A DNA stretch of 64,000 bases from Kudoa neothunni (taxonomy: Eukaryota; Animalia; Cnidaria), in assembly GCA_964304625.1 (NCBI GenBank), contig OZ199839.1:4978837-5042836 (forward strand). The letters run 5' to 3'. Shown one piece after another: positions 1 through 64,000 of the stretch. Position numbers and translations under genes: made by a program. The notes beneath the pieces were generated by a model, which was given only the letters and a program-made list of their open reading frames with translations, searched no databases and had not been told where the DNA came from. Within the stretch, counting starts at the first letter, position 1. The number at the start of each line of letters is the position of its first letter.

Positions 1-1037
1 TAAAATAAGAATAATTGATAAATTAAAATGAAAGCTTATATATATTGATACAATGTCTAAAGTAAGTTTATTATTTTTAAATTAAAAAAGATATTCTCAA
101 TTAAATTTTATTTATATCATTCAGCTAGGAAAAAAAGTGGTAACTTGTAATATAAATTGATGTTAAGCTCTATTTAATTATTATTTAAAGAATAAGACAT
201 ATTATATTTTAAAATAAACTAATTTAAATAAATAGCAGAAATTTCGAAAACTAGGCCTTGCAATAAACTTCTCGGAGTTAACTTACAGCGGTTATTCAGC
301 GTACTATCTTAAATTAATAGAAACAAATAATACGTCTAAGAGATTTAAAATTTACATTAACTATTAGATTATTTATCTATCGCTCCAAAATCTTCGCTAT
401 ATTTCATCTATAACTATTTATTTTTATCAAATTATCTACAATTATTTTAAAATTTCTTTAACTAACCAAGCGAATAACATATAACCCTAAACCATATATA
501 TGTCGGGCGCTTCATCAAGGAGCCGAAATGCGATAGAAAGACAAATTAATAGCCTGACCTTAATAACATTTTACTCATCAACCTTATAAAAATTTACATA
601 CATAAAATACTTAATGTTGTATATTTTATTTAATAAAATTTTGTAAAATATAAAATAGGTATCAATTGATGATTTTTCCATTTTCTGTGATATAAATATA
701 TATCAATAAAGAAAAAGTTTTCTGTTTAATAGCGTAAGTAATGAGCACATAGAACAATATTTCCATGCAATGGCAATAAAATGGATATTTACTGTTTCTC
801 AGGCTTAAATCAATAGTGACTAGTTGGCTTGTTTTAAATTATTTTTTAATTAGCGATTAAATAACATCAGTTAATTAATCTACCGTTTTTTATTACTATT
901 GGCTATTGAAGTGAAGGTGATCCTCTTGGTTACAATTGAGTTTTGCGATGCTTAGCAACAAATAAATAAGTGTTTTTAAACACAAATACAACAGTATAGT
1001 TGTGTAGATCTATTCATTTGGCGCTAATAAGACAATA

Positions 1038-1526
1038 ATGTATTGGAATACGTGCCCACGTAACTTTACTAAATATGGAGTTTTTAAAAAAAAACAACTA
1101 GGAATAGAAAAGGCATGCTATAAGTTGCCGCCCTATCCAATATCATTTCTAATGTGTATGGCTATCGAAAGTAGTCCAAATGGTTATATGGATTACGAGG
1201 AGATAGTGAAATATTTGGGGTATTACTTCCCTTATTTCCGCAGCCAAACCACCCTTTTATTTGAGCTGAATTACATTATTTCAAAGTCTCAATTATTTCA
1301 ATGTAAATCTCATTATGTGGATTGTTATTCGCTGTGTGCGGACCGATTTCCAATGAGATGTTACGCGCCCTCCTATCGAATACAACCTCATTTGTTGTCA
1401 AGTATTCGGTCAATAATTGACCAATTTTGGGACAGAGAATGGTTTCTTTTGGAGCAATCACAAAGTGATACGATCAAAAATCTTATAATATTCACTATGA
1501 TGAAACTCAAAAAACAAATCACATAA
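1038..1526 (+). CDS. Highly divergent forkhead (winged-helix) domain protein, single exon
   Basis: LPPYPISFLMCMAIESSPNGYMDYEEIVKYLGYYFPYFR aligns with the Fox N-terminal consensus KPPYSYxxLIxMAIxxSPxxxLTLxEIYxxIxxxFPYYR; helix 3 is unrecognisable. Confidence 0.7.
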   Translation: MYWNTCPRNFTKYGVFKKKQLGIEKACYKLPPYPISFLMCMAIESSPNGYMDYEEIVKYLGYYFPYFRSQTTLLFELNYIISKSQLFQCKSHYVDCYSLCADRFPMRCYAPSYRIQPHLLSSIRSIIDQFWDREWFLLEQSQSDTIKNLIIFTMMKLKKQIT

Positions 1527-1561
1527 AACAATCCACATATTTACACATATCTAACGATATT

Positions 1562-2710
1562 TTAGTGATCGTTTTTGTTAGTTATTTGATTATAAATTTT
1601 GTTGAAAAGTTGTGACATATTTAGCGCCAGTTTAGACACCAATTCCAAATGGACAGCGGTTATACGTGAGTTATATTTGGTTTCGAATTTGTCTGGATGC
1701 CAAAAAATGCGTTGATCTTTAACAAATTTTTTGATGGATTCAGTAGATGTGGTTGAATTATGAGTGAAGAAGCTACCATACAGTGCTACCTCCCCCATTG
1801 ATTTACATAGTTCAGCGAGTTTATTATCATCCATTTCTAGAGTGATGGGGATAACATTTGATGATCTGCCAATATCATCTTGCGTCTTGCTACGCACCTC
1901 AATCGGCCATGGGAAATCATCAATCAACAGTAAATTTTCGTCACAATTATTCGTAAACGATTCGAATCGTTTGACCCACTGTTGATGCAATAACGCTAAA
2001 TCAAGTTTATTCGTAGTAATAGCAGGTTCCACTGATTTTCTATCCTCTTTGATGTTGTCATTGACGTTGTCTTTGGTTGCTGGTCTTTTTCTTCGGGTAC
2101 TTCTAGATGGTTGTTGAGGGAATGAGTATTTCGCTTTGAATTCTTTCGAAATTCGATCACACCATTGATCAAAAGTTTCATATTTTAAATTTTCTCCAGA
2201 ACCACCATCCTCGAAAGAGTTGAAATAAGAATTGTCATCATCATCACCAATTTCCTTATAGAATTCATAGTTGGGTCGGCCTGGATCGCTCTCACAGGGC
2301 CTATTATTTTCATTGTATTTCTGGGACGACTTTGATATATTCAACACTTGTTCAAGTCTATGCTTTATTTTTTCACCAATATAATTCATATGTTCCAATG
2401 TTTTATTTGTCATTAATCCATAACTAATAAGTTTTTGCATGATGAATATTTTGTCAAGATTTCTCTCCACATATTTTAACATATAATAAACAGGGAGATT
2501 TCCTTCGTTGTCCAAACAATCAAATTCAAATTTGTTGTGATACTTCAGAAGTTTGATGTTTCCATTTACACAAATAATGTGTGCTATATTTTTTCCTGTT
2601 TTGTTTTTAAATCCAGCCACTTGTTTCATAGTTATACCGAGCTTTTTCACCTCTCTTTCCAATTCTCGATATGAGCAATTATTTGATGCCATTCTGAATA
2701 TCTCTTCCAT
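1562..2710 (-). CDS. NFKBIL1: NF-kappa-B inhibitor-like protein 1 (ankyrin repeats, C-terminal WHPDKF domain)
   Basis: Ankyrin repeats GKNIAHIICVNGN and DNEGNLPVYY; family motifs ETFDQWCDRI, FPWP and QRIFWHPDKF; 382 aa in one coding exon. Confidence 0.85.
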   Translation of the reverse strand: MEEIFRMASNNCSYRELEREVKKLGITMKQVAGFKNKTGKNIAHIICVNGNIKLLKYHNKFEFDCLDNEGNLPVYYMLKYVERNLDKIFIMQKLISYGLMTNKTLEHMNYIGEKIKHRLEQVLNISKSSQKYNENNRPCESDPGRPNYEFYKEIGDDDDNSYFNSFEDGGSGENLKYETFDQWCDRISKEFKAKYSFPQQPSRSTRRKRPATKDNVNDNIKEDRKSVEPAITTNKLDLALLHQQWVKRFESFTNNCDENLLLIDDFPWPIEVRSKTQDDIGRSSNVIPITLEMDDNKLAELCKSMGEVALYGSFFTHNSTTSTESIKKFVKDQRIFWHPDKFETKYNSRITAVHLELVSKLALNMSQLFNKIYNQITNKNDH

Positions 2711-2842
2711 CTGATATATTAAAAAAACTTTTTATACACATCCTCTAATCTAGTAATTGTAGTTGTTACTTGAGTCTCCGGAGATAAAGCATGAAACGTT
2801 ATGTCTCTTGGTGCGCGTGCGCGGAAAATTTCATATCATTCT

Positions 2843-5217
2843 GATAGTGACTATTTGCACTACAAATGTGTATGCGCGAGGATTAATGGATTATCTTTTT
2901 TATTCCGGTTTTCATGCCTTAGATGCCATATTACTTAAAAAAATGTATTAATGCTATACAATATATTTTTATGTTCGTTTTCAGACATCAATTATATTTA
3001 TAGATTTCATAACATATTAGTTTCTCGTTTGTAGCATTAAAGCTTTTCTTAGAAGTTAAAAATACAATAGCAATATGAACAGATAATATAAGAGAAATTT
3101 TTTGACAACTTGCTCAACCGAAAAGACGATCTGAGTTAACTTATCGCGCGGAATAAGCATGGAGGAACACAAGCTATTCCAATGTCGTTTTTATTCTTAT
3201 TCAGAGATGAAACAGTCTCTTGAATATTTCATAAAGGTTTATAAGTGAAAGAACAATTTTAAATTCCTTATAGAAATCTGGTTATAGTTATCGTGTCCGA
3301 AGAAGCATCAAGTATTCGTCAACTGGTTGTAACGAGTTGCAATATCGTTATATAAAATATATGTCCCCATGGAAATAAAAGAAAACTACGAGAAAATATA
3401 ATTAGACCAAGCTCACAGCTAGCTAATGGCTGCGAAGATTTTATAATTATTTCTAGTACTGATACCTATTTGTACGTGTCAAAGTACAATATAATGCACA
3501 ACCATGAACGATTCAATATTCTATGTTATAAACATAACAAAAAATTACCAACGTCCATTCAAGAGAATCTTGAGAAGTATCTCAATTGGGGATGTGATAA
3601 TAAAAAAGTTAGAAATTTAAAATATAAATCACCAAAACTCTCAAACAATTTTGATGAATTATCTAATAAACATGGGATGATATTCTGTTAGATGTTTGTA
3701 AAGATGACGATGACCAGCTAAATTACATATGTTTTACCACAAAAACATTGAAAAAAATTTATCAAAAATTCCCCGAAGTTATACACATTGACCCAACATA
3801 TAAAGTCAATGACTGGCATTATCCGCTTTTGTGAAAATGATGGAAAATATAAGTGGTACTCGTGTTGCATTTATCGATAAGGATGCAACCGAGTTTAATT
3901 CCTTAAAAGAGTGCTTTCCACATACAAGAATATTGTTATGTTCCTTCCATGTTTATAAAGCAATGGAGAGAAAAATAGTCACGTTAGATGCCATGTCAAT
4001 ACTTAAAAGTAAAAAAGAAAAGTTAAAAGAATTTCCAAAAAACTTATACACGCGTTGAGTAGTGAGACGTTCTACCGTATAATCAATGAAATCACTGATA
4101 CTCATCCACCATATTTTAAATATCTGTTAAAAATTGGTTAAACATCAAGCCAATGTGGACTCATTTTCTTCGACTAGATGTTTTAACATTCGGCTCTAAT
4201 ACCAACAATGGGGTGGAACAAGAGCACGGAAAATTAAAACGATTTTTATCAATGTCATCGCTTGTTAATCAATTAAATGGCATACTAAATTATTGTAAGG
4301 CCGTCTGTAGTGATAGTTTGATAAAAAGGGAATTGACTGTGATGAAAACAAAAATCCAGAATATCGATGGAGATGCTTTACAAGTAATCAACAAATTATC
4401 AACGTTTGCCTCCAATAAAATAAAACACGAAATAATGAATCTCCAATGTTTGACTATTTGGAAACTACGTAACATATATTTTGTACATACTTTGGGTAAT
4501 TCGGCCATGGTAACGCATCTTAATGACAATACATATAAGTGTGATTGTGTATTTTATCAACAGCTATCACTTCGATGCAATCATTTATTTTCCATGTTAA
4601 AATCTAATCTTTTAACTGGAGAGTCCCTTTGTACTGGACTGGAAGGTGGTTTTACAACGACACTGACCAACTATGTGATGAAAGTGAACCTAAACATTCA
4701 AATTATGAAATTCCATTAAATCACAACGAATTATCTCCCCTAACAAGCCCCACAAAAGTTGACTCCCCAAATATTTTCCTGCACAAAGTGTCTGAAAATA
4801 ATTCAAAATCCAAATTCGACGATAACAAGCAGTTATGTGAAAAAATATTCAATCAATTAAACTCCCTTGGAGGGAACCAATATAAATCATTTTACATTGA
4901 TTTGGAGAACATTCTCAAACAGAATGAAGAAAAAACAGTATATTCGATTAACCAAACAAAAGAAAACTCATCTGAAAGGTTTGTATTCAATATTTCTTCA
5001 ACAAGAGTCAAAGGAAGACCAAAATGTATAAGAAGCTATGTTAAGTATAAAAAATGAAAAAATTTTTTTTTTCAGTTTATTGATTTCTCAAAAAAATGGT
5101 TAGTTTCAATACTAGTTTTTATTTTTTCAGTAATGTGGCGTCTAAGGTACGAAAAACGGAATAAAAAAATCCATTAATCCTCGCGCATACACACTTATAA
5201 TGCAAATAGTCACTATC
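2843..5217 (+). mobile_element. Mutator/MULE DNA transposon, full length, decayed
   Basis: About 100-bp imperfect TIRs starting GATAGTGACTATTTGCA (2843-2945 and 5121-5217); 9-bp TSD tatcattct (2834-2842) / tatcatttt (5218-5226); internal transposase fragments. Confidence 0.93.
3330..5057 (+). pseudogene. MULE transposase pseudogene (DDE domain, SWIM finger)
   Basis: Frameshifted fragments: PEVIHIDPTYKVN (first D), FIDKD...FPHTRILLCSFH (second D, CxxH), TNNGVEQEHGKLK (E), SWIM CDCVFYQQLSLRCNH, terminal KGRPK. Confidence 0.88.
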
Positions 5218-5473
5218 TATCATTTTAGTCCATCACAACTCCTCCTAATAAATTTTAAGCTACGGCTTCAAAACAAAATAAAATGGAAACTTAAACTCGA
5301 TAATAATCCAACCAATTTTGACTTAACCATACGAAACAATTCGAAACTAGGTTATCGAAATAATATTTTAGATATGTTTTAACAGAAATCGAGATTTAAG
5401 GTTTTTTTATTGCGAAAAAAAAGACCTCATAATCAAACTATAGATCTATCAAGATTCCCAATACAACTAGTTA

Positions 5474-6202
5474 TCAGTATGCCTTTTGTATCTTGTATGG
5501 AACAACATCAACGACAGGAAGTTTAGCATTCACAAACCTAGCATTTCTTGGTTGTTGGGGCTATAAATCGAAAATTGTTAAAGTCGTGGAAATAAAATTT
5601 AAATCCTAAAATACCATTCTTTTCACGTCAACTTTTTGTTTGTTTTTCAGAGCCTCAGTGCGGATTCGTTTTCTCCTATTTCTCAGTTTAATTAAATCGA
5701 CAACTGGATGAGTTACTCTAGAAAATCTTTGTTGCAGTTGGATGGTTGTACATGCTCAACTCGAACGTGGATTCTCTTTGGGATAATTCGATTCCTAGTC
5801 AATGCAACAACAATCAACAACTACACCTCCACACATGTCTATCTACTTCACTTGTTTATTGACAATTACACCCACAGCTCTTCTGGAAACATCGAAAATT
5901 TTTCCAGTGCGTCCGTGGTACACTTTGAATGGCATACCTTTGTGGAAAGTGGAATTTGCCTAAATAATGGAATAAGTTGGTCAATTCTAACACTAAACGC
6001 AGAACTGGCTGAAGAAATGTACCTTTATGTCGACATATTGACCCCGTTTAAAGATGTGCATAAATGTGGACAGCTTTTCGGTTCCTTTGTGTGAATTTTT
6101 ATCAGTCATATGCTAAAAGTTTATTCTATGTTTACCATGATGTCTGAACTTTTTGGCGAACAGCTTTCTTGTACCTCTTCTGTAACCCTTGGAGTTTGTC
6201 AT
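5474..6202 (-). CDS. RPL21: 60S ribosomal protein L21 (eL21), 6 coding exons
   Basis: Spliced translation [63 protein letters not shown]...[17 protein letters not shown]; about 50-nt GT-AG introns (e.g. 6085-6135); missing from the ORF track. Confidence 0.95.
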
Positions 6203-8035
6203 TATGCCGGATGTTTACCACGAGTAAGAGTAACGATTGATTACGATGTGCAACGACCACTATAAATGCGCTTGTGATTGGAATATTTCAACGTATATCT
6301 TTATGATGAATAAGTTAAATAAAATATATTATGATATTGATTATTATAGTATATTTCTTATTAATATGTTTTTTTACAACAACTTTCTTACTGGGTGAAT
6401 GTGAGCATCTATAGATTGGTTTACTACAGAGTTATGTTAATATGCAGAATTTGTTTCTAACAATATTTGTGATTATTTATTATTTTTAGAATGTAAAAGC
6501 TTTCAAAGCAAGTTTAGATTGCGCGATGCGTGTTGAAGCAAATTTTCCTAATTTAAACCTATTGTATGTTTACGATGCTTTTCGATTTCGTAAAAATTGA
6601 ATTCCAAATTTTTAGTAGTAGTAATTAAAAAAACGTAATTTTAAGCTGGATTACATATATCATCTTCTCAGCCATATTTATTTGATTTATAGTGTGTACA
6701 ATGGGTGACGGCTAATACGCACTTTTTCTTGTTCATGCTGAATTTATTACCTGTTAAATGCATTACTTAAGTTGAAATTTATAAACTTAACCTAATTCAA
6801 TTGAGCTTTTACGTCAGAAGAATATTTTTCCGGCAAAAGTTTAATAAAATATGGGGATTTAAACGCCCAGATGGGTAATACGCACCCTTTCCTTGAAATT
6901 GACCTTAGAATCGGACACAACTACAATTTGATTTGAATGTATGGTTGAAAAAACCTTCATGATATACTTATAATAAATGAAAAATAATATTCTTTAAAAT
7001 ATTTGGAGTTAATAGCAAAAAAATAAATGCCACATCATTCAAAATTTTGTTGTCGCATTCATATTCGTATTCATACTAAGTTTAGATAGTATTCCATCAA
7101 AGAAATTATAAATTACGGAATTAGATGAAGGCGGAGCTGCCAATATTAAAAAAGCAAATAATCAATGCATTCGACAAAAAGTCTACGAATGGATTACTTG
7201 AATGAGGTCAAATATTTTGAAGTCGTTCTTCACACGAAATCATTTTTAAACATAATAAAATTGTGAAGAAAATTATGAAAAACGCTAACGATACTAACTG
7301 TGTTTGGTTTTAAGTTTTTAAAGCACAGTTTAATCAGCGTAGATTTAACTTTTATAGTGATCCGAAAATCGTCGATGAATGTACACCTAAAAATTATTTT
7401 AAAAAAATCTAAACTCAAGATGAGGTTGAATTTGAACTAAGACAAAATTATAATTCAATTTTTGAGTAATTTTCTGTATAGAAAATATCAAAATTGGATA
7501 AAAAGATCTTTCGTTTGAACATAACAATTTTCAACTACTTAAAACATTATTCAAATGTCACTTTAAAAATATTACATATTGAAATAGTTGATGAAGGAAA
7601 GTTTAAAATACAAAAACCGTTTAAATGCCTCAAATGCATGAGGAATTTAAAAAAAAATAGTTCTATTTATTTCTAAAAGTACACTTAAACTTAGAAGAAG
7701 AATTGTTTAACATATAAATGGAATGTAAGAAACTGGTAAAATTAACAGATGTTTTCTAAAGTAAAATACAGTGCAACAGGGCCCGTACGTAATCGCCACT
7801 TTTTTACACTAAACTAAATTTGAATTTTCTAATTCTAACTTATAATAAAGAAAATGCTGTTAGTTACCGAAAAAATAAAAAAAATATCGTTCAATGTAAA
7901 AAAATAAATCAAAAACATGGCTCGTACGTACGTAATGCAGCAATCCTAAGTAATGAAAATTGTACCTGAAAGTACATTTTGCATGTTTCGTGCGTAATTG
8001 CGGAAATAAAATCTAACCGAGAAATTACAAAAGCT

Positions 8036-8462
8036 CTTCTGAGAAATATAAAATAATTCAATATTATGATTAATTACACGAGTTAAGAAGTTTTAAATAA
8101 TGACTATGGATATGTATGGCCTAAAAAATGTCAACATTGAATGGGATTCTAATTAAAGATGTAATCTTAAAATCGGGAGGTCTAGGACTTTTGAACAATT
8201 CTAGAAAAACTTTAAATAAGGTCTCAATCGTCATGTTGATAACGAAGTTTATAAATGGATATTTTAAACAGGAGTGAATGGTGGTATTATTAACACTGTT
8301 AATATCATTGTAATGGCGAGAAGATTCACTCCAAATGAAAGTAACAATAATAGCGATAATTTCAACTGTGGAAGGTTTAAAGGACTAAAATATGTTACGT
8401 TTCATTTAATCAATCTCTCAAATATTAAGGTTTATGTTGTTAAAGCAAAAATATTCGACTGA
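8036..8462 (+). pseudogene. Possible Helitron/PIF1 helicase remnant
   Basis: Scattered peptides LLRNINN..., KTLNKVSI and YVTFHLINLSNIKVYV resemble PIF1 C-terminal motifs in the right order; heavily disrupted. Confidence 0.3.
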
Positions 8463-8489
8463 GTTAAAGGCATTTTTGGTGGGCAGAGG

Positions 8490-8708
8490 CTATCGGCACG
8501 GTAAAATTTAATCCTAAATGGCATGCCCGCTTGCGCAATGAGAATTTTTAATCTCAGCAACTCAAACTTACAAGTTGGTTATAGATTTAATTTTTTAAAA
8601 TCTGCTATATTTAATTATTTCTGGCCTACCGCTCCGCTCTTATGGACCAGAAATAAGTAAATATAGTCAAAATTAGTGTCACCTGATTATTATTTACCGT
8701 GCCAATAG
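8490..8708. mobile_element. MITE-like element with internal hairpin
   Basis: TIR CTATCGGCACGGTAAA (8490-8505) matches the reverse complement of 8693-8708 at 15/16; internal 20-bp stem 8605-8624 / 8647-8666 at 19/20. Confidence 0.6.
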
Positions 8709-10471
8709 ACACTTCCTTTTTGGTGTCGGAGAGTTGGTTCGTACACATTATAGACGATTCATGATGACAATAAAAATTTGATTTTTTTAAGTATTTATAA
8801 ATTGGATATCATGAATTTGTAGTGAGATATTTAGAGTCGAACAAATGAGAAACAATAAAAATAAATTTTATTGCAAAAGAATAATTGTTATCATTTATTT
8901 GTATTTTTCGCAATTTCATAATTATTCCTTCGTTTGTTTCATAGTTCCCTTAGAATTTTTTTAGATCACGAATAGAATATCGATTCGCCCAATACAAAAA
9001 TAGACGCAATAATGTCAAAATTTATTTTATTTCAGTTAAGTATGCATAAAGCAATGATTAAAGTAGAATAAAAATTTCAGAAAAAATACAAATGCACATG
9101 CGCATATGGATTCGTACGCAGGGCGTCCATTGCTTTTTTTTTCATTTTTCCTCAAAATCTTGGGTTTTTTGTAATTATTGAATTTAAATAAATTAGCATA
9201 ATTTTTCATCCAAAAGCGGTCGGATACATGTGTAATCTGTATCTTTTTTGAATAAACACTGAATTATTTCGTTTCTTTCTCAGTTATTAGCTTAAACATT
9301 ATTTATTATTACTATTTAGATTTTTTACTATTGATATATAACAATTTTATATAAACTAACTTTAAAAATAAACTTTGTGCAAATTTCACAAAAACATCTC
9401 ATTTTTTTACTATAAAAAAATACATTATGAATTTTCAAATATAAGTATTAATGTAGAAAGATTTGTTTTAGTTTATGATTTTTTTAAATTAATTTTGGTT
9501 CTAGAAATTAAGAAATTATTCAGTTTTTATTATTAAAATTCGAAAACTTACTTTTTAAAAACAATAATATTAATTTGTTTACCTTGACGTATGTGTAAAA
9601 CACCGAAAAAAAATAAAAACTATGTTTTAATTGCTTAATAAGTTTTTTATGTGTCAAAAGTACCTAACAACAAAATCGGCCAAATATGCAAATTGAGAAT
9701 ATTTTTAGATGTTAACACAACATGCTAATATGTGTTTTTTTTCAATACATGCATAATTCACTAAAACTAATAATTTAATAGAAAAACTGTTTTTTTTTAT
9801 TTTTATTATAACATTTTTACGTTTATCGAATGTTATATTAAACACAGACGTAAGAATTCCTCTAATAAAGTAATAACTTCATATAATAAACCTTGAATTA
9901 ATTATCTATTAAAATTAAATGTCTATCTAAAATAAAGTATTGATTTATTATTAAACAAACTCATCAGTTCGAAGAAAATTAAGAACATGCATTTTGATAG
10001 CACGTGGTTACCTTTTCGTTTTTAAACTATTCACACTTAAACTTGTATAATTGAATTTGATATTGTAACATTTGTGTTTATATGATACCAAATATGAAAT
10101 ATAACCAATCTATGAATGGTTATCGGAACAAATTAGAGATTACTTCAATGTTTGTTGAAAAAGATACAGATCACACGCGTATCCGACCGCTTCCGGACGA
10201 AAAATTCTTAAAATTTAAAAAAAAGAAATATGTAAAAACGTGTGTAAGACGGCGTTTTTCAGGTGCTGCGTACTTGACCATTACCCGTTACAGAAATAAT
10301 AAAAGGGGTAATAAATACGTACGGGCCGAATGGCACCACGTTTGATTTGTTTAACATAGCGCTGCCGCATTGTCACCCGCTAGCCACTTCTGAACGTTAT
10401 TTCGAATAGTAGCTTCAAATATTAAGAGATTAATTATAAATATATTTGCCTATATTATATATTAAGCATGA

Positions 10472-12195
10472 GTGATAATACAAATCAATGCAAAAAAAGA
10501 ACATACATGGTATGCTATGAGCTTTAATAATGATTGGTTAAAAGAGGAAGAGTTTAAAAATTGGCTTGCCCAAGATACCAAAGACAGTAACTCTAGCTAC
10601 TGTAAATGCTGTAAAATGGTCTTTAAAAATGCGAACAAATCAATGCTTTTCAAACATAAAAATCCCGCAAAACATTTAAAAATTATGAGATAGCGAAACA
10701 GACTGTTGATATAACCCATTTCGTAAAATATAATAAGATGTCAACAATCGCAGATCCAGCTACCAAAAGTGAACTAGCAATTGCTGCTTATTTCACGGAA
10801 CACAATATCCCATCCAATTGTATTGATCATTTCCTTCCCATGTGCAAAATTGCATCCCCGACAGTAAAATTGTGGAAACGTTGTCAATGAAAAAAAACCA
10901 AACTTTCATGCATTGTTCAGGATGGTTTAGCTTTTGAAGAAGATACTTTTATTTCAAATATCTGTAGATCTCAGAAGTTTTCATTAATAATTGAAGAAGA
11001 TGGCAAAACACTCGGTCTTTACAACTCTATCAAGAAGCTGTTCGCAGACAAGAATATTCCCATTGAAAACGTCATAGGATTTGGAAGCGATAACTGTACT
11101 TCAATGATGGGATCTAAAAATGGATTTCAGAAATTATTAAAAGATGATATACCGTCAGTTTTCATTATGGGATATGTCTGCCATTCAATCGCCTTGTGTG
11201 CGAGTAATGCAGTGAAATATCTTCCACCATATTTAGAAACATTTCTGAAGAACATAAGTTCTTATTTCTCACGGAGCAGTAAGAGACAAAGAGACTTTTC
11301 TCTAATTCAGGAGACTGTCGATACTTCATGTCATAAAATGCCAATATTATTGCAAACGAGGTGGCTGTCGCGAGAGAATGTCATTTCATCTGTGTTAGAC
11401 CAGTATAGCGCCCTACTGTTATATTCTCAAGGCGAAGAAAAAATCAACAAAACCAATCTTACTCTTTCTTCAATATCTTCTGAAAAAGATCAATAAATTA
11501 AATTGTGAATTTCAGTCAGAATTTCAGGTTACATGTTTTGTATACCATGATGTTGTCGGAATATAAGAATCTTTCGAGCTTTTTTATCAACGATGTGGTG
11601 CTACATTCAATGAAATTATCCGAAATTGACCCCTTAAATGTTCATTATTACAAACCAGTTACAGAAATGTACCTTGATGGGAATGTGACAGCATACCTAA
11701 TCAATAACCCTTTAGATTCTGTAATGGAGATAGGATTTAAACGAGCTTGATGATCAGTGGCGAAGTTATCGTCTGGTTGCTGACAAACTGCCAATTCCTT
11801 TGGACATTATCCCCCGATATTGGTCTAAGTTAAATGAAATAAAGGATGGCTTTAACATTTCAAAATTCGGCATTTTAGCTGATTTTATGGTGAACTTATC
11901 CATTATGCCACATTCCTCTGCTAACGTCGAAAGAATTTTTTCTTTGATGAACGCAATTAAAACCAAGCAAACCAACTCTCTAAAGGCTGATACCGTCAAG
12001 TGAAAATTACTTGCAAAACAACTCATCAAAAGAAACGGCAATACCTGTGTAACGTGGAAATCAAGTAATGATTTGATAAATGATATCACCAGTGGCGCTG
12101 TTTACCGACGTTATCATGAACGACACAGAAAACACAAAAAAGCCAAAAATTTAATTGTCGATGATGATAAACACAGCTGTAGATACGGGTGATGA
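10472..12195 (+). pseudogene. hAT transposase pseudogene (N-terminal zinc finger, DDE, dimerisation domain)
   Basis: FNNDWLK...WL...YCKCC...H finger; GFGSDNCTSMMG; CHSIAL; TRWLSR; PHSSANVERIFSLMNAIKTK; multiple frameshifts and stops; right TIR not found. Confidence 0.9.
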
Positions 12196-14194
12196 TTAAA
12201 CATTACATTAGAGGGATTTTATTTATTTGTTTTGTGTTAAACTAGCGTTTTTATGATTTTTTCCTAAAAGCTAAAATATTCAAGTAACTATTCTTACGGA
12301 GATATGTATATTTTTATTAATTCAGATGTTGAATAATTTGTGAAATCGTAGATGTATTACTCCATTAAGTATTTAATCCTTTAATATCTTTATATTGAAA
12401 ATTAGGAATGGATCCAAAAGATGATCATCATTTTACTCGACAAATTCTCGATACTTAAACTGTTTTTGAATGCTGTGTGGTTATTAGGTCTCCCAATTTG
12501 TACATCCTTATTTAAATTCTACAGCTTTGGCATATGTTTCGATTTTTAAAAGTAGGGATCCGTTATAATCACTGTACTATGTTAGGAAGGTAAAATTATC
12601 AAATTTCGATTCGAATTAGGAAAAAAGTTAATTTTACTGTGCGCATGACATACTTTAACTTAATGGGCTTATGTTTCTAATTTGATTTTAATATTTTTTT
12701 ATTTAGACTAGAGCGAAATTCACTCTTGATTTGAAATACGCAGTAAATATTTAAATAATTGATAAAATGACGGATTCCTTACCAAAGTTGTGGAGGGAAA
12801 AGGTTAATGTCTATTATTTTAGTTGGTAAGTTTTTCTCGTGATGGTAGCTTATAAAGCCTTTTTACGTAGTAGTTGTTTAAAAATTACGTACGAAGATTT
12901 AGGCGAAAATGTTGAGGTTATCGTATCAGAGTCTTGATGCTTCGACCAAGATTTTTAAGTCAATTAATGTTATCTCAATATCGATAGTATGTTTTAGTCA
13001 TTATTGACCAAAATTTACGGATAATCAAAAGCGCTACAAAAAATTTTTAATCTTTAAATTAAAACTTGTAATTGCTTAACTAGTCTTGAAAATTAAATAA
13101 AAATTTTATACTTTATATTAATGAAGAATAGAATAATTTTGTTTATTTTTCGTTACACACGTCGTTTATGAAAAACACGGTAGATTTATAAGAAACAAAA
13201 TAATATAAAATGCCAACTGTTTTATAACATAAAATGAAATTTTTCGAATTTAATAAATTAATTTTACTTCATTTATTGTAAAAAATTTAATTTTCTATTT
13301 GATATTTAGAATTATTATTGAATTATTGGTACGATAATTGATCAAACTTTTACGCAATAAAAACCCTAGATATTGGTATTGGCATTAACAACTCTCAGGG
13401 AGGTCGCGCGAATACTGAAATTATCAATATTAATACTATTTATTTTGTATTAGTATTTGAGAACATTACTTCTAATGATCAACTCGCGTCTTATCATGAT
13501 TAAATTTTATTTCATAATAAACCGATCAAAATATTCAGTTTTCAATGGAATAAGTTCCCTAAAAAGTTATATTTGGGATAAAATTACGTCTTTTATAGTT
13601 AAATAAATAATTTTTTCAACTCTATAAATTAACTAATTTTTATATTTTATTTAGTATTTATTTCCATAACGATATTTTTTCAGGAATTTCACGGCAACGG
13701 TTTTACGCATCGTTTTCATATTAAGTACAGAATCATTGGAATTTCGATGATTAACAAAAATTAATTGGTAATATTTTTTAAATATTAAATAAGGAGAATA
13801 AATAACGAAATCCCCTTTGTTAGATAATATTAGATAATAAATTTTTTTTAACTTAAATAATCAAGGTGATTTTTATTTTAGAGTTGAAAAAACAAACAAA
13901 ATTTGTTCTCATCCAAGTAGAAAATGTTAAGATGAATCATTTTCATAAAATAAAAATAATTAATTAATTTTTCACAGTATGTAGGTAAAATTATATAAAG
14001 TTGTATCTATTTTGCCGTACGCGCTTTTTCTCCTAAAATAAAAATACAATCGTTATCATTGTTTCCGACAAATATCTTTTATAAATGCACAATATAAATT
14101 TAGTAATTGTATAATTGAGAACCCCAGATCGGATAACTATTATTCAGATAATGAAATTGATATTTCCATCGAAAAAATATACGCGGTCACATTT

Positions 14195-14981
14195 AGGGAG
14201 GGAGAACAATGGGCTGAGCAACCAACACGCATTCGAAGACAAACTGCCGCAGAGAATATTTTCAAACATAAAACCTCCTTCAAAAATAATACATTAAAAA
14301 TTGCGATATTTCATTTTTTGGGTTCTTAAATTTTCTGGAAAATGAAATGTTGGATTTGATTTTGAATATATAAATAAAGAAAGAAATAAGGAACAAGTTA
14401 CAATAGCAAAGTTCAATTACGAAAGATGACTGAATGAAGTATATTGGTTGTTATTCACTTATAAGAACAATGAAGAGGAAGAATATAGATGTGTAAAATT
14501 ACTGATATTGGTTATCTGGAGTTGAGCGAATTTATACATAAGTATATAATTTTTAAAAATGACTACTAAATAATTTATTATTCGAATGGGAGCTAAATGT
14601 TGACAGGTCTTATGGTACAGTCGTGTAAATGGCCTTATTGCTAAAATCAATCTCATCATAAAAATCTTGATAATCTGGTTGTAACTAGGAGTTTAAAATA
14701 TTCTTCCATCACATATCAATTATGTATTATTTAAAACAGTTGTTTAGAAATTTTTCTATTCCCAAAAATAGCAAATCTCAAGTGAGTTACAATCTACGTC
14801 ACGTGTTCGAATAAGAGAGTAATTTCTGAATATTTTTTAAGCATATTTTAATAACATGAGTTTTTCTAGCATAACAAACGTTCCATTTTAAAAATACAAT
14901 GTCTATTGCTTAAATACTATTCAGAGTTATTAAAAAAATGGTGGAGGTCAAAATTACCCCCACCGTGGGTATGAGGGTTAA
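14195..14981 (+). mobile_element. piggyBac-like remnant (3' terminus plus transposase traces)
   Basis: Ends ...TGAGGG followed by TTAA (14978-14981); traces QWAEQPTRIRRQTAAENIF and, across a frameshift, ELNVDRS(M)V (cf. piggyBac LSVDESMV). Confidence 0.45.
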
Positions 14982-15629
14982 TGGGACTAATTTGCTGACT
15001 GTATAAATTAAGGAACCACCTTCCCATGGGTTTCAATTAGGAAATAAAGAAGCCATAAACAATTTTTTGATTCATTAATGAACGTAACCGAGAAATGATA
15101 CGCTTAAGTTCTCGTTTATTTGGGGACCAATCATCGAATGGGTCACTCTTCGGTTTAATAAGATGAATAAGAAGCCAGCGTAACATTGGATTTTTGATCA
15201 TCTCCACGTTGTAAAATGGAATAGATTTTGCAGGTTAATTGGTAGTTAGGCCAAAGAAATTTTTTTCAGAAATAAAATCTACTCATTCCAATGTATAACA
15301 ATAGATATTAGAAATAATAATTACACACCAAATATTTTGCCATATTTTATACAAACTAATTTGTCCGATTAGCCATTCGAAATAATTGACAAAATAGATT
15401 TAATTGAAAAACATCGAGTAGGTGTCAAAATATTCCATAAAAAATAAAATAAAATAATCTCTATCTTTTAACTTTACCAATTTCTCTAATACACAATTGA
15501 AACGTGGAACAAATTCCCGATGATCACTATTTGGGTTATTCATTTTTGCTGGATTACGGCAGAACGAGATATTTCGAAATTCAGCTAAGGAAATAATCTT
15601 TATTAGATTAGTTACCTACCTGAAAAGTT

Positions 15630-18600
15630 ATGCATAATTTTCATGTTCTTTGTTTCGGGGACGTGATATCACTCTTCGCCGAAGAAACTAAGAATTTCGG
15701 GTTTCTCAGCACTCTAGGGTACGTCATTTTTACTTGTTAACATTAGGTTATTTGATAATTGATATGCATCTAATTTGCTATGATTATTTTCATTTCGAAT
15801 TAAGCAGTTGTCCAGCATTATTTAAATGATATTTTCGATGGATAAAAATTTAATTTTTATTGGTTAGTCTTGTTGATGAAAGAGTGGTCGTGAATCCTAC
15901 GTTGGGTGACGTTATGAACCCACCTGTCAAATTTAGGGGTATAATTATAAATTATTACATTATTTTTTTGATTCTGTTTAAGATTGTCTCTACAAAATCA
16001 CTCCTATGCAAAGATATTCTTCTCAAAATCATTTTTGGAGTGCTAAAAAGAATAATATTGACCTAACCTCAAGTGTTCCTTTGCTTATCAAATTAGATGT
16101 AATATAACAAAAGGACCTCTTCCTAATATATATTTATTCGACATTTATTAGAAAGCGGCTGAAGTTGAGAAAAAGCAAAATGAGCTCGAAACCCAAAAAA
16201 TGCTTGGAAAAGAGGTCTACTATGGCAATATTATACAGGTAATACTTTTCTAGTTTTATTACTATCAATATAAATGACATCCTAGTTGTTACACATAAAA
16301 AGTAACAAATACATCACAGTCAGTACAAAAGCTCCTGCTGTTGAGGAAAAGAACGCAATGAAGGTTTATTTGGACAAAGAAGGAAAAGAAGTAGTTCTAA
16401 TTCAACCTGCTTAAAGTTAGAGTATTTGATCAACTGAATAGGGTTCGTGGTTTCAAATTATGCCCTTTTATAAGTTACGTTCAAATGGTGACAAGGTATT
16501 TTTGATATTAACAAACAACAATAAAAGTTGATAATACTGTTAGGTTATTGCTGGAGATAAAGTAGTACTACAACCAATGGGATACACCTACTCGCTTAAT
16601 GTGTCAAGTATGACTCTCCACGATTATCCTGATAATCATGAAGTCAATTCCTCTGCGTCGCATAATTGCTGGAAAATATTCTTGTTTTTGCCCTCTACAG
16701 AAAATCAAAACAGTATCCTCAAAGGGGTAATATCTCATGCAGAGAGTTTAATCATTGGAAACAATCATAAATGGGATTTAAACTAATAATAGGGAGATGT
16801 GATTCGTCTTTTCCATTCTGAGCTGGAAAAATTTCTCACCTTGGACGAATACAAAAATAATAATTACGTCTTTCTAAGGACAACAGCCAGAGCAGAAGCC
16901 GCTTCAGCCACCAGTTCGAAGGCTCTGTGGGAAGTTGAAGTAAACATTAACGTGATTTCAAATATAATAACTTTGTAGGTTGTTAACAATAAATTATGTC
17001 TAAGCAGTGGAGGTAGATGGACCTCATATTTTCGGTTCAAACATTTGGCCACTGGATACTATCTGTGCACTGTGGTAAGATTAAATAACACATAACGCAT
17101 TTAAAATTTCATTCTAATAGGAATGTGACTCTGAAGACGATGATCCAAATAAGAAATCGAAAGAAGAAAAGGACGATTACCCAAAAGACCTGCAATCTGA
17201 GAAATGCTCAACCAAATATTATTTGGGTTTAAGCGAAAGTTTTTTGGATCCGGGAACGGTTTTTGAGCTAATTCCAACGTCCACACAAAATATTGACGAA
17301 TACATCCCAAAGTAAACTTTTAAACACGATTAAACCAATGGTTCACATTGATAATTCAATTAGGTCGGCTTATGCCCGTATAATGAATGTTGCTACACAA
17401 ACATGGCTGATGTCAACAAACATTCCCATTGATGCAGGAGAAAAGAAACCTGTTATGCACAAAGTATTAACTGTTATACTTTAAAAATTTTCAACTCTAA
17501 AACTGAAATTTTTATGTGTAGGTGTTGTGTTCACCATCATTCGAAGATCAAGAAGCATTCGCATTGCTTCCTGTGGAATCAGAAGAAGTTAGAGATCTCG
17601 ACTTTGCTGATGATGCTATGAAAACTCTCACCACCATAACCAATAGCATTATTATGGGAAATTTCGCTGTGACGCTCAAAAAGTTTGATATAATGTGTCT
17701 CTATTGTATTCATTTACATTATTTAGAATCACTAATGATATTTTGTATGATTTAAATATTTTTCTTATTCGCAAGGAGAACACCAATAATAAGCCCTCTG
17801 AACAAGAAATACCTCAGTTTAAAGTTGACAGAGACAGACAAAAACTCTTGAGAGAGCAGTACATTCTAGAGAAGGTACTGTACTAGTCTCCTCTTATGTT
17901 TTAAAGCGTTTTGATCAGGTGTTTATGCTTTTGGATTTGCCGTTTCGAGAAGAATACGAGGGTGCTAATATAAAGCAACTTGTAACTGCTGAAAGCATAT
18001 TCGAAAATAAAAATCAGCAGATAAGAAAAATTCTACGATTATGTCACCTGCTTCTTAGAACGTCCAGCAGAAGTTATCGTAAAAATCAGGTAATTCCAAA
18101 CTAAACTCTTCCACATAGTATTTTTGCTATGCATTTAATTTTAGGAATATGTTGCTGAAAAATTCCTGTTTTTCCAGTCACAGATTGGGTTAGATATTTC
18201 AGCCGAAGAAACAATTACGGATTTGGTGCATAATAACAAAAATCTGTTGGAAAAGCATATTTCTGAGAAAGAAGTGTCCACTTTTGTCGCTCTAATAATG
18301 AAAAAGAGGGATTGTCGTTATTTGGACAACTTGGCCGATCTCTGTGTCTCCAACGATATGGCTGTTCAAGCCACTCAAGAGTTGATTTCGAAAATTCTTC
18401 TCAAGGAAGAAAATTCTTACATTCTTATCAACACAAAGTGAGCTTACTTCACACCTAGATTATAATCTAATTGACGTATAAACTTTTCTAATCATAAATA
18501 GATCAATCAATGACACCGTAGTTTTGTATTGGAACAACGATAAAAGAAGCAAAACATTGGCTCAGGTAGTGAACGGTTTTAACAACAGCAAAAGCGAAGA

Positions 18601-21600
18601 TATTCCAGTTTATAACTTTTATGAGAAACAACTACGTCTGTTTACCGCTATGACATTCAATCGACAATATTTGGCGATTGACAAATTGAACAAGAGTCTA
18701 AATGCTGAACTTGTGCTCAAGTATATTCCTATAGCGATATACTTGATTTTATATTATCGTGAAACTTTAGATGTTTATCGGATATTCTCCTTCCTTTCAC
18801 ATTACGTAGTGTCTTTTGCAATCTTATGTTAACGTTGCATATTGATCGAGACCCTCACGAACCAATCCTTGCTTTACGTTACTCAAGGTTGTGGTCACAG
18901 ATCGACGAGTTCAGCGAGAATAATTCATAGTGATCAACGATAAATTTTTCAAAGCATTTAATTACTGTCTAGTAATTCTAATTGTGGAGTCAACATAAAA
19001 CAACGAGTGATTTTCAGCCAGCTTATCGATTATACCATCAACCACTTGGAATCGGTGGTTAGAATACCCGTATCCAATCAAACAAATGTAGAAAATCAAT
19101 TCACATATGAAGTAAATATATTATTCTCTTGAAAGTAATATAGTTTTATTGCAAAGGTAATCAATCTGGTTTTGCATTTGGTGAAATTTGGATTCTTCAA
19201 TTACAAAGAACTCCTCAAAATCACTAGAATGTTGCTTAACATTCTTGACTCTGATACGTGTGAATCAAACGTATGATTTTTCCTTCATAAATAAGACTAA
19301 CTTAGGTTTTATAAATCTAGGAGATTATTATTCTCAAGTTGAAAAAGAAAATATTAGACATCGTAGATTTTGTAATGTCTGTCTATATGGACTCCGAAGT
19401 GACAACATTGTTATCTATCTACAAATTAGAGTATAAGAAATCGGTGGCGTATAATCGCGGTATTTACGTGACAAAAAAACTATAAAAAATATTAAAATAA
19501 CCTTAAGAAATGAAAAAAAGCAATATATACAACACTATTGGAAAGGCGATATTAGAAAATCAAAGGTATTACTCAGTTAGGAACTTAGTTGTAATACAAA
19601 ACTGTTTACTTGCAACTGCACTGGATAATAGACTAAATATACTTTATTTTATATCTTTGTAGCTTGGTAAATTAAATTAATCGATACAAAATATATTAAT
19701 AATTGTTCGATTTTATCTATATTTCTTAAACAGTCAGAAATGACAAACAATTATACGGTTTTTTATAGTTTGGGAAAAAGTAACTTGGATTCAGTTGGAG
19801 GTAAAATGATAGTGAGAGTGCTGATCAAACTCATAATGCAAAATCATGAGCCTCTTGTGTTTCGAGCGCTTCAGCTGTTGTTCAGACATTTTTCACAATG
19901 GAAGGAACTTTCAATGATTGTCAGTCAGGTTCAGTTGCTGGTTTCGGACGATGACATTAAAAACTACTCAAAAATACAACAAGATTTGGACTATCTTCAT
20001 TTGTTGATAGAGAAAAGTGAGTTGTGGATTCCATGCTCCACAATGAAAAAAGGAAATCTCACACGAAGTACCAATATTGGGGTGAAATCGTTGGCCGAAG
20101 GACAGGGTCAACTAAAGTGTTCTCGATCCAACTCTATAGATATTCAACAAAATGTAGTTATTATTTTCTATAAAAATCCTAATTTAATTTTTTCAGTTCT
20201 CCAGCCTATCAGCCGAAAGAGTAAGAAATTGTTCGGTTTGTACTGTCGTCTTATTGATGATTTTCTAAGGAAATGGTACGAAACTTTTTGTCCGGCCATA
20301 GCAAGTCAAAACCATCCGATGAAAATATGGATCTCTTTTGCAACACTATTTCGGAAGTATTACATTTGTTGTTGAATTTTTCAGATAATTGTTTAGATCT
20401 TGAACAACTTTATAATGATGTGCAGTACTGATCTTACTGCTAATGATAGAAAACATGGTCAGTCCTTGTTAAGAAACATGGGTGTTCATGGAACAGTCCT
20501 TAGTTTGCTTGAAATTCCCTTTAAGAACGTCAGTGTAATGAGTTTTCTCATTAATTAGCACAAAGCATATATTTTTTATTTAGAATGATTCCATACTATA
20601 CAATATAGTTGGAAAAGCTCATAACCTTTTACAATTGTTTTGTTATAAAAATACTAACAATCAAAATCTCTTATTCCCTAAACTGTCCGCCTTCACAGAA
20701 AAATACAATGTATTTGTTTATATGTTTGTCGGGGTCTATCGACGAGTTATAAACTCTCTTGTTAGGACGTTGAAGTTCAAACAGCTAACGCAATTTTACA
20801 AGACAACTGTGAAATCTGTCATAAGGTGGACAGTTCTGTAGTGGAGAACATTTGTCGAGGTTTACAGAAAGGCTCTATCCCTTGTGTGCAACTACTCAAA
20901 CAGTTTGTCTATAATAATGGGAGAATATTTAGACGAATGCAAGATATTGTGGTTTCTAACGTAGAACTAAATAATTTATCCATGTCGTTAAAAAATATTT
21001 AAATTATTTCTTTTAATAGGTTCTAAGTAAGGGTAGAGAAATATTGTTCCCGCCCGAATTTGATGGCTTCGCTGGTGCTTCTCTTGTTGAGTGTCTTTCC
21101 GATAAGGACCACAACTTGTCAACCTATGTGGTCGATTTCCATTTGGAAGTTATTTCATTACTGACCTACTGCACCTACGGAAAGAATGTGTATGCCGAAA
21201 TTCGTTGTCAAAGCATAATATCATTTAACGACGCCCTCGACATTATCACTGAGAAAGGAATCAATAGAAAGGTGATCAAAATTTACACATATTCAACTAT
21301 CTAATAAACATATAAGATTTGTAATGCATACCTCAACCTTCTGTTCCATGCCTTTATCGATGCCGAGATTGAACTAAAAGAAATTCATGGCGGAAGCCAT
21401 ATATGGGTGGTTTTTGATCTCTTCGTTAGAGATATCAACAATATCGCTCAACAAGATAAAAAAATACAAAATTCGCCCCCAATTTTAGACTACACATTAA
21501 GTATCATACCACAATATATCGAATATTATTTCACTCTCAACAATCAAAATGTACCCCAAACAGCGAAAGTATCTTGGCTTGTTGTGATTGATGATTTCGA

Positions 21601-24600
21601 TACGAATATAGAACAAACAATCCATGTTTATCGAGTTGATAAAGGCACTGTTCAAATTGTCTCAGTGTACCTTTATTATTTTGAAAGGAATCGCGACCAT
21701 AAAACGACCACTAAAACGACTCACCTCCGCAGGTTATTTTAAATTTATTGGTAATTTTAAAACGGCAGCGATTGTTTTATAGCAAAAATGTGGGGTATAC
21801 CATTACCTAGTAAACTAGAAAGTGAAATCGATCAAATGATCAACTATGAGCACATTGCAAAAAAAACTTCCTTAGCGTGGATGTCCAAACTGAAAAACTC
21901 TCATTTAAGAAGTCTGAGTGGTGCATCGGGAGTGGAAATCAATAAAGAATCCCAAAAAGATATCTCTGTTGTGGACACATTTACAGTTGAGTTGATAGTT
22001 GCACCAACTATACTCTAAAAATCATTTAGGAAGTGATAAAATCACTTAAAGAAGATTTTGGTATTCTGATAACGGCTGAGCACTCTTTATTGGTTGACAT
22101 TTTTCACATCCCAAAAGAGCTCATTAACTCCAACTTTGAGGCAAAAAATTTCATAAAAACGTAACCATTTGTCGCCTTTTTTAATTTCCTGTTGATCCAT
22201 ATTACATTGTCTTATTAGAATGATCACACATGGAAATCAACTAGTTAAACATGATCCTGATCTTTGTGCAAAACTTTTAGAGGTTCTGAAAATGATGGTC
22301 ACTCCTATTAAACTATCACATGAGGTATAATGGCCAGTTAGATTCCTTCTTGGTTCTAAATCTAAACAGTCTGCCTTTATTTTACGAATTGACTTTGTTT
22401 GCTAAGAAGTTTCACAATTTCAAAAACAGGGATCATTTTCACTTCAATATCAACTAATAATGGTTATAGTGTTTGGCGGTGAGAAATAAAATGATGCTAA
22501 GATACGTTCCTTCCGAAACGGCCAGACTGATGAGGCAAATCAGTAGGAGTCCTTTAAAAGGCTATAGTGTGGCGTCGAATATTCGGCGTAATAATCCACT
22601 TTAAATAGTATTACTTTATGAATTATTATATTTAGATGGAATACAAAGTTTGATCGATTATTTGGAAAATATTGGTGAAAAGCCCACCCCTGAAGACACC
22701 ATGTCAAACAGAACCGATAAATCAGACGACGATCCAACAGCCGACCATGAAAAACAACCTATTAACGAGGAATTAGATAGAGCTAAAGAAATGAGAAATC
22801 TATTGAATAAAGAAGGAGCTCCCAAGCTGATTATGAATTTCATCACTAGCACCACCGATAATAAGATTTTCGAGTTAACTATCGATTTTGCTGTTGGTCT
22901 TTTAGAAGGCGGAAACGTGGCTGTTCAAGTATTTTAACCACATGAAATTTTGCCATTTAAAATTATCCAATGTGATTTAGAATAGCTTCTTCTCTCTTTT
23001 CAAAAAGAAAGATGCAGAAGAGTTTTTTAAAAAGACCTACGACCGTCTGATGGCAGCCCAATCCATGATCAAGTCATGTATCAGTGAAATCACATCTCAA
23101 AACAATAGGATCAACACCAACATTGACACTTCTACTAAAGCATACAAAGAATTTGATAGGATCTCTTTAGCTAATGGTATTACTTTGATTTTGCCGTTGA
23201 TATATTCCGAATTAACCAACTCATGCACATTCAATCTAATACTAGTACATTGCTAGCCAACTCCTTATCCTAACATGATGTGAAAAGGAATCACAGAGTT
23301 AAAAATTGCCCTAATTTTTTATTTTAATCAAGTTGTTAATAGCTATTACGTTTTATTAAAAAATTAATTAAAATTTTACCCCGATGAACCTTCACAAATT
23401 AATTAAACTAATCCCCTCGTTATCCTCCTAAATTTTTAAATTGAATATAGTATCACGTTTATGTTTAAAAAATATAAAAGTTAACCAGAATAGTGTTTTA
23501 TAATCTTAATATATTATTTATTTATCGTATAAAAATAATTTTATGCAGAAAATAAATATATATGTCTATTTTAATTTTCGATATTATTTTATTCTCGAAA
23601 TATCTCGTAATCTATGCTTGCTTCGTTGCCCATTTAGGAATTTTGAGCCGTTATACAGTTATTTAACACCTTATTGAACATTTTATTACCTTTAAAATTC
23701 AATATTCTTAATTTATAGGGTATAATAGATAAAAAATTAACAACTCGTTTCATAAATTTTTGCTAACTTTACATTTTCCGCATAATACGTACAAATTTAA
23801 ACAAGTAAATTAATGAAATTAATTATTGGACGTTTTTAATGTTACAGGTAAATATAATTATCACAATTTTTTTGACAAGTCCAAACCTTGGAATAACTGA
23901 TTTGGTTGTTGTAATATGGTTGGTTAGGTCATCTCCCCTTTCATTAACATTTTACGCACTGTAGGACGATTAAAATCTATCTCTGTTTCTTTTTTATCCT
24001 TCTGCGTTAGTATGGGAGTTTGACCAACTGAACATCCTCGTTTCTAGACAAAAACCACCCCAAACCCTCTATCCGTGAGAATTCTGATTCTACAGAGATT
24101 TTATGATCGTTAATGCATTCTAGCGCTTTTTGCGTTTAATTTAACCCTCTCTATTGCATTCAACTATAACTACAGGTGAAATTACACATTATATTGCAGT
24201 CGCAATTTAAAATCGAATCCAATTACGGGATACACCCACTCATATGCAAACAGTGGACTAATTTTTAATTGAGTTTGGATAATATACATTCAGATATTAA
24301 ATCCAGCCATCATAACGCTGAATCTTCTGTCCTCTGAACATAATCAAATGTAGACGCACGCTTGCGCGATTAGATTACTTTATCGTGTCGACTTTTATTT
24401 TATGTTAAATAGATCATTAATTTCTTGAAACCTTCTATATACGATTACTTTTTTCGCCATAAGTTATAAACATTAGAAGAGGATATTTGTAGAGGTGAAA
24501 AGTAAAAAAATTAATTTGAATTTTATTTTTCTTTTGAAAGTTTTTTAACATTATTAAAAATTATTTTGATTGTGTAACTATTTAAAAAAATAAAATAATC

Positions 24601-27600
24601 CCAGACATTAAATAAACTCTCACATTCAGGGGGTATTGATAAGGAGTGCTTCAATAACAGTAATACACTCTAAATGATTTTTCAACATAAAACAAAACTA
24701 ATTTTTATTAAAATAAAATATTTTAACATATTTTGATGGAAAATGGAGTTTAATTGCGTATTAAAAATTAAAATATAGCTACAAAAATGACCAACCTTGC
24801 AGCAACAAGCAAAAAATGTTCTGACGTGGTGGAATTACAACGCTTGTCTGCCAACAGTGTGGCAGCAAGAGAGAAATTTGCTAAAAAGCACCCTTCGAAC
24901 GAAATGGCGATCACACATAATGATTTCGATGATGTGCTGGAAAGTGAAGACGAAGGAAACGATTTCACAAGCACTCCCGAGTACATGGTGAATTTGGAGA
25001 AGATATTATTATTTCTTCAACTGTTGTGTGAGAACCACAATCCTGACCTTCAAAATTTCCTACGAGAACAGTTCACCTTGAAAACCAACTACAATCTTGT
25101 TGATGTTACTCTGGATATTTTGGATTTGCTTTGTGGAGGGACCACCGGTGGTTTGGGGCTTATTGGTTTGTACGTCAATCAGATTAACGCCAAATTGGTT
25201 AAACAATGTATCAATACCTTGATAGAATTTTGCCAAGGTCCTTGTCACGAAAATCAAGTAATTTATCTACATTTGTGTTGTGACGTTGGAGTTGAATGAT
25301 AAAATTAACCATGAAAGAACGAAATAGCAAGCAAGGAGTCCAACGGATTGGATGTGATTGTGGCGTTGATTTTGAATGAAATCTCCCCGTTATCCGAAAC
25401 CAACAGTGAAATTGTGCTGGATTTGAAAGTATGGACTAATTCGATCATTAAACCTCAATATCAATCGATTATAGGTTGGAGCCTCTAAATTGCTGTTGGC
25501 CATTATTGAAAGTAGAGATGATGGCATGATGGCTGAAAGTATACTGAGGCACATTTCCCCTGTCCAGTTGGTAAGGTGGACCACAGACTATTGCAACTCT
25601 ACAAAATCCGTTATTTAGTTTGATATTATTTCGCAATCGTACAGATTAAGTTTCGAGCACAATACTAACCCAACTGAAAAATGTCTACGAGAGGAATTCG
25701 CGCATAACATTTTTATTCTCACTTACCAAGTAATTTAGAGCTTTTTAAAAATAATAAATACCGAGATATTTGTAGCTGTCCAATCATGACAATACATTGG
25801 CTCAATACCTCAAGTTGGCATCAGGAAATTCCCAATGGAAACCGGCTATCATGTACTACCTAAATATCACATCCCAAATTGAGGTTGACTAAATATTGCT
25901 TGTTATTTTGTTGACTATCGTAAAAAAATAGGTGGTAAGAGATGATTTATCTTTGGAAAGAATCATATTCCCTATCCCTCCAATATGTAAGTACCTGCAT
26001 GAAGACTATAAATCTTCGACCGTTGAGGACACCTCACTTGACGAACACAACAGCATGGTATGTGGTCTTGTTTACTTATGAAATTAATGTTCTTATTTAA
26101 AATAAAGGTGACAGAGTTTTCAAAAAAAACCGACATGGTGTATGAGAGTCTGTTATTGAGAAAATCTCTCGATGGTAAAAAATTTTGAAAATGTTATCTT
26201 CGATGAAAAAGGAATTACTTGATTAATTTAGAAAATCGTTATCTATCATGGATCACTTCGAGGTCTGATATATGGGTGATGTTGTGTATCCAGTTCACTC
26301 TTGTACTGAACATGATCATTGCTCTGTGTTACCCCTTTGGCGACAATGACGATGAAACGCGTATGTTTATTTAATCGATCACCGTTTTTATATTATTCTA
26401 TCCTCGTAATATAGGTCTACCTTTGTTTATGGATATACTGTTGTGGATAGCAACATTCGGATCGATATTTAAAGTTATGTATAACCAATCGAATAGTATA
26501 CGATTCATCGTGCCTATAATTTCGCTACGACTTATCTATACAATAAAAATAAAAATTACAATGAGTTGTCTTCATGTGATCAATGTAAGAATATATGCCC
26601 GCTAGATTAACTCTTAGTTTAATAATTGTTTTACATAGTTGACATGTCGAATGCTGGACCTGTATTGTTACACGTTAACAACTGGAAAACTATCTACTTC
26701 CAAATTTCACCAGCTCATCTTTGACAAACGGTTTTCGATCAATCTCATCAATCTTATTGTGAGCATTTTGGGCACGTTCTACAGTGAACTGTTTTACGCG
26801 GTTCTACTTATTGATTTCATCTCAAGAATCGACACTCTACAGAATGTTATTAGAAGTGTCACTAGAAATTATAATTCTATTCTGCTCACTGGATTTTTGT
26901 CAATCATTCTAATTTACTTTTTCTCCATATTGGGTTACACCTACTTTAGAGAATCGTTCAGTGCTGAAGGTACTATTCATCTGTATAATGTCACGACTGG
27001 AGAGTACGAAATGAAAGAAATAGAAGAAAACACCTGCCAAAATTTGTACATGTGTCTTATAACTGTGCTCAATAATGGTCTGAGAAATGGAGGTGGAATC
27101 GGTGATTATATGAAACCACCTTCATTAGAGGTAAGCTCATCAACTACACAAACCAAAATCACCCTCATCTCATTTAGAGTCCACATTACACTGCTAGAGT
27201 TATATATGATCTTGCATTTTTTATGATTATTATTGTTATTACTCTCAACTTGATTTTTGGTGTGATCATTGACACCTTTGCCAACTTGAGAGAAGAAAAA
27301 CACGAACGGGAAGAAATCATGAAAAACAACTGTTTGGTGTGTTCTCTCAATAGATCGTCTTTCGAGAACAAAAAGTTAACCTTTGAAGCTCACATCAAAA
27401 AAGAACACAATATTTGGAATTATTTCTATTTTATTGTGCTCCTTAAAGTTAAAGATCCCACTGATTTTACAGGCCCTGAAAGCTATGTGAACAATATGGT
27501 TAAAGTAACTCGCTTTACTCTCCCTACTCAACATTATAATTCTGTTATTATTGTTTTCATAGAAAAAATCAGTGGACTGGTTCCCGAGGTTGCGCTGTTT

Positions 27601-27859
27601 AAGTCTTGCTTCCGAAGTAAATGACGATGAACAGTCAGAAACCAGACTTCTTAGAACCATGCTCGCAACTACCACAGAGAAAGTTGAAAAATTGTCCATT
27701 CAGTTATCTGACCTCAAACAAAAGGTGACTCGACGATAAATCGTCATATTTTTTTGTTTTAATCGTCCCGTTTTGAATACAACATGTAACCCACTAATAT
27801 AGGTGATCGAGTATCGTCGAAAAAGGAGAGATGAACACAATCTGGGCAATAATCGTTGA
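15630..27859 (+). CDS. ITPR: Inositol 1,4,5-trisphosphate receptor, many exons
   Basis: Starts [19 protein letters not shown]...GFLSTLG; IP3-binding motifs [24 protein letters not shown]; RIH-associated [28 protein letters not shown]; pore [10 protein letters not shown]; [13 protein letters not shown]; EHNIWNY...FTGPESYV; stop 27857-27859. Confidence 0.97.
23900..24330 (-). mobile_element. Possible decayed pogo-type transposase N-terminus inside the 1.6-kb ITPR intron (23177-24778)
   Basis: Stop-riddled peptides [17 protein letters not shown] and [11 protein letters not shown] resemble Brinker/CENP-B-type HTH segments; this intron is about 30 times the local norm. Confidence 0.25.
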
Positions 27860-30637
27860 ATATTAACATCGTATTTATTAATTTAGCTCTTTATATAGTT
27901 TCTTACTTTGTTAGATATTTTCTTTACTGTTAATTTATATGATTGGTGTGGATGCTAATTTAAATTTATTTTTATGTCGTCTCAAATTGAAAACGTCATA
28001 TAAATTTGCAAATTGTTTTTATAATCATTTAAAAATTTGTTAGAATGATCTATAAAATATGTAATAGGTATTTATATACACTTAATGTTTTACTAGAAAT
28101 TCCTGTTTTTAAAAAAATTATCATATAATTATAAGAAAAGGTATCTATCAGCTTTTGCGACCTTAAATAATGTATTGATTAATATTTTGAGTATGAATCC
28201 AAAACATTGAAGAAAATTTCAATGATCCCAGATAAAGATCAATACTTAAAATAGATCATTTTATAAAGTATGTCCTTTCAATATTTTTATTATTTTAATT
28301 TTTACAAAATTTGATATTTTCAAATAAATAATACTTTCGCTTTCCCTTTATATCAAATTTTTCTTATTATATTGGATGAAAATGACTTGTCGTGTTTGCT
28401 TTCAAAAAAAGAATTAAAATTATCGTTGTTGGGATTAATTAAAGATCTCAAGGAAATATTCAACTGAATTAAAACTTTAAATAAAATTTAAATAACATAC
28501 TTAGTGAATTAACTTTTAAAGTTATATTTCAACCATTGCTTCAATTATCTGAAACATGATCGAATAAAATATCTTTAAAATAATATTTCTATTATTTACA
28601 ACATAAAATGACATCCAATGAATAATATATTAATCAATTAATTAATAAATTCCCATCAACTTATTTTTTAGCACGTAAAAATTTAATCGACTAATAGATC
28701 ATCAAAGAGGACGCTATATTTAACAGTTCAATCTGCTTTTTATTTCCATTTACATGAATTCCCTTTTATCCCGCATTAAAATATACAAATATAATATTTA
28801 ATCGATACAGTTTAATCAAATATTTCAAATTCTCCACACTACTTAGAAGGAGTCGAAACTCTTCTTGAAGGAGAATTAAGATTTTATATTGGCTAAAATA
28901 TTTACGTTTCTTATACATTTAACTTTTTAACACAAAATAGTTGACATTTCGCGTTAAAATTCGTTAATTTATAGTTTCTGCAGTGATATTAGTAAGTTTA
29001 TACTTTAGCTAAATACAGGAACTCAAAATATACTATTTTCATACAAATAATCGTAAACTAAGTTTTTAATTAATATATATTCGTATATTTATTTAATTTT
29101 GATCATAAAATAGGGAATTATGTGAAAATTATTTTTTATAATATAATGTGAGAATCCTAGTTGAAGGACTACGTCTCAGATTAATTGGGGTTATTGGTTG
29201 TAATTGGCATCAAATTAATGACAAAATATTTTTAATATTTCTAAATAAAACCTAATACATTTATATTCAACTATGAAGAACATGTATTGCTTACAAAATA
29301 AAATGTTTAAATGTTCAACACAATGATTATTTCTGAAAAATAATTATCATTTTCACGTATAAATCTAATAATTGGAAAATATTCCTAAAATTTTTCACTC
29401 AATTTTACAAGAATTGCTAAAGTTAGAATGTTATATTTAAGATTAATGACAAATTAATTCAATTATTTTCCTGGTATTAAATAAATTTCATAATATTTTT
29501 GTAGGAAATGACCCAATTTTAAATTTCAGTCTAACCTATATTGATCAAATATTTTTTTACTCTAATGGTTCACTGTATATTAATCTAAATTTTACTGCCG
29601 TTATAGCTCAAATGCACTTTCTCAGTCCTATTTTAGTCCCCCGAACTTCACACGTAGATCAACTTAGGCAATCTTGGGTATTATTTAATTAATATTTATT
29701 TTCCTAGAAAGTTATGATATTAGTAATTAATTCATCTAAGAATTTTATCATAATAACTATATTATTATGCTTTTTCGCTAAAAATATAAAGTCCTATTTT
29801 TAAACGAAATGCATATATTAAGATATTTCATTCCATTTAAATATTGTTTGAAAATTTATGGAGTTTATAAACTTAAAGGTATATCATATTTTCATACAAT
29901 ATATTCATTTTTAACTATTTTAATACTTTAAATTTTCATGACGAGAATTTTTAATATAAATAGCACAATGGATTCAATTTATTAGTATTATTTAAAAATA
30001 AGACTACTATGAAATTCATTTTAATTATAAAATTAATTCACGAAATAATTAGTTAAATTTGTTCCATAATGAATTTAACACAGTAAAATAATTATGTCAA
30101 TAACCTGTAAATTATTACCGAATTTCGTACATTTACCAATTATAGTTCACTTTGTTCCCCAAAAGAAATCACAATTTATTTTCCTTATATTAAAATGTGT
30201 TTTAATGAGCACTGATTTTGGTATTTACAGCATTTCTAAGTAAACTTTGACTCCCAAATGCCGTGATGCGCATGAGCCATAAAAATTACTTTGATAATAT
30301 TTTTAAAATATGCTGGAAATCCATTAATAATTGTTCCTAAAAAATAATCGAGAATAACAATTTCAACCGTAAGCTTTACGATTTATATCGTAACACGGAG
30401 AATTATAAAAAATGCAAATTATTCTGTAAGAGAATGCCAAATCAGCTATCTAAATTTAAAAGTTGAATCTGCAGAAAACTAACTTAGTTTTGCCTCTAAA
30501 AAATTCATTTAATTATTAAGCAAATGAATCATAAAATTCACGCATAGAGAACAACAAGAAATTTAAATGTATTAAAGTGAACAAAAAACAAGGTGGTCGA
30601 TTTAAGCGATTATATAATCATCAAATCAGATCTATTA

Positions 30638-33600
30638 TTATTGAGTGTATGTACATATTTTGGATATTTTTACAATCCCATGCAGACTGGCCTTGACTGC
30701 GCTGAGAAAATGATCCTAAATTGAAAGTTTTAATTTAAAATTAAACGTCAACAATTCAAAGGATAAATACAGGAGGGAAGCGCTCTTCATTGAAATCGGT
30801 AGGAATTCGATTCGGGTTGGCATAGGAAGTGGGCGTTATTTTATCAACAACTTGGCCGCTTAGAACCATAGAATTATAATCCAAATTGTTATTGTTTTCA
30901 ACAAAATAATCTTCGAAGGTGGTCTAAAATGATTGAAAGCTTAGTTCAGTTATCAATAAAGAGAAGGTTGACCAACATTGGAAACCATAGTAAGAGCAGT
31001 GACGGGTCTTTTTTGATCCGACCGATACACACAATTAAGACAGCGACGATATTGGATATCAATCATCGGTTCCATACAAATGACCATATTGGCTCCCCTC
31101 AAATTGATATCGGGCATATGTTGGCTCACTTTCACTAGACAAAGTGAAGCTTGGGGGAGTTGGTCATTGTTGAAATTGTTTAAAAAAAGTTGTTGTTTGC
31201 AAGTTAATTTTTGTGGCTTGATTCGCAGATAGTTGACACCATTTTTCCAACGACTGACTCCCACAGACGAAGAGGCAACTCTGCTAGTTCGAAGTGAAAT
31301 TTGAAACAAGCTAGCAAGGGCCGCTTCAAAATAATCAAAAAATGATATCTCTTCACTGAACACGACAATTTTTAATGTATTATTAGAGCAAACACTCAGA
31401 AGTCGAAGCAGCAACTCAACTTTCATACTATAAGCCTTGTTGCGTATGTTGGTGAAAAAGTTAGCATAGGTGTCACTAGAGAAAAAAATTATAATTTGCA
31501 CCCAATGAAATCAAGCCCAAACTTGAGTTCTTTAAAAAGTGATTTTTTGTGAGGATCATAATGATCTTTGTTGCACTCATTGTTGCGGCAGGTGGTGAAA
31601 AAATTGTTAGAATCGGTTAAATCTCCTGGGGGAGGTTTATTTTCGGGTTTGGGCGCTGGTTTCAACCCAAGAGTGGATGGATGTAGAAGGGTGCATCGCA
31701 GCAAACTCACATAGTCCGAAAATTTGAGCTGATTATCCACCATATATTTCAGAATGTGGTTGTAGATGTTAACCTGAAGAAGGCTGGAATGAACCAACAC
31801 TCGAAATTCATTTAGCAATGGAAGTTGTGGCATTATAGCTGGTATTTTTAATTGCTAACAGAAACAAATATATAGAAAAATGGAGCCAAAAATCAACACA
31901 CAAATACATAGACTGATTTGCGTAGTTCAAGGTTGATTTCATGAAAAAGGCGAATTTTCTCTCGGTCTACTTCCTCGAGAGCTGTTCCTTTGATCTGTGT
32001 CAACGTTTTCACTTTTTTGACTAGATTATGAACTTTGTCAAATCTCAGCGATAAAAGCAATTCTGAATCTAACACAAACACAGACGACACTGAGAAAAAT
32101 CCACAAGAAAAAATTTACTATAAAAACAGTTCCAAAAGTTACGCGTATCAAACACTTTACTCTTGAGGAAGCTATTCATGAGTTTCTCGTCGTAAAGTTG
32201 ACTATTGGAAAGAAATAATTTTTTCTTAGTGTGTATTTGATGGACATAAATTTCGAAAAATGGGCACAGATCTGTCAGAAGATCGTAATTATCGAAAATA
32301 GTGAGCGCAGGACCTAGAATGATGGATTACTCGTAATTGAAAAACATCAAACTTTACCATCAACACTCTCAAACAGAGACTTCGGTTGACTAATATGTCG
32401 AATGTATTGGGCGTAATCGATCACTGCTATCTGCCACATCTCACCCCAACCACAATAATTCGGCTCCAGATTCAGCGTTTGATAATACCGACCACAAAAT
32501 ACCGATTTCTAAGTTATATTCTCATTAGAAATAAAATTTCAACTAGTAGAGAAAAAACACTAACAACTACAACATTAATTATGCTAACTAATCTGGTAAC
32601 AAACCTACTACCAATTATGCTAGCAACATACAGGAGTAAACATGCTTGCTGGCATCAGAAATTGAAGGTCACTCGTCCAATTTTCGGCAGAATTTCGATC
32701 GATAACAATCAAAACTTTAGTGTTTTTGGAGTATTTCGACTTGAGAAACGCTTTTAGAAATGCTACAATCTATTAGCGACAATAATGTTTCTTCAGTATC
32801 AAGAAATAAAAAACTACCGTTCGCCGCCTCTCGAGACAATCCTCATGCACCAAACAGCACGATTCTCCACAACCAGACTGAATATCTTTATGCCATTCTT
32901 CAAGACAACCCACAACACGTTCAAATAGAAATTTGATCGATTCCAGCTGATATGGTTTTAGATGGAGTCTGTCTCGAAGATCAAGTTGAAAATCATCATG
33001 TAAATCCAATCTGTTGACCTATATAATATCAGATTTAATCTTTTCATATTATCAACAATTGCGACGAACATCTTTATTTTTTCGTTCCAAGGGTGTCACC
33101 GGTGAAAACGATAACACATCATATCTGAACATTTCATCGTAATCCAATCTCTGGTTTACATTCACATCAGTTACAACAATAAAAACAAATTGATAGATTA
33201 CACTTGAATCAAGCATTACCACTCCAGATTGTATATTGTGAGGTCCAAAATTGAAATTATCTAAATTTGGGTCGATCTTCTCATCAGGAAAACCTTCAAA
33301 TTGTCGGGTTAGAATCAAGTCTGCATTTTTCAGCATGTGATTCATTGTGCGAGGTTTACAACGAAAACACATCCAATCGTGGAGACGTTGCTTAACCATT
33401 CGTTTTCCATTCATTGTTAGAATCACATTCACACAGTTGAAGCAAAATCGCAATATACAACGACTACATTCGATATATCCAACAAGTTGTTCGGCTGTTT
33501 TTGTGCAGTAGAATTCCATTTTACAAATTGCACAACTGTTCTGCACAACCGAACGAGCCATCACAAGATCTTTCTCACCTTCTCTACATTTGGTTGAGTA

Positions 33601-33864
33601 GCATCTTGAACACACCACAAAAGTGAAAATTGGATGACTCAACCAAATAGTTTTTTTCATACGACGGCACAAACAACACACTGCGGTTATTGTCGGCTTT
33701 AATTTTCCAATGTATTTTTCTGTTAAACTACAAATGGTTGAATTTTGTTGTTGAGCGGCATCTTCATTGATAGAAATTTGTTGCTGTGATGGTGTCGATT
33801 TTTCGAGATTTTTTGGTGATTCGTTGATGATACCATTTTGTCGAGGTGGACGAAAATCCATCAT
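30638..33864 (-). CDS. ATRX: ATRX-like protein: ADD domain plus degenerate SNF2 helicase domain
   Basis: ADD finger CCLC...HPIFTFVVCSRC...CAIC...CSRCILRFCFNC...WMCFRCKP; LKPYQLESIKFLFE (Q motif); KVELLLRLL...KIVVFS; INLRGANMVI; VYRSDQKRPV; spliced frame runs to TAA at 30638-30640. Confidence 0.85.
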
Positions 33865-34882
33865 ACCTAATTCAACACTTTTCGAACGATAAATGTCTTT
33901 AGTTAGGGTTGTATACGCGGAAAAAAAAACAGACGTTGCGCGTGCGTCCGACCCATATCGGGGCTCGAGGGGATTCTAAACCTGAAAATAAATGTTCGAA
34001 TGTGAGAATAAATGTCTAAATGATGAATTTTGAATTAAGTGGGATTTATCGCCTATTTTGTCAGCTTGTTGAACTTATTTGGATTGTTTTAGATGTGATT
34101 TAATTCATTTACCTCTCTAGAGTTAGCTGAATTGAATTCGCGCACTAATTTATCAATTTACTGTTAGTTGGTTGTTATTTGCAATAAATAATTTAAATAA
34201 GCTCTAAGTATTTAATGATAATTTAGATATAGTATGTTTATATATATTTAATCAAAAATGTTGTTTAAACTTACTTTTATTTAATCTTTTATTTGAATAA
34301 TGTACATATTAGGGATATAGGACTGAAATGTATTCATTAATACATTTCAACGATAGATAATCTTTCAAATACATATCTTTAAATTTCGGATAATTTTTGA
34401 AGCTTTCGAGACATATTTTGAACATGAGATTATACTTAGCTATTAGTTATTGGCGGGAGTGAAAATTTTAAAATTGATGCACTACAAATTTCTGTATGAA
34501 ATAATCCTGCTCTAATCAAAATGCTTTGGTGTTTAGAGCTGTTAAACTTAGTTCTTTCTATTGTTATTCTTACGTTATTGGATCACCTTGGGAGTTGGCG
34601 ATATGGCGTGTGGGAAATTTTCCGTGTATTTACTTAAAATTCTCTGGTTCATCAAGGTGAGTTTTGATTATATCAATATAGGTATTGTATTTGTATGAGT
34701 TTAATTCAATTTTCATTACATTTCCATGGATATCTTTGAGTGATGAGTTTATGTGTTGTGAACATTAGCCATGTCAATGGTGTTGATTGTGTTTGCAAAT
34801 ATTCTATAGAGATCTAATTTGACACTAGGATAAAAACAAAAATTGTTTCATTCGACAACATTCTTCTTACAACATTTTATTG

Positions 34883-36932
<2,050 letters not shown>

Positions 36933-39189
36933 ATATTATCGTTCTAATTTCAATACTTAGTTTAGTAGAAAAATATACTTTTTATTATAGTTTAGTTGAC
37001 CTACCTTTTTTTAGATTAGCTCTTTTGCATTTGATAAATTTAACTTTAATATTCCTTACGATTATTCTTTAAATATTTTTAAATTTTCAGCTGTTTATAA
37101 TTTCAATTTGTTTAAAATAAAATATTGTTTCTTTTTATTAATAATATTTATATTTGATAAAAAACTTTTCTAATCGATTTTTTGCTTTTTGTCTTATTTA
37201 AAATTGAGTAAAACTATAATTTACGAGATAGGCCTGTTTTTATAATTAAAATTAAACAATTTTTGCAATTAATAATATTTTAATTATATCAGTGTTTTCC
37301 AACCTTAATTCCTCACATCCTACTTATTTAATAAATCAATTTCCTGGCCCAATCTAATTAAGAAATATTTATCACATTAAGAAAAAATGCTCAAAATTAT
37401 TCATTTATCATTTTAATTAACAGCAATAAAATTATACGAATGTAATATTGTACGATGTAAATTGATTGTACTTAAGCTTGCAAGGAAAAGGAGAAAAAAG
37501 TATTCCACTGATTGAAAAATATCGTTTTTTCTCAATTACTATTTATAAACAGTAAAAATTGATCGTAAATATTTATTTATATAAATAATTAATTACGCGA
37601 TAATAAAAAATAGGAATTCACTTAGAAAATTTGGATCACGACATCATTCGTAATTATCGCAGATTCCTTGTATTTTTCCCCTCTATGGTTGATAATTCTT
37701 TTATCGGTATATTATAAGCTTCTATTGGTTATTTCAGGTTGATTTTCCAAATCAGTATAGTTTTGAATAGTCTCAGTTTCTAAATAAATGTAACAAATTG
37801 AGTCCGACATGGTTCAAACCTATTGTTGAAGCATAAATTAAAGGGATCTGCATAATTTGAGGTCGAATAAGTTCACTCAAGACAAACGTAAGCATTCCCG
37901 GTCCTTTCATTTTATAATTTAATTTAATGAAATTTTTACTAAAGTTTGTTATACAGTTTTGTTTGTTGACTTTATTATAGTTTTTAAAATTTATTTTTGT
38001 CATGTTCGAAGAAAATAAGACCAAATTCGAAACAATTGTGCGAATATCGAAAAATACATTCATGTCCCTACGCTGCAAATTTACGATATGCCGAAATTTT
38101 TAATTTTATAAAATATGAACGTTAACCTTCATGATTCCAATAATAACATTAAATTTTAAAAATATAATATAAACTTTAAAACCAATTATATTCAATATAA
38201 ATTGTTTTGTAATAATTTATTTGATATCAAATTTTTTTCTTTAAAAATAATGTTTATACATATTTTCTCCTTATAATTTCTTCTTTAACAAATTTTCTGC
38301 CTTTATTTTCAATTAAATGTTTTAAATCAACATTTTATTAATTTTACTTCTTTTAACGAAAAAAATTTAATAAAGTCGATATAAGTTATCTATTATATAG
38401 CATACAGATCAATAATTTCGGATATTTTAATATTTTTGCACCTATTGAGAAATAATTATATTATTTGGATGATGATACACGCATTTTTTAGTAAAGTGAA
38501 AAAATCAGCCATAAAAAATATGTAAATTATCAAATAACTCGTTATTTAACAATCAGACTGAGTAATTTATTATTTATTTATAACTTAATTATTTTTTTAT
38601 GTAATTTTTAATTGTTAAAACAATAAAATCATTTTTTCAACATGTAAAGATTATAAGTATTTAAAAAATAATGTAGAGGGTTGACAAACTAAAACTAAAC
38701 CATTAGATTAGATTAATAATCCCTGAAATAAGAGGTCAAAGTAAAACATGAGAAACCGATATTAAACCAAAAATATTACGACATATAATTCCAGTTATAT
38801 TTGAGCAGTGATCACATTTAATTTTAGAAAATATTTCTTCTTGCTGAGTTCTCTCTCGGAATGATCTTTTAAAAGAAAGCAATAGAACAAAAAAGAAAAG
38901 TGATAAAAAATAAGGAGGTTAATGATTTGACACAAGATCCACATTGGTCCATTCTGTCTAACTATTGCTCAATCCACACAAATTTATCGATGAATTCTGA
39001 GAAATTTATACGACTCACCGACGAAAAATACTGCATTAAGCGAATCAAAATGAACTGCCGGCACGATATGGGATTTATTTAAATTTAAGGAGAATAAATA
39101 GAAAAAATAGACCGTTAAAACTAACAATCATTTATAGTTTTATAAAGGAAAAACGACTCGAACGATATTATAATTGTTTATAATGAGGT

Positions 39190-40615
39190 TTAAGGAACAT
39201 GTTTGATGAGCGTGTTGATTTTTGACATAAGCACATCGCTTTCAGCGATCAGCTGTTGGAATTGGATGTCCTTCTTTTCAGCGACTGAGTTGTAAACGAG
39301 TCCTTTAACCTTATCGATTTTACAGGCAAGTTCTCCATTGCTGATGTAGCAAGAAAGTTCGCTAGACAAAAGTTAGTGAAAATTTTGTTTACAACTAAAA
39401 TAAATTACGTATCAACATCTTCCACAGTTTGGCCAATAGCGTGGGCCAAAAAATCAATTTTAAGGCTTTTGAACGAGCACAGTAATTGTCTATAGGCGGT
39501 GATTCTCAATTTATCCACCAAATACGTAGCATGGTCAGTAAAAAATATATCTTTCGACACAAAATCCGCCACATATTTCAAATCGGCAAAAAATTCCTGA
39601 TAGCTGCATTGATAGAGCATATTGGGAATATTTCTAATGTGATCATCGGAGTAAGTGGCTTCTTGAATTTCTGGCGCATTGATAACCTAGAAAATTTTCT
39701 TCAAATAATTTTCATCGCCAATCACACAGAAATACATCTTTCTTGATGCTGCTTCTGGATCGACAAATGGTCGAAACGAGGATGGTATAAATACCTAGAT
39801 CGTGGAAAGAAACCACTTCGGTCATCGAAAAGGTGGTGAAAATTTGATGGAACAAGTTGGCAGCTGTTTCAAAATCTCTGTTCCAGACATTGTAAAGTCC
39901 GCAATAAAGTTTGAACTTGTTTCTAGTTTCCCAATCGATTTGATCATCACCACAACTACAACGACAAAAAACTCTCAAAAGTTGTTCCACAATTTAATCA
40001 TAAAATACCCTTTAGCAATTTTAACAATTCTTCCCATTTCACATCGATTCAAATGAAAAATGCACGAGCGCATCATCATAAAAAGTATTTTGAATTTGAT
40101 TCCAAGTGAGCAAGTCTTGTTTTGTAGAGCTGTGTCCAAGACATCCAAAATTGTATCCTAATTCATGCATCAAATCACCTCGAACCACACATCAATGGCA
40201 ACTACCAAATCGACACCAATAACTGCCATATATTCGGCTTTTTCAATAATGGCATCTCTTAGTTCCAAATCACCTTCTCTTGATCGTGCATATTCGATAT
40301 TTTCTTCCAATTTTTGCAAAACTAGCTCGTTGTTTTCTTGCATCACTTTCAATATTTGGGGCTCTTCTTCCAGTTGGAGTTCTCCACAATACACTCTATA
40401 AAATGGTGCCATATCTAAAGTTATTTATCGATTTTAATAATTAAAATAAAGCTACTATATTTGATAGCATTCTCTTGAATGTAACCCAAATGTTCTGGAA
40501 ATTTGGAAGAATCAAATTTTTTAAGTTGGAATAATTTTTTGGTCAGATTTAAGTTAGGGAATTTGTTTGGTTCATCCGACCCTGGGTACACAACCTTTTC
40601 TGGAGTGAAGGACAT
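39190..40615 (-). CDS. PSMD6: 26S proteasome lid subunit RPN7
   Basis: MAPFY; EGDLELRDA; DWETRNKFKLYCGLY...RDFETAANLF; LRITAYRQLLCSFKSL; ELSCYISNGELACKIDKV (PCI domain). Confidence 0.93.
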
Positions 40616-40742
40616 CCCTTAAAACGCTAAGACTCTATGTCCTATGTCTGCGCAACTTACTCAGCGACATTGCTACGCGCATAGTTTTTGGCGTGGATTT
40701 CCTCTCTAATATTTGATCTCAGTAGGTTGTTATAGTTTTTAG
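40616..40742. promoter_or_regulatory. Bidirectional promoter region of PSMD6 and MSH6
   Basis: 127 bp between divergent ATGs; central GCTACGCGCATA; splice acceptors next to both ATGs. Confidence 0.7.
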
Positions 40743-43700
40743 ATGAAAGATCTATTCTCTTACTTCAAAGTTAATACCGAAAATTCTACTCAACCATTGC
40801 CTGTTAAGAGACACAAGGAAAATGATTTCGATAAAAATGAGTCCAAAACATGCCCATTCAAAATGTCAATGGATGTGTGTGAATCAGATTTTAATTTGAA
40901 TTCTGGGGATATTTGTGTGATGTCCTTGGAGAAAAACCAATTGTTTTTTCCAGTGATAGTAAACGATTCCAGACCCAGACGAGGGGGATCCAATGAAAAT
41001 ATTAAACCCTCTAAAAAGTCACTAATTTTTTCGAATTAAATATAAACTATAATATAATAATAGATTTTCAGTCAGTAGATATGGTTCAAGTGATGTGTTA
41101 TGGATAGATCGAAGCAACCAACGAGATTTGAAAGTGATCGCGTCAAAGAGTGAATTGTTAGAATACATGAAGAGTAATAAAGATGCTAAAATCACTTCGG
41201 AATTTGAAAATTTCTTACATTTGATGGATTTTACGCCAAGTGAAAGATTGGATGTGATTTACTCGTTGTTGGACAGTCAACATGAATTCTCTGAGGATGA
41301 AGTTACTCCTCAAATTAAAGTCAGTAAAAGAGTCTCATTTTTAGATGATTCAGATAATGAAGATAATCGCGCAAACAAAAGTTTGGTAGAATCAGAAACT
41401 TCTGTGTTGCAAATGTCAAAATACAGTTTTCATCTCGATGATAATCAGGATAATGAAGACAATGAAGGTGCTGGTGAACAGTCATTGCTCGATCTAGAAG
41501 AGATACTGAATAAAATAAAGTCCGAAAACAAATCATCTCGAAAAAATACAATGAGCTTAGTCGAAAATGACTATCAACATCATCATTTGGAATTTTTAAA
41601 GGATAAATTCCGGAAAGATATACATGGTGTCCCGCATTATCATTCCGATTCCGATAAGACAACCTTGTACGTGCCAAATAGCTTTATTAACTCCAAAGAA
41701 GTGACGCCTGTGTTGAAACAGTGGTGGAGGATGAAAAGCGAGAATTTTGACACTGTTTTGTTGTTCAAAATGGGAAAATTCTATGAAACCTACCATATGG
41801 ACGCCGATACAGCTGTAAAAGAATTGGGTCTCATTTATATGAGAGGCAGTGTGGCACATGCCGGTTTCCCCGAACACAGCTTCCCCCAATATGCTAGTAC
41901 ACTCGTTCAAAAAGGATACAAAGTTGCTCGGGTTGAACAAACGGAGACCCCTCAAATGATGAATGAACGCATCAAATTGAAAACCTCATCCAAAACTAGC
42001 AATGATAAAGTTGTGAATAGAGAAATTTGTTCTATTATAAGCCCTGGAACCCGAATATTTGATCCTTTTGATGTGGAAGTTGAAGCCAACAATGCTTGTA
42101 TTAATGTCACCAACACAAATGACAACCATTGTGTTGTAGGTTTTGGTATGCTTGCCGTGGTTGTTGATGGTTCCAGTGTGGTTCATTCGGCTAAACAAAA
42201 TGAGTAATTAATTGTGAGGTTTCATGAATTTATTTTGATTGACTGTAAGATTGGGAGTTTGCATTTTGGATTGTTCAACCGGGCAATTTTTCTTCGGACA
42301 ATTCTCCGATGACAGCACCCTTAGTCAACTTCGAACCATGCTTTCTTCAATGCCCTTGCCTGTTGCAGAAATAATTATCCCCAAAAAAGTGGTTTCCTCC
42401 AATCTGCATTCTTTCATTAGTCGATCACTCTCACATGCAAGAAAGTAGTTTGTTGTTGTTTTTTCGTAGTGTTTTTGAATATAATTTGTCAAAAAGGGAA
42501 TATACAAACGATAAAATCGATTCAACACGAGCTATTCTACAAATGACTCCCTACTTCATTTCTTCCAATGGGGAAAACAACAATGATCCCTCATGTCAAT
42601 TGTTTAGTGCGCTGGATATCTCTTCCAGTGATTGCTCCAACTATTCACTTGCTTTCGTAGCTATGGGATATTGTATCAATTATCTGAAAAAAAATAAAAT
42701 TGATCGCAGAATTTTTTCGATGAAAAACTTCACCAAGTATGTTCCCAAATCGAATCAACTATCGTCATTAACAAATAACAACCTTCTCGATCAACGTTAT
42801 ATGGTATTGGACCATAATGCTATCACCAATTTGGATATTTTGTGCAATGAAGATGAAATTTTCAACAAAAGTGGAAGTTTGATTGGACTGTTGGACCATT
42901 GTTGTACACCTTTTGGACATCGACTTCTAGCCGGTCTCATAAGTCAACCACTTTTCCGAAAGTTCTTAGTTATATTTTTGTCTTAAATTTTATTTATTCG
43001 TAGAAAAGATATAGAGGAAAGATTAGGCGCTGTTGAAACTATTATGCGTTGGGATGAAAGAGAAGAGATCAGAAAACAATTACATACCTTACCCGATTTA
43101 CACAGACTCTTTTTCAGAATCCACGCCAATGGTGATCTTCTCACAAACGAGGATCATCCTGATAATCGGGCAGTTATTTTTAACGCTATTATGTTCAATA
43201 AGAAAAAAGTCAATGATCTGTTGAACGCTCTTGCCGGTTTCAACAAGCTTTGTGACATTGCTCAACAACTACTCCCGTTAGCTAAACACTCTTCGTTGAT
43301 TGAAAAACTCCTAGATGCTAATAATAAAACCAAATGTTATTTCAACACCAAACAGACCGTTGATTTCTTCCAGAATGCTTTTAACGTCACTGAAGCTAAA
43401 GAAAATGGCGTCATTATTCCTAAAGCTGGAGTACTTGTCGAATATGATCAAACAGTTGAGGATATTAACGAACTCCTACAGTGGTTTGATCTGCGACTTG
43501 AGGAACTCAAAAAAAGCACCTCTATTTCTACTCTTAAATATTGGAGTAGTGGTAAAATACGCTATTACGTTGAAGTCCCCCAAACTAACAAAAAACTACC
43601 ATCCTCATTTATTTACAAGTCGCAACGAAAAGGCTTCTGTCGGTATGCACTGGAAGAGTTGGAGGAACAGGTAGCTGTTCTCACTTCATTGGAAGATAAG

Positions 43701-44753
43701 CGGGATAAATTACTCTCCAAATCATTGGGTCTACTATTGAAACAACTCTCCTCAAACAAAAATCACTTGCAGATGGTCATTCATAATATGTCTATGATTG
43801 ATTGTTTGTTCGCATTCGCTATCTTTTCCAATGGTATCTACCATGGTACAATGTGTCGACCTGTTATTATTGGCAGCGATCCTCAAAATTCTTCCCCTTT
43901 TATCCACATCGAACAGGGTTATCATCCTTATTTAGCCTCACTTACCTCAGAATTTGTTTGTAATGATTTTATGCTCGGCAACAATGAAATATCTCATGGA
44001 AATTATACGGGTAAACGCACTATGATCATCACTGGACCTAACATGGGAGGAAAATCAACACTGATGCGTCAAGTCGCCATTATTGTCATTCTCGCTCAAT
44101 TGGGTTGTTATGTGCCTGCCGTCAGCTGTAAACTCACGCCTGTTGATCGAATCTTTGCAAGACTTGGTGCTTCGTTCGATAAACCTTGCAACGGTCAAAG
44201 CACCTTCTATGTGGAACTCCTAGAAACTTCAACTCTGCTCAATCATGCCACAAAAAACTCACTAGTCATTCTGGACGAACTCGGTCGAGGAACTGCTACT
44301 TACGATGGAATGGCCATCGCTGGTGCTGTCCTTGAATTTATTTCCACCAAAATTCAATGTCTCTTACTGTTCTCCACTCATTACCATAGTTTGGTCAGAG
44401 ATTTGACCAACTCGACATTTGGCGCCCACTTCCAGTATTACCAGATGTCATTTGTTATTGATGAACTGAGCAATGTGTCAAACTCCAGCTCTAGAAATAT
44501 TACGATTGTTTTTTTGTATCGATTGATACAAGGAGTCTGCTCCAACAGTTATGGATTCCATGTTGCACGTCTCACCGGTCTCCCTTCTAATATCATCGAG
44601 TCTGGTATCAGTCAAGCGAATTCTTTGGAAAGAAAGTTCTTGACCAAACGTTTACTAGAAACTATCGATTCGTCATCAAATAACAACTCATTTGTTGATG
44701 AGAACCATATTCAAACAATCACCGATCTCTTTAAACGTTTAGTTTCTGTTTAA
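40743..44753 (+). CDS. MSH6: DNA mismatch repair protein MSH6
   Basis: PIP-like MKDLFSYF; degenerate PWWP; TLYVP...TPVLKQWW; FKMGKFYE (Phe-X-Glu); GYKVARVEQTETP; HPDNRAVIF; GPNMGGKST; DELGRGT; FSTHYH. Confidence 0.97.
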
Positions 44754-46234
44754 TTCCGTCTCTAATCTAATATTATCGTTTATTCTCAATTTAACTTAAC
44801 GTTTTTTTCTTCTTTTTAATTTTTAGACAATTTCTTAAATAATATATTGCGCTTTTTGGTCGTTAATAATTCGATATATTATATTTTATTGTGTTTAGTA
44901 TAAGATTGTCGTTTAATTTAGTTAAATATTCACTTTATTTCATTTTTAATGTTATTGATTTTTGTTTTTAAATCTTAAATTAATTATTTTTTATTACGAT
45001 TGCTTAATATATTACTAAATTTTTCCCTCAGCATTTTTTCTTTTTGATAACTGCCGTTATTTTACCGTTAAATAAATTTTTGCGTTTAAGGACTAATATT
45101 CGCTATCATTCGTTTCTAGTATTTTATTTCCCGTAAATTTCTTGGGATAGCGTTTATTCTTTTCAGCCGATATTTCTTTTTCGATTTTGTGTGTTAATCA
45201 TAATAATATTTTCAAAACAGCATTAATGTTATATTCTTTGTATAACTTTAGATACTGCCAAAAATATTCAGTCACGCTAAAAATATAATTTTAATTTTTC
45301 CAATTCAAAATGTGAATGTTTTCGAAAAGAAATCATGAATTATTTAGGAAATTCCAATGATACACATTAGGATGAAAATTAAGAAATTTTATCTTTTTCT
45401 TTAAATATTTAAAGAAAAGCTAACAATTACACCAATTAGTCATCAGTAATCTCAATCGGTAAGACCGGGGATTTTGTCGTCAAATACCGTACATAACAAA
45501 AATTGTATTTTTCATGCGTTTGTCCAAATATACACAAATTTTATGCTAAAATAAGTTTTTTAAGTCTATTTATAATAAATTATAGTCAAGTATTAATATT
45601 AATTAATCTTTCAATGTTATTTAGCAGCGTCATGTGTCAAAACCATATTCATAGATTTATTAAGTAGATTATCTGATAAGCCGCCAACATAAACTAATTC
45701 CTTTAATCTACGCTGTGCATTCGCTCTGTGATCCAGAAAAAGTCGGAAGATATATGAATTCTTGTTTTGGGAATTATTTATCATCTTATTTGTTTATAGA
45801 TATTTAACTTCCTCTTCTATTTTTTTATTTGGTCCTTAAAATACTTTACAAAGTATTATCTCTGTTCTCTAAACAGGGTTTTTAAAAGGCATGGGTGTAA
45901 TAGACAAAATGATTAAAGTTGAGATTTTGCTTATCTTATAATAAATAAAATGAGGATTGATATGGTCGTTGACCTATTTATTTACCGATGGTAAAATTTT
46001 GCGACAATCCCAATCCAAATGAAATATTAAATTTCAGACATTCATAATAAATCATTAATCCTCTATATTGTCACGTGGCCTATGATGAATAATTACTGTA
46101 CGCTATCTCGATCAGTTGCTTTCTAAAACAGCTGAAGTAATTATCCGGTTGACATTTAATAAAAAAACAAATTGGTTTGAATTATTTTTCCTAGCTAACT
46201 AACATTGTAAAAAAATCGACTTAAAGCATTGCAA

Positions 46235-46564
46235 TCCTTATATATATAAAAGAGGACTGTCGGTATGTTTGTGTATATCCCTAAGTACGCATGTGCGGAT
46301 AATTTTTTCCTTATAGAGAGCCATATAGAAAATTTTTATAAATTTGCGATATCTAAAAAAATCGTTCAATTGTTTTCGGACTACGAAAGTTTCCAAAAAG
46401 TATTTATGAAATAGTAATTTTGTCGATTTAAAGTTTGTTTTTCGGATTAAATGAGTTCAACTATAGGATTAGAACTTGCTTATTTCATGGTTATGGTCGG
46501 TTGAAGTTAACTATCTCCTTTATATGCTCCATCATATGTTCATTAACTGCTTCTATCTATCTAT

Positions 46565-46599
<35 letters not shown>

Positions 46600-47294
46600 T
46601 GGCGTTTCTATTTGGGTGTCTGTTTAAACACACTCCTTATTTGCGGAGTTTTAACGTATATGACTTGATAAGTATATTTTATAAGTTCTATTAATGGTTT
46701 TAAATGTGGTAAAAAATCTATATATGTTTCATAAATAACGAATTCGTGGAGAACGTTAAAGTTACGTTGATTGAAGCGTTATAATGGAAATACTGCGTTC
46801 ATAGGTTTCATTAAATTGTCCGCTAAGTTTTACTTTATGTGATTAAATTCAATGCGGATGGTTGTACTTTTATTTCACCAAATTATTTAAATTGTTTATG
46901 TTGAAATCGACGCAATTTGTGGTTGTTTATGATAAAAGCGCATGTATGTTTATGCCGAGTTAAACAATGCTAATTTTAACAATATCGATTAATTTTCATA
47001 AGTTTTCTTCTATCTCTTTTATTTTTTCTATTTTTTTATCTCTTAAAAAGTTAGTGGTGCACCCAGTTATCGAGCCACGAAATTTTTAAATGGACGCCGG
47101 GATTGATACTTTCCTTCACAGAAAATATAATAATTTAAATTACATAATCCAAATCGTTATAGTAAGTTGATTAAAAATTTTTAGTTATTTTGTTTCTATG
47201 GGTTAATTCGAGATTTCAATATATTTTTTGAATGCTATTAGAAAATGCCTCTAGGTGAAATCTTCCCCAAGCAACGCTGGGCAGTTCCAGCTAG
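46235..47294 (+). mobile_element. Non-autonomous Helitron, apparently composite
   Basis: 5' TC start (TCCTTATATATATAAAAG) after an A; 3' hairpin CCCAAGCAACGCTGGG then CTAG followed by T; second 5'-like start near 46552. Confidence 0.7.
46567..46595. repeat. (TA)n microsatellite within the Helitron
   Basis: About 14 TA units after (TCTA)3. Confidence 0.9.
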
Positions 47295-48417
47295 TATAAT
47301 ATAAATTACTTCTATTTATAGTACGAAGCATGTTTTTTTTATTTCCTAAACTGTAACGATTATTCAGTTAAATTTCTTTTATCACTTCACAATGATTTTT
47401 TATGATCTATATGTATGAGTTTAAATAAAAACAAATTATAATAAAAATTAATATAAAAAACAAAAATGAAATTTATTCAGTGATTTTACAATATTTTCGA
47501 TTTTATTTTTATAATTAAAGTTTATAGCAAGATAATGCGTGATATATTAAAAACCAAAAACTTGCTTGGCTTGTTGTTGCGATAATAATATGCTACATTG
47601 GAAACCTATAAATTGAAGTAATTACAAAATCAATATATTTAATGTTATTTAACAAAATACACAGATATTTTGTTATAAGTAAGTTATATCCATGTTACAT
47701 GCAAACGACGTATAAACTTTAAATCATTTTATACCTATTTGCACAAGAATTTTAATTTTATGCACAAAGACAAAACATTTAAATATTTATTTTATCCACA
47801 TATTGTTGCTTTATATAATGGTTTATACGTAAAATAAAAATTAAATTTAACCAAAAATGTGTTTTCGTTAATCCTCGTTAAATCACTCTACGACTTATTC
47901 CTTCTATAAATTTCCTTGTTGACTCTGACATTGTATTATTTTCTTAAGTAATATTTATCACAATTTTAAAATAAGTGTAAAAAATCGCAACTTAGCGTTA
48001 GGAGTCGATTTTTAAAGGTTGTTCACTTATGCGCATTTTCCTCATCCACCGCAAATCTTGAAATATATCCCATCGAGGATACATTTTTATTTTAAAAAGA
48101 AATTGTAATGAATTATAAATTATAAATCGCAAAATAAAGATGCATAGAGACTTCTTTTAGCCTTTAAGAATTAAGTTTAAATTTTCATGTCAAATCAATA
48201 CCGGAATACCTTAGTTTGCGGTTAATGGAAATTTTTTCTATTTATTTAATAGCGCTAGGTAAACAAAGAGAAGTTTATATGTTTAAGTACAAAATATACA
48301 TATTATTTTAATCCAATTACGGTTGATATCCATAAGCGAAAAACATTGTCCAAAGAATGTCTCCGACTGCTGAAAATAACCTTTTGGATTATGCTCAGTC
48401 AACTTGTTTGAAGCGTT

Positions 48418-48576
48418 TCACATATCTCCTCTAATAATCTTTTTGGCCAAATCATTTAGTGTTGATTTAGAAATCCCTAAATCCTCGGAAACTTCTTTCT
48501 GACTTTTTCCCTTGTTAACGACAAGATAGCAAGCAAGAGCTCTCTTATCTTCAGGATGATGCATTTTTATTGACAT
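48418..48576 (-). pseudogene. Transposase N-terminal HTH fragment (Tc1/pogo/psq-like), 52 aa
   Basis: MSIKMHHPEDKRALACYLVVNKGKSQKEVSEDLGISKSTLNDLAKK is a typical HTH; no catalytic domain follows. Confidence 0.55.
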
Positions 48577-49219
48577 ATTGAATACCGCTTGATTTAGATG
48601 CAGTTTCTATTGCGACGAATTCGTTTTTGGATGCAAAAATCGGCACTAATAGTTAATAATTATCATAAATAGTATTTGGGCGAATTAAAATATTAACGAG
48701 AACTTAAAAAAATGTTAACCTTTTAGAATGGGGTTTAGGTGTGTAATCACCGCTAGAATCCTCAATCCTTATTATTAAATGCGTTTAATAATTTCAAAAA
48801 ATAAATATATGCACAATTTAAATTCCGAGTTCAATTTTTGTATCTCAACGAATCAACTAAATTTTTTATTTTTAGAAAACATGTTTACTTTTGGTGGAGT
48901 TTAAAAATAAAATATGGATAATGTCCGAAAATTCCCGATGCAGATTAATTGAATTGATTTTGGCGTGATTAATTTCAAGAGTATTTTGTATTTCCTCTTA
49001 AATTCTATGAAGTTTTTCACATTGAAAACTTTGTGAATATTTTAATTATTTTATATTATATCAACAAAATGTTTTTTATTAAAACTTAATTATCGCTTGA
49101 ATACCGTTTTTACCATGAGATAATAACGAGACCAGCGCAACTACGCCAATATAAGTAAGAAAAATGAGTACCAGTCGATTGTTACAAATAAATATAATTT
49201 TTATTTACAATAAAATTTG

Positions 49220-51848
49220 TTATTTTGTAGTTCGGTTTGTCAAAATACCCACCAAAACAGATAAGCTATCAATCCAAGAAATATCTTCAAAGTTGAATGT
49301 AGATTCTGCAGAATATTCTATGATAGTGTTAACCTTGAGATTCAAGTTTAAAGTATCTAATTTGGGAAGTATTTTTTGATTAGATATTGCCACTCCAGAG
49401 CCATTTAATTGGTCCGATGGTGGTTTTCTGTGGAAGTACACCATAACAGTTAATGTATGGTCGGAGGCGTATTCAACTGGTGATTTGTTCTCCAAGATCA
49501 ATTGAAGTTTTCTAAATAAGTTTCAATAAATTATTTAAAAAACAATAACAAGCACCCGTTAGGAACAAGATGTTCATTATCAAAGAAAGAAGGTTCGGGA
49601 GATAGAGTAAAATTTGGCAGAACAACATCAAAAAAGGTTTTATTCTTGTCGCTATTTTTCGAAAAACACAACTCATTAGAGTTCAAGAATCCCTCAATGA
49701 ATTTTTCCTTTGTTTTCCACAACAAAAAGTCCAATGAATTTTCCATAAAAGTTTGATTATTTGAAATAGTGCTGAATGAACTGCAAGCGTCAGAGATAAA
49801 AACTGCTTGGTTATTAGAATGGTCAGTTTCAATCATTAGATTACATCTATAAATCATAAAAACAGATCTCAAACCAACTACAGAAATGTTTACTTGTGTT
49901 TTTTCAAATAAGAAGGAACACAAATGGTTAAATTGATTTTATTTAATTCGTTTCGATTATTTACGGCTGAAAGAAAAGGTAAGGTTGAAATGTAGGACAA
50001 CGATTTATTTCCTTGGGAGTATTTGATGTTTGAATAAGGAGGAGATAAACGATTTGATATAGCCGCTTTTAACCTATTAGATTGGATAGATATTAAAAAG
50101 TGTTCAAAGTAATGTTTAATGAAAACCATTTGCTATATTTTTGATTGTGAACCACGTTGCTAAGTAAATCTATAAGATTTTCTGACTTTTTACGTCTACA
50201 TTTAGATGTGAGAAGTTATGGCATTAAGATTGAAATACGCTTTTAACCCATTGAATTTAGCTATAAGATTATCCAACGCATTGAAGTCGCGCTGAATAAT
50301 AGCGAAACGTTTTGACAAGTTGGACAACTGTCGGGATTCTTTTATTCTTTCATCACATAGCAAGAATGAATAAGCTTCAATGTTATCTGCTAGAGTACAT
50401 AATGAACAAACGGAATGTTCCTATAGTGACAACAATTAGATTTCTAGCCCCCACACTGTAGTAACTGACTTCGAGACAATAACATTTATGAGAACCTAAA
50501 GAGTCGGTCATATCTGGTGACTTTTTGGAAGGAACCAACGAAAAAATAAGCGAAATATCAGCTCCCACAATCTACTCAATAGTTCAATATGTCCTTGACT
50601 ACAACTATCTGTTACTGGAACACGAACACAATCCAAAGAGTCAACAAGAACTCCATACTCTGCAGCGTCGCTAGCAATCTACATTTTTATGTCTTAAACA
50701 GTTTATCGAAGGAAATTACAATTCTAAAAATATGTTTTAAATAGGCTATATTTTTTGAAAAAAACAATTTGTATATAGCGCTATCTTTGTTGTAGCGAGA
50801 AATAATTAATTTCGACACTTTGGAGTGATGAAACGATGATTGATGCACTACAATCAATTGCATTCAAGTTAGTTTATTTAATCAAAAATAATTATACATA
50901 TCGTGCAATTTTGCTCCGGAATATAACGTTCAATAGTCACAAGAAAATGGCATTTTTTCAAAAAATCTGGTACAACGTCACAGATTAAAGATGACGAATT
51001 CGGAATCGCTGATTCGTCATCGATTTTTTTAAATTTTAGATTAAACGTTGTCAGACGTTTTTTTGATTCGTCACAATCTATGACAAATCAAAATTCTAAC
51101 TTGGTTATCTCCAAAAATACCATCAGAATAGAAATGTCCAACGTATTTGTTCCCTGATTTTTGAATGTGAAACTTACTTTTGATAAGTAATAACTCTTGG
51201 AAGGTTTCTCTCGAATGGATGATTCGGTGAAATCCTTGTTTCTTTATGTTGAATTGTTGGAATATCTTTACCACTCTGGCAGCCATCTATAAACTATTCT
51301 TAAAAAGTGTTTAAAAAGCAAGAAAACTTTTTGAGTGTGTTTATAGTTGATAGTTAATTGTGCGGTAGATTCCAAAGGAGACGGTTCCTGCTCATTTTTT
51401 GCCACAATTTGCTGCTCATCGTATTCATTTCGTTTGATTTTCATGTAATCGTTATAACTGATCAACCAAAGACTGTCACATAAAATATTTGTCTCCAACA
51501 AGGTATTTCTAAGATATTTAAGTCTCCTAGAATTCACTTATAAATACTGTAGCGATTCGACAATCGATTGTTTAATGCGTAGATTGGAATCGTGTGTGTC
51601 TTCTTGAATAAGGCGATAATCATCTTTTTGTATTTCACTTCTAGAATTATTCTGACCGTTATTGGACAATGATTTATTTTCGTGGGTAACAGTTTTCAAA
51701 TATTTCTGGATATTTTTCAGTTTTTCGTCCACTTCTGAGCGCTCGCTTCAAAAACATTCATAAAATGCATATATAACTCCCAAAGTTACACCCATATTAT
51801 TTGACCGGAATCGTCGTAATAATCAACAAATTTGTCATGTTCGTCCAT
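49220..51848 (-). CDS. Uncharacterised multi-exon protein
   Basis: Chain of same-strand ORFs separated by short GT-AG introns; plausible start MDEHDKFVDYYDDS|EVDEKLKNIQ; GCGTGCGCGTGCGC motif about 40 bp upstream; no family recognised; internal exon borders uncertain. Confidence 0.65.
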
Positions 51849-52100
51849 TAGGAAGATAGTTTAATGCTTGTGAGATTTTTAGTTGCGTGCGCGTGCGCAT
51901 AACAGAGCGGTTTGTGCTTAAATTTGTTAAGTTGGCTATTTTCTACTATGCTTAAACTAATTTTAGAGTAAGATTTAAATTTTAATGCTTTATTAAAGCG
52001 TTGGCTTTGATAGTTAGTTTAATTTTTGAACTAATCCAAAAGTAAATTATATTATTTTAATATAAAATATTTTTCATATTTTTAATTAAATAAAATAAAA

Positions 52101-52133
52101 TTGGATTGGGATGGGATGGGATGGGATGGGATG
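52101..52133 (+). repeat. (GGGAT)5 pentanucleotide repeat, G-quadruplex candidate
   Basis: ttggattGGGatGGGatGGGatGGGatGGGatg. Confidence 0.85.
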
Positions 52134-52869
52134 ATTTTGATGCTAACGAACAGAAACGGGGAATTATGCGCACGCACACTCATGATTATTGGGTAGTTTA
52201 GTTGGTAAAGTACGGATTTAATATATCTGTAATTATGATGGATACAATTTCTTGTACATTACATATTTTTATGTAAAAAATAAGGGATTACAAGTTTTTT
52301 TAATATTTATTATTTAATTGTTGATAAAAAATTAAATTTTTAAGTTTAATTTAATTTAATACGAAATTGTCGATTAATTGATACACCTTTTTATGAAATA
52401 ACTGTTTGAATTATCGTTGTTAATTAAATTGAGCATAAATATGAATTACTTAAAAATCTTTTATGTGATTGTTTTATATTATTTTATACAATAAATGAAT
52501 CTAATAAATCACAAAATCCATAAAAAAATTACATTGGATTAAGTATATATATAGATTTTTGAAAACAGGTATTTTTCGATTGCGATTTTTATATAGATAC
52601 AGACTATAAAAAACAAGCTAATTTGACTATTATTGTTTAATGTATTTATGATAGTTTTGTGAGATTTGAGCTAGAAATTGTAAATTTAAGTGGATAATGT
52701 AAGTAGATTTGTTTTGAATCATAGAGATATTAATGTTGAAAATACGAAGTTAATCGTAAATAATTCAAAATTCCATGGAAAAATAATAGATTTGATGACT
52801 TAATATGTATAATAATTATTTGGAACTGAACAGTAAGATAGACTATGGCTGTGGATTTTCATTAGTGTT

Positions 52870-54399
52870 TTAGGCTTGCTCTAGTTCTATCAGCACACCT
52901 GAACATTGATTGGGATGAATGAAAACCACTGATTTTCCATGGGCACCAATCTAGTCAAAATCATTTGAAAAATTATTCACTGTGCACAATCTACTTTGGG
53001 TTCATTAGACAATAAGATCACTTTATTATTTCTAAGGTCTTTTATTGCGTTTTCAATGTTGTCAACCTTAATAGAGAATATTTAGTAGACCTCATGCATT
53101 TTACTTAACACAAATAAAAAACTTTAGAAGGCACTATAAATTAGTATAATAAATTTTTGGTAATAATAATAATAATAATGATAGGTTTAGAAAGCATAAT
53201 AATTTTATAGATAAAATTACGACTGAGATATAAAAATTTAATTATTGTTATCTTATTTTTCGATTTTCTAAATAGTTGAAAAATAACATTGATAAAATAA
53301 TAAACTTTAGAGAGAAAAAATTTGTATTTATTTGTATAAGAAGAGTTTTTAAGATTATAAATGTTAATGTAAGCATACGTGATGAATTTTAGGGGGAAAA
53401 AAATAAAACATTCTGAATTATACATGCCGGGATAATATTAAAAAAATTTTCTATTTGGATTAGTAGATATGAATATTTAGTTTAAATATAGTAATTGGCT
53501 CAAAGATAACTAAAAATCTAACCCAAAATAAATAGATTAATGGGGTTTCTAAATAAATTGGTGTTTACTTTAGAATTAAATCATATTTCTTGGATCTATA
53601 TTCAAAATTAAATAATTTATTAAAGCCTATTTTAAGTAATTAAAGATTAATAATTTTAGACTAATATTATTAAGATGCGCAATCATAAACTGAAATAAAC
53701 TCCTAAATACAATTATTTATTTTAGAATTCAAAACATATTAGAAATTAGTGATAAGTGTATATTTTTGTAAATTTCACAAAAAAATGAAAACTTTTTTGG
53801 AGTCTTTTATTTATGTAAAATAGAATATTTCAACATTCCTATAAATGATGCTACATTAATTTAAAAAATATATTTATCGATATTAAAAGTTAAAAAATGA
53901 ACGTACTTCAAAGCATAAATGATGAATTCCACCATCTTTTACTCGGCTAAGGTATTTAGTTATTGGACTTTTGTCACCGATAGGGTCCAACAACTTTGAT
54001 GCCAATTAATTTAAAATAGTTGTTAACGGTACCTCAATTTTTGTATTGTTCACATCTACGAAAACTGTGCGAACTCCGTGTTCAGGGAGGTCCTACGTTA
54101 TGGAACATTGAGAGTGCGAATATGAAGAATATACTTGTATTTCTGATGCTGTGGAGTGAAAGGTTTTTCCGAATAGAGTTTTTGTTTGATCTTGAAAATC
54201 TTAGAAAAGCATTTTTTAAAATTACCTAAATTTTTGGTGGCGATGGCGACATGATTCAACTTAACTATTTTCCAGGAGCAGTTTTTCGAGGTTGTGGCGA
54301 ATCGAAACGTCCCAAACAACTATGTGTTTAAATAGTGCCTATAAGCAGATAAACAATTACATTAAGGCGAGGAATCAATCTGTAGCTATGAAAAATCAT
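52870..54399 (-). CDS. MCEE: Methylmalonyl-CoA epimerase, mitochondrial
   Basis: Spliced: MIFHSYRLIPRLN|LFGTFRF (presequence-like) LNHVAIAT...LPEHGVRTVFV...KIE|LLDP...GGIHHLCFE|VDNI...|IGAHGKSVVFIHP...GVLIELEQA*. Confidence 0.95.
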
Positions 54400-54890
54400 T
54401 GTCCAGTTTTTCAATTCAAACGGGAATAAAATTGGAACCTATTGAGACGAAAGCTAAATCGTCTCAATGGAGCTTAAGTTTGGGAATACAATTCAACTCA
54501 ATAACTTTTTCTTTAGATAACAAAATGTTTTCTCTAACTTTACGTTTTTACAACACTTACGAACAATAAAAAATAAAATATTTCATATTGTTCAAATTTT
54601 AATTATTTCTATTTAATTTTTTTATTTTAGCAAATAATCTAAAATGAAATAAATAAGATTGTAAAAATAGCTATTTAAAAAAATTATCGCTAAAACGGAT
54701 GGAAAAAACTATCGAATTTACATTTACACAAGTGCGGTACAATGATTTTTCGGCCAAATTATTCAATTTCGTATGAAAATTTTCAATCTGGTAAAACAAT
54801 AAAGTTTATAATTTAATTAAAAACTACTCAAGTTAATTCATAATTTATTATTTATTTTAATTAATAACCGGAAAAATAAAGTTAAGAATA

Positions 54891-56884
54891 CAGTAAGGTC
54901 TTGGGTCTCGATATTGCGAAGTTCGATATCGATTTAGGGTAGTGAGCAGTTTTTTTTAATTTCTGCACTCAACATTGTAAAATTTTAGATGTATATACTC
55001 TTTTAATTTAATGTGTCACCAAAAAAATAAGAAATAACATTTATTCAACGCAATTTTGGTAAAATTCAAGGTCTTGCTATTGGGCAGTAGTTACTTCAAA
55101 ATTCAATCCGATTAATCCACTAAATTACACATTCGAACTTTCGGTATAGTGAGGTAAGAAAGAAATTTTGACTATAACTTGAAATTATTTTACATTATGT
55201 TTCAATTAGATCAATCTGAAACTCTAATAAATGACTTTAACGCGCCATAGAATATCATATGTTCAGTTATTGTGAGTTTTATTCAAATTCGAATAGGTTA
55301 TCTTTATCTAAATAGAATTTTATCTAATAAATCTGATATAATGAATTCTATTGTTACTTCTGTTCGCAAAAGGATTATAAATGCAAAGTATGTCCAACTT
55401 GAAATTGATTTATATGACCGGGTAATGTCAGAACACCAAAAAAAGAAAAATACTATAGAGTTTTTGCCCACCGAAAGGACAAAACTTTTTTCTGAGGGTC
55501 TTAATCTTCCAAGTAAAATGGGATAGATTTCTACCCCAAGTGAATTTTGCCAACATTATAGCGTATTAATGGAACTTAACTCCCTCCAATGTTTGTAATC
55601 ATTTATCTTTATAAAAGCTTTCAGACAAATAAATTGAAAATTTTTTTTTACCATATACCAAAAAAGTTAATGTAAAAACACCTTCCAATAAAACTGGGGT
55701 AGAAATCTACACTACATTTTCCTTTCATAAAATTATTTAAAATATCGATAAATGTCATTTTTAAAAATTTACGGAAATTCTATCGAGTAAATAATGAAAA
55801 AATAACTTAACACCATGCTTGCAATGCCCTCCCGCATGCGCAACATCGATATAAGAATGTCGTCCTTTCCTGAATACAACGATAGCTCTTCCTCGATTTG
55901 CTTAGTTCTGTGTTATAGAAAGAGTTCAAAAACATATATGATCACTTTTTTATGAAATAAGCCCTGTTTGTTATCATTTTGTGGTTTTCTGCGCAGTATC
56001 ATACTGCGTTGTTTAAAATACGATAAATAAATTGGCAGCTGTTATGAAACTCGAATTAAATATTAAAACTAAAAAACGCACAAACACACCTATAAATACA
56101 ATCATACTCCAAAGAGACGTAACACCATAAATGCATGCGCAAGCACACAGAATAAACTTTAGTGATTGGTCATTTATTCGTAATTTAATCGATGAGTTTC
56201 CCTCATATTTTGTCAGTAAATGCTGAAATTTATTTGGAGGGTGTGAATTTTTCAGCTACTTAGAAGGTTAAAATCACTGGTGTCAGTTAGAGCAAAGGCT
56301 AGCTTAAAAATTTCAAGAGCTGCTTTTGCTTTAAAAATTCACTCTCCACAGAGAAGCGCGGAACATTTCTGATAATATTGTTTATGATTAGGTAAACAAA
56401 TTTTATGAGTTAAAAAGTAGTTATGAAAAAGAAAATATATTCAGTTGCTTTAAGAAAAGTTCTTTTTTATAAACAATGGACCCAACGAACATATGCAATA
56501 AAGAATAATTAGAATGAAATGGAAAAACTCGTCATCGCGTTATAGACTGATTAATTTACAGGAAAAAAAATCCCCCACGTAAGGTCATTGTTAATTTAAT
56601 GAAACCCACTGTTTTAAAGGAATTAATAATTTACCTATTAAATACCATGATCAAAAAAATCTCTATCAAAAGTTCGCGAAAGAAAGATGAAAGTTCTTAT
56701 ATTGTTGGATCGATTATCTTCACCTTCTTAATTAAATAATAAAAAAAATTAGATAATTTTTTCGTTAAAACATTCAAATTAATTCTTATGACGCATGCGC
56801 GAAACTCAATATTTGGGGGGTGATTCCTTATTGGGTGGTAAAAGTCCAGGCGCCGATTAAGTGTGCAATATCGAGACCTTACGG
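54891..56884 (+). mobile_element. pogo/Tigger DNA transposon, decayed, with nested insertion
   Basis: TA on both sides; TIR C(A/C)GTAAGGTCT[..]CGATATTGC; CENP-B-like HTH RKRIINAKYVQLEIDLYD; SKG*LKNFK (cf. ASxGWLxxFK); YEKENIFSC and LFYKQWTQRT. Confidence 0.85.
55513..55722. mobile_element. MITE nested in the pogo element
   Basis: Perfect 15-bp inverted repeat TAGATTTCTACCCCA (55524-55538 / 55695-55709), extending imperfectly outward. Confidence 0.65.
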
Positions 56885-57616
56885 TAAAATGTTATATTTT
56901 AGTTTCAAAATTAACAACACCATTAACAAACCATAGTGTGACTTCTGTAAAAATAAAATATGATGATTATAAATAAAATTTTTAGAATCTTTAACATTTT
57001 TCAAAATTCACTCAGAATATAATAATTGTTGATAAGTATTATAATTTTTCTTCACTTTTTTATTTCTTTACATATTTAATTTCCAAAGAACCACGAAAAA
57101 AAATCCTAAAATACACATATCAACATACATTTTTTTAAATTTTATAAAACAAAAGATTTTTGTATTAAATTAAATATCATTATTTTAACCAAAATTAATA
57201 ATAAATATTTTATCTCATTTAAGCATTAGACGATATATTCATAGGTATTTATCCAAAATTTATTTAATAATCAAAAAATTTTCTAAATTATTTAGGCGAA
57301 AATTAATCTAATCCCTATGTATCAAAAATCCCAAACCTGTATAAACTCAACAAATGTTGTCAATATTTACTATATTCGTAAGATTTAGCATTCGCTTGTA
57401 TAAAGTGATATCAAGTAACCAAAAATTAATAAGATTAAACAATGCAATACTTAGAAACTAATGTCGAATCAATATTAAAAGTTAATTTTATATCTTTCAA
57501 TTAAATATGAAAGTAATTTATTTATTATTAATTTAATAAATACCACAATTAGAATTGGAATAAAGGAAAAAACGAATAAACTTATATCTTTTCCCATACG
57601 CATGCGTATTGATAAA

Positions 57617-58673
57617 ATGGAAAACGCTGGGTTCGATTATTCCAACTGCAAACGCAACAACTGGCTCGAAAAATCTACCGGCGTTTCCAACCTACCCAAG
57701 GCTAAGAAAACCGGAACAACTATTGTTGGAGTTGTTTTTAAAGATGGCGTGGTTTTGGGTGCTGACACACGCTCAACAATGGTTCCTATTTGTGATTAAG
57801 TCGGTTGATGAAATAAATTGAACATAGGGTTCAATAATTGCTGATAAAAACTGCGAGAAAATTCATTACATAGCCCCAAATATTTAGTAGATTGATGAGC
57901 TGGGAGCGGTGGTTTATTTGTTTTGTAGTTGCTGTGGAGCTGGAACTGCCGCAGATACTGAAAATGTAACCAAAATGATTTCTGCAGAGCTTGAGCTGTT
58001 GAGAATGAATGAGAACAGAAGTGTAAGTGGTGGTTTGAATTGATGTCATTGACAACCTGATTTTAGTCGCGTGTTATAACCGCCCTTAAGTCACTTAAGG
58101 ATCATTTATTCAAGTGATTGATTTTCGTTCATAACGAATTAACGCATTATTGATCCAGATATCAAGGACATATTGGAGCTGCTATGATTCTTGGAGGGGT
58201 TGATTGTTGTGGGCCTCATCTTTATAGTTGTTCACCGCATGCCCATTCGGACAAACTTCCATACACTACGATGGGATCTGGTTGCTTAGCTTCTATGGCT
58301 TTTTTTGAAAAGAACTACAGAGAAGATATGGACGAAGAACAAGCGTGTAGATTTGTTATTGATGGTATCACTGCTGGTATCGAAAATGATTTGGTAATTT
58401 ATTCTCCGCTTGTGTCTGTTTGATGTTGACTGTTTTTAACTCTTCTTTTAGGGTTCCGGTAGCAATGTTGATTTGTGTGTTATAAAATCTAGCGGAGTTC
58501 GATTCCTAAGGAACCACGAAATTGTCGGTTATAGAAGAGACCAATTCAATTACGAGTTCGTAGAAGGAACTACCGCGGTGTCTAAGAAATCTGTTTACCC
58601 TCACATCGAGGTTGATATTGTTGCAACCAGTTCCACTGTCTATCAGGAATATGCCGAAGTTGCTATGGAATAA
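57617..58673 (+). CDS. PSMB7: 20S proteasome subunit beta 2 (trypsin-like)
   Basis: Propeptide [10 protein letters not shown]...KKTG followed by catalytic [19 protein letters not shown]; [10 protein letters not shown]; [11 protein letters not shown]; GIENDL|GSGSNVDLC; alternative in-frame ATG at 57602. Confidence 0.96.
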
Positions 58674-59228
58674 ACTCGATTTTCTTATTATATAAACCTA
58701 TCACACTATTTCGATTGTAGTGGTTTCTGTGTAGTGTTTAAATAAATGTTTTTCATTTGAAAAATTCACACTTTTCTAAGTTAACAACAATCTAAGCTGA
58801 CCAAAGAGTTCCTCATAGTCGCTTTGTTTATTTGTTTAATTTTCTTGGAATGACGCGTAGGCGGATAATTAACTTTTTATAAGTACATCAAGCGACTTCT
58901 GTGTTTAAATTCCATCATTTTACACAACTTAGGTTTGCTACTATAAATGTTATGATTTTTTTTCTATTTATCTTTATAGTTTGCTATTGTACTAATCTGT
59001 TTGTAATTAACAATTTGGATTTAATATAGTCCAAAGTATTAGTTTTGATGTTTTTGTACATTATTTAACCTTATTAAGTCATGAGAATGTAATAATTTTT
59101 ATTTCCCTCATGCCTGCGACTGTTGCAAACCGACCTTTATTTTGTTACACTGTTTGTTAGAAACCGAGTAACTAGTTTCACTAATCGGACCGCTAACAAC
59201 ATCCTACGCTTTGCTAATTTCTGACAGC

Positions 59229-60146
59229 ATGAGATTCACTCTCTTACTATTCTGCTTAGTTTCTGTTGCTTCTAATGCTCCTGTTCCAAATCAAAGTATT
59301 TATAATGACTTATTTATCGCACCCTGTAATTCCCCACAGACGTTGTTAATATTCACCGGGTATCTGGTGCACCCATTACTGTGGACGCTGATAAGAAGTT
59401 CTGTTTCTCATGGAACTTCAATATTGATCCTGAAAAAGTTATGCTTGTTGGAATTCAAGCATCTAAAGATGACAAAACTTACGAAATTGCAAACAAAATA
59501 TTACTTAAAAATGAATTCTCAATCATCGATGAAACGATGCAAAAATATGGAATTAAACTAAATAACACCATTTTTTGCATTGAAGCTATGCCTAAACATT
59601 TGGATGGATACACTTTGGAACTCTTCATTAACTATAATCCTCCAAATCAAGGATTACCCAAACTAGAACTATTTCCAATAGGAGAAATAAAAATAAGTAA
59701 CTTATACACAAATATGATAATTAAATATTCTTAATTATTATTTAGTGACAACTATGGGCTCAACTGATAGAAAGAAAGGTAAGAATGTTATGAAATAAAT
59801 AGCTTAATTCAAATTAAGGCACTCTACTAATGGTCCCTCTAACAGTATTAGGAGTAATAGCACTCCTGTCCGTAATAGTGATCATGTAGTTAAAAAGAAT
59901 GTGAGATTTCAATTATAATATAAAATCTAGAGTTTGGCAAATAAAAAGTTATCAATCAGTTCAAAAAAGCGCGATGCTTTTGACCGACTTGAATGAGGAT
60001 GAGGAAAAGAAAAAGAAATCATCTTATGTAGCAGATTATTAATTAAACAATTAAATATATGTAATTAGGTGGTATTGGCACAAAAAATCCTGGGACCGGA
60101 TGAGATTGATGAGAGCGGATTACCGAAGAAATCAAATTGGATTTGA
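59229..60146 (+). CDS. Orphan type I membrane protein: signal peptide, single Ig-like domain, TM helix, ITIM-bearing tail (6 exons)
   Basis: MRFTLLLFCLVSVASNA signal; beta-rich exon 59340-59696 flanked by phase-1 introns; TM TLLMVPLTVLGVIALLSVIVIIVW; tail ...KKSSYVVL...KSNWI*. Confidence 0.75.
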
Positions 60147-60359
60147 CGACAGTTGTTCAATTCAAAAGCTGTTTTATAACCAATTCAAATTATAAATATA
60201 TATTCTATTTAATTATATGAATGTTCAGCGCACTTATATATATCATTATTACAAACAAAAAATTAGATTCTCATAAACATCATTAATTATCGTGCATAAT
60301 CGATACACTTCGCAATTCCCTGTGAAGCAAAGTTTGGTTTAAATTTGGTTCGGAGAATT

Positions 60360-62186
60360 ATGCCAGATAAATTAACTATGCTTGTTTTGGGTGGGTTGTC
60401 TGCGGGTGCAATTTTATCAGTTGGAACGTTTGTGTATTGTCAACTACGTCGACCGAAAATTGACCCAAAAATGATGATGGTTGATAAAAAGCGATATTTA
60501 GGCATGATAAATATGATTATTTTACTCTAAATTGTTGAATTAGATCTAATAGAATCGCTGAGTGTAACAAAAGGAGAATTGGAACTGGTTATGAAAAATA
60601 TGGTCGCTAATGGTAACGTATTAGTAAAATATGTGGCTTACTAAGGGAAACGTAGGCAGCACTGATTATTTGTACAATGAGGCGTTGTATAATGCCCTCA
60701 AAAATTCACTCAAAAATTTACAGCGTTTTGCGTTATTTTCCGACCAATTGTAATTTGTATTCGACGTCTTTAAAGTAATTAATATTGAGTAGAACATCAG
60801 ATGCTGAGGATTTCGGAACTCCTCCCTCAGGCTCAGTAGAAGGTGTCATTCGTGAAGAATATGGTGGTTTGGTTTCCGATGTATGTGGCGCTATTCACAA
60901 TGTTCTAATTTACCATTTATTTAAGTCTTTCTGGGTTATTTCCAATGACGGTTTCCACAACAAAGAGTTTTACGAATTGTGGAGATTTCACATGGAAAGA
61001 AATAGGTATCTTAATCAATTTCTACGTATTTATTATTAGTTTTGTAGAAAATTGGATTATTATGTGAACTGTGCCATCGAATATGGTCAAAATCCGATTA
61101 GAATACGAACTGTTAGGTACTTTCTTAACTTTTTAAAAATAATTGGATTTCTTTCTTTTATTTTAAATTTTCTAGATATTTTTTATGCATGTGCAAATTA
61201 TAAATTTTAAATGACAAAAATTCTTTTTATTAACTATATATATATAAGATATTTTAGCGCTATAAAAAACAACGAGAGTTAATTTGTAACAAAATGAAAA
61301 ATTAATTTTAATACATTTCTAATAGAACGTCGATGCTCCACTTAAACGATGATGTCGACTACGTTATAAAAGTGATAGCAATGCGAGGAGCCTTCAATCT
61401 GTTGAATGACAATCTTTCGAATGTGAACTGGTTTATTGAAACGTTAAGGAATTGTTTTGTTGAAATATTGGAAATTGCCAAAAAAGTATATTCTCTTATT
61501 GATTGATAAAGTTTGAAATTAATTCCATTTTTACAGCCAACCGCTCAGTTTGATTTTGCACTTGAGGATTTGGTATCGTTTGCTATGGATTCCAAAAACG
61601 GCAAACAAATCGAGGAAGAATTGATCGAGGCACATATCGGCGATTTTAACGTTTACGACGTGGTTGTGGACTTTATGATACTGGATTCGCTTGCTGACCT
61701 CGACTGTTTACCTACTCCTATTTTGTCAGTGACCAAAAGTCGCTTTATAACTCGTTCACTCCGTGAAAATGTAATTTACTTAAATACTATTCTTAGTTGA
61801 TTGTGAATAGGCATTTTGTACCTTGGTTTGGTCATACATACAAAGCAAAGCTAAAAAACTCAAAGTGCTCAATTGAAAAATAAAAAATTTGTAAAATGCT
61901 AAAATTTTAGAGCCCTAATGGTTTCCTAGCTAAATATTACAATTTGTGCCATACAATCAGCCCCGTGCTTGCATGGGGATTCCTCGGAGACAGTGGCTCT
62001 CTTAATAATGCATGCAATTGTTTCAAGAACAGTATAATGAAGTTTATTGTGAAGATATTTGACGAAAACAAAGTTCTGTATGAGAATAAGTTCGATTTGG
62101 CTGACGATATTTTAAAATCGGCCAAGAAAACTCATAGAGAGCTAGCCGCACAATTCAAAGCTTTAAAAGAAGCCGCTGAGAACTGA
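60360..62186 (+). CDS. MIGA: Mitoguardin (FAM73), mitochondrial outer-membrane lipid transfer protein
   Basis: N-terminal TM anchor; RTVRTSML...DYVIKVIAMRGAF; FNVYDVVVDFMILDSLADL; GFLAKYY...ISPVLAWGFLG. Confidence 0.92.
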
Positions 62187-62328
62187 TTTGCACGTAATCC
62201 TGTATTTATTATTTTGTAAATGAGAAAATTGCTTTATTTTAAATTGGCTGTTTTTTCTCTGCACAAAAAATCGCGATTATTATAAATAATTGTTGGTTAC
62301 AACGTAACCGCATTAAAAGTTTAAATTG

Positions 62329-62950
62329 TTAAAAAAAATCGGAAGTATCCTTGTCAAAAAGACTGTGCAGATTGATAGTGCCATCGGTTCCCGCGGAAAT
62401 CACAGTAGCCGAATCGATTAGCAATGCTGTCACGGTTTCCTTGGAATCTTTTCCGGAATGAGTAAACTCGGTTATGAGAATAAGATCGAAATGTGTGATT
62501 CTCCAAATCTAAACAAAAATAATTAGAATATCGATAAAAAATAAATTAATAAAACTTTTATTATATTATCAACAGAAGCTGTAGCAACCAAGTCGCCATC
62601 AACCGAAATCAACCTAACAGGACCTTTATGTGCGTTTTGAGCGGTAAAGTAGACGGATTTTGATTGTAAATCGAATAAATCTATTTATGATTAACCAAAA
62701 ATGATAAATACACGATAGATACATAAATTTCCACTTTTCCCACCAATAATAATACATTGATCAAGGTAATAGTAGTAAATACGCGAATATTCTATTTCTT
62801 CGATCTTCGAATCTAAAAATATTTGAGTAATTTAAGAAAAATTAGTAAATAAAAATATTAGTTTGAAAAAATTAGAATTAACTAGAGAATTTTGTAACTT
62901 TAGTCTGGGTTTTAAATTGTTGATCTAATTTGCTAAATCGAAATTTCTTA
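62329..62950 (-). CDS. WD40-repeat protein, 3' exons only; 5' end unresolved
   Basis: Spliced IIIGGKSGNL|YLFDL...NAHKGPVRLISVDGDLVATASVDNIIK|IWR...VTALLID...VISAGTDGTINLH; TAA at 62329-62331. Confidence 0.75.
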
Positions 62951-64000
62951 ATGGCGTGAGCATATCCATTTTGTTAATTCTCGAACTTTCTTTAATTAGT
63001 GCGGAATTTAAGATAAGAACAAGATGTATGTAGTTCGCTTTGGTTATAAAACAAAAATTAACAAGTATAAAAAATGGACAAAATATATATTTGTAGACAT
63101 GCGCGAAAATAAATTAAAATTTCAAGGTTTTAAAGAAGAGAGCTAATGTAATTAATGAAAAAAATATCCTTTCCTTGTAAAAATTATTAAATGGATTTTT
63201 AATACCTAAATTCTATTCATAGAGCAAGATAAAAAAGGTTAATACTATTCGATCGTCAGAACGGAACAAAGAGTGTCAAGTAACTAGTTTACGTACTTTT
63301 CCCCCAATTTCGAAGGAATAAGTAAGTGTTGATTATTGTAGTTGAAAATTAGTTTCACAAGATATGATTTAATTAAAATAAATAAAGCTTTCAAATATTT
63401 AGAAATATTAACATAAAATACCCCTAAAAGCCAAAAAATATAATTTCATAAATATATTAATACATTTTTAGCGTAGATTATATAAGTATAAACGGAAATA
63501 ACTTGATTTTTTCAGGCCAGGTGCTTTTTTAATTCGTAACAGGTATACTGATCAAATTTTAATATTTTAATTAAAACATTTGCTTAAAAATAACCGATAA
63601 AAATCGTCTCACGCACATTATAATCCAGGTAGGCAATTTAAAAAATGAAAATTGTATAATTTTTAATTAAAATATTTTGATTCACTGTGGTATGCGCGCG
63701 CTTACACATAAATAATTAAAAAATAATGTCATAAGTTTTCATAAAGGCAATGTTAATTCACAACTAAATTTTTATTTAGAAATTCAACCTAAATATGCAA
63801 ACACAATTATTTTTAAAAGATTAAGATGTTTAAAAATAGATATCATTTACTCATAATTGATTTATGATAGAGTTAAAAACAATACATAAAATTAAGTTTA
63901 ATTTTTCTATAAATTATGTGGAAGTTATAAATATGAGAATATTTCTTTCAAAGTTATTTCTTATGTCTCGCCAACTTAGATTTAAGTATGCACGCGCGGC

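Follow-up and report, generated by a model that had tools for sequence, protein, structure and literature searches.

ATRX is a major disease gene, associated with ATR-X syndrome and ALT-type tumours, and opinion is divided over which of its functions depend on the motor and for which histone reading together with DAXX recruitment is enough. In the human protein the linker between the ADD finger and the SNF2 core is more than 1000 residues long. Elsewhere in SF2, the N-terminal helicase-like domain of XPF/ERCC4 is degenerate, has lost its Walker motifs and is used as a scaffold. Within ATRX, the helicase-domain mutant K1584R is stable, retains DAXX binding and becomes enriched at its targets (Bieluszewska et al., NAR 2022, PMC9458459). 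In Drosophila, histone reading and the SNF2 module lie in separate genes, dADD1 and dXNP, according to two reports (PMC4249797, PMC10671109), the first of which describes the fly helicase/ATPase domain as conserved. A search of the full-text literature returned no pseudoenzyme case among SNF2 chromatin remodellers.

Here we describe an ATRX-like gene of the myxozoan Kudoa neothunni, a parasite of fish muscle and a relative of jellyfish, contained in a 64,000-nucleotide stretch of contig OZ199839.1 (the window, whose positions are used throughout). Like vertebrate ATRX, plant CHR20 and nematode and insect XNP, its predicted product has a putative ADD-like finger followed by an SNF2 core with collinear helicase blocks, and a lobe-2 insertion ending in W..G.(D/N)Y.R. 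Unlike these proteins, it has motifs I, II, III, V and VI all replaced, is 877 residues long and goes unseen by Pfam. On the sequence evidence, we consider it fairly probable that this is a real myxozoan gene of about 877 codons, the sole detectable ATRX member of its genome, ATPase-dead and kept by selection as an ATP-independent scaffold or reader.

Our in-silico model places the gene on the minus strand at 30756-33864, with nine exons and eight introns. The initial annotation had given its range as 30638-33050; the locus is real, whereas the true span reaches 33864 on the minus strand and the 795-nt exon 1 had been omitted. The same annotation's claim of an uninterrupted frame holds in this model, where the spliced coding sequence of 2634 nt amounts to 877 codons and one terminal stop, the only stop in 878 codons. 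All eight predicted introns run from GT to TAG and measure 44-123 nt each. GC content is 38% in the coding sequence and 25-34% in the introns, which fits published K. neothunni values. A nematode origin, first considered on account of the short introns, the AT-richness and a Panagrolaimus match, was rejected: no cuticle-collagen N domain occurs anywhere in the genome, and the statistics agree with the published K. neothunni assembly (an SL1 match was likewise absent, which is uninformative). The splice junctions are predicted from genomic sequence, as is the joining of exon 1 to the exons downstream; three RNA runs labelled with the host species gave no reads on the locus, an outcome uninformative about expression, and the genome paper describes the Kudoa reads in tuna RNA-seq as too few. 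The spliced protein was joined only for codon counting and motif placement, and all searches were run exon by exon. DNA contigs from an independent-format run agree with the sequence of the locus except at 33863, which lies in the first ATG of an adjacent pair. An Rfam search of the window gave no match. The head-to-head neighbour, at 34889..36929 on the plus strand, is a PAPS synthase gene (APS kinase / PUA_2 / ATP-sulfurylase).

An orthologue lies on another Kudoa-like contig, L001, which is richer in AT; there it is collinear and has all its exons open. Exon 1 (33070..33864; aa 1-265, 795 nt; ORF of 270 aa) encodes a short N-terminal stretch, followed by the Cys-rich region that is ADD-like and by the first part of the linker. 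Exon 2 (32818..33018; aa 266-332) contributes the LKPYQ block and a degenerate motif I, LVHEDCLERRRT, which replaces ILAHCMGLGKTL and reads LVHEDCLNRRKT in the orthologue. The motif Ia region, KVLIVIDRNSAENW, falls in exon 3 (32632..32769; aa 333-378; 60% identity to the orthologue) and is followed in exon 4 (32358..32508; aa 379-428; 49% identity) by the part of the N-lobe between motifs Ia and II. Exon 5 (32119..32313; aa 429-493), whose donor choice at 32118 is provisional, holds motif II as FDNYD (for DEGH) and motif III as SNSQ (for TGTP). The helical region of the N-lobe in exon 6 (31914..32068; aa 494-545) has the least certain boundaries, with several in-frame GT/AG options, and its counterpart in the orthologue runs on from exon 5 without a break. 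Exon 7 (31523..31854; aa 546-655) encodes the LP..EF.V block and the inter-lobe region. The C-lobe is carried by exon 8 (30977..31475; aa 656-822), in which motif IV is kept as KIVVFSEE, motifs V and VI are degenerate (KVSQHMPDINL and RCLNCVYRSDQ) and the ATRX-type insertion ends W..G.NY.R. Exon 9 (30756..30923; aa 823-877 and the stop; 27% identity) adds the TTFEDYF block that follows motif VI and a C-terminal tail. All nine exons are on the minus strand.

The SNF2 part of the protein is highly divergent. None of the nine exon pieces gave a Pfam match at E<=1, SNF2-rel_dom and Helicase_C included, the orthologue's exons gave none at E<=10, and the locus was not among the genome-wide matches to PF00176. 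The order of its SNF2 blocks is nevertheless collinear with that of an intact ATRX/XNP-type protein, P0004, exons 2, 3, 5, 7 and 8 aligning to residues 305-350, 376-392, 468-507, 579-639 and 764-906 of this reference. When the 185-aa C-lobe exon was compared with the PDB, human ATRX (9l06 chain K) was the sole match, with an E-value of 9.6e-5; searched as a profile, the same exon matched ATRX at 7.4e-5 and the next SNF2 protein at 0.15, a gap of more than three orders of magnitude. An exhaustive HMMER search of 1.8e9 proteins with this exon gave nine matches at E<1e-3 beyond that in the PDB, and all those that we looked up or read were of the ATRX/CHR20/XNP type; among the top non-orthologue matches are a Panagrolaimus protein, XNP/ATRX-type judging from its sequence, Brassica CHR20-like proteins and further proteins of the ATRX type. 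A separate homologous-protein search with the C-lobe exon gave no match, the orthologue having come from the exhaustive HMMER search. In a tree of SNF2 proteins, which had no Rad54 or ARIP4 references, the branch of the ATRX-like gene is about 3 substitutions per site long, and both this gene and the ATRX references fall outside a clade (99/99) made up of seven other Kudoa SNF2 genes. Descent from ATRX, as first proposed, is supported by these matches in the PDB and the large database and by the tree position outside the clade of other Kudoa SNF2 genes. Chance is ruled out by the PDB matches, by the large-database matches and by the length of the open frames, whose probabilities are given below. 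Given that ISWI, INO80, ERCC6 and Mot1 exons of the same genome score far better against solved structures (E 1e-40 to 1e-68, against 1e-4 for the ATRX-like gene), the divergence is gene-specific and not merely the product of a fast myxozoan clock.

Searching the genome with PF00176 yielded 12 other SNF2 loci. These were classed as CHD7, Mi-2, CHD1, SRCAP, ISWI, INO80, ERCC6 and Mot1, and the remainder, by motif signatures, we take to be BRM-, TTF2/HLTF-, ERCC6L- and SMARCAL1-like. Five of the 12 were read in translation, and each of these has intact motifs. ATRX queries against the genome (one assembly, approximately 7x coverage) found no better locus than the one described here. Since the other 12 loci are all of non-ATRX types, this gene looks like the only detectable ATRX-family member of the genome.

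The motif strings quoted in the initial annotation are all present in the minus-strand translation: VHEDCLERR in the piece at 32776-33018, GPALTIFDNYD and SNSQ at 32072-32326, and KVSQHMPDINL and RCLNCVYRSDQ at 30956-31510. Aligned to P0004, they fall without any gap on its motifs I, II, III, V and VI. Read against the canonical forms, GxGKT has become CLERR, DExH has become DNYD, TGTP has become SNSQ and motif VI reads CVYRSDQ, its first arginine finger and Gly replaced; the corresponding readings in the orthologue are CLNRR (I), DSFD (II), FHTQ (III) and SSYRVEQ (VI). Neither species has kept the two glycines of the P-loop, the Lys or Thr of Walker A, the Glu and His that serve in catalysis, motif III or the first of the arginine fingers, and the earlier reading that the ATP-binding and hydrolysis residues are lost is supported. 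Some residues survive in the ATRX-like protein: motif II keeps its first Asp and motif VI its second Arg and its final Gln, and motif IV is retained as well. The Walker A Lys-to-Arg change is the same as that in the engineered dead mutant K1584R. From these replacements we infer that the protein would have no ATPase activity. That a different choice of splice sites might bring back the catalytic motifs could be ruled out, because GxGK[ST], DExH, [ST]GTP and RxxRxGQ are absent from every frame of both loci.

Comparison with the orthologous locus allowed us to evaluate selection on the gene. The neighbouring PAPS synthase gene serves as a synteny anchor, with 60-75% amino acid identity in collinear tblastx blocks, and across the ATRX-like gene tblastx similarity follows the predicted exons, again in collinear blocks. 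Amino acid identity per exon is 27-60%; dN is 0.46 and dS at least 2.5 or undefined through saturation, so that omega is only roughly bounded, from a single orthologue and from local alignments that favour conserved parts. The replaced motifs are themselves shared: motif I reads LVHEDCL[EN]RR[RK]T in both species, and this block is among the best-conserved parts between them, while motif II is shared as FD--D and motif VI as RCL---YR--Q.

The ADD-like region, at approximately aa 61-195, has the pattern CxxC-x18-CxxC, then CxxC-x18-CxxC-x4-CxxC-x21-CxxC-x-P, and its 12 paired Cys residues and one more are invariant in the orthologue. The spacing CxxC-x4-CxxC-x21-CxxC-x-P, with a Trp two residues before the last CxxC, is that of the human ATRX ADD domain. 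The top Atlas feature match of exon 1 was a cluster that is 68% PF17981 ADD_ATRX (score 0.88, 174/256 features shared). Profile tests did not reproduce this lead: Pfam searches with exon 1, the ADD core and the orthologue's exons gave no PF17981 or PHD match, PF17981 had no match genome-wide, and exon 1 returned nothing meaningful from the PDB by sequence or by profile. AlphaFold models from two-sequence alignments, with a pLDDT of 33.7 for the whole of exon 1 and 38.8 for the ADD core, were too low for use. The ADD identity of this N-terminal finger, which has only the Cys pattern and a language-model lead behind it, is not established. The linker to the helicase, previously described as almost gone, measures approximately 85 residues, within which we recognised no DAXX- or HP1-binding segment or other motif.

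Several other explanations of the locus can be considered. The absence of any domain still recognised by Pfam, the very long stem branch and the many genes lost in myxozoans would all suit a decaying ATRX pseudogene, whose motif losses are neutral decay and whose open frame is an accident of exon picking. Against this, the exons are all open in both species, between which synonymous change has reached saturation, with the dN and dS given above; at the local composition, chance would yield an open reading frame of 270 codons with a probability of 7e-9 and one of 185 codons with a probability of 2.5e-6; and the replaced motifs are conserved nearly letter for letter, with 12/12 zinc-binding Cys positions invariant. 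The shared degenerate motifs, the dN of 0.46 against saturated dS and the open orthologue exons thus bear out the original view that the gene is not a pseudogene; we regard the pseudogene reading as largely refuted and very improbable. Such conservation of the former nucleotide-pocket motifs, which is unusually high, suggests that the pocket is still functional, and the protein could then be a translocase that is still active and whose ATP-binding residues are non-canonical, with R-R-[RK]-T as the P-loop and other acidic residues as the catalytic base. The retained parts of motifs II, IV and VI are in keeping with this. The replacements found in both species nonetheless extend to the P-loop Gly, Walker A Lys/Thr, DExH Glu/His, motif III and first arginine finger, and it is known of SF2 ATPases that a single K-to-R change suffices to abolish ATRX activity; we therefore consider an active motor very unlikely.

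A different possibility concerns descent. The SNF2 part might belong to another Rad54-like subfamily (ARIP4/RAD54L2 or Rad54) and be joined to an unrelated Cys-rich finger, or exon 1 and exons 2-9 might be two adjacent genes, comparable to dADD1 and dXNP of Drosophila. The ADD-like region fails all profile tests, the tree was built without the references that would represent Rad54 or ARIP4, and an in-frame ATG stands where exon 2 of the orthologue begins. The ATRX chain was, however, the sole PDB match although many SNF2 subfamilies have solved structures, and the database matches looked up or read were without exception ATRX/CHR20/XNP-type; the Cys spacing and Trp placement are those of the human ADD finger. 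The gap between exons 1 and 2 is 51 nt, a phase-compatible GT..AG intron too short to accommodate a terminator and a promoter, and the same tight arrangement is found in the orthologue. Another subfamily or a pair of genes is accordingly an unlikely source of this locus.

We therefore return to a single, selected, ATPase-dead ATRX and hypothesise how it may act. The protein would keep the ATRX layout of an ADD-like triple-zinc finger, a linker of about 85 residues and a two-lobe SNF2 core with a lobe-2 insertion. The motif substitutions would predate the split of the two Kudoa-like species, having arisen on the very long stem branch, and after the split the substituted motifs would have been held by purifying selection. 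The zinc finger may dock on histone H3 tails and the dead SNF2 core may bind DNA or nucleosomes statically, without translocating, and DAXX and HP1, which the genome retains, might still be partners of the protein. It would probably work, in short, as a passive chromatin-binding scaffold. A broader version of this model, which we put forward tentatively, is that in Kudoa, and perhaps in Myxozoa, the single ATRX turned ATP-independent in a burst before species divergence and was then fixed by selection, the pocket (HEDCL-RR-T, FD--D) being conserved for a new binding role or for locking the lobes on nucleosomes. If so, the gene would be a natural separation-of-function allele, and the ATRX role retained in the lineage would be targeting or scaffolding, with DAXX and HP1, and not remodelling.

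Each of the described systems resembles this protein in part. With ATRX K1584R it shares the Walker A Lys-to-Arg change, and the behaviour of that mutant is what we propose for the Kudoa protein; K1584R, however, is altered at a single residue and gives rise to defects in mouse cells, whereas the Kudoa protein lacks all catalytic motifs, is the sole copy and is under selection. As in flies with dADD1 and dXNP, the ancestral ATRX architecture has been remodelled in the lineage and the reading and SNF2 modules may act as separable units, but the Kudoa modules appear from the predicted gene model to be fused and the ATPase motifs are lost. As in XPF/ERCC4, the SF2 two-lobe fold would be kept for binding and not for motor activity, although scaffolds of the XPF/ERCC4 type belong to a different superfamily branch. 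What we infer is a conserved, natural, ATPase-dead ATRX acting through a scaffold mechanism, by which a chromatin remodeller would join the list of pseudoenzymes. A sole ATRX long maintained by selection without its ATP-handling residues would amount to a separation-of-function experiment performed by nature; the prediction that follows is that ATRX can be of biological use without its motor, and the compact protein of 877 aa lends itself to testing this.

The gene also fits the wider genome reduction of myxozoans, in which protein evolution is rapid (PMC12239612) and from which a loss of DNA methylation has been described (Kyger et al. 2021). The initial annotation had expected rewired heterochromatin and H3.3 biology, which our results do not support in that form. 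The K. neothunni genome encodes a DAXX histone-binding domain (E 5.6e-12) and HP1-type chromo-shadow domains at four loci, and these encoded domains point to a pathway that has been kept rather than to wholesale heterochromatin/H3.3 rewiring.

Three-frame translation of window positions 30600-33900, combined with a list of stop-free pieces, resolved the ATRX-like gene (minus strand, 30756-33864) into nine coding pieces that can be joined by phase-compatible GT..AG introns. The predicted model has nine exons, eight introns of 44-123 nt and a length of 2634 nt, equal to 877 codons followed by the only stop; at the local composition, the chance probability of a 270-codon ORF is 7e-9 and that of a 185-codon ORF 2.5e-6. 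The initial annotation had placed the gene at 30638-33050, which covers the exons bearing the motifs it quoted but omits exon 1 (33070-33864) with its Cys-rich "ADD" region. All eight introns (30924-33069) end in TAG and none in CAG, and their weak donors vary in sequence (GTTCGT, GTAGTT, GTTTGG, GTTGGT and others). Contigs from a public DNA run reproduced exons 2-9 without change. At 33863 the assembly has A and the read-derived contig G, which turns the first of two adjacent ATG starts into ACG on the minus strand and leaves the second intact; a depth of only ~5 at this site leaves room for either an error or an allele.

The statistics of the window (GC 31%, read depth ~6.7) and of the gene model (CDS GC 38%, introns 25-34%) fit those published for K. 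neothunni, with a k-mer coverage near seven, 30.41% GC in the genome, 36.8% in exons and 26% in introns, and introns of 49 bp at the median (Weber, Paulini and Blaxter, G3 2025, PMC12239612). A strongyloidid nematode, considered as an alternative source, was rejected, as no locus of the genome encodes a cuticle-collagen N domain. The assembly comprises 40.26 Mb in 4 contigs, the first two of 17.15 and 12.04 Mb; the same paper describes three chromosome scaffolds and a circular mitochondrial genome, and reports too few Kudoa reads in host RNA-seq (PMC12239612). Consistent with this, three RNA runs gave no reads at the locus.

Translation recovered every string on which the claim of inactivated SNF2 ATPase motifs had been based (VHEDCLERR, GPALTIFDNYD, SNSQ, KVSQHMPDINL and RCLNCVYRSDQ), and gap-free alignment to intact ATRX-type proteins bore the claim out, with five motifs replaced. 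Motif I reads C-L-E-R-R for G-L-G-K-T, motif II D-N-Y-D for D-E-G-H, and motif III S-N-S-Q for T-G-T-P. The Gly-rich turn of motif V is lost, and in motif VI Q-x-x-x-R-x-x-R-x-G-Q has become R-C-L-N-C-V-Y-R-S-D-Q, without the first arginine finger, the Gly and the leading Gln. We also considered restoration of the motifs by alternative splicing. None of the reading frames at the locus contains a canonical catalytic motif, and splicing is therefore unable to restore one.

Homology searches were run exon by exon, the joined model serving for the codon count and motif positions. Pfam, at a cut-off as loose as E ≤ 1, matched none of the exons, and the locus was not among the matches of a genome-wide PF00176 scan. 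Searched against the PDB, the 185-aa open piece with exon 8 (the C-lobe exon, 30977..31475) had exactly one match, human ATRX (9l06_K, E 9.6e-5), aligned across motifs IV-VI; a two-species profile matched ATRX at 7.4e-5, with the next SNF2 protein at 0.15. Exons 2, 3, 5, 7 and 8 are collinear, in local alignments, on residues 305-350, 376-392, 468-507, 579-639 and 764-906 of P0004, an intact ATRX/XNP-type reference protein. In a C-lobe tree, seven other Kudoa SNF2 proteins formed a 99/99 clade with the ATRX-like gene and the ATRX references outside it; the gene was placed among ATRX-type sequences on a stem of ~3 substitutions per site, in a tree built without Rad54 or ARIP4 references and with long branches that are hard to place. 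Descent from ATRX, as initially proposed, is supported by the best PDB match, the collinear exons and the tree.

HMMER, run exhaustively against 1.84 billion representatives, returned one close relative (P0001) and nine weak matches at E<1e-3. Those looked up or read are ATRX-type: a Panagrolaimus protein of apparent XNP/ATRX type, a diplonemid protein, Brassica CHROMATIN REMODELING 20-like proteins (CHR20 is the plant ATRX), and further proteins that are unnamed but have ATRX-type motifs. The Brassica CHROMATIN REMODELING 20-like protein P0006 and its cluster members (770 aa) lack the whole N-lobe, and with it motifs I-III; their C-lobe is almost intact, with G at the position of the first arginine of motif VI. 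This ATRX-like paralogue may have derived from ATRX by truncation in Brassica. Two segments of the Panagrolaimus sp. ES5 protein (P0003, UniRef A0AC34F4H8), one with DEAH..TGTP and one with motifs V-VI, each recur in identical form, apparently as a duplication artefact of the gene model or the assembly.

Residues ~61-195 read CxxC-x18-CxxC, then CxxC-x18-CxxC-x4-CxxC-x21-CxxC-x-P. The two species share all 12 paired Cys, and an HP dipeptide and a Trp placed two residues ahead of the final pair are likewise invariant; the final three spacings, together with the places of HP and W, equal those of the human ATRX ADD. The first match in the language-model Atlas, a cluster with PF17981 ADD_ATRX in 68% of members (score 0.88, 174 shared features), serves as a lead only. 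Pfam and PDB searches and two AlphaFold models of the region gave nothing usable, and we therefore call this probable but unproven ADD domain only ADD-like.

P0001 is encoded on a 6-kb contig (L001, GC 21%) from another sample. In both species the ATRX-like gene has a bifunctional PAPS synthase (APS kinase, PUA_2, ATP-sulfurylase) as its head-to-head neighbour, at 34889-36929 (plus strand) in the window and at 107-2121 (minus strand) in L001; with 60-75% protein identity between the species, the synthase has clearly diverged less than the ATRX-like gene. Similarity by tblastx falls in collinear blocks that track the predicted exons, the orthologous exons are all open, and each exon shares 27-60% of its amino acids. 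An alignment of 664 codons gives a dN of 0.46 and a dS of 2.5 or undefined through saturation, with third-position identity (0.42) approaching the chance value of 0.31; omega is for this reason well below 1, only roughly bounded, where a pseudogene would lie near 1. The replaced motifs are themselves conserved, motif I as LVHEDCL[EN]RR[RK]T and the motif II block as ILGPA-TIFD--D, as are TKKK-FL---QLY-EK and the C-lobe block LCLV-V...GA--VIC-EPM....Y-RCL---YR--Q--PVT-LT. Together, the open exons, the substitution rates and the conserved replacements agree with the initial view that this is not a pseudogene. The long stem (3.05) and shorter terminal branches (0.18 and 0.86) suggest a burst of change before the two species split, followed by constraint, in a lineage that evolves fast in general and with a single orthologue for comparison.

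Genome-wide, PF00176 gave 22 matches at 12 loci. Pfam architecture identified a CHD7-type protein (chromo and HTH_CHD6-9), Mi-2 (PHD and chromo), CHD1 (chromo and SANT-HL1) and SRCAP (HSA and split ATPase); best PDB matches identified ISWI (2e-55), INO80 (4e-68), ERCC6 (5e-40) and Mot1 (6e-60); four more are, by motif signature, presumably BRM, TTF2/HLTF-like, ERCC6L-like and SMARCAL1-like. Motifs were intact in the five loci read in translation. None of the 12 is ATRX-type, and ATRX queries from two phyla found nothing better than these in the genome, whereas between phyla true ATRX proteins give lobe 2 matches of 46-49%. The search for a second, catalytically intact ATRX/XNP thus found none; as far as a 7x assembly can tell, the genome seems to have no ATRX-family member besides the degenerate gene. 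Because the other Kudoa remodellers remain very well conserved, the decay of recognisability is, on sequence evidence, gene-specific.

The search for DAXX was positive: its histone-binding domain (PF20920, E 5.6e-12) lies at 3046286-3046522 (plus strand) of contig C2, within an 861-aa uninterrupted frame on the same chromosome as the ATRX-like gene, and DAXX is, by this match, retained in the reduced Kudoa genome. The genome also has four chromo-shadow (HP1-type) loci and a weak Pre-SET match. The DAXX domain and chromo-shadow loci speak against wholesale loss of the ATRX-DAXX-HP1 setting and are silent on interaction. Myxosporeans are reported to be without cytosine methylation (Kyger et al. 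2021).

Beyond the observed gene structure, conservation, ATRX affinity and loss of catalytic residues, we infer that the protein may act as an ATP-independent reader or scaffold, in which the zinc finger would bind histone tails, and the dead two-lobe core DNA or nucleosomes, with no translocation; H3.3 deposition would possibly pass to DAXX. A precedent is the mouse ATRX helicase-domain laboratory mutant K1584R, which carries the same Walker A Lys-to-Arg change as the Kudoa gene and keeps both DAXX binding and accumulation at targets (PMC9458459). In the searchable literature we found neither a natural ATPase-dead ATRX nor a SNF2 pseudo-remodeller described. Degenerate SF2 domains acting as scaffolds are known in other families.

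Elsewhere in the window, long ORFs at 1562-2710 (minus strand, 382 aa) and 19740-20375 (plus strand, 211 aa) have no Pfam match and are possibly lineage-specific genes. At 41095-44753 (plus strand), MutS domains I, III, IV and V (E down to 2e-66) are spread over two long ORFs of 370 and 569 aa, which suggests an MSH-type mismatch-repair gene interrupted by one intron or more.
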